Virus record (IMG/VR): IMGVR_UViG_3300017540_000003 | Span: 1 to 58,807 of that record | Length of the DNA: 58,807 nt | Source: a virus | Taxonomy: Duplodnaviria; Caudoviricetes | Reading direction: 5' to 3' (one strand) | Shown here: positions 1-58,807 of the stretch, in pieces | Layout: the number at the start of each line of letters is the position of its first letter | Position numbering within the stretch: position 1 is the first letter of the stretch | Notes under the pieces: model-generated | What the model was told of the DNA's origin: nothing | The model's input: the letters and a program-made list of their open reading frames with translations, nothing else | The model's database searches: none | Made by a program: the position numbers and the translations under genes

Positions 1-50
1 AGCAGTCTCGACCGACCCGGAGTTCCAGAATGCAGCAGTCGTACTTTACG
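1..50. repeat. 50-bp terminal overlap identical to 58758-58807 (circular assembly signature)
   Basis: agcagtctcg...gtactttacg is identical at both ends; an ORF reads continuously across the junction. Confidence 0.95.
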
Positions 51-403
51 TCCCTGGGGCACTCGGAGAATACGACCCTGATACGGGCGATTATGAACAG
101 TCCGACCCCATCCTGGTATATTCAGGTCGCTGCCGAGTTGTGGGGCTCCGGTCGGCGGACTCTTCCAACGTCGCGTCAAACCCTGACCAGTTGAAGGCGG
201 TGCGCATCCAACTGGCGGACAACCCTGCGCGGATGCCGGACAACACGAAGGCGTACTTCACGAACGGCGGTCGGAACGCCAACCTCACCAGTTACGTGTT
301 CAATGTCAACTCGGATTTCAACTCCAGTCATGTCGCGGCCTATACACTGGAACTGACCGTTTCGATGGATGCTGCGGACTCGACACCCCCGGTGTTCCCA
401 TGA
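2..403 (+). CDS. Head-tail joining/stopper protein, 3' part (gene starts at about 58723 and wraps the junction)
   Basis: Frame is open from GTG 58723 through the overlap into ORF 140..403; position between the adaptor and neck genes. Confidence 0.6.
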   Translation, partial: AVSTDPEFQNAAVVLYVPGALGEYDPDTGDYEQSDPILVYSGRCRVVGLRSADSSNVASNPDQLKAVRIQLADNPARMPDNTKAYFTNGGRNANLTSYVFNVNSDFNSSHVAAYTLELTVSMDAADSTPPVFP

Positions 404-798
404 CAAAGGTAACCCCAGAGCGGTTCACGCGCATCGTGCAGAACAAGATGAGGTCTGTTGTTGAGCAGGGGCGTCAGATCGTTCGGGATAACGCAGATTA
501 CGGCGCGGAGTTGGTGCGTGACACGGTGGAGACCAGCGGCACGATGAAGAGTGGCAAGCGCGGGCGTATCGACACGGGGGAGATGCTTCAGGCGGTTGAC
601 TCGTACTTTGTAGCGACTCCCGATGGCGGCGAGGGCCACTACGGGTGGGTTGCGGGCTCCGGGCCGTTCTACACCAAGTATCAGGAACTCGGCACGCAGT
701 ACATCGAGCCGATGCAGGCGATTCCCGAGGCACGGGAGCAGGTTGACATCGACTTCAAGAACGACATCGACCGGATGATGAAGAGGACTTGGGGGTAA
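400..798 (+). CDS. HK97 gp10-like neck/tail completion protein
   Basis: RIDTGEML and YTKYQELGT motifs; synteny; ATGA overlap. Confidence 0.7.
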   Translation: MTKVTPERFTRIVQNKMRSVVEQGRQIVRDNADYGAELVRDTVETSGTMKSGKRGRIDTGEMLQAVDSYFVATPDGGEGHYGWVAGSGPFYTKYQELGTQYIEPMQAIPEAREQVDIDFKNDIDRMMKRTWG

Positions 799-801
799 GT
801 C

Positions 802-1233
802 ATGGCGGTTACGATTGGCGATGCGATTGAGAGCATCGAAAGCGTGCTTGACGGCCTCCCGCAGGACTGGTACGAGGAGGGCATTCCCACTTTTGAGACG
901 CTGCACATGACGGGCGGCGTTCTCCAGCCGTATTTCGTGGTTTCCTACGGGGATGTGATTCAGCAGGGTTCTACAGCGTTTGCGGGCACCCGAGGGGATG
1001 ACCACGTTCTTCCGGTTCGATTCATGGCTGTTGCCCCCACTGCGAAGATCGCGCGTCAATTGCGAGTGAAGTTGACGGACGTGTTCACCGGCTTTACGCC
1101 TGACCATTGCGGCGAGATGACAAAACGCGGCGGCGGCGGTACGTACACGGTGACAAATGCGAACGATGTGATTGTGGCGTATGTGGCCCCGGTGAACTTC
1201 CGCACGACGATCAACCTGGATGTGGCCGTATAG
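802..1233 (+). CDS. Tail terminator protein
   Basis: 143 aa, QPYFVV motif, position before the tail tube genes. Confidence 0.6.
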   Translation: MAVTIGDAIESIESVLDGLPQDWYEEGIPTFETLHMTGGVLQPYFVVSYGDVIQQGSTAFAGTRGDDHVLPVRFMAVAPTAKIARQLRVKLTDVFTGFTPDHCGEMTKRGGGGTYTVTNANDVIVAYVAPVNFRTTINLDVAV

Positions 1234-1283
1234 CCTACACTATGCTGCACCCCAGCGCAACAGAATGCTGTAAACTGGTAGAT

Positions 1284-1529
1284 ATGAACCTAGTCTTTGC
1301 GCGCAACACCACAACCGGGAAAGTTGTCAAGGTTCCCGAGCATTATCTGACCCACCCCGTCTTCGGCAAGTCTTTCGTGGCGGCGGACGCTAAGGACAAG
1401 GACTACCTGCCCGAACTGTACCTCCCGAAGACTGCGGAGGAGTTCATCGAATCGAAGAAGTCTCGCAAGAAGGAGCCCGAAGTGCCTGAAGATGTTGCCG
1501 TAGAGGACGCTGTGGAGGTGACTGAGTAA
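1284..1529 (+). CDS. Small hypothetical protein (probably leaderless)
   Basis: ATG lies 7 nt after a TAAACT -10 box (1271-1276); TAATG coupling to the next gene. Confidence 0.65.
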   Translation: MNLVFARNTTTGKVVKVPEHYLTHPVFGKSFVAADAKDKDYLPELYLPKTAEEFIESKKSRKKEPEVPEDVAVEDAVEVTE

Positions 1530-2053
1530 TGGCGCGGGAGATTCTATATGCACCCGCCGCCTCTTGGTATCTGGCTGGCCCGAACGCGATTGAAGACCTT
1601 GAGAACCTGTCGGCAGCGGAGTTGAACGCGGGCCTCGCAGACGGAACGATTGTCGATCTGACGTGTGCCCTGAACCAGGAGGGCTCTCAGTTCGACCTGG
1701 ACGACAGCGACACCGACGACAGCCTCTCCTTCTGCCAGGTTGCAGGTGCCGAGGAGCCGACGTTCTACAACGCTACCATCGTCTACGAGGCGTTCCGGTC
1801 GCGGGACGAACTGGACGACAACAGTGCAACCACCGCTTTCGAGTGGCTTGCATGGCCCGACATCCGGTACTACGCGATTCTGCGGGTTGGCGAGGAGCCG
1901 GGCACGGCGTTCGCTGCTGGCCAGGAGGTCAAGGTGGCAGACGTTATCACCGACCTTCCAGTTGACGTGTACGGCTCGGGCGAGAACATCCGAATCTCCA
2001 ATTCACTACTCTTCCAGGGTTCGCTCGCCTGGAATGTTACCCTGGGGGCGTAA
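1529..2053 (+). CDS. Tail tube-like protein 1
   Basis: AELNAG...DLTCAL and VRVG...FAAGQEV motifs shared with the next gene. Confidence 0.7.
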   Translation: MAREILYAPAASWYLAGPNAIEDLENLSAAELNAGLADGTIVDLTCALNQEGSQFDLDDSDTDDSLSFCQVAGAEEPTFYNATIVYEAFRSRDELDDNSATTAFEWLAWPDIRYYAILRVGEEPGTAFAAGQEVKVADVITDLPVDVYGSGENIRISNSLLFQGSLAWNVTLGA

Positions 2054-2056
2054 GCA

Positions 2057-2827
2057 ATGGCTGTGACAATCGACTACGAAAAGCTCCAGTCCGGCAACCG
2101 GATTACCTGGACGTGGACTCCCGCTGGTGGTATCACCGACGTTGCGGACGCAGTTGTCTCCGAGCTGAACGCCGGGTACAACATCTCCAGCGCGGTTGCG
2201 TTCGACGGCACCGACTTCAGCAACCAGGCGTCGGAGACCAATAACGAGCCTTCCTTCGCGGACGAGGGCAACGTGCAGACCCGCGGCGCGAGCCAGTACG
2301 GTGGCTCGGTGTCGATGTGGTACCCGAAGAACTTCCACGACTCGACAAACCCCCTGTCGGTCGCTTACGACCTGCTGAAGACCCCGCGCACTCCGGGGTT
2401 CCTTTCCGTGCGCATCGATGGCGACACCAAGACTACGGAAGCATATGCCGCTGGTCAGTACGTGTCAACCTACCAGGTTATCACCGATGGCGAGACGAAC
2501 GAACTCGGCGGCAGCGAGGGTCAGCGTCGCACGGTTACCGCGCTCAGCCGTGGCAACCTTGCGGTATACACCGTGACTCGCTCTAGTGCGGCTGCCCTCG
2601 TGGTTCCGACTACTGCGACACCTGCGCCCGGTGCGAAGGGCCGGTTTGAGGCAACACTCAACGGGCGCTACTTCGGTGGTGTTGAGTGGTCAACCAGCGA
2701 CCCGGACGTGATTCAGGTGTGGCCCGGTGGGTTCTACACGGTCACGGGTTCGGACACGGAGACGGCAACTGTCACCGCAACGCACAACGGCCTGTCTGAC
2801 ACAATCGCTGTCACGGTAGCAAGCTGA
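2057..2827 (+). CDS. Major tail (tube) protein with C-terminal Ig-like domain
   Basis: SELNAG...VRID...YAAGQYV; C-terminal VEWSTSDPDV...ATVTAT...IAVTV is Big_2-like. Confidence 0.75.
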   Translation: MAVTIDYEKLQSGNRITWTWTPAGGITDVADAVVSELNAGYNISSAVAFDGTDFSNQASETNNEPSFADEGNVQTRGASQYGGSVSMWYPKNFHDSTNPLSVAYDLLKTPRTPGFLSVRIDGDTKTTEAYAAGQYVSTYQVITDGETNELGGSEGQRRTVTALSRGNLAVYTVTRSSAAALVVPTTATPAPGAKGRFEATLNGRYFGGVEWSTSDPDVIQVWPGGFYTVTGSDTETATVTATHNGLSDTIAVTVAS

Positions 2828-2873
2828 GGTGTGATACCATAATCGTATCGGTAAAACGATGCGAGGAGGTAAT

Positions 2874-3554
2874 GTGGCAAAAGCTTACAGGCCCCCCGTC
2901 CTGGACGAAAATGGACGGGAGGTTCCCTGCTTGGTGGAGGGGTGCACAGGCGTCCGGGAGCGCAAGAACGGATATTGCGATGCCCACTACTGGCGAAATC
3001 ATAAGTACGGTTCGCCAACCGCCAATTCCGGTGGAAGGGTTATCAGGAGTAATCTCGATAGGTTCTGGGATAAAGTTAACAAGAATGGCCCAATTCCAGA
3101 CTACGCCCCCCACCTTGGCCCGTGCTGGATTTGGACTGGCGCTAGCAGTGACGGGTACGGAGTATTGCGAATAAATCTTGCGGCTGCCAATGACCAGCCT
3201 TACAGGTTAAATACGCGGGTAAAAAACAACGGCATCCAGGGGAAAACCGTAAAGGCGTACCGATTCTCCTGGGAGATTGCCAATGGCCCCATCCCCGCAG
3301 GGCTGCACATTGATCACCTTTGCCGAGTTCCGGCCTGTGTCAACCCGAATCACCTGGAACCAGTCACGCAGGCGGAGAACAATCGCCGTAACCCCAACTG
3401 GGTTGGGAACGATATGTCGCGCGCGAGGTACACGCACTGGCCAAAGGGTACCAACAGGGGCGTCAAGCGTCCGATGTCCTGGTTCCATAACAAGTACCAC
3501 GTTCGGGGTCAATCCGTGAACACCATGCCAGACTGTCCGGAGTGTCAGATTTGA
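2874..3554 (+). CDS. HNH homing endonuclease
   Basis: RFWDKV, CWIWTG, IDHLCRVPACVNPNHLEPVTQAENNRR; GGAGG before GTG 2874; CATAAT upstream. Confidence 0.9.
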   Translation: MAKAYRPPVLDENGREVPCLVEGCTGVRERKNGYCDAHYWRNHKYGSPTANSGGRVIRSNLDRFWDKVNKNGPIPDYAPHLGPCWIWTGASSDGYGVLRINLAAANDQPYRLNTRVKNNGIQGKTVKAYRFSWEIANGPIPAGLHIDHLCRVPACVNPNHLEPVTQAENNRRNPNWVGNDMSRARYTHWPKGTNRGVKRPMSWFHNKYHVRGQSVNTMPDCPECQI

Positions 3555-3567
3555 GCTTGCACCGACT

Positions 3568-3603
3568 ACCCGCCCCGCTTCTACAAATGAGGCGAGGGCG
3601 GGT
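3568..3603 (+). terminator. GC-rich hairpin, putative terminator
   Basis: ACCCGCCC...GGGCGGGT stem after the HNH gene; weak U tract. Confidence 0.5.
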
Positions 3604-3650
3604 TCGTCGTGTTGGCTGGTAGAATTAGTTGAGCCAATAAGGAGGGCTAG

Positions 3651-4274
3651 ATGACTGAAGCTGCTGACCCAATCGGTTTTGACCTCGTAGCCGCAATCAA
3701 CGGGACGACCTACCCCGAGGAGGAGGTTCTGTTCCTGTTTGACGAGAGGGCCGCGAATACTCTGGCTGCCCTCAGCGCGGAGATGAACAAGAACCTCGTG
3801 CTTGAGCGCAAGGAGGCCTACGAGGACGTGGAGCGCCTTTATGAGCAGACTCTTGAGGCGGTGAAGTCCATTCTGTTCAAGGTTACCGTTCGGAGCGTTC
3901 CGCGTGAGGTGACGAAGGCCGTTATTGCCGAGGCGGACGCCAAGTACCCGAAGAAGTTCAACGCGCTCACGGGTGCGGAGGAGTTCAACGAGGAGAAAGA
4001 GGAGTTCTTCAACGTCCTAAACTGGCGCGCTCATATCGTAAAGTTTGAAGACCCGACTGGCAAGGTGCTGGAGGGGCCGCTTCCCAAGGAGCACATTGAA
4101 CTCCTGCTGAACAAGGGGCCGAAGGCGAGTCTCAAGGCGGTGGGCGCGAAGATTGTCGAGCTTGACTCGGGTGCGGCTGCGGGCTACGAGGCTGCGGTTC
4201 GGAACGTTGAAGATTTTTTAGCATCGCCCTCACAAGAGGCTACTCCCGGCGATACACCCCAGCAATCCGAGTAG
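3651..4274 (+). CDS. Tail assembly chaperone (G-like)
   Basis: Position before the tape measure gene; slippery site near the 3' end. Confidence 0.85.
   Translation: MTEAADPIGFDLVAAINGTTYPEEEVLFLFDERAANTLAALSAEMNKNLVLERKEAYEDVERLYEQTLEAVKSILFKVTVRSVPREVTKAVIAEADAKYPKKFNALTGAEEFNEEKEEFFNVLNWRAHIVKFEDPTGKVLEGPLPKEHIELLLNKGPKASLKAVGAKIVELDSGAAAGYEAAVRNVEDFLASPSQEATPGDTPQQSE
4214..4220 (+). promoter_or_regulatory. -1 programmed frameshift slippery heptamer T-TTT-TTA
   Basis: In-frame GAT TTT TTA; the -1 frame from 4220 is open and continuous with ORF 4304..4717. Confidence 0.85.
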
Positions 4275-4717
4275 CGATTCAACTCGGGCAGCGTCCAACC
4301 GCGATGCTGTTCCATGATCCGTTCGCGGGTCACCGCCACTGGGAAACGGGGGAGCCCCTGCTTACCCAGTCGGAAGTGTACTGGACGGAGTGGGACTTTG
4401 CGCTCGCGGATGCTGTGACGTTCATTCAGGATTACACGAATGAGCACGGACACCTCGTGTGGGAGCAGGAAGACCCCCGCGTGACTGTGGTCGCTAGGCG
4501 TAAGATCGACCGCGCGCAAGCCGCCATTGAGAAGAAGACCAAAGGCTCGGAGAAGAAGCCGTACAAGCCGAAAGACGGCGAGAAGTGGTATACAGAGTTG
4601 CGGCTACCGGACGGCGGCAATTGGCCCACGTTCAACGAGTGGTATAAGCGCCAGATGAGCGGCGAGAAGCCCAAGGAAGACGAGTACCGTCCCGTGATGA
4701 TGAGCGACGAGGACTGA
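4220..4717 (+). CDS. Tail assembly chaperone frameshift extension (GT-like)
   Basis: Open -1 frame from the slippery site to TGA 4717. Confidence 0.8.
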   Translation, partial: SIALTRGYSRRYTPAIRVAIQLGQRPTAMLFHDPFAGHRHWETGEPLLTQSEVYWTEWDFALADAVTFIQDYTNEHGHLVWEQEDPRVTVVARRKIDRAQAAIEKKTKGSEKKPYKPKDGEKWYTELRLPDGGNWPTFNEWYKRQMSGEKPKEDEYRPVMMSDED

Positions 4718-4786
4718 GGCTGGGAATCTCCTGACACGGTAGAATAGAGATTAGGTAAACTCCCCTTTTCTGCGTTAGGATTCCGC

Positions 4787-7700
4787 TTGGCCGAAGAATA
4801 CGACCTCGAAGCCGTTGTTCGGTTTACCAGCGAGGGTCAAGCCGCCGTTCAGGCGCAGGTTGCGAGAGTTCAGAGGGAACTAGATCAACTTCGCAAGTCC
4901 GGCAAGATCAGCGAAGACACCTTCCAGTCCCTGGCTCGCGAAACCACGCGCACGGGGCAGGCGATGGAGCGGGGCCTTGCGCGAGACGCTGCAAAAACTG
5001 CACTAGGGCTGAATCAGGTTACCAGGTCATCTGCCGGGTTGAGCGACGGGAACCTCCCCCGACTTCGCTACGCCCTGTACGATGTCGCAACCACGTTCGC
5101 TATCGTCTCTGCTGCGGCGACTGCGTTCGATGTGGCTATCATAAAGACGGCCATCGACTTTCAGCGCGAGTTCGCCAACGTGCAACGCACGTCAGGGGTG
5201 ACCGGTGCCGCGGCGGACGCGCTTCGACAGCAGTTCACGGCTCTTGCGCAATCGATCCCCGTTTCTTTTAAGAGTCTCACGGAGATCGGCACCCTCGCTG
5301 CCCAGCTCAACATCGCCGCCGAAGACCTGGCATCCTTCACCTCGACCGTCGCACGCTTCTCTGCTACCACTGGCGTGACCACGGAGGCATCCGCAACGGC
5401 CCTCGGTCGCCTCGCCCAACTGCTACCGGATGTCAACGGTAACTACGAGGCGCTTGCATCCTCTATCCTCAAGGTTGGCGTGAACTCCGTCGCCACCGAG
5501 CAGCAGATTATCAACATTGCAACGCAGATCGCAGGCATCGGCACGCAATCCGGCCTCACCGCCGATCAGGTCGTTGGTCTGGCCGGAGCACTCGCCTCGG
5601 TCGGTACGGCCCCAGAACTTTCCCGTGGTCTTGTAACCAGGCTCTTCACTAATATCCAGGTGGCAATCGCGCAGGGCGGTCAGTCGCTAGAGGACTTTGG
5701 GCGAATCTCTGGCAAGACGGGTGCGGAGTTCAAGGCGACTTGGCAGAACGATGCTGGACGGGCGCTCGTTGATCTACTCAAGGGAATTCAGGAAAACGGC
5801 GGGGCCTCCGTTGCCACCATCAAAGCCCTCGGGGTGGCAAGCGTTCGAGACCTGCCTGCGCTCCAGAAGCTCGCCCAGAACTACGAACTGGTTGCGGACT
5901 CCCTAGGGCTTTCGGCCTCTGGCTTCACCGACGCGACGGAACTCGCCCAGCAATATTCGGTTATTGCGGAAACCGTATCCGCCAAACTCGACCAACTCAC
6001 CAACAATATTCAGGTTCTCATGGCAACCGTTGGCGGTGCGACGACTGGGCCACTGGGCGACTTCCTCGACTGGCTGAATGATACCCTTATCAGCCTGAAC
6101 GCTTTTGCCAAGACCGACGCCGGACAAGTAATTGGGGTCGTGGCGCTTGCGGCTGCCGGTCTCACCGCTGCGGTATTCGGCCTCACTGCCAGCCTTGCGC
6201 TTGGTGCGGCATCTGTAGCGGCCATGTCTACGGCGATGAGCGCGCTGGGCGTCTCTACGGGTGCGGCGACCGTCGCCATGAACGTGTTCAAGGTCGCTCT
6301 CATCTCCACGGGTATCGGCGCTGCGGTTGTGGCTCTGGGGACTTTGGTGGCCGGTATTGCTGCGGCGAGCGGCGCTTTTGACGACGCATCTGCCACCGCC
6401 ACAAAGTATCTAGGCGACACTTCAGGTATCGCATCTGCGCTCAAGAAGGATGAGGAGCAGTACCGCAAGACCGGTTACGCGATCAAGTTCATCGCATCCG
6501 CGCAAGATGAGGCAGCGGAGGCCACCGGACGTGCCACAATCGCTTACGGGGAGAACGCCAAGGTCGCGCTCGCCTCGGCGCTGGCGGCGAGCAAGGACTT
6601 CCAAACCCTACTGTCAGAGTTTGATAAGTATGAGCAGTATGGCGGAAACAAGACCGACTTCATCAACGCGCTCCTGGGTGACCCGGAGAGCGGCGCGCAG
6701 GAGTATATTAATGGCCTCAAGGCCGCGTTTGCGGCGCGCCAGGCGGAGCTGACTGGTTACTCGCCCACCTCGACCTACATCCAGAGTCAGGTCAAAGCAC
6801 AATTTGAGGCGCTGGACTCCGCCGCCGCCGCATCTTCCGCCGCGATACGCGATGCTGCAAACGCCAACAGTGCCTATAGGGACACCGCTGCCGCCCTGGG
6901 AATCTCGGTGGAAGACCTGGCGGGTAACTACATCGCGCTGTCCGACGAGATCAAAGCGCAGATCGACGCGGTGTTCGGCAGCGTCAACGCACAACGCCAG
7001 ATGGATTCGGCTCTCCAGTCTGTCGGCCAGGAGTTCGCCAATTCCGGGGCTGCGGCTGCTTTCAGCGGGGAGGCGATTCAGCAGTATGTTTCTGCGGTTA
7101 TCTCCATGTACGGGACCGGGCCTGCGGCTGCGGACGCGATTCAAACCCTCGTAAACTCCGTAGTTGCCTCTGGGTATGCCGCGGCGACGAACGCCCCTGA
7201 ACTTCAGTACTTGAATCAGGTCATTGCACTGCTTGGCGGATCGACGGTCAAGACCACGCAGCCGCTACCAGCATTCACATCTGGCGTCAAGAGGGCAGGT
7301 AGTGCTGCGGGCGGTGCAGCCAAGGAGGTTCGCACCCTTGTGGACTACGCGAACGATCTCCAGTCGGTTTTCAGCCGGGCATTCGACATCCGTTTCAAGT
7401 CGCAGTTGGCGATGGACGATGTTGCCGACTCGTGGGAAACGCTGGCGAAGCGCATTGACGACGCCCGTGTCAAGCTCATGGGGCTACAGGCGGACAAGAG
7501 CATTGCAGAATACTTCAAGAGTGTTGCAGACCAGTATGGAGACACGCTGCGCAGCGACAAGTTGGCAGCGGAGATCGCAGACCTGAACCAACAGATCGCG
7601 GAAACGCAAGCGGAAGCCTCGACGGAACTCAACGGCAACACCAAGGCGGCGCGGGCCAACCGCAAAACGATCACCGACCTTGTGAAGCAGTACGAGGACT

Positions 7701-8503
7701 ACATCACAGCGCTCGCGGAAGGTGGGGCCGACCAGGCCACGTTGAATGCCGCCGTGCAGTCCTCGCGTGCGCAATTCATGCAGCAGGCACAAGCACTGGG
7801 CTACTCAAACGCGGAACTTCAGCCGTACATTGCGTCCTTCGATGATCTCGCCACGGTTATTGCCAGAATTCCCCGAAATATCACCGTGGGATTCAATGGC
7901 AACCCCGCGCTCCAGGCCATCAATGAGTTCATGGCGAAGGCGAAAGCTGCAATCGGTAATGGGGTTCAGGTTCCCATTGCAACGACTTCTGACAATTACG
8001 GCATTCGCAAGAACCTCTCCGATTCGATTGCCGCATACCAAGCCCAGCAGGCAGCGATCTTCAAGGCTAACGGTGGAAACTACACACGCCAAACCGAGTT
8101 GCTAGATCAGGCCATCGCCAGACTTCGAAGCACCCTGAATTCCCTCGGGGGCTTTGCTACGGGTGGCTACACCGGTCGCGGCGGCAAGCACGAACCCGCA
8201 GGCGTGGTTCACCGTGGTGAGTACGTCATCCCGAAGGAGCAGGTCAACCAGCGCACCGGGCTACCGTATGCTTCGGCACTCGGCCAACTCCAGGCGGGCA
8301 CGCGCGCTCCGCGGTCGAGTTACGCTTCTGGTGGCTTCGTTGGCGGCGGCGGTTTCGGTGGAGTTTTTATGCTCGACCAGGCTCAGTATAATGGTCTAGT
8401 GAGGGCGATGAGGGAATCTGGCGGCGGAAACATGGGCGCACAGACTCTCCAGGGGGTCGTAAACGGTCTCAACGCCCGCGATAGCACTTTGGGGCGTGGA
8501 TAA
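4787..8503 (+). CDS. Tape measure protein
   Basis: 1238 aa, Ala-rich and helical; FQREFANVQRT N-terminal tape-measure motif; C-terminal FATGGYTG...AGVVHRGEYVIP. Confidence 0.95.
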   Translation: MAEEYDLEAVVRFTSEGQAAVQAQVARVQRELDQLRKSGKISEDTFQSLARETTRTGQAMERGLARDAAKTALGLNQVTRSSAGLSDGNLPRLRYALYDVATTFAIVSAAATAFDVAIIKTAIDFQREFANVQRTSGVTGAAADALRQQFTALAQSIPVSFKSLTEIGTLAAQLNIAAEDLASFTSTVARFSATTGVTTEASATALGRLAQLLPDVNGNYEALASSILKVGVNSVATEQQIINIATQIAGIGTQSGLTADQVVGLAGALASVGTAPELSRGLVTRLFTNIQVAIAQGGQSLEDFGRISGKTGAEFKATWQNDAGRALVDLLKGIQENGGASVATIKALGVASVRDLPALQKLAQNYELVADSLGLSASGFTDATELAQQYSVIAETVSAKLDQLTNNIQVLMATVGGATTGPLGDFLDWLNDTLISLNAFAKTDAGQVIGVVALAAAGLTAAVFGLTASLALGAASVAAMSTAMSALGVSTGAATVAMNVFKVALISTGIGAAVVALGTLVAGIAAASGAFDDASATATKYLGDTSGIASALKKDEEQYRKTGYAIKFIASAQDEAAEATGRATIAYGENAKVALASALAASKDFQTLLSEFDKYEQYGGNKTDFINALLGDPESGAQEYINGLKAAFAARQAELTGYSPTSTYIQSQVKAQFEALDSAAAASSAAIRDAANANSAYRDTAAALGISVEDLAGNYIALSDEIKAQIDAVFGSVNAQRQMDSALQSVGQEFANSGAAAAFSGEAIQQYVSAVISMYGTGPAAADAIQTLVNSVVASGYAAATNAPELQYLNQVIALLGGSTVKTTQPLPAFTSGVKRAGSAAGGAAKEVRTLVDYANDLQSVFSRAFDIRFKSQLAMDDVADSWETLAKRIDDARVKLMGLQADKSIAEYFKSVADQYGDTLRSDKLAAEIADLNQQIAETQAEASTELNGNTKAARANRKTITDLVKQYEDYITALAEGGADQATLNAAVQSSRAQFMQQAQALGYSNAELQPYIASFDDLATVIARIPRNITVGFNGNPALQAINEFMAKAKAAIGNGVQVPIATTSDNYGIRKNLSDSIAAYQAQQAAIFKANGGNYTRQTELLDQAIARLRSTLNSLGGFATGGYTGRGGKHEPAGVVHRGEYVIPKEQVNQRTGLPYASALGQLQAGTRAPRSSYASGGFVGGGGFGGVFMLDQAQYNGLVRAMRESGGGNMGAQTLQGVVNGLNARDSTLGRG

Positions 8504-9396
8504 TGGCGCAGATGTGGTTCGGTACGCGGGGCCATATGCAGTGGATCAACTGCCCGCGTGTGGATATGGACTTGTCGAAGGTGGGTTGGTCAACCAGCAG
8601 CCAGTATCTGAACGGCGGGGCTGGCGCACGAGGTTCCACCTCCAGTCACAAAGTGTACGACATGAGCTGGGGTAACCTCAATCGGGACGAAGTGCGGAGC
8701 ATCACCGACTACGCGGACGGAATTTACGATACGAACGAGGGAATCAACCTCATCTACTTCATCGACCCCACGACAACCGGGCCACACTCCAACGTTCTGC
8801 CGCAACTGTGGGCCGCACCGTTCCAGCAGGGCGTGGAGGGGCTAACGCTTTTCCAGGGCCAAAGCCCAAAGGTTGTCCAGACCCCATCGAATAACTACGG
8901 CTACCCTGCTCGCAGCGTTCAGTACACCGCCAACAGCATCGCGTCCTCGGTGTGGGTTCCCATCCCCCCTGGGTACACCGCGTGGGTCGGGGTGCATGGC
9001 TCTGCCACCGGAAGCGCAGGGGTCACCGCAGCAACAACCTCCGGACAGTCTTCCGCAACCGCCGTCACACTGACAACCCTTCCTGTAACCACTGCAACCA
9101 GATTCAGCGATTCGTTCGAGGCTTCGTCAACCGTGGATGGAGTTCTTCTGTCTCTCGCCAACCTGGGGCCAGGTTCAACCGACACCCTCATCTGGAGCGG
9201 CACGATGGTTCAGTTGCTGCGCACGGGCCAGGCACCGCAGGACGGGCCATACATCAGCGGCCAGGGGCACTCGGGGTGCCAGTTCTCCGAGAAGCCCAGC
9301 GTCAGCGTACAGTTCCTGGGGCACGGTTCAGATTCCAGCGACAACGCTCACCTTTCCGTAGCCGCTAACCTCATTGAGACGGGGAGCTGGCTCTAA
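8503..9396 (+). CDS. Distal tail/minor tail protein
   Basis: Directly after the tape measure gene, TAATG coupled. Confidence 0.7.
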   Translation: MAQMWFGTRGHMQWINCPRVDMDLSKVGWSTSSQYLNGGAGARGSTSSHKVYDMSWGNLNRDEVRSITDYADGIYDTNEGINLIYFIDPTTTGPHSNVLPQLWAAPFQQGVEGLTLFQGQSPKVVQTPSNNYGYPARSVQYTANSIASSVWVPIPPGYTAWVGVHGSATGSAGVTAATTSGQSSATAVTLTTLPVTTATRFSDSFEASSTVDGVLLSLANLGPGSTDTLIWSGTMVQLLRTGQAPQDGPYISGQGHSGCQFSEKPSVSVQFLGHGSDSSDNAHLSVAANLIETGSWL

Positions 9397-11708
9397 TGGC
9401 TATTCAGGTATGGAGAAACCTTGCGCTTGACCCTAAAGTTGTCCAGGTAGACGGTGACCTTAGCCCTGACGCATCTCTTTATTGGGGTTGGGGCGCGTCC
9501 GCAAGCGGCGGTTCATTCGGGGACGTAGCAACGATCGTTACAACGGGTGGACCACTCGCTGAAACTCCCCACTACGCTCAGTCAAGTTCTGGTGCCGCCG
9601 TAATTGACAAGGCGACAATCGTCTACGGCAATTCGTTCGCTAAATCAATATCCGTCACCCCCGGTGACACTATATCCTTCCAAATGTACGGCTGGATCAA
9701 TGTGCCAGCAACGGCTCTCCTGGCGCTGAATTGGTGGGGGCCGGGTGGCACTTTCCTAGCGCAGACATCCTATGGAGAAGCGTCCCCCATCGCGGCGTCC
9801 ACATGGGAACCCCGGTCGGCAACCTTCACTGTCCCATCTGGAGTCATTTCGGTAACCCCGCTGTTCGTGATGAATCTCACGACGCCATCCGTGGCCTCAT
9901 TCCGGGGAAGCGCGCTGACAGCTGTTCCTGCGGTGGATGGACTTGCCTACAACGGCCCCTATTTCGACGGCTCGCTCACCGATATCCCCGGCTCGGCGGA
10001 ATATGCGTGGCTTGGGGCGACCGACAACTCCGTCTCCACCCTGACGCTCACCGTACCTGATCCGGAGCCTCAGCCTGCGCAGTCTTCGGCGCAAGTGGTT
10101 CCCGTCCCCAACCCGGTCATTCCGCGCGTTCTTAAACCTCTCTACCTCAAAGACTTCAGCGTTCAAGAGGACAGCACACCGATCTACGCCTCCGACATGA
10201 CGGGCGGCGCGGGAACGATGGACCTCCAGGTGGACGAGAACGGCGACACGCCCTATCTCCTGGATGCAGAGATCGACCTGGTTGACCCGGCGCAGGGAAC
10301 CACTCGCGGGACAATTAGAAACCTCGCGGCGGACAACACGCAGGTGTCGATTAGCGCCGATAGCCGTATGGCCCTGCTAAACGTCACTCGCAATGCGGCA
10401 GCGTTTTCGGGAACCCTCGAAGACGCGCTCACCTACTACTTCGACCTGTGCGGAATCACTGACGGTTTCGTTATCGAAGATTCTATTCAAAGTATTCCCG
10501 TGAAGTTCCTGGGCTTCAGTGGGAACGTACTCGAAGAACTCAAGAAACTCGGGGTCGCCAACGGGGTCGAGTTCAGCCTTATCTCGAACAACATCGTAGC
10601 CCGTCCGATTCGCCAAAACGTCTCTCAGAATTACCGCGACTCCTCACGCTCCTGGTCGTATGACACCAGCCAGAAGGCGCAGTCGGTCGAGATTTACAAG
10701 TACACCGTTTCCGAAGTTACCAACGGCCTCATCTATAACGGGTACACGGAAAACCAGACGCCACTCGTGGTTGACGCAGGAACAACCGCTGAATTCACCA
10801 TTCCCTTCAACGGGTCACTCATTTCCATCGATCAGCCAGTTTTCACGACCACCATCGGCCCAGGCGATCCGGGATTTTCTGCGTACAACGTATCCGGGAA
10901 CGACAACCTCCCCATCACGCAGGCGCAGTGGGAGGGGCAGGGCGGAAGACTGTCGGTTTCCATCTCCGATGATACGCGCAGCATTATAGTGTCGATTACC
11001 GCACCGACGGAAACCCAATACAGCCCCTACCGTATCGGCGTTTCGGACGGCGAGGAAACTTATAGCACGCTGCGTCTTCACGGCTCAGCGCTGCTGTATG
11101 AGAAAGAGCTTCACACATATCACACCGCCGTAGACCCTGACCGAGTGAGCCGCGAGGTCGGAGCGACCGTAGACTCACCATACATCCAAACCGATCAACA
11201 ACTCCTCGACGCTGCGATGGGTGAGTTGCGGTACTGGGGCGGCAATAGGCGAACGATCAACGTCGCAACGCGGGGAATCAACCGACTGGGCGACAACGGT
11301 TCCTACGCCTACGCCGAGTTCTCCGACTTCGACGCCTGGTGGGACAATGCATCCCCAGGTGCCACGTTTGGCGACTTCGACGCTGACGCCCCCGCCACCT
11401 TCGGCAACACCTTTGGTGAGCATGATGAATGGTGGATCGAAGAAGTCCAAAACGATTTCGCTAATCAGGCATTCGGCAACATTGCCGGAGCGCGCGTGTT
11501 CACCGACTCGAACGTCCACCGCATCCGCACCGCCACCACAACGCCCGAGGGTATCACTTACACGGCCTGGGAGGATTCGATCTTCTCGGACCACGATGCA
11601 CTATGGGACGCCGCGGTTCCGGGGGCGACCTTTGCAGATTTCGACAACCATTGGTTCGGCAGGGCATTTGTAGAGTTCGACGCCACCCCACTTGAGCCCG
11701 TCGATTAG
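9396..11708 (+). CDS. Minor tail/baseplate protein with N-terminal carbohydrate-binding-like domain
   Basis: 770 aa; VTPGDT...YFDGS...W.G...S motifs; PEPQP linker; synteny. Confidence 0.7.
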   Translation: MAIQVWRNLALDPKVVQVDGDLSPDASLYWGWGASASGGSFGDVATIVTTGGPLAETPHYAQSSSGAAVIDKATIVYGNSFAKSISVTPGDTISFQMYGWINVPATALLALNWWGPGGTFLAQTSYGEASPIAASTWEPRSATFTVPSGVISVTPLFVMNLTTPSVASFRGSALTAVPAVDGLAYNGPYFDGSLTDIPGSAEYAWLGATDNSVSTLTLTVPDPEPQPAQSSAQVVPVPNPVIPRVLKPLYLKDFSVQEDSTPIYASDMTGGAGTMDLQVDENGDTPYLLDAEIDLVDPAQGTTRGTIRNLAADNTQVSISADSRMALLNVTRNAAAFSGTLEDALTYYFDLCGITDGFVIEDSIQSIPVKFLGFSGNVLEELKKLGVANGVEFSLISNNIVARPIRQNVSQNYRDSSRSWSYDTSQKAQSVEIYKYTVSEVTNGLIYNGYTENQTPLVVDAGTTAEFTIPFNGSLISIDQPVFTTTIGPGDPGFSAYNVSGNDNLPITQAQWEGQGGRLSVSISDDTRSIIVSITAPTETQYSPYRIGVSDGEETYSTLRLHGSALLYEKELHTYHTAVDPDRVSREVGATVDSPYIQTDQQLLDAAMGELRYWGGNRRTINVATRGINRLGDNGSYAYAEFSDFDAWWDNASPGATFGDFDADAPATFGNTFGEHDEWWIEEVQNDFANQAFGNIAGARVFTDSNVHRIRTATTTPEGITYTAWEDSIFSDHDALWDAAVPGATFADFDNHWFGRAFVEFDATPLEPVD

Positions 11709-11716
11709 GAGGAACA

Positions 11717-12289
11717 ATGGCAACAATACCGCCGATGAACCTGGGGCAAGAGGCTGCCCCCTGGGGACGCGAGATTCAAACACGCCTACAGAATCAAGAA
11801 CAAGAGATTGCGCGTCTAAGGCAAGACGTAGAGAACAGTCTGAGGACAATCAACGGCTCGCTGAGCAACATCGGCGGAGTCGTAAATATACTAAATGCCA
11901 CAGCGTCAATCCAGTATCGAGAATTCAATACAAGCATTTCCGGCTTTTCGGGTTGGTACAGCGGCTCTCTACCCAGCGTAACCGTATCCTCGCCAACCGG
12001 CAGACTGGAGATCGGCTACGGGGGCGCTTTGAATGGCGGTGACGGGTACTTCTGTTACTCGGTCGTCGGCGCAACCAGCGGGACGATTGTTTCACGAGAC
12101 ACCATTTTGAATACCCCCGCCCAGCGCGTAGCCGTCACAGGTGGCGCTAGTTTTGCTCCGTCAGGATGGCACACGGGGATCATTTCAGTACCCCCAAATG
12201 AGACCCTGACTGTAACGCTACAGATCAATTCATCCTCCACGTTCGTGACCGTTTTCGGGGGTTCGATTTATGCTCGAACTTCCCCATGA
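11717..12289 (+). CDS. Minor tail protein
   Basis: AGGAGG RBS; N-terminal coiled coil followed by a beta-rich domain. Confidence 0.6.
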   Translation: MATIPPMNLGQEAAPWGREIQTRLQNQEQEIARLRQDVENSLRTINGSLSNIGGVVNILNATASIQYREFNTSISGFSGWYSGSLPSVTVSSPTGRLEIGYGGALNGGDGYFCYSVVGATSGTIVSRDTILNTPAQRVAVTGGASFAPSGWHTGIISVPPNETLTVTLQINSSSTFVTVFGGSIYARTSP

Positions 12290-12318
12290 TTGATAGAATG
12301 TATTAGAGGAGTTTTTAA

Positions 12319-13077
12319 ATGCCACTTGGTTATTTCACCGGCAGCACGCCGCTTACGCCGCTGCGCGATCCCTTCAACGTGCTCGTGGATGCGGTGAACG
12401 GCGTTGAGACAACGGTTTCTGATACACGTCAGATTCAAACCTTCCGATGGGCGGATGCTACTGAACGTGCGGCACAGACCGGCATGGTCGCAGGCGACAT
12501 TGGATATCAGATCGACACGGACGCCGTATATCGCTACACCGGGTCCGCGTGGCGACCCGCCGGTTCTGGCCTGGTCCCAGTCCGCCCCGCATCGACTGCT
12601 GGTGGAACGATTTCTGGAACATCGGTCACCTTTACTACGGTTGGCTCCGTAGGGGTCAATGGATGCTTCACGAGTGATTTTGATAATTATCTCATTACCA
12701 TTGACATTTCCGCCCGCTCGTCCGTGGTCGATGTGAACATGAAACTTCGAGCATCCGGTTCAGACAACTCCTCCAGCGCCTACTCGGGTGTGAAGTTTTA
12801 CGCATCTGGAACTTCTACAACAGTCACCACCCCCGCCACCGGAACTGGCGGCTGGGCAATTGATGCGGGTGGACAGTCGCGCGCATTCGCAACCATCGAA
12901 ATTCGGTCGCCCGCCCTGAGTACCCCCACAATCGGCTGGTCAGACTTCGTTGGCGGAAGCGCATACGTCGGTAAATACAACCTTTCGCATTCCGTGTCTT
13001 CAGCGTTCGATGGATTTTCGCTAACTCCCACATCTGGAACCATCTCCGGCGTCATTCGGGTATATGGGAGGGTGTAA
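12319..13077 (+). CDS. Tail fiber/receptor-binding-like minor tail protein
   Basis: GDIGYQIDT..YRYTGSAW; FTSDFDNY; SGTISGVIRVYG terminus. Confidence 0.65.
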   Translation: MPLGYFTGSTPLTPLRDPFNVLVDAVNGVETTVSDTRQIQTFRWADATERAAQTGMVAGDIGYQIDTDAVYRYTGSAWRPAGSGLVPVRPASTAGGTISGTSVTFTTVGSVGVNGCFTSDFDNYLITIDISARSSVVDVNMKLRASGSDNSSSAYSGVKFYASGTSTTVTTPATGTGGWAIDAGGQSRAFATIEIRSPALSTPTIGWSDFVGGSAYVGKYNLSHSVSSAFDGFSLTPTSGTISGVIRVYGRV

Positions 13078-14105
13078 TTTCTGCAATAAACGGTCGCATC
13101 CCGCCCGAGCAGTTGCGGGTAGTCCAGTCCAACATGAAGTTGCCCCTGAAAGCAGCATCTGCGTGGGATGCGCTTGTTGTGGCATGTCGGAAAAATGTCA
13201 ACAAGATTCCAGTCATTACATACATGGTCGGGTCGTCTGTTCCCCCGCGCGGAACGGGCGCTTATCGCGATCTCGAACTGCAACAGTGGATGTGGGATCA
13301 TCGCTCCTCGTCAACTACTGGTGCCGTCGCTCGACCTGGCGCGTCGGTGCATGGAGAGCCGCCTGGGTGTGTAGATATCTCCAATTGGGAATCGTTTGGA
13401 GACATTCGCAAAAACGCCCAGGGCAAGCCATATTCCGCAACCCTCGACAGACTCGCAGAGAAGTGCGGATTCAGGCGGACATTATGGAATGAACCCTGGC
13501 ACTATCAATATGACGGAACAACTGTAGCAGGTAACGGCACCGAGCCGTTTGAAGACAAGAAGGAAGATATGACCACCGGGAACCTCTACCAGTATCCCTC
13601 TAACGGCCCACGAACCACCCGCACCGGGAGCATCCCGCCTGGGGGAACAACACACGACTTCCGACCTCGGCAGGGTGACCTGTTCTGGGAGCGCGAGCCG
13701 GGAGCCCCCCTATATCTCGTGCCGTCCGCAGATCAATACACTCGGCTCGTGAACGCGGGACTGCTGCCGTTGACGATGGATGCGGCGGAGATCGACGGGA
13801 TGTGCGCGGCGCAGGGCGTTACCGCCTCACCGTGGCTGTCGGTCGCGCCCTCGATTGTCAACGCCACCATTGATCTATCTCCGCTAGTTGCGCTCATTAA
13901 TGACCTGCCTACGAATGGCGAGATGGGGCAGGCGCTTACTTCCACGGTGGCCCTGGTCAACGAGCACGCCGACACGAACAAGCAAGAGATTCTGAACGCC
14001 ATTGACGACATCCCTGGCGGTGGAACATCGGGCGGTAACTACAGCCTATCTCTGAACATTGATGGCGTCCCCGGAACGGCTACCGGAACCGCAACTCCGC
14101 AGTAA
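13077..14105 (+). CDS. Endolysin, M15/VanY-like zinc peptidase (start probably ATT 13077; first canonical start is 13113)
   Basis: GAYR...Q, PGASVHG...D and EPWH motifs; in-frame NGRIPPEQL upstream of the first canonical start. Confidence 0.8.
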   Translation: MSAINGRIPPEQLRVVQSNMKLPLKAASAWDALVVACRKNVNKIPVITYMVGSSVPPRGTGAYRDLELQQWMWDHRSSSTTGAVARPGASVHGEPPGCVDISNWESFGDIRKNAQGKPYSATLDRLAEKCGFRRTLWNEPWHYQYDGTTVAGNGTEPFEDKKEDMTTGNLYQYPSNGPRTTRTGSIPPGGTTHDFRPRQGDLFWEREPGAPLYLVPSADQYTRLVNAGLLPLTMDAAEIDGMCAAQGVTASPWLSVAPSIVNATIDLSPLVALINDLPTNGEMGQALTSTVALVNEHADTNKQEILNAIDDIPGGGTSGGNYSLSLNIDGVPGTATGTATPQ

Positions 14106-14135
14106 CCAGGGCTTCCGCCCGATAGGAGCCCGAAC

Positions 14136-14585
14136 ATGGCAGCAGCACCCCGCGACATGACGACGGGCGAGATCGAAGTGCGTCTCGACTCGTTGGAAAA
14201 GAACATCCTGGCAGAACTTCGCGAGATCAAAGCGAACATGGTCACAACCGGCGTATTCGATGCGCGTCTTCTGGCTTATGAGCAGCAGATGACCCGGTTA
14301 GAGCGCGACCATCAGGAGTGGGTGCGAGAATCCACCGAGGCGCACGTATCACTCGACCGCGATTCAAAGGCTCGGCACGCGGAGACTAATGCTGAAATGA
14401 AAGCCTTGGAGCAGCGCATCAACACCCGCTTCGAAAAGCAGGAAGAGCGTCAATTCACTGTTGACCAGGCAGTGAAGGCACAGAAGAACAGCAAATGGCA
14501 GGCTATCGGTGTTGCGATCTTCAGTTCTGCGTTAAGCATTCTTGCCGCCATCATCATCTCCATGAACGAGAAATTGTTGGGATGA
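14136..14585 (+). CDS. Lysis-module membrane protein (coiled coil plus C-terminal TM helix)
   Basis: Hydrophobic WQAIGVAIFSSALSILAAIII; follows the endolysin. Confidence 0.6.
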   Translation: MAAAPRDMTTGEIEVRLDSLEKNILAELREIKANMVTTGVFDARLLAYEQQMTRLERDHQEWVRESTEAHVSLDRDSKARHAETNAEMKALEQRINTRFEKQEERQFTVDQAVKAQKNSKWQAIGVAIFSSALSILAAIIISMNEKLLG

Positions 14586-15031
14586 AGATGGGAGACCTGA
14601 CCGGGGTTACCAAGGCCATCTACGCGGTAGCAATCGCCGCAACGGTAGCCCTGGTTGCCGTGGTCATCTTCTTCCTGGTCACTCGGGCCGTAGAAGCCGA
14701 TCAGCGAGCCGAGAGAGCCGAGGAGCAACTACAAGAGCTTACGACGCAGAATCGGGGGCCGCAAGGCCCGGAGGGTGATCCCGGACGCGCTCCTACAGCC
14801 GATGAGATCGCCGCTGCCGTGGCCGACTACTGCGCAGAGCACAATGGCTGCCAGGGGCCGCAGGGGGAGCCTGGACGCAACGGCAAGGACGGCGTGAGCA
14901 TTCAGGGGCCAGCGGGAGCGAACGGCCTGAACGGAACGGGAATCACCAAGGTGGAATGCCTGGGTACGAGCATCCGCTTTTGGGCCGGGTCAACTATCGT
15001 CGGCAACGTGAAAATGGTGTGCCTAGGCTGA
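14582..15031 (+). CDS. Membrane-anchored collagen-like repeat protein
   Basis: N-terminal TM helix, GPQGPEG/GPQGEPG repeats; ATGA overlap. Confidence 0.7.
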   Translation: MKMGDLTGVTKAIYAVAIAATVALVAVVIFFLVTRAVEADQRAERAEEQLQELTTQNRGPQGPEGDPGRAPTADEIAAAVADYCAEHNGCQGPQGEPGRNGKDGVSIQGPAGANGLNGTGITKVECLGTSIRFWAGSTIVGNVKMVCLG

Positions 15032-15032
15032 T

Positions 15033-15776
15033 TCAGGCGCGAAGTTCGCTGGTTGCCGCTCGTTTCGTAGCCCGCATCCAGCTGTTGCACTCCAGGCACT
15101 TATACTGCTGGTAGATTCCCGTTGCGGTTGCCTTGAAGCCACGTCGCTCCAGCCGTAGGGAGCCACACTTCGTACACATGTCACCCAGGTAACCGATAGC
15201 CAAGTTCGGGTGCATGGACGCCGGAATCCAGGGCAACAGGCGTAGGTACAATTTCTCCAGCAGAACAACATCCTGCTTCTGGTAGCGAGCAAACGCACGG
15301 CGGGCCTTCTCGTCGCCTTGCTGCACCTTGGGGATAATGTCGAAGAACCCTTCGTGCTTTACCTTCTGACCCACTCCGAGCTGCTGTGAGACGTGATCCA
15401 GGGAGTTACTGCTGAAGGCGAATTGCCGCCTTGCAACCGCCATCAAATCCAACTCCTGCCAGTCGCTCGGTGGCTCCATGCCCTCCAGGATAAACTCGGT
15501 GCGAATCTTCTTCGAGTCATGCCTGCGACCATTCCATGACACCACCGCATCGGCCTCAGTGAGGAGTTCCTGAATTGTTTCCAGCATCTCCTGACGACCG
15601 TGCTCGTACTCCGCCTTGAAGATGTATTTACCGCCGACCCACTTTGCCCCAAAGCACAAAACTCGGGATTCTTCGATTGTCTGGATCGGGCGGATATTCT
15701 GCTTGAATCTTCCCCAGTGGTAGGAAAGCATCGCGGTATTCTCCAGGTCGAAGCACAAGATTTTAGGATTGGACAC
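15033..15776 (-). CDS. DnaQ/RNase H-like 3'-5' exonuclease with C-terminal zinc ribbon
   Basis: FDLE, SWNGRRHD, NSLD and YQKQDV motifs; CTKC...CLEC. Confidence 0.8.
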   Translation of the reverse strand: MSNPKILCFDLENTAMLSYHWGRFKQNIRPIQTIEESRVLCFGAKWVGGKYIFKAEYEHGRQEMLETIQELLTEADAVVSWNGRRHDSKKIRTEFILEGMEPPSDWQELDLMAVARRQFAFSSNSLDHVSQQLGVGQKVKHEGFFDIIPKVQQGDEKARRAFARYQKQDVVLLEKLYLRLLPWIPASMHPNLAIGYLGDMCTKCGSLRLERRGFKATATGIYQQYKCLECNSWMRATKRAATSELRA

Positions 15777-16497
15777 TTTTACTCCATTTTTCTATGTAGT
15801 TGGACAGACCCCTCAACCTAACCAGGCTGTCCTTGGCGAAACCTAACGTTTGATTGCAGGAACGACAAAGAATTCCCCGCACGCATTTGCCACAGGAGGA
15901 AACGCCTGAACAGCAGGCGTGATCGTGGTCCACATGGTAGACACCGGCTGACAACTTCGTCCCGCAGGCTGCGCAAAGTCCACGTTGCTCCTCCCAAAGG
16001 ATCATGTAATCAGCAAAGGAAATATTATGCGTCTTGCATCGAACGCAGTCAACGCATCTCGGCGCGAGTCCATCCGCACTCGGGTGCTTGGCGTATCTAT
16101 CCCCATCTAGCCACCGCTCACAGTCCTTGCATTGCTTTTGCCCGTGTTCATTCCTCTCGAAAAGTTTTCCACGGGGTCGCCAGTTGTACCTGACGCGCTC
16201 TCTTGTGAACGCCCGCCCGCGATGCCACTCTGAGTAGTGCCTAGCGCAATACCCTCGCGTTTTCATGCGCTCGTCACAGAACTCCAGGGAGCACGTTGTG
16301 CCGGGCGGAATCCTGTCCCTAAGTACGGTTAGGGTTTTTCCAGAGATAGTTTGATTGTAATGCGATACGCAAACGTTTCGTACATGCTTAGGCCTGTTGC
16401 ACCGAACCCCCATCGGCATGGCCTGACATACAGAACTGCCATCGCTATCGATAGGCCAGTCCAAGCCATCATGTTTATTGATGCGAGATGAGCCCAT
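15763..16497 (-). CDS. Endonuclease VII-like HNH endonuclease
   Basis: QRGLCAAC...HVDHDH...VRGILCRSCN..LG; GGAGG RBS before ATG 16497. Confidence 0.85.
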   Translation of the reverse strand: MGSSRINKHDGLDWPIDSDGSSVCQAMPMGVRCNRPKHVRNVCVSHYNQTISGKTLTVLRDRIPPGTTCSLEFCDERMKTRGYCARHYSEWHRGRAFTRERVRYNWRPRGKLFERNEHGQKQCKDCERWLDGDRYAKHPSADGLAPRCVDCVRCKTHNISFADYMILWEEQRGLCAACGTKLSAGVYHVDHDHACCSGVSSCGKCVRGILCRSCNQTLGFAKDSLVRLRGLSNYIEKWSKSVQS

Positions 16498-16672
16498 TAA
16501 ATTCCTCCCCTCACAGAGTCTAGCAGGTCTTTTCATGAGGCGACTTTTCAGGTTGCCCTGGTAACGTAGTAAGTCCTATGAATGAATACACTTCGATTGA
16601 CGACTACTTCGTGCCCACCGACCCCATGGACGAGCTTCAGTGCGAAAGTTGTCAGTAGGGTAAACTGTACTT

Positions 16673-16909
16673 ATGTGGACTAAGAGTTTCTGGAAGGGTG
16701 CCGCGGAGCGGGCCATCAAGACCATCGCCCAGACTGCTGTCGCGTACTTCGTGATCGGCACCACGGGCATCCTGGAGATTGACTGGGTGGCGCTCGGCTC
16801 TGTATCTGCGGCTGCGGGTATCGCCTCGCTCCTCACCAGCATCGGGAACGCCGACTTTGTAGCGGGCAAGCCGGATGACTCCACTACCGTCATTAAGGTT
16901 GGTGACTGA
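16673..16909 (+). CDS. Holin (r1t-like)
   Basis: FWKGAAERAIKTIAQT...SLLTSI signature; two hydrophobic segments; TAAACT 6 nt upstream. Confidence 0.85.
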   Translation: MWTKSFWKGAAERAIKTIAQTAVAYFVIGTTGILEIDWVALGSVSAAAGIASLLTSIGNADFVAGKPDDSTTVIKVGD

Positions 16910-16977
16910 GCTTTCTAGACTTCCGCAAGGAAGATTCGCTACCGCGACTAGAAAGGATGGTGACCTCAATCTAGCCT

Positions 16978-17015
16978 AAGCCTCTCCGTCAGACCCGACA
17001 CTGGCGGAGGGGCTT
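16978..17015. terminator. Bidirectional terminator-like hairpin between convergent units
   Basis: AAGCCTCTCCGTCAG...CTGGCGGAGGGGCTT. Confidence 0.65.
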
Positions 17016-17160
17016 TCGCTTTGCAGTAAAGATTCGACGTGCGCTCGGAAGCGCTCTGCGGCCCGCTGCTGGTTTGCCTTTACCGCCTCAAGGTAATGCT
17101 TGGCACATAGCGGGACATAACCGGACGGCCTGCACGATGGCCGGTCGCACAGGTTGCACT

Positions 17161-17487
17161 TCACTTCAGCCTCCAGTCCTCGAATCTCGCAATACTCTGC
17201 ACCACCAGCGCTGCATCTTGCTTATCAAGGTTCTCAAGCGCCCAGGCCTTTGCTTCGTCGGCGGTCATGTCATAACTAGATGCGCCTCCATAGCAACCGT
17301 AGGTCTCCCAAATGTCGTAGCCGGTCTCGGAACACCACTCTACAACTAATTCTTGGTCGCTTCCGCCACACTGATCGCACTCGAAATACCCGCGGTACTT
17401 GTCTAAAACTCGGCAGTAGTCACCATTGTCGTCTCGCTCGATGATGAACTTGCTCACTCCAACCTCCAATCGCCTGTCATCGCCCAC
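17161..17487 (-). CDS. Hypothetical protein with CxxC
   Basis: Part of the coupled minus-strand gene chain; start uncertain. Confidence 0.5.
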   Translation of the reverse strand: MGDDRRLEVGVSKFIIERDDNGDYCRVLDKYRGYFECDQCGGSDQELVVEWCSETGYDIWETYGCYGGASSYDMTADEAKAWALENLDKQDAALVVQSIARFEDWRLK

Positions 17488-17604
17488 TGGACGCCCTGCT
17501 GGAACCCGACGGTAAAGATGATCTCCTCCGTCTCGCTCATCGGTGGATTGCCCAGGAGTACAAGCTCGGCGGCATGATGCAGAAGTGCGTCCTCAATCGC
17601 GGCA

Positions 17605-18138
17605 TCAACGGGGTTCATCGCCACCCCAATACTTCTCAATGGTCGGTCGGTGGCCCAACTTGTCCCGCATAATGCTCAGCAGGTGACCGATGGCGCTGCG
17701 AACATCATCCGCATCCGACTGGCCGACCATTTTGCCGGTGACGTACAGTTCTGGATGGTTCTCCTTGATCCAGGCGAGCTGGTTCCGCTTCTTTTCGGCG
17801 GCATTCTTCCCGCTCACGACGTACTGGTAGTTGCTCGTGCGCCAGCGGGCCGGGTCAAGATCGTAGTCGTGCATGTAGCCAAGCGTGACCAACGCACCCT
17901 CCACATACTTCGGGTACATGCTGTCGATTGTCTGAATCGCAGAATACGGCTTGTAGAACTCCGCCCACCAAACGTGTGAGTCAGCAGTGCTCTGATTCTC
18001 ATTCAGCCAAATAAGAAGCCCCGGAAGGCCGCCATCGACCTGCGCGTAACCGTCCAGAGTGAAGGGTGTCGCTTCGCCGTAGTGTCCCCAAGCCAAACCC
18101 GTTGATCGGCCAGGGTCGCAGAACAGGATTTGGGTCAC
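17605..18138 (-). CDS. RuvC-like Holliday junction resolvase
   Basis: ILFCDPGRSTGLA, AEFY and DADDVRSA acidic motifs. Confidence 0.7.
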   Translation of the reverse strand: MTQILFCDPGRSTGLAWGHYGEATPFTLDGYAQVDGGLPGLLIWLNENQSTADSHVWWAEFYKPYSAIQTIDSMYPKYVEGALVTLGYMHDYDLDPARWRTSNYQYVVSGKNAAEKKRNQLAWIKENHPELYVTGKMVGQSDADDVRSAIGHLLSIMRDKLGHRPTIEKYWGGDEPR

Positions 18139-18425
18139 AGCGAATCCTCCAACACGCGCGTTGTCACCCGTGTCGTCACACCGCTAGATTCTGCGTCCCC
18201 TGGGCTTGTGCCGTAATCGTCCTGGCCGTAGTGGGCGAGCGAGCGCATCACCAGCACCATGCGGTACCCCTCCAGGCTTCCGGTAGACAGAGGCGTCAGA
18301 AGTTCCTGCCACTCGCCGTCGCCACGCTTCTCGTGCTCGGGGTTCACGCGGCGGATCATGGGCGTCTCGCCTTGCATCACGTACTCGTAAACGGCACCGC
18401 TCTCAGTCTTCAGCGTGCGCATCAT
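18135..18425 (-). CDS. Hypothetical protein
   Basis: Coupled ORF; resembles 18555..18863. Confidence 0.55.
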   Translation of the reverse strand: MMRTLKTESGAVYEYVMQGETPMIRRVNPEHEKRGDGEWQELLTPLSTGSLEGYRMVLVMRSLAHYGQDDYGTSPGDAESSGVTTRVTTRVLEDSL

Positions 18426-18554
18426 TCCCCTCCGCGTCTAGCAGCAGACGGGCTAGGCATCCTGCGTGCCAGGCCCAGCAGTTCTCGTAGTGGGTGGAGA
18501 CCCTGCCCTCATGCACTTTCGCAACGTCGCTCAATATCTCAAGCTGAGCCTTGT

Positions 18555-18863
18555 TCACGGCGAATCCTCCACGCTTACGATGGGGGTACTGATTCGCCAC
18601 TCGTCCCTGCCCGAAACATAGAAGCGCTCACCCACAACCGGCTCTCGCCTCGAACGCCAGGGACTCTTGTATTCTCCCGAAGCCCAGCCCTCGTAAGCCC
18701 AGGGCACCATGAGGTCGTCGGTCTGTGGGGCGCTCATCATAAGCCACGGCTTGATCGAATACTCGCCCCCATCTGACGTAATCTTCACCAGGTGGCCGTC
18801 ATATTCGTATGTCGTACCCGTCTCGGTAGTCGCCCTCCAGGTCATGCGGGCTCCACTTTCCAC
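18555..18863 (-). CDS. Hypothetical protein
   Basis: Coupled ORF; true start probably MTWRATT. Confidence 0.55.
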   Translation of the reverse strand: MESGARMTWRATTETGTTYEYDGHLVKITSDGGEYSIKPWLMMSAPQTDDLMVPWAYEGWASGEYKSPWRSRREPVVGERFYVSGRDEWRISTPIVSVEDSP

Positions 18864-19087
18864 CCATTGCTGCGAAGCCAGGTGATAACCTCCAGGCGCT
18901 TCACCGGGTCTTCGACAATCGACCGAGTATCCGCATCACCGGCAAGTGCCTCACGTGCGATCTCGGCAACCCATTCCTTGTCACTGTTCTCGATGTAATC
19001 CTTGACGAAGCTCTCGACATCGTATTCATCCGCATCTTCCATGAAGTCCCAGAAGTCGATATCAACACTCGTGCTTACGTAACCCAT
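18842..19087 (-). CDS. Hypothetical acidic protein
   Basis: TAATG-coupled, GGAG RBS. Confidence 0.6.
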   Translation of the reverse strand: MGYVSTSVDIDFWDFMEDADEYDVESFVKDYIENSDKEWVAEIAREALAGDADTRSIVEDPVKRLEVITWLRSNGWKVEPA

Positions 19088-19548
19088 TACGCCATCTCCT
19101 CCAATCGAATCAACAACTCTTCCTTGGGCACGACGCGCCCGTTCATGACCACAGTAGTGCCCGCGACGGAAAAACGCAAGCCGTGATGCGCCCCCTGAAT
19201 CCAGGTCAGCGCTTCGCTCTTGCCCGCCTTGACCTCGCAGCCAGCCGATAGCGCCAGGTCTGCCACCTTGCCGAGCGTTGACTGCGTGTTGATTGCGCCG
19301 GACTTCGTGTACTTGAGCACGGACTCTAGCGGAACCTCGATGCCGGGGGCTACTGCGGACTTGGGCGTCTTGCTCGATTCCTTGGCGGCTGCGTAGGCAC
19401 TCCTGATTGCATCCCTACCTCGCAGCGATCCAGTGTCAGCCATGTGGTCACCAGAATGCCCCACCTCCAGCGAGCATCGCCATACGACCGGACGCTTCCA
19501 GGATGTTCCAGCGCGAACACTCGGCTTCATCTCGTAATCACAGCGCAA
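19087..19548 (-). CDS. Hypothetical protein
   Basis: GGAGG RBS; coupled ORF. Confidence 0.55.
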   Translation of the reverse strand: MRCDYEMKPSVRAGTSWKRPVVWRCSLEVGHSGDHMADTGSLRGRDAIRSAYAAAKESSKTPKSAVAPGIEVPLESVLKYTKSGAINTQSTLGKVADLALSAGCEVKAGKSEALTWIQGAHHGLRFSVAGTTVVMNGRVVPKEELLIRLEEMA

Positions 19549-19580
19549 GAGTGTCCTCCAGCGGGAAGCACTTCTCGCAC

Positions 19581-20531
19581 CTAGTCACCCCAGACCTCGA
19601 CAACCTCGATACCGGCCTTCGCCGCGCGCGCCATGCAATCCTTTGTGCCCTTGTTGGCCGCTGACCGCTTCAGGAATGCCAGGCAGATATCCGCCCCCGA
19701 GTCAACCATCCGCTGGTTCCGCTCGAATCCTGCTGCACGGTTGTATGCGCCACTTTCCTTGCGATCCCAGAGCGCTGGATGAACCTCCACCGAAGCGTTA
19801 TCAGCCTTGGACGCCAGCAAGCCAGCAATGTGATCCGCCCCCTGAGCGCCACCCTCGACGATCCGCATGTGAGCGCCGCCTGCCATCTTGCGAGCACTCA
19901 ACAAAGCGCCACGCATGGTCTGAACGTCCGGATGAAGTTGCTCATACCAGTCCTCCCGGATTCGCTTATACTTCTTGCCGGGAACCTGCTCGTAAAGCTC
20001 GGAAGCCCACTCTCTCGACCCCGTAACGAGAACCCGGTAGGCGGGGGGCTGCGCCAGAACCCAATCCTCACACTCGCGCTGGATTTTCATCCACTCAGAC
20101 GAGGTGATCTTTCGGCTGCATGTCTGCCCCCTGTTGGAGTGCTTGTACCAATACGCCTGGAAACCCGTTTCAAAGTGGTGGAAGTTCGGCGGGCACTCAT
20201 CCTCATGCCCCTCTTGCTCCCCGTCGCACCAGCAGTAAGCGCGCATGGCAAATGGTGCACCAGGCAGATCGTGAATCCACCCAGAGTTACTTGTGGCATA
20301 CATGTCATAAGACGCATACGTGCCATATTCTTGGCGCACCTCACGAACCCCGTAGATATGCTCGGAGATCATCTTGTCGATGGCGACGATTCCCGCACTA
20401 ACATGCCCCGGCGTCGGAAAGCCGTCGTAGTAGCCCTGCACTATCTGCCCCAACTCAGGCGTGTAGCGCTCAGTCACCGTCGGTTCATCGCTCAACAGTC
20501 CACCCCCTTCCTCGCAGCCAGTCCACCACAA
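19581..20531 (-). CDS. SLOG-family (DUF2493/YspA-like) protein fused to an unknown N-terminal domain
   Basis: RVLVTGSREW, IVEGGAQGAD, AAGFERNQRMV, GTKDC. Confidence 0.75.
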   Translation of the reverse strand: MWWTGCEEGGGLLSDEPTVTERYTPELGQIVQGYYDGFPTPGHVSAGIVAIDKMISEHIYGVREVRQEYGTYASYDMYATSNSGWIHDLPGAPFAMRAYCWCDGEQEGHEDECPPNFHHFETGFQAYWYKHSNRGQTCSRKITSSEWMKIQRECEDWVLAQPPAYRVLVTGSREWASELYEQVPGKKYKRIREDWYEQLHPDVQTMRGALLSARKMAGGAHMRIVEGGAQGADHIAGLLASKADNASVEVHPALWDRKESGAYNRAAGFERNQRMVDSGADICLAFLKRSAANKGTKDCMARAAKAGIEVVEVWGD

Positions 20532-21083
20532 TCGGCTCCAGCACTGCGTCCTCCTTCTCGCGCATACCCTTCATGAACTCCGAGACTAGCGATTGAACGT
20601 CAAGGGTCGCACTGAACTTGAGGTCATTGTCAATCCATGTAGCGCCTGGCTCAATGTAGGAGTGCGATGGTGGCACAAATTCAGAGTCCCAGTACCCCAC
20701 CCTAGTCATGCACCTCGACCTCCGTTCGGTGATCCATCTCGATGCTTGTGACAACGCTGAGGATCGTCTTGTCTGACGTGTGCTCGGCGTGGCGCAGCAG
20801 AAAGTCGTGCCCGTCAATGGTGATTCGCTTGCCCGCATCGGAGGGCGTCAATCCGCGCACCCAGATTTTGCGTTCGTTCACAGGATCACCACCTTTCCAT
20901 CGCCCGCATACAGGGCATATTCGTGACTGTCCCATTGTGAGGGGCCAATGTATCGCAGGTCGCCCTCCCTTATTCGAGGACTCACGGCATTCATACTTTC
21001 ACTGATAACGGGCGAGTTCCCGTAACCCTGATCGACCAGTTTCTGAAACCTATTACGCATTTGGCGCACCGTCAGCGGCTTGC

Positions 21084-21461
21084 TCACAGCTTCACCACCC
21101 CGTAGCCATCACCGTCTACGCTGAACACGATCTTCACTAGTCCTGCCTCCTTTAATGCTTGCCTACAATTAGCGCACGGTGCGCTGAGGGCCGTCTGGCC
21201 GTTCTTTGCAACCCGTGCAACGAACAGTGTAGTGCGTGAATCCACCTCGCGCAACTGCCGAAGCACCGCAATCTCCGCGTGGAAACTCGACTCCCGCTTC
21301 GGGTCGGACGCCACCGTCGGGTGACACCGGAAGCTGTTCACGCCCACTGCGATGATGCGAGCGCCGATAGCTGCCACCGCGCCATGACGCTGCCTGCATG
21401 TTGAGGTGGACGCAATCCGAGCCGCCCGCTCTAGGTGCCGCTGTTCAGTCCTGGTCAGCAT
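21084..21461 (-). CDS. Zinc-dependent cytidine/dCMP deaminase-like protein
   Basis: RQRHGAV, GVN, HAE and PCANC motifs. Confidence 0.8.
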   Translation of the reverse strand: MLTRTEQRHLERAARIASTSTCRQRHGAVAAIGARIIAVGVNSFRCHPTVASDPKRESSFHAEIAVLRQLREVDSRTTLFVARVAKNGQTALSAPCANCRQALKEAGLVKIVFSVDGDGYGVVKL

Positions 21462-22726
21462 CGTCCTCGACCAGCCGGTCGCTGATCCGTACAAAGTGCC
21501 CCAGCATCTGCCACCGCCAAGCTAGTCGCATTGCAGACCGGAGAGTCTTGCGAGTTCCGCGTCCGGTCATGGAACCAGAACTCAGTCCGCTCCATACCAG
21601 ATAGCGACCCCCTACCGTTCGAGGGGCAGGGTCTCCTTTGTAAATATCTCGCACGCCGTACAAATCCAGGAGTTCGCCCCGGCTGTTCCGCTGAACCCAA
21701 GGAGCCCTACGCGCCTCATCTGGTCGCGTTGACATCTTGCTCAAATCGTTCCTGCTCATCAACCCTCTCCTTTACCGTCGGTGCCACCAGTGCGCGCCTT
21801 GATAGACAGGCCCCCCTCGACTGCCTCCGGCTTGCCCGTGACGCCGATCTGCGTCCTATTGCCATCTTCGTCATAGTAGACAACGGGGAGACCTTCGCGC
21901 ATCTCTAGGAATGCTTGCTGGACGGTCTCCGTGGGGTAGAAGAAGGTCAACTCCTTCTCAGCCATCAACTCTCCCTTCCGCAAGCGACTCCAGCCGCTCC
22001 TTCACTCCACCATTACCTGCCCATAGCACCGCAGGGCTCTTGTCGATCAACTCGATAATAGCGCGGATTGTTTCCTTGTCAAGCATCACCACGAATGCCT
22101 AACTTCGCTGCATGGTTCTCCACTGTATTCATCGCCTTCGATATAGTCGCACACTATCCAGACGTATTCTTCAACTCTACCCGCCAGTGCCGGATTGAAG
22201 AGTCCGCTGAATCTCACGGTCTCGGTCTCTGACCAGTGTGTCGATACGGGGTGACCGCACGAGCAGACCCTCTCCGGAGCGTCTGGGAGTTGGCTAGCCA
22301 TCGTCCCTCAAATCCAGCACCGGCTCGTCAAACGCTCGCTGCATCAACTCGAAGTCGGCACGCAACTCGGCAAGCGTCTCCCCGTGGGGTCTTGCCTCAT
22401 CCACATTCCATGAAATCTTGCCATCCGAGTCGGTGTAGACCTCCCGGATCGCATAGAAGTCCTCCATTCCACCGTTGAAATGGTGCGTCGTCCCGCGCGT
22501 CACTCGGTATCGCCAGGTCACTTCTCTACCCCCATCCCACTCATCGCAATCGGCCCCTCGCTGCCGTCTGTCACGCCGTTGAGCACGCGGCACAGCCACT
22601 CCACTTCGTTGCGAGCCCGGTCGATAGTCCACTCGGGCGCAGGGTCGGCCCATAGCGTCAGCCGCAGAGCGCCCAGCGGTTCGCGCCACGCCTCCGGGTT
22701 ACGTCCGAAGACCTGCTTGTAGTCGC

Positions 22727-23158
22727 TCACTTCAGCATCCATTCTGCCCGCCCTGCATCAAACTCCTCCAGGTCACGTTTCGCCCACTCGACATGTGATT
22801 TTGCTGCCTCCATTTTGCGCTCGGCCTCCTCAATCGCATCAATAAGATTCTGGCGCACAACCTCACGCTGAGGAACTGCACCCTTGCGCACGTAGTTCTC
22901 TACCTGAAGTTTGTGTTGATGCGTTATGTAGAAACGGTCTTCCCGGGCATACTTGCTGATGTCGTCCACGGGCTCAACGTCGCCCAAGTTGAAGAGCAGT
23001 TCGGCATTCTCGATCTCGTCAACCCAGAGCGAAGTCGGCTGATATGTCCAGAATGTATCAAACGCCACGCCGTTTGGCTGGATGACCGCCTGGCCTTCTC
23101 GCGCGTGTCGATCCCGCGGGGTGTATTGGATAACATCACCCGCCTTGAACTTGCTCAC
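22727..23158 (-). CDS. Hypothetical protein
   Basis: GTGA-coupled, GGAGG RBS. Confidence 0.6.
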   Translation of the reverse strand: MSKFKAGDVIQYTPRDRHAREGQAVIQPNGVAFDTFWTYQPTSLWVDEIENAELLFNLGDVEPVDDISKYAREDRFYITHQHKLQVENYVRKGAVPQREVVRQNLIDAIEEAERKMEAAKSHVEWAKRDLEEFDAGRAEWMLK

Positions 23159-23485
23159 TCCGGAACCTCCTTAACGTTAGTGCCCAGCGTTCGGCTGAGC
23201 CATTGCTCGTAGCCGAAGACGCGGTTGTCATCGACAACGCCACAGTACCACCGCAGAAGCACCACCGCAAGGTTCGAACGGTCAAGTTCTTCGGGGCTCT
23301 TGCGAACCAGCGCATACTCCGCGCAGAAATCAGGGTGGTCACCGAATGCAACGAGTTTCCCGCAGCCCGGTGAGGCTTCGGTGGGCTGCAACTGGATGCG
23401 CGCCAGCTGAGGGTCGCTCTGCTTCGCGCGGCGAAATACCTGCGAGTAGGGTCGCCACGCATCGAGGGATGAAACGTAGAGGGGA

Positions 23486-25903
23486 CTACTCATCGCTCTC
23501 TCCTTCCCCACGGTAGCCGTAGCGATTGCCGTGCTCGCGGTTTTTTGCATCGAACACAAGATACCCCTGCCGGATGCACCAGTCAATACGGTCGGCCCAC
23601 TCCTTGTTGTTGTAACGCGAAAAGCGGTTGGACAGCCTCCGCTCGCTGATCCACGGGTTCGCAGCCCGACGCACGTAGTCAGCGATTTCCCGAGCCTCGC
23701 GCTCGAACGCGGACGCACTCACCTGGCTGATAGCGTAGATCAGACCGTCCACCCAGGTCTCCATTTGCTCCAGAGCACCATACACGTCCACCATCTCAAT
23801 GCGGGTCGAACCCCGAGAGGCGGCCAGAAGCGCCGTACACTTCCGCAGCACATCCTTCATGCGGCGGTAGGACTGACCAGCAATCTCCCAGTCCGTGCGC
23901 TCTTGCAGGATTTGACGCATGTCCATGTTCGCCTGGCGAATGCGCTCCAGCACTGCCCGCTCCGCAGCCCGGTACGCCACACGGCTGCCCAGCCGCCCGG
24001 AAATCTCTTTCAACTCTTCCACGAGTTCCATCGTCGCCGGGTGCTTACCGCGAGGAGCAACTGACGAATCCTCCATCTCGTCAACATCCTCCTCCTCATC
24101 GTTCGCGGGTTCACCGTAAGACCAGAGGAACCGGGCCAGGAAGCCGGAGTTGAACTGCTTGGTGGTCATTGACTCGAACAAGCGCTCCGGGGTGGCGAAG
24201 AACTGCGTCACCAGGAAGCAGGGGCCGCCCTCCTGGTTCTGTCCACGCTTCTTGACGGGGCCGACCCAGCCGTCATACCAGTCGGTGATCCTCCCCTCCA
24301 GCTTCGCCTGCCAAGAGCCGGGACGGGTGAGTTCCGCATAGAACGTCGCCGCCTCGTCACTGTTGAAGAATGCGGGGTCACCATTGCGGTTCAGCAAGTC
24401 CTCATGCATCTGCTCCGTGCTCGCCTCGCTACCGAAGTCAAACCCTCCGTCGGGCGCAAAGAACTCACGCAGAAACTCGCGCCGCATCTTCAGGGCACTG
24501 GTCTTACCGGAACCCGAGTCGCCCGTCACGTTCTGGAATAGGTTCAGGTTCAGCATGTCGCCCTTAACCACGGCCCACCCGGTAGGCCCGTAGGCCAGAC
24601 TCAGAATCGTCCACGCGCACGAACGGTGGTACGGCTCGTTGATATACGCAAACCGCTCCTCGGCCACATCGACGTACCGATGCACGAAGTTCGGCCTCTG
24701 CGCCAGGTACTCACGCTCCGCATCCGTCAAGAGCGCAATCGAGCCTTCAGGCTTGCTTTCGACTTCATCTAGTCCCGCGGCTTGACGCTCCTCAACCTTC
24801 GCGGCTTCACGACGCTCGGACTCCACCTCGGCAGCAACGTCGTTCACGCGGTCTGAGCAGAACTCGATACCCCAACTACGAGACAGCGCCTTGGTGGTTG
24901 CGGCCTGCCACACCAGCGCCAGCGCGTCCTCCGGCTCGAAACCGTTACGGAGCGCGGTCTTTGCTAGGCGGAACCAGTGCGCCTCGGGCTTCTTCGCAGC
25001 CGCATCCGATGCCATCGCCAGGTCGAGCACGGCACGCTCAGCCAGCAGCTCAGCCAACGGCGGGAACGCGGCAATACGCTCGTCCAGCGCCCCCGCCTTC
25101 TTGATCGCACCATCGACGGCCTTATCAAAGCTGTAGCGGTTGTCGGGCGTATCCCAGGGGTCGCGCAACCATTCGTCACGCAGAAGTTCCAGCGCGTGCC
25201 GGACACCCATGCGCCCTTCGCTGCCCAGGCGCACCAGTTCCCAGACCCGCTCCACCATCTCCGTGTGACCGAAGTCGTAGTCGGGAATGCGGGTGATAGC
25301 GTCCAGCACGCGGTCGTCAGGCTGCTCGTCCGAGTCGGGGAGCGAGTTCAGCCAATCATCCAGACCGCCCTCAAACGCAGAGCCGACGTGGGACTTGGCG
25401 GGCTCGCACAGCCAGTCGGGAGCCGGGGCGAACGCGTCACGGGAGGCGGGTACGGTGTCGCTATACCAGCCGATCCAAGAACTCCCCCCGCGCACATCGA
25501 GACCCGCAAAGCCCTGGTAGTCCGTGGACGGGGCGAGGTGAACCCCCTCGGGCGCAGCGTAGATGTAATGCACTCCGCCATTGGGGGTTTGCTGGGTGAA
25601 AGTCTCGGGGAAATCTAGCCAGCCCTCGCTCGACTCGAACCCGTTCTTCGAGTTCTTCCGATCCAGGTCGGCTACCACCAGGCCCGACGCGCCTACGTGT
25701 ACGCCGATTTGCACATCTGCTCCGGGGAACTCCGAGAGGAACCACGTGGCAATCTGCTCGGGGTCGGTGGTCGCTGCGAGGTGGCCATTGGGGGTCAGCG
25801 GGGTCTTGGCCTCTTTGCCGTCCCGGATGATCGTGCGCCAGGGAAACACATGCAGGCCGATCTTAGTGGCAGCGATGGCCCGCTCGAAGTTTTCCTGCGT
25901 CAC
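23486..25903 (-). CDS. Bifunctional primase-polymerase fused to a P-loop helicase-like domain
   Basis: LHVFP, KTPL, ATTD, VADLD, TPNGGVHY, DVRG; GDSGSGKT Walker A; SDEA. Confidence 0.85.
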   Translation of the reverse strand: MTQENFERAIAATKIGLHVFPWRTIIRDGKEAKTPLTPNGHLAATTDPEQIATWFLSEFPGADVQIGVHVGASGLVVADLDRKNSKNGFESSEGWLDFPETFTQQTPNGGVHYIYAAPEGVHLAPSTDYQGFAGLDVRGGSSWIGWYSDTVPASRDAFAPAPDWLCEPAKSHVGSAFEGGLDDWLNSLPDSDEQPDDRVLDAITRIPDYDFGHTEMVERVWELVRLGSEGRMGVRHALELLRDEWLRDPWDTPDNRYSFDKAVDGAIKKAGALDERIAAFPPLAELLAERAVLDLAMASDAAAKKPEAHWFRLAKTALRNGFEPEDALALVWQAATTKALSRSWGIEFCSDRVNDVAAEVESERREAAKVEERQAAGLDEVESKPEGSIALLTDAEREYLAQRPNFVHRYVDVAEERFAYINEPYHRSCAWTILSLAYGPTGWAVVKGDMLNLNLFQNVTGDSGSGKTSALKMRREFLREFFAPDGGFDFGSEASTEQMHEDLLNRNGDPAFFNSDEAATFYAELTRPGSWQAKLEGRITDWYDGWVGPVKKRGQNQEGGPCFLVTQFFATPERLFESMTTKQFNSGFLARFLWSYGEPANDEEEDVDEMEDSSVAPRGKHPATMELVEELKEISGRLGSRVAYRAAERAVLERIRQANMDMRQILQERTDWEIAGQSYRRMKDVLRKCTALLAASRGSTRIEMVDVYGALEQMETWVDGLIYAISQVSASAFEREAREIADYVRRAANPWISERRLSNRFSRYNNKEWADRIDWCIRQGYLVFDAKNREHGNRYGYRGEGESDE

Positions 25904-26108
25904 GTATGAACCCTCCCTGTTGCCGAATGTCTAGACTAGCGTATCTCCCTGTGCGTTACGTATTCCGCTCGATGCGGGCTCCTTGGGGCGGCGAGTGGTT
26001 CAGGTGGCTGTTCTCACGCTTCAGCTTGCCTGCATTACCGCGTAATTGACCGCTCGCTCTCTGCGGAGGTTGCAACTCCCCACCGGCTTCCGGAAGGGCT
26101 CCGCATTG

Positions 26109-26215
26109 TGGAATCGTGGCGACTCGAACGCCAAACCTTCGGTGAACCTTCCCCATCCGTCGATGGATCAGGAGTGCACTTTTCACCGCTGCTCTTCCGA
26201 TTGAGCTTCGATCCC
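26109..26215 (-). ncRNA. tRNA-like RNA with intact acceptor, D and T arms but an expanded anticodon arm
   Basis: GGGATCG/CGATTCC; GCTC-AATCGGAA-GAGC; TGGCG-TTCGAGT-CGCCA; CGGTGAA/TTCACCG encloses 35 nt. Confidence 0.7.
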
Positions 26216-26232
26216 TTGTTTAGTTAGGTGCA

Positions 26233-26332
26233 GTGTTATGGTGGCGATGGAATCGAACCATCTAACGGTAGCGAACCGTGCCGCCCTCGGCTTCGTGGGA
26301 ATCGAACCCTGTCACCCAGACCACCACAACAC
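26233..26332 (-). ncRNA. Structured RNA with three T-loop-like hairpins
   Basis: Closing stem GTGTTGTGGTGG/CCACCATAACAC; loops TTCGATT, TTCGCTA, TTCGATT. Confidence 0.6.
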
Positions 26333-26336
26333 CGCG

Positions 26337-26409
26337 TGCCAATCCCGAGATTCGAACTCGGACTGTGCGCATTTTGAGTGCGCTGCCTCTGCCGTTGGGC
26401 TAGATTGGC
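26337..26409 (-). tRNA. tRNA-Leu(CAA), short variable loop, CCA not encoded
   Basis: GCCAATC/GATTGGC acceptor; GCGCA-CTCAAAA-TGCGC; CCGAG-TTCGAAT-CTCGG. Confidence 0.9.
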
Positions 26410-26486
26410 GGGTGGCATACTCTCCGAACGTTCCACGGCCAAGGGAACAATGACGCCGTTCCGGAGGCCCCGTATGCCAGGGGGGT

Positions 26487-26657
26487 CTATGAAGTTTTAG
26501 GTGCCCGTTTCCAACGCTATCCCCCGTTAGAGGAAGTAACATAATTGGCAAGACGATGGGCTTCGCCACGGTTCGCGGGATTGCAACCTCCCCAACCGCG
26601 TTCGCCGTCCTAGTTGCACTCAGGCGACCACTGCTATGAAGTTTTAGGTGCCCGTTT
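26487..26657. repeat. 24-bp exact direct repeat at 26487-26510 and 26634-26657
   Basis: CTATGAAGTTTTAGGTGCCCGTTT occurs twice, each followed downstream by CGATGGGCTTCG. Confidence 0.9.
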
Positions 26658-27120
26658 TCTTGCACCGATGGGCTTCGGCTCCTCCCCAATATCCTGCAAC
26701 CAGGGGCTACAGCGAGGCCAGAGGCAGGTTCCTTCAGTCTACTCCACGTTCAGCAGGCTGTCAACATTATAGCCGCGATCCTTCAGCGCACGAATTCGCT
26801 TTTTGGTCGAAGGCTGACGCCAGCCATTCTTCGGGTCGAAGATCAGCGACTCGAACCACGCGCGCTCGATCAACGGCGTGCCGGTCTTGGGGGTGCGCTC
26901 GAACTTGAGGCCAGCGCGCTTCCGGGCCTTGCGCTCGGCTGTGCTCATGCTGTCACCTCGCGAGGAACCTGCGCAGCAATCCATCCAGCAAAGAACCCGT
27001 CGCGATGTGCTTCCGTGATCGCAATGACTGATTCCTGAATGTACCGGTCCGGGGTGATATTTTCATTGACCCTAAACACCCGGAGCGCCCGCTCGTATGC
27101 GATTTCGAAGTCGCTCACGA

Positions 27121-27516
27121 TCAGAACGCCTCGTCGCCAGCGTCGGGCGTAAACCCGTCGCCCTTGGATTCAAGCACGGTTACCGTACCGAAGCGCAGCG
27201 TGATGCCGAGCTTGGTGTTGCCGTCCTTGTCCTTGTACTCACGCACCTCCTGCTTGGCGTCCTCCACGCGAACCTTGTCGCCCTTCTTGATCGGAGCCAG
27301 CACGTTCTGTGCGTAGTCGGAAGCGCCCGTGATGGTGTAGACGGTCGTTCCGGTCTTTACCCACTCGCCGTCCTTCTTATAGCCCTCATCAAGCATGATC
27401 GGAACCTCCAGGATTCCGCGAGCCCCCTCCTTGTCGTAAGCAGGCGGGCGTGCGTCTGATCCGGCCCTCCCGACAACGGTTACGTTTGCCCCAAAGTAGT
27501 TGTTCTCGTTCACCAT
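27121..27516 (-). CDS. ssb: Single-stranded DNA-binding protein
   Basis: NVTVVGRAG, IKKGDKVRV, EYKDKDG; acidic tail ending DEAF. Confidence 0.8.
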   Translation of the reverse strand: MVNENNYFGANVTVVGRAGSDARPPAYDKEGARGILEVPIMLDEGYKKDGEWVKTGTTVYTITGASDYAQNVLAPIKKGDKVRVEDAKQEVREYKDKDGNTKLGITLRFGTVTVLESKGDGFTPDAGDEAF

Positions 27517-28587
27517 TTACTTTTCCTCCTTGCTGTTAGTGTACTGCTTCACTTTACGCTCCGCTTCCTTCGCTGTCAAGTAGCCGAGGAAGGCTTCGTA
27601 GTGCAGGGCGATTTCCTGCGGGTCGATGTAGTGGATGTCATAGTACGCGGGCGTCCCATCGTCATCCGTTGGCCGGAATTGAAGAATAGCATACCGCGAG
27701 AACTCGGGCACAACATCCTCCATCCACCACGTAGTCGGCTTGTCCTTCCGCTTGTAGGCTACCGCATCCTCTAGTGGAAGAACAAATGAGCCGTTGATCG
27801 TTGTAATCTCACCGTCAATGTCCAGGTTCACTTCTTCTCCAAACCAGGACATGATCTGATAACTCGAATCACCCTGCTCCTCAATCCTTGCGCGCACCAC
27901 AGGATCACCACCCTGCCACATGTAGTTTCCGCGCTCTAGTGGATTGACCCGACGCAGCCATACAGGGGCCGCACCGAGCGCACCGAGTTGCTGAAGGTGT
28001 GCATCCTGAACGCGACGTGAGGTTTTCCAGTCGCACAAGGTGGGAACACCATCAATGCGTGCCAGGAGGTCAAGCGTACCCGCGTAGCCCACGGGGTTGT
28101 AAACCGTCTGCTCCGTGAAGATCGGCTCCACATCATGCTCGGCCAGAAATAGTTCAAACTGCTCAGCCAACTCGTACTGCCAGTCGGCCTCCGGCTCCCG
28201 CTCGGGGAACTCGCCCAACAGCATCGACTCCGCGTAGTTATGGAACCATGTCCCCAGGTCGGCGGCATCGTTCAGAACATAGCCGTGCCAGTTGCGAAGG
28301 TCGGGGTCGGAATCCAGCTTCGGCTCGTTCTTCCACCGCCACCGAAGGAAACCATACCCTTCGGTCTCGCTCCTATTTAGCAGGGCGTCTACGTTGGCAA
28401 CGGCGAACGCCGCAGTATTGTCGGCAACCCACTGACGCAACCCCGGCTTATCTGCCGCGCCGGTGATCGTGGTAACGCCTGCAACGACTCGGTTACCATC
28501 GGTGGGAATCTTGTAGCCGGAGCCACCGTGCCCAGAGCCTCGAACCCGGAGGATCGGCTGCCCGCCCTCGGTTGCGGGGAGTATCAC
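27517..28587 (-). CDS. Cas4/RecB-like PD-(D/E)XK exonuclease
   Basis: GVTTI, GTWFH, YAGTLD, DWKTS, QQLGA. Confidence 0.8.
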   Translation of the reverse strand: MILPATEGGQPILRVRGSGHGGSGYKIPTDGNRVVAGVTTITGAADKPGLRQWVADNTAAFAVANVDALLNRSETEGYGFLRWRWKNEPKLDSDPDLRNWHGYVLNDAADLGTWFHNYAESMLLGEFPEREPEADWQYELAEQFELFLAEHDVEPIFTEQTVYNPVGYAGTLDLLARIDGVPTLCDWKTSRRVQDAHLQQLGALGAAPVWLRRVNPLERGNYMWQGGDPVVRARIEEQGDSSYQIMSWFGEEVNLDIDGEITTINGSFVLPLEDAVAYKRKDKPTTWWMEDVVPEFSRYAILQFRPTDDDGTPAYYDIHYIDPQEIALHYEAFLGYLTAKEAERKVKQYTNSKEEK

Positions 28588-29273
28588 TCCACCTCGCCCG
28601 CTTCAAGCGCCTTCAGTACGCCACTCAGCACCTCGATATCGTTCACCCACTCGGACTTCTGCTTGCCCGAGATGCGGTTGCCGACCTTCTCGTAGTCCGC
28701 CACGCCGCCGCCGTTCTTCACCGCCGCCAGGATCGCGGTACGGTACTCGCCAGCGGTCGTCGGGCTGCCCGTGGACTTGCGGGTCGCCTGCCCGCCGCCC
28801 TGCGCCTTTGCGATCTTCGCCTGGGCGGGGCTGGATGACTCCTCCGGTACGCCATTCTTTGCCGCATCCTCAACAGACTGCTCGGTAATGAGGAAGGTTC
28901 GCAGCAGTGCGTTCTTCAGTGCATTGGTGGACGCAATATTTGATGCAACAGCGGTTCCCGTTGCCAGCCCATCGCCCGTGCCGCTCACGGTGAGACTGGA
29001 GCCGTCCTCGGCGCTGACGATTGTGTACTCGCCGGTCACCACAATGGAAACCTGAAGCCGGTTGTTCGCCTGAATGTTCTCATGCTTCACCACCGTTTCC
29101 TTCGGGAGGAAGATCAGGTTGTTCTCAACGAACTTGCGCTTCACCTCTGCCGCGATGTCGTGAGCTGTAATGTACGGCTTGCCACCCATGTTGCCGGGGA
29201 GCACGCCGTTCTTTTCGACCGAGAGGTGCTTCAGCGTGTTCGCCACACCCTCATAAACCTTGCCTGTTGCCAT
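28584..29273 (-). CDS. ERF-family single-strand annealing protein
   Basis: VEKNG, GTGDG, IASTNALKNALLRTFLI; adjacent to exonuclease and SSB. Confidence 0.7.
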   Translation of the reverse strand: MATGKVYEGVANTLKHLSVEKNGVLPGNMGGKPYITAHDIAAEVKRKFVENNLIFLPKETVVKHENIQANNRLQVSIVVTGEYTIVSAEDGSSLTVSGTGDGLATGTAVASNIASTNALKNALLRTFLITEQSVEDAAKNGVPEESSSPAQAKIAKAQGGGQATRKSTGSPTTAGEYRTAILAAVKNGGGVADYEKVGNRISGKQKSEWVNDIEVLSGVLKALEAGEVE

Positions 29274-29496
29274 AGTTACTTCTCCTCCTTGTATCCTGCG
29301 GGCCAGAACCCGATCCAGTCGTCAAACCATTCGATTGTTCCGACTATCCGATTCGAACCATCTAGTCGCACTGGGATGACGAAATCCAGCGTAACGCCGG
29401 GCGTGTCATTGTAGAACGTGGAATCCTTCAATTGCTCGCTCACGGAGTCTAGCGCATCGGCAATCGCGCGCAAGTCACCCGGCGCGAATGGGATTT

Positions 29497-30141
29497 TCAC
29501 TTCTCCTCCTTCCTGCGACCTGAGCCGCCTTGGTAAATCCTGCCCCCGACCAGGCGTTTTCCTCCGTAGATGCCGAAGTCTTCCTTGTTCTTCAACCCGA
29601 ACTCAAGACACAGGGTTCGGATTGGGCATTCGGAACATAGCGCCTCAGCCTGAGAGGTCGATGGGAACGGTCTGCCGGTTTGCTCCTCCGGGTAACGCGG
29701 GTCATCAAACTCGATGTAATCCTCGGGATTGTTGAAGCACGGGCTGCGGTTGGACTCGAACCACTCGCTCATCGCCTCGTGTGCGGGTATCGCCTCCGGC
29801 TTGATTCCAAGAACGCGCTGTACGGCGGTCTTCTTGTCGTCGTACTTCGCCAAACCCGCCTCCAGAAGCGCGTCCACCTCGTCCTCCGCACGACGCGCTC
29901 GGTACATTCTAACGTACTCGTTATGCTTTGCCCGATACCCTGGAGATCGTCTGCGCTTGCGCTCTTTCTTGGCGTGAGCCGACTTGCCCTTTTCTGTTGA
30001 GTTGTACCTCTTGGCTGTTGCGGCAAGGCACGTTGCGCACCGGATTACCACCTTTCCCCGAATCTTGCGGGTTGCTGCGTTAGTTCCGACGATCTCGTGC
30101 CCGTGCTTGCATACGTCGCCAATCTGAACTGGCCTACTCAT
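29497..30141 (-). CDS. WhiB-family transcription factor with N-terminal extension
   Basis: C-terminal C...CSECPIRTLC...FGIYGG; N-terminal CKHGH...CATC. Confidence 0.8.
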   Translation of the reverse strand: MSRPVQIGDVCKHGHEIVGTNAATRKIRGKVVIRCATCLAATAKRYNSTEKGKSAHAKKERKRRRSPGYRAKHNEYVRMYRARRAEDEVDALLEAGLAKYDDKKTAVQRVLGIKPEAIPAHEAMSEWFESNRSPCFNNPEDYIEFDDPRYPEEQTGRPFPSTSQAEALCSECPIRTLCLEFGLKNKEDFGIYGGKRLVGGRIYQGGSGRRKEEK

Positions 30142-30482
30142 CTGCCTCGCGGTAGGGATTCCTGATGCACGGCTCGTCAAACGTCTCGTGCTCGAACACA
30201 TCTCGCTCCCCCGCATCGAACCCTTCGTCCCAAGCGGCAGACTTCACGGATCGCAGCCAGGTGTCGAACTCTTCACCAGATGCTTCGTGTCCGCTGGACG
30301 GGGTGCGCTTCCATGCGCTGTACTTCTGCCAGCCGTGACGCACATCCGCTTCGTCAATGTCAATCACTCTTCCCACTCCAATCCTGTGTAATCGTACTCT
30401 CCCCGCGGAGGCCTGGGCGTCACCATCCGCCGCACCTCATCCGCCAGAGCATCCAGCCGTGCCTCGTAACTCGCGTCAGTCA

Positions 30483-31280
30483 TCATCCGGCGACCCGATT
30501 GTCCTGCGACTCTGCACCCTGATGATACTCCCTCGCTTGAATCCACAAGTCTTTCAGGATCGCCTTCGCCACGGCGCGCACCGCCCGATTGTGCTGGTGG
30601 GCAAGCGTCAATGGCTCTCCTTCGCCAGTGGTTGCGTCCATGTACTTCAGTCGCGCATCGTCGTAGATAGCGCGGTACGGGCCACCGTTCTTGATGATCG
30701 GCTGCACGATGTTCCAGGCGCGCATCTTGGCGTCACTCGACCAATTTGCCTGCTGACCCTTGCGACGCCGCTGACCTTCGCCGTTAACGACCGAGTACCC
30801 GCAATACGCCCACAGCTCGGAAACGGTACGGGGACGCGACTCGACAAGGACATGCTCAGTGCCCTGCTTCTCGTGAATCTCCGCCCAGTACGGGTCTTTC
30901 ACCGCAGCAAGAAGGCGAGCAACCGTCTTCAAGCCAAGACCCTTCTGCTGCTTGACCCACGACCCGAGGGGGTGCGCCTTCATGCGCTTCTCCAGTTGCG
31001 AGGTAATCGACTTCTCAAGTGCTTTCAGACTGTCCATGAGCGTCTGAGTGGCAACAACTGCAGGATCGGAGTCTGGCAGAGCGAGTCCTCGGACAACGCC
31101 ATCCTCATCGGCGGCGATACGGGTCATAGCGCCCAGTCGGTTGCCGGTTGCCTTCCGAAGTCGCTCTACGTCGTCCAACTGTTGAGCAAGAATCTCCAAC
31201 AGCGGGTCGTAAAGAAGGGGGCCTCGCGGGGCTTCCATGGGTTTCGTAGCTTCTCGGGCGAGGCTGGTCTTGGTGGGCAT
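30483..31280 (-). CDS. TasA-like Nop/IS110-Tnp-domain protein with no recognisable nuclease domain
   Basis: Coiled coil, then KGLGLKTVARLLA, SELWAYCG, RRRKGQQANWS, YRAIYD, HNRAVRAVAKAILKDLW; no DEDD RuvC domain; adjacent dual-spacer array; AAAGGAG RBS. Confidence 0.8.
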   Translation of the reverse strand: MPTKTSLAREATKPMEAPRGPLLYDPLLEILAQQLDDVERLRKATGNRLGAMTRIAADEDGVVRGLALPDSDPAVVATQTLMDSLKALEKSITSQLEKRMKAHPLGSWVKQQKGLGLKTVARLLAAVKDPYWAEIHEKQGTEHVLVESRPRTVSELWAYCGYSVVNGEGQRRRKGQQANWSSDAKMRAWNIVQPIIKNGGPYRAIYDDARLKYMDATTGEGEPLTLAHQHNRAVRAVAKAILKDLWIQAREYHQGAESQDNRVAG

Positions 31281-31508
31281 TTCTGCTCCTTTCGTTTAGC
31301 GCAGTCGCGTCGGTCATGGTTTCCGGTATTATGGTGGACTGCGGAAGTTTATCCCCGCCTGCTGGATGCTTGGTTTTGAGAATCTGCTAAGAGACGGGGT
31401 GCCGGGGCGAATGTTGAACGGGTTGCGACTTGACGATAGCCCCTGGCGAGTTTTGAATTATAGTGCCGGACGAACACACTCTGGTTTTCGCGGCTGCCAA
31501 GGCCCGGC
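31221..31508 (-). ncRNA. TIGR-like stem-loop array, five units (31465-31508, 31401-31447, 31353-31399, 31300-31343, 31221-31264)
   Basis: Each unit is stem-NNN-9nt-CG-4nt-CCA-9nt-CG-stem with different spacers and stems; the 31353 unit is degenerate. Confidence 0.85.
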
Positions 31509-31516
31509 AAATCTGT

Positions 31517-32080
31517 TCACTCCAGGTGCAAAAGAATCTCCTGGACACGCTTGATGTCAAGATCGCCAACGCGAGCAACCTTCTGCGCCGCAATCTCCCG
31601 CTGGAGCGCCTTGAACTCGTCAGCAACTCTCTGGTTGGCCTTGGCCTGATTCTCGCGAACCTGAATCACAATGTCAAGCATCGGAACCGTCAGGTCTCCC
31701 AGGCGAACGTCACCGAAGTCGCCAGCGTTCACCACACGACCGAAGTAATACTCTTCCATGCGACGCCGCGCCGCGCCGAACTTCTCATTGCGAAGCGACG
31801 GGCGGAAATCGTCGTCAAGGAACACCTGCGGCTCCGGCTGTGCGTCACCCGCCTTGTACTCCAGGTCGGCACGCTTCAGCGCCTCTGTCCCGGCGCGGCG
31901 GTCAATGTTGAACGTGGTCGGAATCTGCTTCAGCACCAGGTCGAACAGCACATCCCGATACTGCTCCTCGGGAATCTGCTCCACCACCTCGCGCGCCACC
32001 TCGTTCCGGTCGAACACCTCACGACTATTGATCGCATTGCGGATCGCGCGCGACACGGAAAACAGATCAGTTGCAATCAT
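31517..32080 (-). CDS. Hypothetical protein embedded in the TIGR-like locus
   Basis: 187 aa, AAGGAGG RBS, flanked by guide units on both sides. Confidence 0.75.
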   Translation of the reverse strand: MIATDLFSVSRAIRNAINSREVFDRNEVAREVVEQIPEEQYRDVLFDLVLKQIPTTFNIDRRAGTEALKRADLEYKAGDAQPEPQVFLDDDFRPSLRNEKFGAARRRMEEYYFGRVVNAGDFGDVRLGDLTVPMLDIVIQVRENQAKANQRVADEFKALQREIAAQKVARVGDLDIKRVQEILLHLE

Positions 32081-32099
32081 TCATTTCCTCCTTAGATTG

Positions 32100-32155
32100 T
32101 TGCCGGTCGGGCGAAAGTCGAGTGGGTGTCGGTACCTACATTGCCCTTCCGGTAA
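32100..32155 (-). ncRNA. Solitary TIGR-like unit at the transcript 5' end
   Basis: TTACCGGAAGGG-CAA-TGTAGGTAC-CG-ACAC-CCA-CTCGACTTT-CG-CCCGACCGGCAA. Confidence 0.75.
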
Positions 32156-32159
32156 GTCA

Positions 32160-32188
32160 ATTCCAGCAGATCGTAAGCCCTTTGTCAA
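32160..32188 (-). promoter_or_regulatory. SigA-type promoter of the TIGR-Tas-like operon
   Basis: TTGACA-N17-TGGAAT. Confidence 0.7.
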
Positions 32189-32614
32189 GAGTCGCCAAGA
32201 TGGATCGCTGGAAAAGTTTTTCAGTTGCCAAAGAACCCAATTGTAAAGAACACGGGAACCGCGCTCACCCAGCACGCCACGCTGATACAGAATGCGGCTG
32301 ATGCGATCCAGCGGTTATCACGGTACAGCATCAGCGTCAAAGATGCAAGCGCCCCACCTGTAACCAGCGCGATAAACGTGAACAGTGCGTGCAGCCAGCT
32401 CATGCTGACCTCTCCGGCAGATTCTCCTTCAGCCAATCGCGCCACTCTGTCCACGCCGCAATCGACCACTCCGCGTACTCAAGGTCCGCGTTCTCCGATT
32501 CGGGGGCAACGGTGCCATCCTCATTCAGAACGCACTCGAAAACCCAGCCGTTCACCTTGTAGTAACGCACAGCACCCCCCTCTAGAAGTGGGTACTCACG
32601 ATACAGTTCTACGG

Positions 32615-33130
32615 TCATTGCTCCTCCTTCTTTCCCCAGCTCATCTGTTCCACTCGGCGCATCTCGGTTAGGATCGCTTGCGCATGTACATTATCCGGCT
32701 CGGCCTCCAGGAAGTCAAGCACCTTCACACCTACGGTCGGCCCCATCATGACGATATACTCGCCATCCTCTTCCCAGTGCGTGATGATCGACCCGTTTAC
32801 CAGGCCGTCGGGGAGGTTGTCGTCCTTGCGAAAGCGAATGTGGAAGTAAGTAAAGAAAGTCTGGACACGCTGCCAAACACTGCGATGTTCGTAACTTCTC
32901 AGTTGTGCGGCAAGAGAACCCTTACGGGCGTAGAAGGCATTCTCGAACCCGAACTTCAGTCCATCCACAAATCGCTTCAATGGCGCGTTGTATCCCGTAT
33001 GGTCGCTTTTGTAGCGGATGTGCTCCAGGTCACCCTTGTCACGCGAGTATGTCCAGCCCTCCACGTTGCGCTGGAACTTCGTGGCAACAAACCGCACCCA
33101 CTTGAGCATCGCCTTGTCGGACTCGTTCAC
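32615..33130 (-). CDS. Hypothetical protein
   Basis: GTGA-coupled to the helicase, GGAGG RBS. Confidence 0.6.
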   Translation of the reverse strand: MNESDKAMLKWVRFVATKFQRNVEGWTYSRDKGDLEHIRYKSDHTGYNAPLKRFVDGLKFGFENAFYARKGSLAAQLRSYEHRSVWQRVQTFFTYFHIRFRKDDNLPDGLVNGSIITHWEEDGEYIVMMGPTVGVKVLDFLEAEPDNVHAQAILTEMRRVEQMSWGKKEEQ

Positions 33131-34566
33131 GCCGCAACCTCCTTCCTGTTCGACTCGTTCAACTTCAGGCGAGCCTCTAGTTCCTTGCTCAATCTTCCCT
33201 CATCGCGCCCCTCACTGTCAAGCAGCAAGAACCGCTGCACCTGGCCCAGAGCGCCCAAACGATCCAGCCGGGACTCGGCCTGAATATTCGTCGTGTTATC
33301 CAGGTCGCGGTCAAGCCAGATTTCAGTCGAACAAACCTTCGAGAAACCCCCGACGCCAGTTCCGCCAGCCGCCAGAACCACAACGGCCACCTGAAACTCT
33401 CCAGACTGGAAACGCCGCATAAGATCATCCCGCTCGCGCTGGCTCACCTTCCCGCTCCACTCGAACGCCGAAAAGCCCTCTGCATTGAACCGAGCCGCTG
33501 CAACCCGCGCAAACCGCTGACTCGACGTAAACACCACAACCGGGTCACCATCCATCTCCCCGACGATTTCCAGGGCGCGGTCGAGCTTCGGACTCTTGCA
33601 GTCCTCCGCAAACTCAACGCTCACGTCCCCATCCTCGGTCGGCACAAGCGTCGGCACCCCGAGCGTCACCTGCCGGATGCGCAACTGCGTTGTGACCGGG
33701 AGTTCTGCAATCAGCGGGTTCTCGTCCAGCCACGCAAGGCTCTGCTTCTCCAGGTCGCGGATGACGCGCTTCTGCTCGGGGAGCAAGTCGATACGCTCCT
33801 TGATAACCTGCGGCTCGTCAGCGGCGAGGAACCCGTTCGGGTGAAACTCGCAACACTTCTTGCGCCGGAAGTGCTGAATGTACACCGGCATCTCACTCAC
33901 CAAAAGACCCGGAACTTTTTCGTCCTGGTAATCTTTGCCGTTATTTGCGAAGTGCGAGTATACGGAGGTCATGCGGTAGTCCTTCCACCTGTACTCGCTC
34001 CGGTCGGCAATCTCCCCGTAGCCGTCGCGCTCCGGCCACAGCCACCGCATCAACGTCCACCAGTTCCCGAACTTGTTGCGAACGGGCGTGCCGCTCATGC
34101 CGATCCTGTAGCGCGCTTGCAGGCCAGGCTTGCCCCGGAAGCCAAGTAGCGCACGCCGGGACTTGCGGCCCTGAAGCAAAAGGTGGCACTCGTCCAGCAC
34201 GGCCATGTCAATGCTCGTGAACCCAGACCAGTCAGTCCTCGTAAAAAGCTGCGGGGTAATGAGGTACACGCCAGGCACCCCGAACTCAAGATCGGAGAAT
34301 GCCTCGCGCCCAGACTTTGTGCCGTTGTTCAGGAAGCGAACCTGTTGTCCCAGGATTTCCCGAACGTGCCACTCGTACCCGTCGCCATCACCCCGATGGG
34401 TTCCCTGCGGAGCGACAACAAGCGACACCTCTGCCCCCGAGCGCTGAATAGCGAAGCACGCAGCAGCGGTCTTACCGGAGCCGGGGTCGAGAGCAAGTGC
34501 CCCCACAAATCCTCCGGCCTCCAGTGCATCAGTGTCAGCCAGTTGCCAATCGAAAGGCGTCAGCAA
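33127..34566 (-). CDS. Superfamily 2 (SNF2-like) helicase
   Basis: DPGSGKT, LDECH, MSGTP, SPKL, QAESRLDRLG. Confidence 0.9.
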   Translation of the reverse strand: MLTPFDWQLADTDALEAGGFVGALALDPGSGKTAAACFAIQRSGAEVSLVVAPQGTHRGDGDGYEWHVREILGQQVRFLNNGTKSGREAFSDLEFGVPGVYLITPQLFTRTDWSGFTSIDMAVLDECHLLLQGRKSRRALLGFRGKPGLQARYRIGMSGTPVRNKFGNWWTLMRWLWPERDGYGEIADRSEYRWKDYRMTSVYSHFANNGKDYQDEKVPGLLVSEMPVYIQHFRRKKCCEFHPNGFLAADEPQVIKERIDLLPEQKRVIRDLEKQSLAWLDENPLIAELPVTTQLRIRQVTLGVPTLVPTEDGDVSVEFAEDCKSPKLDRALEIVGEMDGDPVVVFTSSQRFARVAAARFNAEGFSAFEWSGKVSQRERDDLMRRFQSGEFQVAVVVLAAGGTGVGGFSKVCSTEIWLDRDLDNTTNIQAESRLDRLGALGQVQRFLLLDSEGRDEGRLSKELEARLKLNESNRKEVAA

Positions 34567-35061
34567 ACGTCGTACACCCCGGTCTTGTAGTGGCGGGGGC
34601 CGTAGGCGTCCACGAGGTCGTCCAGTGCGCTCATGGACGGGAACATGCGCTCGAATGCTGCGCGGTAGTCGTACTCGTCGTCATGCTCCTGGTGGTACTC
34701 GCAGGTGTACATCGCGTCATCAGCCCCGTCGCACATGCAGTTGGTGGCGCTGCTTCCGTCAGTAACTTGCATCGTGGTATCCATCATCATTTCCTTCTTT
34801 CCACTTCTCAAATCCATACTTGTGCAGAATGCTCAGGGCCTCCGATGTCGGCTCTGGAATATCACCGTGAACATAGATGCCCTGTGCGCGAAATATATCC
34901 CGCAGGATATTCTTTTCACTTTTCACAGCGCTCGCACCTCGTACTCACTACCCAGGCGCTCTGCAATGATATTGGCATCCTCGGGGGTGATGGTGGCAAC
35001 CCACGGGATCGCACCGCCCTTGAAAAACACCCCGTACTCGAAGTGCCCGCTTGCGCTGTAG

Positions 35062-35424
35062 TCAGTCACCGTAACGCACCACCTCTCCGATCTTCTCCCA
35101 CTTCACCGTCGGGCGGCGAACAAGGAAGTGCCCCTCGTCAACCGCGCGATTCGGGTCATCTCCGAAGTGCTTCGTCACCTCGATAACACCGTCACCATAG
35201 TCAACGGCCTCCGCGTACTCGTACCCCTCGCTCATCGCCTCCAGCGCTGCATGAATCTCAGCCCGGTATGCAAGCCGGGTGATCCCCTTGTCCCGCTTGC
35301 TCAGCGGCTCTCCGGGGCCAAAAGCGAACTCGTGGAACGCCTCCTGTGCAGCCTCGATTGCGTCGTCGGGGATTGATTCGATAGCCACGCTAGCGCGGGC
35401 TTGCTCGCGCATATCGATGGTCAC
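35062..35424 (-). CDS. Hypothetical protein
   Basis: GGAGGAG RBS, coupled ORF. Confidence 0.55.
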   Translation of the reverse strand: MTIDMREQARASVAIESIPDDAIEAAQEAFHEFAFGPGEPLSKRDKGITRLAYRAEIHAALEAMSEGYEYAEAVDYGDGVIEVTKHFGDDPNRAVDEGHFLVRRPTVKWEKIGEVVRYGD

Positions 35425-35637
35425 GACTCCTCCTTCTTGATCCAGTCATTGAAGCCCACGGCTCGCTCGTCGCGAGATTCCTTACGTGCGGCTTCGAGTC
35501 CGTAGAGAATGGAACCCTCGATCATCTTCCGGTACCATTCGGTTGCAACATATCGCAACATGAAATTGCACGCCACTCGTGTCAGATTGTCCCGGAACTT
35601 TCCGAACGGTGACTTGTCGGGAAGTGGGTACTCGTAC

Positions 35638-35976
35638 TTACCCGCCACGCTTAATCGCCTCCTTCGTCTGCTCGTAGGAAAGCTCCTCCTCCATAAACGA
35701 GTACACCCAGTCCTGGGCGGATTCTGCGTCCTCAAAGGTGCGCACCCGCTCGAAGTCCAGAGCGCCCTCGCTGAGGTCAACCGGCACAAAGCCAGTGACC
35801 TCCACTTGCACATCGAACTCGCCGCCGCCGATGGGGATGACGGTGTAGTCGAAGCAGATGTACTCGTTGCCCTCGAACTCGATTCGCTCGGAACGTGGCG
35901 CGTCCGGCGCGTACTGCTCGCCATAGACATGCGCGTAGTCGCGGCTAGTCATGCCGGGAGGGTAGTTGCCTGCCAC
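35638..35976 (-). CDS. Hypothetical protein
   Basis: AAAGGAG RBS; first gene after the promoter at 36008-36037; NYPPGM motif. Confidence 0.6.
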   Translation of the reverse strand: MAGNYPPGMTSRDYAHVYGEQYAPDAPRSERIEFEGNEYICFDYTVIPIGGGEFDVQVEVTGFVPVDLSEGALDFERVRTFEDAESAQDWVYSFMEEELSYEQTKEAIKRGG

Positions 35977-36007
35977 AATAAACTCCTTTCAATCGCTTGC
36001 TGCCTAC

Positions 36008-36037
36008 AGACTAACGAAAGCGGGGCACTCATGTCAA
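36008..36037 (-). promoter_or_regulatory. SigA-type early promoter
   Basis: TTGACA-N18-TAGTCT. Confidence 0.65.
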
Positions 36038-36197
36038 GTACCCCGCCAAAGTTTTTTACGGACGCTCCACCAGCACCGGCTCATCCAGCCATGTCAGGTG
36101 ACACTCGCACACGCACCCGTCCCGTTTGCACCACTTGTGACTTTCGCCGTCGGACGAGGGGAACGCGCAATGCCCGGATTTGGTCATGGGGGTTGTG

Positions 36198-36572
36198 TCA
36201 CGAGCCATCGCTACCCCCAGTCACAGCCCGCACCGTCGCACACGGCCACGACTGCGAGCATTCGTCGCAATAGACTCCGCGCACCCGGTCGTGCCCGAAC
36301 TGGTCGGCGTCGATCCACGGCTCCTGGCGATGCAGGTCGAGGACTCGCAGGAGTGCGTCAGCCATCACGGGCACATCCTCACGAGCTGCCGTCTCCACAA
36401 AGTCGTATACGGCCCTGCCTCCGTCGAACTCAAACCCGTAGCGGACGTCCATCCCGTTCCCAGGCGCGCCGTCACCGATGAGCGCAACCTCAAGAACCTG
36501 CGTGTTGAAGGCTTCGGTTGCAGCGTCTGCTCGGGCCTTCGCAGCCACAATCAGCTCACGAGACAGGCTCAT
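36198..36572 (-). CDS. Hypothetical protein with a His/Cys zinc-binding motif
   Basis: LDLH...CDEC...WPCAT. Confidence 0.6.
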   Translation of the reverse strand: MSLSRELIVAAKARADAATEAFNTQVLEVALIGDGAPGNGMDVRYGFEFDGGRAVYDFVETAAREDVPVMADALLRVLDLHRQEPWIDADQFGHDRVRGVYCDECSQSWPCATVRAVTGGSDGS

Positions 36573-37286
36573 CGATGCACCTTCCGTCCATGTGCGAGCG
36601 CGGCATCACGCGCCGACTGCTCCACACCGCAGAAACCGAACGCTGGGTGCTTCTCGCAGTAGACGTGGAACTCCTGCTCCTGCCCAATGCCAGGCTGGTG
36701 AAACGGGCGCATGATGATGCCCGGTTCCAACTCCTGCACCTTCGGGTCGGACAGGGCGTCCGTGTAGGCGTTGCTCACTGCATTGCTCCTCTCAGCGCCG
36801 CATACACAGCACGGGCCTGCGGCATCCACCACTCCCACGACTCGCTACCGGGATCAGGGTTAGCGTTTCCGCCCTCCGGATCGCTCTCATCCGTCGCCTT
36901 CGCCATCGCCTCGATCACGGCGGGGTCAGGCTCCTCGGGGAGAGCAGCTTCCCAGCCCTCGGTAAACCCGACCACGAGCGCGGCGTAGTCGTCATCGTCC
37001 CTGTCGAACCGCTCCTCAGCGGCCTGCTGTGCCTTGCTCATCGCTCACACTCCTTCCGTCAGGGCGGCACGCATCATCCGCGCGACCTTGGACGCCTGAG
37101 CACCCGGCATCGTCACGAGGTACCCATAAGCGTCAATGACGCTCGCGGCCAACAGCAGGTCATCCCGCGTCAGTGACTCCATCGGGGCATAGCGGAGCCG
37201 GTGACCAATCCCGTACTCCTGATCGGATTCCAGGGCGGGACGCGGCCAGGTCGATCCGTCTGAGAGTTCCACTCGGAGGGCGTTCA

Positions 37287-37712
37287 TCACTCGACTCCCT
37301 TCCTGATCGCCTGGGCGATACGCATGGCGTGCCACACGCCGTATCCCTCCTCGATTCCTGGGTTGCTCTCCGCGATCCCCGCGTCGGCTTCGGCCTGATC
37401 CAGACGACCCCGGATGTAGGCGGCACGCTCCCACTCGGCTCCCTTCTGTCGGTTGCGGTACGTCACGAGACTAGCACCCGCGACCAGCAGAAGCAAGCCC
37501 CCGCCTGCAAAAAGCCAGGCATTGTCATTCACGCCCGTTTCGGCCAGCTCGAAAGGTCGGGACGTGCTCGACGTAGCGGTAATGCTCTCTGAGTTGACCG
37601 TGTACGGGGTAGCCGAGTCGCTGCCGCCCGCATGAGCCGCTACGGGGGCCAGAACCAGCGCGCAGGAAACCAGCGCCGTAAACGTTGCACGGGCAAGAAT
37701 CGTGCGCTTCAT
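37287..37712 (-). CDS. Small secreted protein with LAETG sortase signal
   Basis: Signal peptide ending AHA, LAETG, TM helix, RNRQK. Confidence 0.7.
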   Translation of the reverse strand: MKRTILARATFTALVSCALVLAPVAAHAGGSDSATPYTVNSESITATSSTSRPFELAETGVNDNAWLFAGGGLLLLVAGASLVTYRNRQKGAEWERAAYIRGRLDQAEADAGIAESNPGIEEGYGVWHAMRIAQAIRKGVE

Positions 37713-38044
37713 ACCAACTCCCACTCGGGGTCGTTGAGCACACTCGGATTGGGAACATCATGTGTTGACCCATCCGCCGAAATCGAAAGCCACCGTCCGT
37801 TGGAATCGTGGACATTTACCACGAACATATATCGGACACTCAGGTCATCGCGATCCTTGCGGCGCAGCACGTCCCCGTTTCGGAACGTACGCACCTCGCG
37901 GTAGTCCCACTCGTTGGGGTTGAATGCGTTGGTGTAAATGGTTCCGTCGAATCGAATCTCGATTACGTCAAAAGCCGTCGATACCAGCTCCACCCCCGGC
38001 AACGACTGCCCGGTCTTCTTGTTGGTGAGAATGACTCGTGTCAC
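37709..38044 (-). CDS. Hypothetical protein
   Basis: GGAGG RBS, coupled ORF. Confidence 0.55.
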   Translation of the reverse strand: MTRVILTNKKTGQSLPGVELVSTAFDVIEIRFDGTIYTNAFNPNEWDYREVRTFRNGDVLRRKDRDDLSVRYMFVVNVHDSNGRWLSISADGSTHDVPNPSVLNDPEWELV

Positions 38045-39627
38045 GCGAACACCACCTCCTCAATATGAATTTCAATAGTCTTGCTCATCGGTAAGCCTCC
38101 TTGAGAAAATTGATCAATTTATCACTTAGTTCCTTGGCCTCCCGAAAGTCCAGCGTAAAAGACTGTGCGGCTGAGGTTCGCTCTGTAAGCTGTGTCGTCA
38201 ATGTGACCTGTACCCTGCGTTGCATCCACGGGTCAGACTCGGAAACCGTGATGTCATAAGGAATGTAATCAGTCATGCTAAACCTCCTTGAGTGTGTAAG
38301 TAGTATCAGGGTAGCGGTCAGCGAACTGTTGTGCAAGGGCCTGGATCATATACTTCGGCCCCTCGATAATCGTCTTACCCTCAGCGTTGAGCAGGGCGTA
38401 GCGGGTGGGTGTCAACGCTCCTCCTTTACGATTGCGTAGCCCGCGCTGTGCAGGTTCTCTACAATCCAATCAAGAACCCACAGACACTCCACCATCGCGG
38501 CCTGCATAGGCTTCGCGCGAGGATCGTACATATCTTCAATAGCGCCGTACAGCGCCTCGACCTGGCGATAGGTGCTGAGCTTGCTCACGACTCCTCCGGG
38601 TTCAGGTAGTAGTTCAGCGTTCGCACGCGCTCTTCCGCCCACGCCCGCGCCTGCTCGTCGGTGACCAGCGTGTTCAGCGGGTAGTCCTCTTCGATGAGGC
38701 CATACTCCGAGTAGCCGCTACCCATGAAACCGCGATCCAGCGATTTGTAATAGGCCAGCGCCTCACTGTGCGAGTCAAAGCCATCGTCGCCATTGCGGAT
38801 CGTGGCGGGCCAGCCGTCCTCCAGCGTGGACATGAAGCCGTGAACAAGGTACCACCGACCGGTGTCCCTGTTGAACTTAACCGTGTGGTACGTATCGCTG
38901 CTCACTTCTCCTCCTTGTCTACCGAACGTCGTCCAGCGCCGTACACAGCGTAGCCGATGCGGACGATGGTAGCAAGGGCGAGAGCAACGGCGCACGCCCA
39001 GAGGGAAACCCACACATTGACGAGCCCGAGTGCAATCACCGCCAGCATGAGAGTTGCCCAAGCGTACACAGCTATGAGAGTGTTCAGTTCCTCGCGCATC
39101 ACTTCTCCACCTCTCCGAACGTAGACTCACGCCGCGCGTCAACAAGCCGATACTTCTCGTAGCCGCACGCCAAGTTCGCAATGCGGATGGATTCGGCGTC
39201 GAAGGTGCCGTCAGCAAACGGACTCCAGTCGTGGTCTGGGGTCGGGCGGTACTCGATTGTCATGCTTCCTCCGATCTTCCTTTGCATACGCCTTCACAAT
39301 CAGATTGAACTCCGGGTTGGGGAAGTTGGCTTCCGCGTTGTAGCGCTCTGCCTCCTCTTTGCTGTCGAACACATAGACCATGCGGACCTTGAGGTCAGAA
39401 CCTTCGCGGTAACGGTTAACGAGTGCGTACATGTCAGCACTCCTTCGAGTAGTCCAGCAGCAGGCTCTCGAAGTCATCGTCCGAGAGGTAGTAGCCGTCA
39501 TCGGTGCCAATAGCGCGGCTGATACCCAGCAGCACTTCCTTGGCCTGCTCGCCCGTGAGATTCAGTTCGATGAAGCGGTTGCGAAGAGTCTCGCGCATTT
39601 CAAAACTCCCTTCGTTCGGTTGCTTGT

Positions 39628-39656
39628 AGCCTAGTCGGTTGCGGGTTAGGTGTCAA
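39628..39656 (-). promoter_or_regulatory. SigA-type early promoter
   Basis: TTGACA-N17-TAGGCT. Confidence 0.75.
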
Positions 39657-40317
39657 CTCCACCGCCACCCGTCCGGGCCGTAGTGGAACGTGCCGTAGAC
39701 CTTGCCGCTGGGCGTCAGCACGTCGAACACGAGGCCCGCATCGTGACCGAGGTTATCCTTCGCGTGAAGAGCTGCCAGCGTGCTGTACAAAGCGCGAGGC
39801 GCGTCCTCCTTAATCACGTGCCGAATGACGCGAGGGGACTCTGGTGGTGCGGCTGGGCCAAAGGAGGAGGTGGACTTTTTCACTTCCAGCACTTGCGTCC
39901 ACACCGGCAACCACGAGTCGATACGCTTCTCGTCGTCCTCGTGCGGCGGGTCACCCCACACCAGCCCCGCCTTCACAAGCGAGGCGTGCTCAGCGGCACT
40001 TTTAAACGTGTGCCACCGCTCACCCTTCAGCAGGGCGATGTAGTCGGCGGTGCGAGACGGGTGGGTGCTCATCGGGCCGCAAGCCATTCCTCGTAGCGTT
40101 GCACGTCCCAAACCACAAGGCCGGTCTGCTCGTCAAGGTAGAGGTCAAGGTCAACCGAGACATCTTCCGGGTAGCCGTAGCCGCGCTCGCGGGTTTGCGT
40201 GACCCGAGCCTCGATAGGCGTATATGTTCGCTCCGACTCCTCGACCAGCCGAAGGGTCGCTATAGGGTAGATCGCTCCATTGTTGATTGCCATTTCAATC
40301 CTCCTTCGTTCAGCTAA

Positions 40318-40346
40318 AGCCTAGTCGCTTGCTCGGTTGGTGTCAA
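40318..40346 (-). promoter_or_regulatory. SigA-type early promoter
   Basis: TTGACA-N17-TAGGCT; shares GTTGACACC...CGACTAGGCT with the 39628 promoter. Confidence 0.75.
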
Positions 40347-40854
40347 CCGCCCGGATCGCAGCCTCAAGCTCCGACCAGTCGTTGCCTGAGCGCAGTCCCC
40401 ACTCAGCGAACTCCGGGTGCTCGGCGTTCCAAGCCAGGGAATCCTCGTGCCAGATGATCTGACCGGCCTCCACGCGGGCAAGCCACGGCGGGGTGTCGAA
40501 GTCGAAGTGGATTTTCAGCCACTCGCCACCGGTAGCCTCGATACCGTACCAGTTGCCCGAAAGGTGGTCAATCGGCGGCTCCCACCCGGCAAGGTAGCGC
40601 GTCTTGAACGTGTCGTGGTGGCGGATACCGCTAGCTGCCTTGATGTAGGTCAGTGGGATTTTCCGGTCGGCGGCCTCCCGAATCGCCTGCCGCAAGTTGC
40701 GCTCGGCTGTCTCGTTGCGCTTGGCAATCAACTCCTGAACCTCGATCTGAGTGCGGTAGTCCTGCTCGTCCAACTCCCGACGGGCACGGCGCACCTCCTC
40801 CAGCACCGCCTTCTCAGCCGGGGTCAACTGCGTTTTCGTACGGGGCATTTTCAA
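40321..40854 (-). CDS. Hypothetical protein, possible HTH DNA-binding domain
   Basis: RQAIREAADRKIPLTYIKAASGI...TFKTRY. Confidence 0.5.
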   Translation of the reverse strand: MKMPRTKTQLTPAEKAVLEEVRRARRELDEQDYRTQIEVQELIAKRNETAERNLRQAIREAADRKIPLTYIKAASGIRHHDTFKTRYLAGWEPPIDHLSGNWYGIEATGGEWLKIHFDFDTPPWLARVEAGQIIWHEDSLAWNAEHPEFAEWGLRSGNDWSELEAAIRAVDTNRASD

Positions 40855-41144
40855 TCCTCCTTGTGGATGTTCATGATTCTGGTGAGCACCTTCCGAGCGT
40901 GGTCGATGTGCTCGGGCAGGTTACCGCACTCGTCGAGGTCGAGCAAGTACCACTCGGCCACCTCTGCAACGGTCTCCGACGGGTCGGCGCAGTCAATGCG
41001 GAACGCTACCAGAATTGGGTTCGGATCGGGGCGGGCACACTCGCGGGCGGTGCTGGTGAACTGCATTTGGTCCTCCTTCGGTCGGTTTCCGTTGTCCCTA
41101 GTCTGACAGACGGGGCCGTTCTCGTGCTGGATTTTTGGTAACAA

Positions 41145-41480
41145 CAGGGTAACGGTTGGTCATTAAGTTCGGATAATGTGTCGAATAAAAACGCGATTTG
41201 AAACTTTTAGTGAAATGTTATGAGGTTAGATTATGGGCTTGTAACCGTATTTTTAGGGTTTCGGGCGATGTAACGTAATCCGAGAAGCCCGTATTTACAG
41301 GGAAGTTGGTGTGAGATTGTCCCTATACATGTAAGCTTTAAAGTACATGTTATATAACTTATTCCTCGTTACACGTAATAGAGAAGGTGTTAAGGCGATC
41401 TGACGGTAACTTCCCCGTATTTACAGGGGACACGGGTTCTATACAGGTTTTGTACAGGATTCGTTCAGGATTGACGGGTG
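41145..41480. other. AT-rich non-coding region with repeats, candidate replication origin
   Basis: Low GC; CCCGTATTTACAGGG at 41288 and 41414; several GTAAC copies; TACATGT twice. Confidence 0.5.
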
Positions 41481-41543
41481 ACACGAACGGGGGGCACCCA
41501 AACGGGGGTCAGATCGCGACGATGCTCCCGCAAGGAGCGGTCG

Positions 41544-41828
41544 CTAGACTGCGACTATACGCCAGCACTCTGAGGCCGGACGGTCGCAATAGCGGCAAAT
41601 CACCCCGAGGGTGACTGCCTCTCTGATCGAGTCGGTAGCGTTCTGGCAGATGAGGGCCGCGAACCCGTCGCATGCCTTCACGTAGTGAGTCACGCTATGC
41701 GAACACGGCACGTAGTACCACTCGGAAGGGTCGTGGCGAGTTTTGCTCTGGCAGGTCGGCTCGTCATCCAGGCTCGCCTCAAGGTAGAGCAGGGCGACCT
41801 CGGTTGCGTTGAGGGTGGGCATTTTCAA
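41544..41828 (-). CDS. Small Cys-rich hypothetical protein
   Basis: AAGGAG RBS. Confidence 0.5.
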   Translation of the reverse strand: MKMPTLNATEVALLYLEASLDDEPTCQSKTRHDPSEWYYVPCSHSVTHYVKACDGFAALICQNATDSIREAVTLGVICRYCDRPASECWRIVAV

Positions 41829-42192
41829 GGCTCCTTATCTGAGTCGGTTCTTCGGCTTGCCTAGCCACCCGATTTTTGCCGGGGGACGTAGGGTAGGGCA
41901 GATTTGGCCGTAGGCCGCACACCAAGCGGCCTAGGACGCGATTTCGTGGGCCGGATTGGTTTGCGGACGGTTGCGGATTTTTATAGGCTTAGAACGCCGT
42001 TTTTACTAAGGCAGGAACGTAAGCCGTTCACGGGGTACGAAACGAACGGTGTCGCGACCCTGCGAATCGCGAGCAAGCACTCTGAACAGGCCCCGTTGGT
42101 AGTCGAGCACCCGGACTTTGTAACGTCGCCCATTCTGAGAGAGCACGGCATGAGTCGGCAGGGTCATCGTCGGCCCCTCAGCTCCTTCGGGA

Positions 42193-42435
42193 TCAACGGT
42201 ATTCGGTGCCGAGTCGGGAGACAGTGAAGTGGTAGACGATTCTCCCCGTCTCGCTCAGCGTAACCCGATTCTTACGAGTCCACTGAACCGCCTCAGGGTG
42301 AGGAACGGCACGCCTAGCGGCCTTACGTGCCGCCGACTCATGGGCCGCCGTATTGGGGTAGGGAGTTTCAACGATGACGGTATGCGAACCGTCACCGTCC
42401 CAGCGGACTTCGGTGACTTTGGTGATCTTGGACAT
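42193..42435 (-). CDS. Early hypothetical protein
   Basis: AAAGGGG RBS. Confidence 0.55.
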   Translation of the reverse strand: MSKITKVTEVRWDGDGSHTVIVETPYPNTAAHESAARKAARRAVPHPEAVQWTRKNRVTLSETGRIVYHFTVSRLGTEYR

Positions 42436-43454
42436 TCTTAGCGTCCCCTTTCTGGGATGAGGTGCCCTAGGGCAATGAGAATCACACCTAGGGCGAGAGT
42501 TGCCAGGATCGACACCTAGCGCTCAATCAGATTGACGACGAGCCACAGAGCTGTCAGCGCGGCGAACGTGAGGGCGAACGTCAGCACGTTGCCCACAATG
42601 CGCCGGATGCGCTTACGGCGACGGGCGGCAAGGTACTCACGAGTCCACCATGCGGCGTATTCAACGGCGGTTTGAGGCGGTTCGTTCTCCGGGTGCATTA
42701 CCATGCACCCCCAAACGCAACACGGGCAGCACGCTTAGACTGTCGGGCGGCCCGCAGCTCGAACGAGCGGACGCGCTCATTCTGACGCCGCTCACGGTAC
42801 ATTTCGCGAGCCTCAGGGCTTTTACGGTTCGACATTTCTGCTCCCTTACAGGTTCCGATTGTCTCTTCAGGCCACGATTACGGAATTACGCGGCGACGCG
42901 CCCCGTAGGGCACGTTTCGACTGTTCAGCGGTTCATGTAGTCGTGATAGTGCACATCCGCGATAGCCCGGACGGATTGCGGATAGTAACGGGCGATGACT
43001 TCCGAATGACCATCGTCTCCGAAGAAACACGTCTCAATCGCACCATCGGGCAGCATGACCGTACTTAGTTCGCCGCCCGGAACGCGCTTAATAATCGCCT
43101 TTGCCATTTCCATGTCCATGTCCTTTCAGTCCTTGGGCGACCTACTCACCCGCCCCCGCTCCCGTAGGGCCGTCGAGGGGCACGCCTACGGGAACGGAGA
43201 CTAGCGGTTAGGGCTTGACGACGTGCGAGATCCGGCCCGCCCGCGTCAGGGCGAAAGTGTGCGGAGTGTCGCGGAACTCACGGTTCTCGATACCGTAGGC
43301 GAGTCCCGCGTCGTTGCTGATCCGGTACGACTCTCCCGTGTCCAGCACGACACTGACCATCGGGTTTCCGTAGACAGTGTGCCCGTGCCGGATGACTCGG
43401 GTGACTTTGCCGGTGATGGTTGCCATGATCTTGCCTTTCGTTTGGTGTGTTTGG

Positions 43455-43483
43455 ATTCTTACGGTTGCGGGGCATTCTGTCAA
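43455..43483 (-). promoter_or_regulatory. SigA-type early promoter
   Basis: TTGACA-N17-AAGAAT. Confidence 0.55.
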
Positions 43484-43880
43484 GCCCCGTTGAGGTCAGT
43501 CGATCCGGTACTCTGCAAAGTGCAGCCACGCGCCGGGCGGGACGGGCACGCCACCAAATGCGGGGGACTCGTCCCATTCCGAGAGCGGCAGGGACACTAT
43601 GTTCAGCTCCACATAGGCGCGTAGGCTCATGTCGCCGGAGTCCGGGCTCCGCTCGCCCAGCTCCGCCGCAATGCAGTCAATTGCGCGCGTGAGCCCCCTG
43701 GGAGTATCGCGGGTGAGTACGTGCCAACGGCCATAACCGTCAGCGTAGGCGAGAGTGTCGGTCATCGTTCTTCCCTTGTCTGCCCCCGTGTGTCGGGAGC
43801 TAGTGCCCTCACCCGGTAGCGAACCGGCGGGCTCACGTAGTGAGACTCGGAGAGTCTTTCTCTCGTGAGGGCTGTTGCGC

Positions 43881-44198
43881 CTAAGGGTGCGCATATCCCC
43901 CGTTAGCGCGGTACTCGCGACGCTCCTCGATGGTCATCGGTGTAATCTTGAGATTACGGGAACCGTCAGGCAGGGGGTAGACCCGGCCAGAGTAGTCCCC
44001 CCGGCGTCGGACGCCCAGCAGGGTGACGGCCGCATAGTTGTTGTCACTGGCAATGAATCGGGCGTTATCGATTAGCGCCTCGGTGGCGCGCCATGTAGAC
44101 CAACGTCCGTCATATTGGGCGATGACATGTGTTCCCAGCTCGTGAAACTTTGTTCCGTCGTGGCGTGTGTACTCAATTTCGAGAAATGCGGTCGCCAT
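43881..44198 (-). CDS. Early hypothetical protein
   Basis: GGAGGG RBS. Confidence 0.55.
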   Translation of the reverse strand: MATAFLEIEYTRHDGTKFHELGTHVIAQYDGRWSTWRATEALIDNARFIASDNNYAAVTLLGVRRRGDYSGRVYPLPDGSRNLKITPMTIEERREYRANGGYAHP

Positions 44199-44385
44199 TG
44201 TTTCTTCCCTCCATCATGTAGCCGACTGTCGGCTAGCGTGCCCTAGTCCCCTATGACGGGGTACGCCTTGCGCGCTAGGGCTAGTGTTCAGTTGTGTGCG
44301 TGCGCGTAGCTGGCGAGCCCAGCGGTTGAGGATACGTTGCGGTACACGAGCGCGTTATAGCGCGGCGTGTGCGGCGGGTAGGGAA

Positions 44386-44640
44386 TCATGCGCGAACTGA
44401 GTCCGGCTCATCGTCCCGCAGAAGGCGAGACTCCCAAGTGATCCATGCGGAGTCTTCCGCCTGCGCCACGATGACGGGTTGTGTCATGCGGGTGCTGACG
44501 ATGCCAAAGTGTCCGGCCAGCTCGACGCGCGCCCGGACAAACATAGGGGCGGCGGTTCGCTTGCGGGTGGTGTACGTGACTCGGGCGACGCCGGGGGCGA
44601 CTTCCTGCGCGTGGCCGTAGGGCTGATACTTGAGTGCCAT
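44386..44640 (-). CDS. Early hypothetical protein
   Basis: AGGA RBS. Confidence 0.5.
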   Translation of the reverse strand: MALKYQPYGHAQEVAPGVARVTYTTRKRTAAPMFVRARVELAGHFGIVSTRMTQPVIVAQAEDSAWITWESRLLRDDEPDSVRA

Positions 44641-45006
44641 GTTTCCTATCCTTAGTTGCTGACGAGAACGGCGACGGGGGTACGGTAGTCCCGGTTAGCG
44701 GCGCGCCACACGGCGATAACGTCCGACTTGTCCTTGCGAACGTCGCGGGTTGCGGGGAGAACAACCGTGTGCAGCACTTCACGAGTGCGGCGGTGAATGA
44801 TGGTGTAGGTGTACACGCTAGTTGTCCTTTCGGGTGGGCCATGCGTCGCCGTTATGCGCGTCGCAAGGGCCGGTGCCGGGGTAGTAGAGGGCGCGATGCT
44901 CGCAGACGGGGCAGGGGGTCGCGTTGCATTCCGTGCAGTAGCCGAATCCGCCGATACCGCGGTGAGCACCATCCGGTGTGCGGGTGCAGTTGCTATTCAT
45001 GACTAC

Positions 45007-45035
45007 ATACTGCCCTACGACGCGCGTCATGTCAA
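45007..45035 (-). promoter_or_regulatory. SigA-type promoter heading the minus-strand arm
   Basis: TTGACA-N17-CAGTAT, with ATG (45000) 6 nt downstream. Confidence 0.6.
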
Positions 45036-45071
45036 CCCCGGCGCGGCGAATACCCTACCCCCCGTTAGGGG

Positions 45072-45420
45072 GCGTACATACGTTCGATGGCTCGCCTAGC
45101 GGCGGCCTGCTGCCGCATAGTACGCGCGTGAGCTGCACACCCGGCGCGGCAGGGGGCACGCCCGGCGGGAGGGTGCGGAGCGCGTGGCGAGGAACCGGCG
45201 CGAGCTACATGCGCGAGCAAGCCCGCGCTAGCGAGGCTATTAGAACACGTATTCGATTAGGGTTGCCTAACCGCAGTACGGGCGGCGCGGGGCGCGAATC
45301 GAACGTATGTTCGGAACGTATGTACTAGTGTGGGCGCGGCGCGAGGGCGAGGGGGGCCGGGCGGCAGGGGGCGGACGTATGTTCGAGGGGAAAGGTTGCG
45401 GATTTCGAATGGATGTTCGA
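45072..45420. promoter_or_regulatory. Cluster of six LexA/SOS-box-like sites
   Basis: Matches to TCGAAC-N4-GTTCGA at 45072, 45241, 45299, 45312, 45371 and 45405. Confidence 0.65.
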
Positions 45421-45686
45421 GTGAAAAAGACGCGCGTCCCACCCGTGCGAATCTCGCAGCCCTAAACCTTTTTCTATGGGCGCGAATGTCACACCTAACC
45501 CCCCTTTCCGAAAAATTTTTCATTTGTGTTTTTGGCCCTAAGGCCATCTTGCTGTGAAATCGCTGTGAACCGCCGCTGTTTTGGCACGTTCGGCCTGTGT
45601 GCCTGGTTACAGTGGGGGTGCGCGGTGTGGCACGGTGTAGTATCAGCGCGTTCGGGATGGTTTTTAAAAAACGGATGGAGGTTGCG

Positions 45687-46589
45687 GTGGTTTTGATGCT
45701 GGACTTGTTTGCTGGCACTGGGGTTGGCGTGGCAGCGCAGCGCCTGGGGATTGAGGAGCACGGTGTGGAGATCATGCCGGAGGCGGTTGAAACCCGCGAG
45801 CTGAATGGCATGAAGACCGTGTTCAATGACGTTTGGGACGTTCACTTGCTTCCCGATGTGGAGTACGATATTCTCTGGGGGTCTCCGCCGTGTCAAACGT
45901 TTTCGAGTGCGGGCACGGGTTCTGGGCGTGCGGCGCTAGCGAGTGTCCTGGCGGCGGTGGAGGCTGGAGAGTGGCAGACGGTTCCAGGTTTGCGTGCGCT
46001 TGCTGGGCGGGTGGGGGATGATCGCACGGCGCTGGTTCTTGCTCCGCTTCATTACGCCTTCCGGTTGGCTCCACGGGCGGTTGTCTTGGAGCAGGTTCCA
46101 TCTGTACTGCCAGTATGGGAGGCGGTTGCTGGGGTTCTGCGCAGGTGGGGTTATTCGGCGTGGGTCGGGGTGTTGGATTCCGCCGATTATGGAGTTCCAC
46201 AGAGTAGAAAGAGGGCTTATCTGGTGGCGCGTACGGACGGTGAGGCGTTTCCGCCAACGCCTACTGGGCGAGTTGCATTGAGTTCCATCCGCCCGGATCA
46301 GGATGGCTTGATCTCGAATTACAGTCATAATGGGCGAGAGGGCGGCATCGTCGTTCCCGGAAGCAAGAAACCGCGTGGTTACCGTTCGATTAACGAGCAG
46401 GCGTTTACCGCGACGAGCAAGGTGATGAGTCAGCGTTGGTTTCCGTCGATGGAGCGTGTTTCCGAGCGGGAGGCAAAGGCTATCCAGTCATACCCCGATG
46501 GTTTTGCATTCACAGCGAAGGCGGGGTTGCAGATCGGGAATGCCGTCCCTCCGTTGATGGCGGAGGCCGTTCTACGGACGCTGTTGTAG
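45687..46589 (+). CDS. DNA (cytosine-5) methyltransferase
   Basis: DLFAGTG, GSPPCQ, LEQV, PQSRKR, QIGNAVPP; GGAGG before GTG 45687 (start uncertain). Confidence 0.9.
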   Translation: MVLMLDLFAGTGVGVAAQRLGIEEHGVEIMPEAVETRELNGMKTVFNDVWDVHLLPDVEYDILWGSPPCQTFSSAGTGSGRAALASVLAAVEAGEWQTVPGLRALAGRVGDDRTALVLAPLHYAFRLAPRAVVLEQVPSVLPVWEAVAGVLRRWGYSAWVGVLDSADYGVPQSRKRAYLVARTDGEAFPPTPTGRVALSSIRPDQDGLISNYSHNGREGGIVVPGSKKPRGYRSINEQAFTATSKVMSQRWFPSMERVSEREAKAIQSYPDGFAFTAKAGLQIGNAVPPLMAEAVLRTLL

Positions 46590-46960
46590 TGGCGAAACAT
46601 CTCGCATCGCACCTACCCCCGCAGCACCCCTTGGTCTCCGATTTTTTTCAATGCACTTTGCCGCCCTAGTGGCCCCCTTCCGGCTGATTGCTGGCAAAAC
46701 GCTGTGAACACCTCTGTTTTCGCGCCAAACGCACCTGCCGCGTGGTTATGCTAGGGGCAACAGAAAGGAGTGGTGATGAGCAAGGCGAATGCGCTGTATT
46801 GGCATCGGGTTGCGGTGCGAGGTGTTGCCGACGCGATTGCCGAGGATGGTGATGTTTTCGTGTACGTCCTCAGTTCGGATGACCTCGGAGTTGACTTCGC
46901 GGTCGAGGGGGATTCGGCGTACCGTGTCGAGGTGCGCTTGTTCGAGTTGAAGGAGGATAA

Positions 46961-47500
46961 GTGACGACAATCGTAGCTGTGCAGGAAAAGGGGAACGTGG
47001 TATTCGCCTCGGACAGCCAGACAAGTTGGGACGGGCGTAAGTCGTGGAGCGCGGAGAAGGTGTTCCGCAACGGGGGACTGGTGATCGGGGCGGCTGGAGA
47101 CGTGCGAGTGAGCAACGTGTTCGAGACCGCCGAACTCCCCCAGCCGGAGCCGTCGTTACGTAAGCGTGGTGATATCTACCGGTGGCTTGTGAATCATCTG
47201 GTTCCCGCGCTTCAGAAGGCGCTGGAGGATGCCAGAACGCTGAGCGAGAGCAACGGGGAGACGGGCAACCGCGGTTCATTTCTTGTCGCCGTCAACAATC
47301 AGGTGTTCGAACTTTCATCGGACTTTGCGGTGACAACGGAGCGCAGCGGTAAGTACGCTATCGGCAGCAGTGATGCTGTTGCCATCGGTGCGCTGGAGGC
47401 GGGGGCGTCCCCTCGTGAAGCAGTGAAGATCGCCACCTTGTATGATTCGTGGTCGGGTGGTAGTGTTCGAGTGACCAACAGCAACGGAGGAGTGAAGTGA
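46961..47500 (+). CDS. Ntn-hydrolase, HslV/proteasome beta-like peptidase
   Basis: MTTIVAV, ASDSQ, EKVF, AIGSS..A.GAL, D..SGG. Confidence 0.75.
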   Translation: MTTIVAVQEKGNVVFASDSQTSWDGRKSWSAEKVFRNGGLVIGAAGDVRVSNVFETAELPQPEPSLRKRGDIYRWLVNHLVPALQKALEDARTLSESNGETGNRGSFLVAVNNQVFELSSDFAVTTERSGKYAIGSSDAVAIGALEAGASPREAVKIATLYDSWSGGSVRVTNSNGGVK

Positions 47501-48464
47501 GTTTGCGAGAAAAGTCTACGGAAGGGTGGCTTGCTGATCTTGAAAAGCCGCTGAATTGGCGAGTTGTCGAGGTTCGGCAGGGCAAAAAGGTGTGGTACGA
47601 GGTGCGGGCCGAGGACTCTGCGCTGGTTGTGACTAATAGCGACTCCCTTGCTCCCTGGCGGTTTCGCAGTGAGAGGAGTGCCATGCGGTGCGCGATTCGG
47701 GAGAACAAGCGCGAGCGGGAACATGTGAATCGAGAGGAGACGTGGCTATGAGTAGCGGAAGCGCCAAGACTGAACTAACTCGCAGCGAGATCGACGCGAT
47801 TATTCAGGGGTTGTATCTGGAGTACTACCGGAACCGCATTCCTGTGCCTCCGCCGCACCGCGAGAGCGAGGAGTTGGCGTATTGGTGGGGTCGGTGGGAG
47901 AGCGCGGAGGGTGAGTGATGGCCGACAAGAAATGGAGTAGCGAATACTTCAACTTCACCCAGGACGGCTGGCTATGGGGTGATAGCGACATTCCGGGAGG
48001 GTCGATTGGTGAACTGTTGACCCCCAACGAAGCCCTGAACCTCGCCAGCGCATTGCTTCAGTACGCAACGCAGAACGGTGCGACCAATGATTGAAGTCTA
48101 CCGGCTCGAAGAGGGCGTCCGCACCTTGCGGTTGTTCCACGGTGGCTGGCTGCTGATTGACGGCCCAGCCTCGGGCATTCAACTGACCGCAGATTCCGCT
48201 TATGCACTGGCAGCCGCTCTTGTCGAGTGGGCCGATGGGGAGGAATGGCTTTCCCGTGAGCAAGCCGACTGAATAGCGCAGATTCCCACCTGGCTACAGC
48301 AAGGAGTAAGAAGTGAGTAAGGTTACTGGATTCGCGATGGGCGGGGGTGTGCTGTGGTACCTTTCGGCCTGCAAGAACTGCGGCAAGGAAACGAGGTCGA
48401 TAGATAAGGCGAATTGGGTTCATAGTGGTAGTTACTCAAGTATGTGCGAAAGGATGCGGATTAA

Positions 48465-48749
48465 ATGACCGAACGTAAGTACACGCGAGCCGAGTTCGAT
48501 ACGGAGTTGCGTGCCACTTGGGAGGGCTACGACGACGCCAAGAAGCAGCAGGCCCGGAACCGCATCCTCTCGTGGTTTGACTCGGTACAGCACGACCTGG
48601 GGCATGTCGGAGCACTCTACGATAACCTGAAGCGTGTAACGGCGGAGAAGGTGGCGGCAGAAGTCCGCGCTGAGGAGGCTGAGCAGCGCATTTGGCACTT
48701 GGAGCGGCAGTTGGCGGCGAAGCGAGTTGAGGAGGAGCGAGATGAGTAA
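48465..48749 (+). CDS. Hypothetical coiled-coil protein
   Basis: ORF in the plus-strand small-gene chain. Confidence 0.5.
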   Translation: MTERKYTRAEFDTELRATWEGYDDAKKQQARNRILSWFDSVQHDLGHVGALYDNLKRVTAEKVAAEVRAEEAEQRIWHLERQLAAKRVEEERDE

Positions 48750-49426
48750 CGTGGTCTACCAAACGAGCAAGCCGCGGTACGTGGTTGAGCGTCTTTGGCG
48801 GGACGGCTGGGACGCTGGTACGTGGGCGGCGGATAGTGGTTTCGCGATCCTAGAGAACGCCCAAGAGTACGCAGACGAGCAGCAGGCGATCTTTCCCGAA
48901 GAAGAGTTCCGCGTTGTGGATACGCAGCCCGAGTAGTGTAGGCTAGCCACATGACCGACGCATACGCAAATAGCGGTAACTCCACCTACGAGTTCCATGA
49001 TCTGTGTCTATGGTTGGAGCGGGAGCACGAGTGGCTGTTCACGGCGCGGTTTGAGGGCGTGACGATCATCGCGTCCACCAACCCGGACCCCACCCCGGAG
49101 GAGATCATTGACGAACTGCTCCACAAGGCCAAAGAGGTGCGTAATCATCCATCTCATCACTTGAGGTTGGTGGGTAATGACCAATCCTAACGTCGTAGCG
49201 AAGCCGGATAAACTGGTGGACTCGCTGCTGGAGAAGATTTACGAGCAGCAGCAGACGATTCAGATTCTGGAAGGGGAGCTGCAAACGCTGTATAACAAGG
49301 TGCTGATTCTAGAAGGAGGGTGAAGATGGGCTTCCTGAACGACCTAGTGAACGACGCATTCGACGCGGCGGAGTCTGCGGGTAAGCGCCTGGAAGACTGG
49401 TTCGCAAAGGCGATTGGCGAGGAGGA

Positions 49427-49711
49427 GTGATGGCCGAAGACAAGACGCCGCTACAGAAACTAGATGAGGCAATTTCGGACTTTGTTTCTGCCACTGGTGG
49501 AGATACGGTCTCGGGCTGGATTATCGGATGGCAGGAGATGGCCTTCACCGACGAGGTTGGCGTCCTGCCTATTCTGACGAGGCCGAACTACACCTTCGGC
49601 AGTGGAACTACTTTGGAAACTGCTTCAGGGCTTTCTAGATTCCTGACACACGTTACCGATGCTGGCCTGCTATCGGCAATCCATGACGAGGGCGAAGGCG
49701 AGGAGGAGTGA
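49427..49711 (+). CDS. Hypothetical protein
   Basis: GGAGGAG RBS. Confidence 0.55.
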   Translation: MMAEDKTPLQKLDEAISDFVSATGGDTVSGWIIGWQEMAFTDEVGVLPILTRPNYTFGSGTTLETASGLSRFLTHVTDAGLLSAIHDEGEGEEE

Positions 49712-49962
49712 TGACCAACCGAGATATTGAAATCACCACGAAGCGGGTGACGACGGTGGATAGCGTGCAGGAGGCGTTCGCGTTCATCATGGAGCACTTG
49801 GATGAGGTGGGGGATCAGCCGCGCATCGAGATTGAGCCGTTCACCGACTTGGGTGCGGGGATTGCTCAGGTATTCGAAGACCCGGATGCGGATTTGCTGG
49901 GTGTTGTGCGCTTTGAGGTGAGCATTACGAACATGGTGGTCAAGGAGAGGGCTTCAGAATGA
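49708..49962 (+). CDS. Hypothetical protein
   Basis: Coupled ORF, GGAGGAG RBS. Confidence 0.55.
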   Translation: MMTNRDIEITTKRVTTVDSVQEAFAFIMEHLDEVGDQPRIEIEPFTDLGAGIAQVFEDPDADLLGVVRFEVSITNMVVKERASE

Positions 49963-50049
49963 CGATTCACTTGATGGTGCAGTTTCAGGATGGAATCGCA
50001 CACGAAGGGCCGTATAGCATCACGGACCCGTACTTTGTGAGGAGCAATA

Positions 50050-50295
50050 ATGGCGAAGGCTGAGAAGGTCGAAGTTGTTCTGAGCAACACAGACCGGCAG
50101 CTGCTGCGGGATATCCGGGATGCGCTGCGGGCGCTGGGCGTTGAGCCGGAGGACGAGGACTCGGCGGCTGGCGCGGTGAAGCGGCTGGTGGAGTCCGGGC
50201 CGGACGAGTGGGACCACAGGTTCTTGGACGATCATTTTGCCGCAGACTCCAAGGGCTACACTTGGAACGGCCAGGGCTGGGCTCCGAAGGAGTAA
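50050..50295 (+). CDS. Hypothetical protein
   Basis: GAGGAG RBS. Confidence 0.55.
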   Translation: MAKAEKVEVVLSNTDRQLLRDIRDALRALGVEPEDEDSAAGAVKRLVESGPDEWDHRFLDDHFAADSKGYTWNGQGWAPKE

Positions 50296-50427
50296 ACTAG
50301 AACAAAGCCCTGGGCGTCACGAGCGCACCGGGGTTTAGGGCTCCGATTTGGTCGAGCCAGCACCCGGAGATGCTTTCACCTTTTCCGGTGGCTGTTATGC
50401 GGGATCGTAACCCGCGGAGTCCACGAT

Positions 50428-50778
50428 ATGTCCTGTATCCACTTTTCCGCCAACGAGGATGCCTGGTGTGACGCAAATGCGGCACCTGACCTTCCCAAGT
50501 CGCGAATCCCGCAACGCAGGAGCAAGCGCGAGCGTCTTGTGTTCCTGGCCGATGACCCCCGGCCTGCTATCAGGGCTGCGGTGGCTGGCAACCCGGAGAC
50601 TCCCAGGTACGTTCTGGTCCGGTTAGCTTCGGACGAATGTTCGGAGGTTCGCCGTTGGGTTGCGCGAAACTTTAGAACACCTGTTCGAGCGCTGAAGCGG
50701 CTTGCGCGTGACGAAGATCACGGTATTGCAGCCTATGCGCGGTTGCGGCTGTCGGTTATCTGGTCAGGGCGCTGGTAG
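50428..50778 (+). CDS. Leucine-rich-variant (LRV)/HEAT-like repeat protein
   Basis: LA.D....(I/V)R..VA.N..TP...L..LA.D repeats. Confidence 0.7.
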   Translation: MSCIHFSANEDAWCDANAAPDLPKSRIPQRRSKRERLVFLADDPRPAIRAAVAGNPETPRYVLVRLASDECSEVRRWVARNFRTPVRALKRLARDEDHGIAAYARLRLSVIWSGRW

Positions 50779-50845
50779 CACGTTCGTGCGTATCTGAAAA
50801 GCCTTATACCGACCAGGTATCAGTATTTCCCGCTAGAATGGTGGC

Positions 50846-51337
50846 ATGAGGGAATCCGCCATCGACAGCCTGCTCGTGCAGTACGCGGGCATTAAGACGC
50901 CTAACGACATCGCGGATATGACGGGGCTCGCACCGGAGGACGTGGTGAGGCGCACCCAAGAGATTCTGGATCGGGTGGTGCTGACGAATGCGCAGCGGCG
51001 GGCGAAGTTGATCTTCCAGCTGGATGAGATCACCGCAGAGATGAGTTCCCGGTACAAGACAGCGAAGGATGAAGACCTGGCGCGTCTCGGTAATACGGCG
51101 GCGGGTGCTATTGGGCGTATTCTGGGTGAGTTGCGTGCTCTGGAGAAGGATGCTCGGGAGAATGAGTTGGAGCAGGAGCAGGCGATGGGGCGGATTCTTG
51201 CTTCGATGGTTGATAAGGCGATGCAGCGGGCGATTGGTGAGTTGAAGGCGCGTCACCCGGAGATCGAGACGGACAACCTTGGCAAGATTGTGGAGTCTCA
51301 TCTGGTGGAGATCGCTCTGGAGATGGATTCCGAGTAG
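50846..51337 (+). CDS. Putative terminase small subunit
   Basis: HTH-like TPNDIADMTGLAPEDV; upstream of the large subunit; leaderless (TAGAAT 6 nt upstream). Confidence 0.55.
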   Translation: MRESAIDSLLVQYAGIKTPNDIADMTGLAPEDVVRRTQEILDRVVLTNAQRRAKLIFQLDEITAEMSSRYKTAKDEDLARLGNTAAGAIGRILGELRALEKDARENELEQEQAMGRILASMVDKAMQRAIGELKARHPEIETDNLGKIVESHLVEIALEMDSE

Positions 51338-51408
51338 GAAGTCCTGATAAAATTGAAGGGTGCCCAGAAGCGCATTTCTGGACACCCGAAGCCGCTGATT
51401 GGAGCGAC

Positions 51409-52002
51409 GTGAAGATTCTAGCAAAGTGCTCCCTTGAATGGTGCGACAGGGACTCCTACTGCAAGGGATACTGCGATGGTCACTACAGGCAGTCCCTAAA
51501 GGGAAAACCCTTCAGGCCGATACGTCAGAGCATGAAGTCAGGCAGAGGCGCTAAAGAGTGCTCGTTTACTGGATGCGATAAACCGAGGGATTCCTGGGGT
51601 CTTTGTACGACTCACGCGAAGCAGCGTTCCCGTGGAGTGGAGCTCTATCCCGTCTCAAGGTTGCATGTGGATTTGTGTTGCATTAGCGGATGTGAGAAGC
51701 CGCATAAGCGCAACGGATTCTGTTCCACCCACGAGTATCGCTTCGGGCGCTACCAGTTAACAGTGATTCAAGCGATGATGCTGGCACCCGATGACTCGCC
51801 GTGCTATATCTGCGGCAGTATTATGCCAGGCGAGATGCATATAGATCATGATCACTCCTGCTGTCCCGCGAAGGTTGGCAAGACTTGCGGCGGTTGCGTG
51901 AGAGGCGTGCTGTGCCGGAAGTGCAATTACGGAATTGGGAACTTCGGCGATGACCCAAGCCTTCTTGCGCGCGCAATCGAATATCTAACAGGAAGCAAGT
52001 AA
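51409..52002 (+). CDS. Endonuclease VII-like HNH endonuclease
   Basis: Three Cx4C...CxxH repeats; HIDHDH...VRGVLCRKCN. Confidence 0.85.
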   Translation: MKILAKCSLEWCDRDSYCKGYCDGHYRQSLKGKPFRPIRQSMKSGRGAKECSFTGCDKPRDSWGLCTTHAKQRSRGVELYPVSRLHVDLCCISGCEKPHKRNGFCSTHEYRFGRYQLTVIQAMMLAPDDSPCYICGSIMPGEMHIDHDHSCCPAKVGKTCGGCVRGVLCRKCNYGIGNFGDDPSLLARAIEYLTGSK

Positions 52003-52004
52003 CG

Positions 52005-53588
52005 ATGCAACTCTCAAACATTGCAACCCTCGCCATCGAGGAGATTCGTAAGAAGTCGAAGCTTAGGCTGTATCAGACGGATTATGTTGCGTGGCGTCAT
52101 GACATCCTCGGGTACTACTCGTATCAGAAGATGGACGAGATCATGATGGAGGCGTTGCATGGGGAGAAGAATCGCACGCTCATCAAGTCGTCTAATGGTA
52201 CGTCTAAGTCTTGGGAAGTGTCCTGTGGCATCCTGTGGGCTGGTTCCGTGTTCGAGCCTGGCGAGACGGTTAGTATCATGTCCGCGCCGTCGGTGTCTCA
52301 GCTTGAGAAGGTGACGATGGCTTACCTGAAGAGCCATTACGGGACGGCGGCAGCACGCGGTTACCAGCCTCCGGGTAAGATCAACGAGTCCCTGGAGTGG
52401 AAGTACGACGGGCCGAACGGCGGCATCTATATTGCGTTCGGGCGAAAGCCTCCCGCTGGTGGGGACGCCGTTTCGGTGTTCCAGGGTGTCCGGTCTCAGC
52501 ATGGTCGAACCTACGTCTGGTTTGATGAGGCTGGCGGTATGGAGAAGCACATGTGGACCGCAATGGAGGCGGTCATCACGGGTGCTGATGCGCGGTTCAT
52601 CGGAATCGGCAACCCTGACAACGCTTCTGGCGGGTTCTATGAGGCGTTCACTAACGAGAAGATCGCCCGCGAATACAATCTCTTCTCGATCAGCTCCTAC
52701 GATCTGCCCACTTTTACTGGCGAGCGCGTCTATCCTCACACTCCCGAGGGTGATGAGATGGAGGCCAGGATGCTCAAGTCGCTCACTCAGGTTGAGTGGG
52801 TGGAGCATAAGAAGAGGGTTTGGGGGGAGCGTGACGCGAGGTTCCAGGCCAAGGTGTTGGGCGAGTTCCCTGGCGACGGTGACACGGCTTTCTTTCCGCA
52901 GCGCATTATCGATTTGAGCCACGAGACCACTATCGAGCCTGAAACCGACACGGTGATTCTCGGCGTGGACATCGCCCGCTACGGTCAGGATGAGTCGGTG
53001 ATCTACGAGAACCGCCAGGGGCGTCTTCGCCTGCGGGATAGTTGGGGCAAGGTGGACACGGTGGAGTCGGCCCGCCGCATTCATAAGGTTGCCACGGAGG
53101 AGCGCGCTTACGCTGTGTGCATCGACGCCTCGGGTATCGGTGGTGCGGTGTTCGACATGCTGGAGAACCTTGACGAGTTCGCTGACAAGTGCTACTACCT
53201 GATCGGGATTGACGGTGGTACGCGCTCGTCTGATCCGAGTCGCTGGCTGAACACGAGGGCGGAGAACCATGACCGCCTGCGCACGCTCATGGCCGAGGGC
53301 AGGATCGACCTGGACTTCGACGACAAGGAACTTGCGGATCAGTTGACCAACCTCACCTACAAGTTCACTCCGCGTGGTGCTATCCAGATCGCGTCCAAGG
53401 ATGATATGAAAACGGTCATGGATGGCTCCCCTGACCGCCTTGACGGGGCGATCTATAGCGTCTATGATGTGGAGTCGCTGCTGGGGAAGGTCCCCGAGGG
53501 CACGGTGGTGGCGATGGAGCCCGAGGACGTGGAGGTTGACTACGACTTCTATGAGTTCATTCGGGGGCCCGGCGCTCCGATCCTCTGA
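52005..53588 (+). CDS. terL: Terminase large subunit
   Basis: SSNGTSKS Walker A variant, WFDEA, IGNP, LGEFP, LGVDIAR, SPDRLD. Confidence 0.95.
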   Translation: MQLSNIATLAIEEIRKKSKLRLYQTDYVAWRHDILGYYSYQKMDEIMMEALHGEKNRTLIKSSNGTSKSWEVSCGILWAGSVFEPGETVSIMSAPSVSQLEKVTMAYLKSHYGTAAARGYQPPGKINESLEWKYDGPNGGIYIAFGRKPPAGGDAVSVFQGVRSQHGRTYVWFDEAGGMEKHMWTAMEAVITGADARFIGIGNPDNASGGFYEAFTNEKIAREYNLFSISSYDLPTFTGERVYPHTPEGDEMEARMLKSLTQVEWVEHKKRVWGERDARFQAKVLGEFPGDGDTAFFPQRIIDLSHETTIEPETDTVILGVDIARYGQDESVIYENRQGRLRLRDSWGKVDTVESARRIHKVATEERAYAVCIDASGIGGAVFDMLENLDEFADKCYYLIGIDGGTRSSDPSRWLNTRAENHDRLRTLMAEGRIDLDFDDKELADQLTNLTYKFTPRGAIQIASKDDMKTVMDGSPDRLDGAIYSVYDVESLLGKVPEGTVVAMEPEDVEVDYDFYEFIRGPGAPIL

Positions 53589-53639
53589 TTCGGCTTTTTC
53601 ACGGTTTTTCAGCCTTGATTTCCAGGGTAAACTGGAGTA

Positions 53640-55196
53640 ATGGACGCTGAGACCCCTGAAGTACTGATCGAGAAGGCACTTACCGCGCTCAAGGAGGAGA
53701 ACGCGGGTCTGCGAATGCAGATCGAGGAGGGGATGACCGAGGTTCAGCACATGCTCGCGCTAGAGGATCGCGGGTGGACGCTGATTGCGGGGATGCAGGA
53801 CAAGGATCGCCTCCACGGTCTCAGCCTGACCGAGCTTCAGGATGTTATCAAGTTCATGCAGCCGAAGATCGCTGCGGGTTCGCTCCCTGGCCGCGCATCC
53901 GACCTTCATGCGGGTTACGTGTGGGGTCGCGGTATCAACATCGAGGGGCTGGAGCGTCGGGACGGTAGCCAGGGTCGCCAGAAGGGGATTGTGGATTTCG
54001 CCGCCAAGAAGGTGAACAGGGAGTCGTTCCTTTCGGCTACCGCGCAGCAGGAACTCCAGAAGGCTCGGTTCGCGGAGGGTAACGTCCTGTTCTTATGCAA
54101 CAAGGGCGCGAAGACCGTGAAGCGTATTTCGATGATGGAGATTACCGATATCATCGTGAACCCCGACTTCCCCGAGGACATCTGGGCTTACCAGCGCACC
54201 TGGAACCCGAAGCCGGACGATGTGAACTCGGAGAAGGTGTCGCGGTGGTACTACACCAACCGCTTCAGTGGCACGCGCCGCAAGTCATTCCCGAATACGG
54301 ACGGCACCTCCACCCCCGTGGATCAGGATGTCACGATCATCGACGGGCGCTTCAACCGTCAGGTCGGGTTCGCGCTCGGTGTGCCGGATGGTCTCGCGGG
54401 CATTCACTGGTCGGAAGCCTACGGTGAGCACCTGCGCTACGGTCAGATCGTCACCGAGGCGCTGTCGAAGATTCTGTTCAAGATCAAGAACAACAGCAAG
54501 AAGGGCGCTGCAAACGCCGCTGCCAAGGTTGCCCTCGCTAAGGGGGCTGGCAATGCGGCGTCGATGGGTGGCGACCAGGACATTGAGGCGATCCGCACGG
54601 CGGGTAACGCTTACTCTTTCGAGAAGTTGCGTCCGGTGGCTGCGATGGCGGCAAGCGCGTGGAATGTGTCGAATGCCGACCTGCTGAATGACTCGGCTGC
54701 CGCTGGCTCCAGTTACGGTGCGCTTCAGGCACTGGCCCCTGGTAACCGCAACGCCATGACGCTCATGCAGCGCGAGTGGGTTGACCTGTTTACCGAAATC
54801 TTTGAGTTCTTCGGGTTCAACGCTCCAAAGATTTGGTTCGAGCCGATTGAGGCCCCGGACGTGTACCGCCAGTCGCAGGCGCTCAAGTTGCTGTCTACCG
54901 AACTCACCCCCGCCGAGTTGCGCTCCAAGGCGCTGGACATCCTCGACATTGCGGGCAACCCTGAGGTCAGCAATACGCTCCGTGCGCAGGGAATCGCGGA
55001 CGCTAAGGCCGCAGCGCAGCAGGCTTCTCCCGATCAGGGGCAGGGCAATGGCACGGGTGGACAGTCCTCAGCGCAGAAGTCCGACCTGCGTAGCGACGGC
55101 ATTGGGGAGGCGTTCTTCGCTATGCAAATGGACGAGTTCCGCGAGTTGGTGGAGCGGGCGGAGTCTATCGCGCGTCGCCTGAACGAATCCAACTAG
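53640..55196 (+). CDS. Portal protein
   Basis: 518 aa directly after terL; LEDRGW and GVPD motifs. Confidence 0.85.
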   Translation: MDAETPEVLIEKALTALKEENAGLRMQIEEGMTEVQHMLALEDRGWTLIAGMQDKDRLHGLSLTELQDVIKFMQPKIAAGSLPGRASDLHAGYVWGRGINIEGLERRDGSQGRQKGIVDFAAKKVNRESFLSATAQQELQKARFAEGNVLFLCNKGAKTVKRISMMEITDIIVNPDFPEDIWAYQRTWNPKPDDVNSEKVSRWYYTNRFSGTRRKSFPNTDGTSTPVDQDVTIIDGRFNRQVGFALGVPDGLAGIHWSEAYGEHLRYGQIVTEALSKILFKIKNNSKKGAANAAAKVALAKGAGNAASMGGDQDIEAIRTAGNAYSFEKLRPVAAMAASAWNVSNADLLNDSAAAGSSYGALQALAPGNRNAMTLMQREWVDLFTEIFEFFGFNAPKIWFEPIEAPDVYRQSQALKLLSTELTPAELRSKALDILDIAGNPEVSNTLRAQGIADAKAAAQQASPDQGQGNGTGGQSSAQKSDLRSDGIGEAFFAMQMDEFRELVERAESIARRLNESN

Positions 55197-55223
55197 TTTA
55201 CCTCTGATATCCTGGTAATTAGC

Positions 55224-56150
55224 ATGACAAAGCATCTTCTTGAGGCCGCGAAGCTCGTTTCCGAGTCCGCCGCCGCAGACGGAACCTGGAAGGTCAGGCT
55301 CATTTCAGAGGGCCGTGGCTCTAGTGGCGTGTACACTGCCGAGGTTCTGGAGAAGTACCACCACGCTTTCAGCAATGTCCTCTCCTTCAAGAATCACCCC
55401 ACTGGTTGGGACGGCCCGCAGGATCGGGACTTCACGATGATCGCTGGCGAGGTGGTCGGTGAGACGTGGGTCGAGAAGGATGAGCGCGGCCTGACCTCCA
55501 TCGTCGGCAACTGGCGTCCTGACCCCGAGTACGCCGAGAAGGTGGCGCGTTACCGCGACAAGTTGGGCTTGTCCATTTACATCGAGGGCGATGGTCATGT
55601 GGATGAGAGCACTGGAGATTTCATCGTCGATTGGTTCAACGAGCACGACCCCTACCGTTCGGTTGATCTGGTGATCGCACCTGGCGCGCGGGGCAAGTTC
55701 CTTGAGTCGATGCGCGATGTGTACTCTGCCCGCAGGGCGGAGGATAAGAAGCCTGGTAGCGCCCCGCTACAGGAGAATGGAAAAATCACGATGGATGAAG
55801 AGCTGAAGAAGGCCCTCACGGGCATTCAGGAAGCCCTTGCCGTCTTGGTTGCCGAGAAGAAGGCTGCGGAGCAGTCCGCCGCTCAGGTCGAGGCGGATGA
55901 GAAGGCTGTTGTGAGTGCGGTCGAGGCGTATGACGCTGCGATCAATCTCATCGACGAGGCTGATCTCCTCCCTCCGCAGGTGGAGAGCCTGCGCGCCGAG
56001 GCCAAGGCGGGGCGCGATGTTGCCCCGCTCATCGAGGCTGCCAAGAAGGTCAAGGAGGCCGCGATTGAGGCCGCTCGTGGGGCTGAGACCGGTGTTGCCG
56101 GTGTCCGTCTCGGCGAGAACGCTACGACCAAGTTTGGAGCGTGGAAGTAA
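55224..56150 (+). CDS. Capsid maturation protease/scaffold
   Basis: LISEGRGSSGVY, NHP, GLSI, SVDLV..PGARG; Ala/Glu-rich C-terminus. Confidence 0.8.
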   Translation: MTKHLLEAAKLVSESAAADGTWKVRLISEGRGSSGVYTAEVLEKYHHAFSNVLSFKNHPTGWDGPQDRDFTMIAGEVVGETWVEKDERGLTSIVGNWRPDPEYAEKVARYRDKLGLSIYIEGDGHVDESTGDFIVDWFNEHDPYRSVDLVIAPGARGKFLESMRDVYSARRAEDKKPGSAPLQENGKITMDEELKKALTGIQEALAVLVAEKKAAEQSAAQVEADEKAVVSAVEAYDAAINLIDEADLLPPQVESLRAEAKAGRDVAPLIEAAKKVKEAAIEAARGAETGVAGVRLGENATTKFGAWK

Positions 56151-56593
56151 TGGCTACTAACCTCGTATACCGCAACGGTGACCTCAAGGACCGCGTTCAG
56201 GTTCTCGCTGCTACCCACGGCGCTGGCGAGCCGATCATCTCGCTCGACGGCAAGCCAGCTGTCACGGTGACCGCTTCGGGTGACCACACCCGCTCGGACA
56301 GCACCTCGTTCCCCCCGTACACCGTCTCGGGCATCCCGGATGGCGGCGTTGGTCTGGTCGGCAAGGAGGTCACTCTGGCCTTCGATGGCACCTGGGAGTT
56401 CCTTGGGTCGGGTTTCGACTCGTCCACGACCCCTGCCGACGTTTCGCAGGGTCAGGCGATCAACTTCAAGACCTCGAACGGCAAGCTGACCACCGCTTCG
56501 ATCACCACCGGTATCGTCGCGTTTGGCACGGTGGACTTCCCGCCCGACTACGACAAGACGCGGGGCTACATCCCCGTGAAGATTGGAGGCTAA
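56150..56593 (+). CDS. Capsid decoration/cement protein
   Basis: MATN start; between the scaffold and capsid genes; TAATG coupled. Confidence 0.6.
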   Translation: MATNLVYRNGDLKDRVQVLAATHGAGEPIISLDGKPAVTVTASGDHTRSDSTSFPPYTVSGIPDGGVGLVGKEVTLAFDGTWEFLGSGFDSSTTPADVSQGQAINFKTSNGKLTTASITTGIVAFGTVDFPPDYDKTRGYIPVKIGG

Positions 56594-56597
56594 GGCA

Positions 56598-57743
56598 ATG
56601 GCCGAGTACAAGGACGAGTTCACGCTCGACGGTCGCCTGAAGCCCGCTCACCCGAGCGTCACCCGCACCAAGGTCGCGGAGGCTGACCGCCTCCTTTCGG
56701 CTGCTCTGCGTGGCGACCAGATTGCGAAGGGTCAGCTGGCTGAGGTTCACACGACCTCTGACCTGCCCTTCTCGCTGGCGCACCTCATCAGCGCGACCCT
56801 CATCCCGCAGTTTGACGAGGCCGAGCGCACATGGAGCCAGGTTGCTGGCACCCGCGTCGTCTCCTCGTTTGACAAGGTGCGTCTCTACGGCCTGTACCTG
56901 GACATCACGGGTGCTGGCGTCGTGGACGCTCCCGGTGGTGCGACTGGTGGCCTGACTGGTGGCCTTCCGCGCGTCCCCGAGGGTGCTCCGTACCCGTACA
57001 TCACGTTCTCGGGTCAGGAGGCTTACTACAGCGGTGTGACCAAGAACGGTGCCGCGTTCGGCCTCACCTGGGAGTCGCGCATCAACGACATCGAGGAGTT
57101 CTACGGGCAGGCTCCGCAGGCTCTCCTCCAGTTGGCGCTCGACACCGAGGAGCGCGAGGTCTACGAGGCGCTTATCAATGGCACCACCATTGATCTTGCC
57201 TCGCAGACGCTCCCCGATGGCACCGCCACGCTGGCGAACGCGCCGATCAGCCCCGAGGCGATCTGGGCCGCGATCATCCAGCTCCAGAACGTCACGGTCA
57301 ACGGTCGCAAGGTCGGTCGCGCCACGGGTTACAACGTGGTTTTGCCGGTTGGCACCGCCGAGTTCATCGAGTGGGCCATGAACCGTGCCATCATCGAGAT
57401 CGTGGACGGCTCCATCGTCTACGGCCCCGGTGACCGCAGCGCGCTCTCGAACGTCAGCTTCGTTGAGTCGGCCTACGTGACCGGTACGAACTGGTACATC
57501 CTTCCGAAGCCGGGTGCGATCCGTCGCCCCGTGCTGGAGCTTGGTCGCCTTCGCGGTTACGAGACCCCGGAGCTTCGCGCTCGCAACAACACGGGCGTCT
57601 ACCTCGGCTCCTCGGCGGTTGTCCCGTTCAACGAGGGCTCGTGGGAGAACGACACCATCGATTACCGTATCCGCTACGTTGCTGGCGGTATCATGTGGTC
57701 GGACAAGTTCTCGCTCAAGTCGGACGGTTCTGGCACCGCGTAA
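56598..57743 (+). CDS. Major capsid protein
   Basis: TTSDLP, LPRVPEG..Y, TWESRIND, LRGYETP, DTIDYRIR; followed by a terminator. Confidence 0.9.
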   Translation: MAEYKDEFTLDGRLKPAHPSVTRTKVAEADRLLSAALRGDQIAKGQLAEVHTTSDLPFSLAHLISATLIPQFDEAERTWSQVAGTRVVSSFDKVRLYGLYLDITGAGVVDAPGGATGGLTGGLPRVPEGAPYPYITFSGQEAYYSGVTKNGAAFGLTWESRINDIEEFYGQAPQALLQLALDTEEREVYEALINGTTIDLASQTLPDGTATLANAPISPEAIWAAIIQLQNVTVNGRKVGRATGYNVVLPVGTAEFIEWAMNRAIIEIVDGSIVYGPGDRSALSNVSFVESAYVTGTNWYILPKPGAIRRPVLELGRLRGYETPELRARNNTGVYLGSSAVVPFNEGSWENDTIDYRIRYVAGGIMWSDKFSLKSDGSGTA

Positions 57744-57759
57744 GCACCCAACAAGGTTT

Positions 57760-57784
57760 AGCCCCTCGGAAACGGGGGGCTTTT
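57760..57784 (+). terminator. Intrinsic terminator
   Basis: AGCCCCTCG-GAAA-CGGGGGGCT followed by T tract. Confidence 0.85.
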
Positions 57785-57857
57785 CCTTTGCCTGTAGAAT
57801 AGAAGGACAGGGCAGCCCATTCCTGCCGCCCCCTACCAAGAAAACGAGGAACACTCA

Positions 57858-58088
57858 ATGGTTCGACCGCAACCTATCACTCTAACCCAAATCGACGCCA
57901 ACAACTACACTGGGTTCACACCTAAGCCCGTGGTTGTTGTGGGCAGCCTGCCTGGGGTTGGTGCCGAAATCACTCCCCAGACCGCCCCCACCATTGACGA
58001 CACCCCCACTGACGCCGCTGCGGTTGCCACCGATCTCCAGTCGGTTGTGGACGCGCTGATCGCCGCTGGTGTTTTCACCGCGCCGTAA
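57858..58088 (+). CDS. Small head fiber-like protein
   Basis: DAAAVATDLQSVVDALIAAGV motif; GAGGA RBS. Confidence 0.55.
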   Translation: MVRPQPITLTQIDANNYTGFTPKPVVVVGSLPGVGAEITPQTAPTIDDTPTDAAAVATDLQSVVDALIAAGVFTAP

Positions 58089-58105
58089 TCGGATAAACTA
58101 ATAAG

Positions 58106-58230
58106 TACGACTAGCAACGGTTCCCCTCCTCCGTTGGAGCTAGCCGTGGGATTCCCGCCGCTCCGAAGGAATCCCGAGTGTAGCCCCCTGTAGGTTGAGC
58201 ATAGGCTCCCCGCAGGGGGCTACCCCCTTT
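58106..58230 (+). ncRNA. Candidate small RNA with three hairpins
   Basis: TAAACT at 58094; stems at 58111-58143, 58148-58175 and 58180-58223. Confidence 0.45.
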
Positions 58231-58254
58231 GCGGCTTTATGGGAGAATAGAGGT

Positions 58255-58722
58255 ATGGCTGTTTACCCTGCCGGAAACCCCGGAGTGTACCCCCTCGACC
58301 CCGACACTAAGGTGGGTCAGTTTCGGCTTGTCTACGGGGACACGCAATCAGAACCCTACGACCCGGTAGAGGCGGGGTTCCAGAACTATAGCGAACTGTC
58401 AGACGCCGAGATCGAGATGTTCTTGGCCCAAGGCGACGATTCGGTCAACCGCGCCATCGGCTTCTACTACATGCGACTGGCGGGCGATGCGGCCAAGCAG
58501 TCCATTCGCGCCCAGGACTACGACCTCGTTGCCGACCTTACGAAGCGCGCCGCCGATTTGCGAGCGACGGCGGCGTGGTGGTTCGACCAGGCAGATGCAG
58601 AAGATGCTGAGGATGCGTTTGAGATTGTGCCGATGGTAGGTGGGTGCTCGTGTCATCGCGAGGCGTCCCCTTACGTTGTCGGCACCTGGCGGGCGGGAAT
58701 CTGCGTCCACGGGGGTTGCTGA
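58255..58722 (+). CDS. Head-to-tail adaptor
   Basis: VGQFRLVYGD, LSDAEIEMFL; synteny. Confidence 0.7.
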   Translation: MAVYPAGNPGVYPLDPDTKVGQFRLVYGDTQSEPYDPVEAGFQNYSELSDAEIEMFLAQGDDSVNRAIGFYYMRLAGDAAKQSIRAQDYDLVADLTKRAADLRATAAWWFDQADAEDAEDAFEIVPMVGGCSCHREASPYVVGTWRAGICVHGGC

Positions 58723-58757
58723 GTGTACCAGTTTGCAGGGTGGCAGGATGCCATCAA

Positions 58758-58807
58758 AGCAGTCTCGACCGACCCGGAGTTCCAGAATGCAGCAGTCGTA
58801 CTTTACG
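58758..58807. repeat. 50-bp terminal overlap identical to 1-50
   Basis: Exact sequence identity. Confidence 0.95.

Follow-up and report, generated by a model that had tools for sequence, protein, structure and literature searches.

The window analysed, a stretch of 58,807 bases, is the complete virus record IMGVR_UViG_3300017540_000003, with direct terminal repeats, and comes from a soil phage. The genome carries a WhiB gene and its helicase is nearest to those of Microbacterium phages (43%) and Clavibacter phages (39%), which points to an actinobacterial host, probably of the family Microbacteriaceae. On the minus strand a companion gene (32080-31517) is followed by four non-coding guide units (U1 to U4), a ribosome-binding site (RBS) and an open reading frame (31280-30483) that encodes a TasA protein and contains a fifth unit, U5, near its 5' end. 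From upstream to downstream the elements are:

31517 to 32080, minus strand: companion gene, PHROG match phrog_4604, function unassigned, directly upstream of the array.
31464 to 31509, minus strand: U1, non-coding, 7-bp stem including one G-U pair, 7 nt past the companion gene stop.
31401 to 31447, minus strand: U2, non-coding, bulged stem (box C CTA, box C' CCG).
31353 to 31399, minus strand: U3, non-coding, degenerate (box C CTT, box D' TC, box D CA), missed by the strict motif.
31300 to 31343, minus strand: U4, non-coding, canonical CCA boxes, 6-bp stem, with CUU just 5' of it at 31347-31345.
31286 to 31292, minus strand: Shine-Dalgarno (SD) sequence AAAGGAG, 5 nt ahead of the ATG at 31280 and inside the 35-nt U4-U5 linker.
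31265 to 31277, minus strand: coding leader of 13 nt, A/C-rich (92% A+C), from the start codon to the U5 stem.
31221 to 31264, minus strand: U5, stem-loop tigRNA unit over tasA codons 6-20, identified by its motif and by relatives in which the scaffold is kept and the spacers changed (stem 31264-31259 / 31226-31221; box C 31258-31256; spacer A 31255-31247; loop 31246-31238; spacer B 31237-31229; box D 31228-31227).
31215 to 31217, minus strand: CUU 3 nt beyond the U5 3' arm, a candidate processing mark kept in the relative L089 (TasA 88% identical in amino acids); the motif is that of Xu et al. (2026, bioRxiv 10.64898/2026.09.09.750476).
30483 to 31280, minus strand: tasA, 265 amino acids, identified by sequence, profile, AlphaFold, Foldseek and phrog_4285.

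A homologue of the companion gene lies upstream of tasA in 55 of the 69 related loci having at least 2 kb of upstream flank, and the homologues tested (5/5) all belong to phrog_4604; the product is a candidate processing or spacer-acquisition factor. The terminator scan found none on the sense strand from the companion gene to tasA, and the promoter and terminator scans gave results at chance level. Upstream of the companion gene, the stretch at about 32205-32160 (minus strand) holds TTGACA and a short inverted repeat, is nearly identical in L089 and is a candidate operon promoter that the promoter scan did not call. A perfect TATAAT occurs in the U1-U2 linker (31462-31457, minus strand), has no matching -35 box and is absent in L089. 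The U4-U5 linker, at 35 nt, compares with a median of 7 nt for linkers in relatives (n = 415). Antisense to tasA and across U4-U5 runs a 340-codon open reading frame (30357-31379, plus strand), probably the shadow of GC-rich coding sequence.

The protein matches TasR (PDB 9MTY; E 1.8e-18) and TasH (E 2.6e-6) by sequence and, more strongly, by profile (E 2e-33 and 3e-19, respectively); a Pfam search gave no match. Its AlphaFold model, built from 24 sequences with a mean pLDDT of 86, shows a coiled coil and a Nop domain, and Foldseek ranks 1-10 for this model are TasR or TasH without exception (E 7e-11 to 8e-7), with IS110-family recombinase structures ranking below Tas (TM 0.47-0.48). The PHROG label 'transposase' (phrog_4285), and with it assignment to the IS110 recombinases, was rejected as a misannotation; the N-terminal DEDD RuvC domain is absent. 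About 80 mycobacteriophage records likewise carry a TasA labelled as transposase, DNA-binding or hypothetical protein. Only some 25 residues precede helix 26-53, and an in-frame TAA (31298-31296) closes the frame six codons upstream of the ATG at 31280. The model and these reading-frame limits place no N-terminal RuvC or HNH domain in the 265 residues, and since they leave no space for a nuclease domain the protein is classed as TasA. The C-terminal Y/H processing loop is also absent: the counterparts of SpTasH Y289/H296 would sit at +15/+22 from the last conserved Trp, the tail of the protein has 19 residues after that Trp, and the pair occurs in 0/114 tails among 120 proteins examined. At the other end, residues 1-15 have pLDDT values below 50 and residues 11-20 a mean of 50; residues 1-15 are predicted to be disordered, which places U5, in frame, in a predicted disordered stretch of the protein.

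U5 is the fifth stem-loop guide unit of this TIGR-TasA array, which adjoins tasA and consists of five tandem units with a palindromic stem and a 32-nt core made of two 9-nt spacers and a 9-nt loop. Read on the minus strand (31264-31221), U5 is composed of stem GCCTCG, box C CCC, a 9-nt spacer A, the 9-nt loop CGAAACCCA with box D' CG and box C' CCA, a 9-nt spacer B, box D CG and stem CGAGGC, so that a perfect 6-bp stem encloses the core. In the reading frame it extends from the last two bases of Ser6 to Gly20 (SLAREATKPMEAPRG). The strict unit motif, which was derived from these very units and is hence biased in their favour, was run over the 58.8-kb genome in both orientations and matches three times (U1, U4 and U5, all in the array), with no match in 100 dinucleotide shuffles. 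In an independent control with a general unit detector, the first 40 of 101 related loci contained 204 sense units and a single antisense one. Together, the shuffles and the sense bias exclude a chance origin of the layout. The Rfam search gave no match, the repeat search of the genome missed the array, and the 6-bp stem of U5 would likely miss the 8-bp rule that TIGRFinder applies to variant boxes. The stem pairs with a probability of 0.99-1.0 in a 200-nt context and is missing when the 320-nt array as a whole is folded to minimum energy.

Three alleles of U5 indicate what is preserved at this site. Between L089 and the window, the RBS and leader show 0/30 changes, the scaffold 2/26, the spacers 14/18 and the tasA core 108/612; the rates of spacers and scaffold differ with p = 2e-6. 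One of the two scaffold changes converts a G-C stem pair to G-U and the other makes box C canonical (CCA). The in-unit ATG (Met15, 31238-31236), in frame in the window, is gone in L089, where the residue is Ser. L089 has two upstream units against four in the window, with the in-gene slot kept. The third allele, in a shallow contig of run X3 (depth 4.6), has 18 differences counted in all, of which the 13 listed could be apportioned: 12 fall in the spacers and none in the scaffold. Read by hand, its frame is open, Met15 is lost and the first box C is CCC. The deep contig of the same run has exactly the U5 letters of L089 and was counted once with it. A 151-nt contig of run X4, from another study (depth 2.7), carries the window's allele unchanged. 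A conserved scaffold with replaced spacers in three alleles argues for selection on the RNA, and the swapping of both spacers at one fixed site, the scaffold being nearly untouched, bears on how TIGR arrays gain spacers.

Translation could begin, ahead of the core, at Met1, Met15 or the TTG of Leu28, all in frame. Were Met15 or Leu28 used, U5 would be wholly or half non-coding, and many relatives do begin just 13-21 codons ahead of the conserved DD motif. However, Met15 is created by a spacer base and is gone in both other alleles, and the TTG of Leu28 is without an SD sequence and lies beyond the conserved L22-x-x-D25, which a start there would drop, while AAAGGAG (31292-31286), the sole strong SD sequence, is invariant in L089. 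Since L089 also keeps the leader, Met1 is the start with high probability; initiation at the ATG at 31280 is very likely, and either internal start is most improbable. The initial annotation had described a unit with a perfect stem and exact spacing within codons downstream of AAAGGAG and this ATG, in DNA that would be both protein-coding and a guide; it mentioned neither Met15 nor the CCC form of the first box C. The anatomy was confirmed, and start-site conservation together with the open frame makes dual coding, in which the U5 DNA serves as tasA codons and as a guide unit, highly likely on comparative grounds. The contrary case raised there, a start downstream of 31221, fails with Leu28, the next in-frame start, and the hypervariable blocks anticipated in homologue N-termini were seen: over the first 22 residues, L089 and P0002 differ only at 9-12 and 15-17.

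Selection on the frame was analysed in relatives. The starting set was 153 loci, drawn from named phages, IMG/VR and metagenomes and including the window, with two duplicates of it taken out. The core could be mapped in 147 of them; filters on score and length left 136, and 101 of these formed the non-redundant set. The alignment-based scan recovered the IMG/VR homologues, of which a single-protein scan had found none. Upstream units are present in 95/101 loci, and 50 of these 95 have no in-frame start from the last unit to the core; in those 50 the last unit usually lies 67-94 nt before the DD motif (83 in the window). Forced-coding units fall in unit frames 0, 1 and 2 with counts of 0, 28 and 40. 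Frame 0, which reads box D' as a codon, is used in 0/33 loci against 13.7 expected under random frame shifts (0/100,000 permutations). When starts were defined by the SD sequence (63-locus subset), the counts in frames 0/1/2 were 1/65/54 for coding units and 51/46/53 for non-coding ones; this control is fairer than the one upstream of an in-frame stop, whose very construction favours frame 0. In the tas frame, stop codons are found in 0/68 forced-coding units and in 39/165 non-coding units upstream of the SD-defined start. The p values overstate independence because related loci share ancestry; the direction is clear, and the counts indicate that selection keeps the tas frame open through coding units.

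The layouts are diverse. Morrissey gp42 has that of the window, an array followed by an RBS, an ATG and one in-frame unit, while in Rich gp50 the start lies in a GTGA overlap with the preceding gene and three units are then read through; Bethlehem gp71 has no in-gene unit. A strong SD start is present in 42 loci, of which 21 have a coding 5' unit and the other 21 lack one; other relatives have up to 7 coding 5' units, and in 50/101 loci there are units downstream of the DD motif and ahead of the stop codon. The predicted homologues P0067, P0079, P0082, P0092, P0119 and others carry N-terminal extensions of about 205 residues with repeated spacer-variable peptides, probably corresponding, judging from the protein sequences, to about ten in-frame units. 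L070 shows, at about -330 to 0 from the DD motif, one in-gene 5' unit, then an HNH-like stretch and then the Nop core, and is possibly a stem-loop TasH. The arrays of L057 and L077 have short regular periods (42 and 45 nt; 55-62 nt is usual), one frame throughout and shared stems. Only non-coding arrays were found in L006 and the other cluster A1 mycobacteriophages fetched.

Targets were predicted as spacer A followed by the reverse complement of spacer B, a geometry deduced from the 3' overhangs presented in the available part of PMC12045711. At its best site in its own genome U5 has 5 mismatches, whichever geometry is used and with gaps of 0-2, and shuffled spacers give 4-5; U1-U4 match the genome at chance, and U5 matches neither its own promoter nor its own gene. 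DNA-level self-repression through U5 was rejected because its match in its own genome is no better than those of shuffled spacers. A search with 680 distinct guides over 1.5 Mb (the loci and this genome, both strands) found 0 perfect and 0 one-mismatch sites, and three control geometries in the same search found 1-3 one-mismatch sites. In IMG/VR the predicted U5 site has 6 exact matches, which fall into two families of sequences whose GC content, 31-38%, does not fit an actinobacterial host or phage; they were taken as chance. The other geometry has 0. The 11 matches in 7 GTDB genomes, against about 17 expected under uniform composition, were also taken as chance. In 401 genomes from the family of genome G001 there were 2 matches at no more than one mismatch, one of them in the genome picked for its match, and 4 for the reversed control; these too were taken as chance. 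The 18-bp U5 site is matched exactly at five contig ends of Glycomyces salinus (G002; L161, L163, L165, L167 and L171), within a repeated sequence that looks like the end of an insertion element, the total match count being at chance level. In U1, at 31500-31464 (minus strand), spacer B and the next bases match the unit's own predicted target at 15/18, because spacer A partly extends the stem; this is probably chance, as 11/100 shuffles reach 3 mismatches.

The searches gave no target for U5, and three of its four boxes are canonical, the first box C being CCC and not CCA. The CCC form is rare in relatives (7 units against 326 with CCA among open-frame units, counted with a detector that favours CCA), and the available text on PlTasA reports stacking contacts of the box C adenine (10.64898/2026.08.11.744272). 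U5 has CUU on its 3' side only, and this may be incidental because the same bases encode Leu22; in relatives, CUU within 8 nt 5' of the stem is enriched at non-coding units (48/166) and less so at first coding units (3/21), the background being 127/3434. These features, together with the shielding that translating ribosomes would provide and the off-consensus state of U1-U3, would fit a unit that is translated and is a weak or dead guide in the window strain, its overlap with tasA being inherited packing of no regulatory role. Against this stand the RNA selection seen in the three alleles, the recurrence of the window's allele unchanged in run X4 and the canonical CCA of L089. Loss of guide function is accordingly judged improbable, and U5 is likely to be a working guide.

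The explanation that we favour, with moderate confidence, is that U5 is an in-frame guide unit and that each transcript is likely either translated into TasA or cut to yield the U5 guide. We infer that U5 and tasA share a transcript, from which a host RNase, probably, would cut the guide free. A cut at the base of the U5 stem would leave the RBS and start codon on one fragment and the remainder of tasA on another; provided that there is a single transcript, excision of U5 would sever the RBS from the core, and one molecule could therefore give a guide or a protein. The peptide encoded by U5 would be a predicted disordered tail tolerating any stop-free spacer. Once mature, the guide would be taken up by a TasA dimer, and the guided dimer would go to an 18-bp DNA site, to bind and silence it with no cutting. 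The initial annotation attributed cleavage of the mRNA to the protein itself, and this part found no support: because the Y/H processing loop is absent, TasA is probably not the cutter of its own mRNA, and such cleavage is very improbable. It is possible that TasA bound to U5 blocks the mRNA or promotes cleavage by the host RNase; feedback dependent on TasA is a tentative proposal.

The distance from start codon to hairpin bears on this proposal. The U5 stem begins at +17, after 13 A/C-rich bases, and the first in-gene stem begins at +16 to +21 in 15/21 loci with a strong SD sequence and a coding unit. Over the range +15 to +25, which was picked after viewing the data, the first stem is found for 16/22 strong-SD starts and 42/176 in-frame ATG or GTG codons without an SD sequence (p = 9e-6), the 16 loci forming 6 clusters at 60% identity; depletion below +15 is non-significant (1/22 versus 21/176, p = 0.48). 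In E. coli, according to the part of PMC5435973 available, the initiation footprint covers 13 nt downstream of the start codon, and a hairpin lying outside it lowers translation less than 2-fold. As the stem begins just past the ribosome footprint, we predict that the bare U5 hairpin leaves initiation unblocked. On the simplest reading, the hairpin is held as near the start as translation permits.

A bound hairpin could behave differently. Free TasA dimers may bind U5 on their own mRNA at the ribosome entry channel, which would obstruct translation at an early stage or make the stem base accessible to the host RNase, and synthesis would fall when protein exceeds guides. A dimer bound in the +15 to +25 range would lie right against the 13-nt footprint, L089 retains the in-gene slot while the upstream units go from 4 to 2, and the dual-repeat TaTasR protein is needed for mature guides according to the available text of PMC12045711. 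The same spacing is, however, equally explained by footprint avoidance, and the clustering and the non-significant depletion given above count here as well. The switch would be dispensable, because many relatives, among them half of the strong-SD loci, have no in-gene 5' unit, whereas others have more coding 5' units than a switch requires and many also have units in the core. The 19-residue tail without the Y/H dyad and the want of a match between U5 and its own promoter or gene also argue against this negative autoregulation, which we regard as unlikely and which would supplement, not supplant, the division of transcripts between guide and protein. A more specific form, more doubtful still, is that actinophage tasA keeps a guide slot one footprint past its start as an RNA-level feedback switch, the slot being rewritten with stop-free spacers. 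Unloaded TasA would capture U5 on its own mRNA, halt its own synthesis and convert the message to guide. If so, protein would be matched to guide supply, and closely related phages would record the rewriting of TIGR spacers in place, with stop-encoding spacers filtered out.

Guides within genes were already described for TIGR-Tas by Xu et al. (10.64898/2026.09.09.750476), whose tables may include this locus. In the part of that work available, tigRNAs occur in tas 5' ends and a coupling to translation is suggested; intragenic BlTasA tigRNAs were sequenced and are processed, MbTasA represses transcription, the Y/H loop is absent from all stem-loop Tas with a host RNase suspected to act at CUU, and internal promoters are named as a further possible supply of intragenic guides. 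The same part does not discuss start-site evidence, frame avoidance, footprint distance or feedback. In the openly accessible TIGR-Tas literature (including 10.64898/2026.07.30.739390) we found no mention of the start-to-stem footprint spacing and no test of autoregulation. Because the overlap itself is already described, the present locus is of value as a clean case for testing: the arrangement is minimal, with one in-gene unit and four outside in a complete phage genome, its relatives include named actinophages that can be grown on laboratory hosts (Morrissey, Rich), and the question of Xu et al., whether guide maturation is coupled to Tas translation, could be tested here with one reporter. 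If feedback holds, an RNA-guided effector would be autoregulated by capture of its own mRNA.

Compared with known systems, and as far as the available texts describe them, the locus shares with BlTasA of Xu et al. the stem-loop units, each having box C/D and a pair of 9-nt spacers, placed in frame within a disordered region of tas, and with their systems in general the lack of a Y/H loop, a TasA without nuclease and the 5' end among the unit sites. The tested BlTasA units are in the wedge loop, whereas U5 is at the TasA N-terminus. PlTasA (PMC12045711; 10.64898/2026.08.11.744272) is likewise a Nop-only effector with a stem-loop array and dual 9-nt spacers, and it has an unresolved N-terminal loop, comparable to the predicted disordered N-terminus of the window TasA (Faure et al. 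2025; Guan et al.); it differs in having 13 units in three subarrays against 5 here, and no coding-sequence overlap is mentioned for it in those sources. The dual-repeat SpTasH and TaTasR have the same fold and the same loop motif spacing but differ in having HNH or RuvC nucleases as well as edge repeats. In SpTasH, guide processing is the work of the protein itself through Y289/H296 (PMC13421893, in the part available), of which the window TasA has no counterpart. The TnpB reRNA at the tnpB 3' end (ISDra2; 10.64898/2026.09.09.750255, in the part available) is a guide cut from the mRNA of its own effector, as is only proposed for U5; unlike TasA, TnpB is an unrelated RuvC protein that processes its own mRNA, the overlap is at the 3' end and a single guide is produced.
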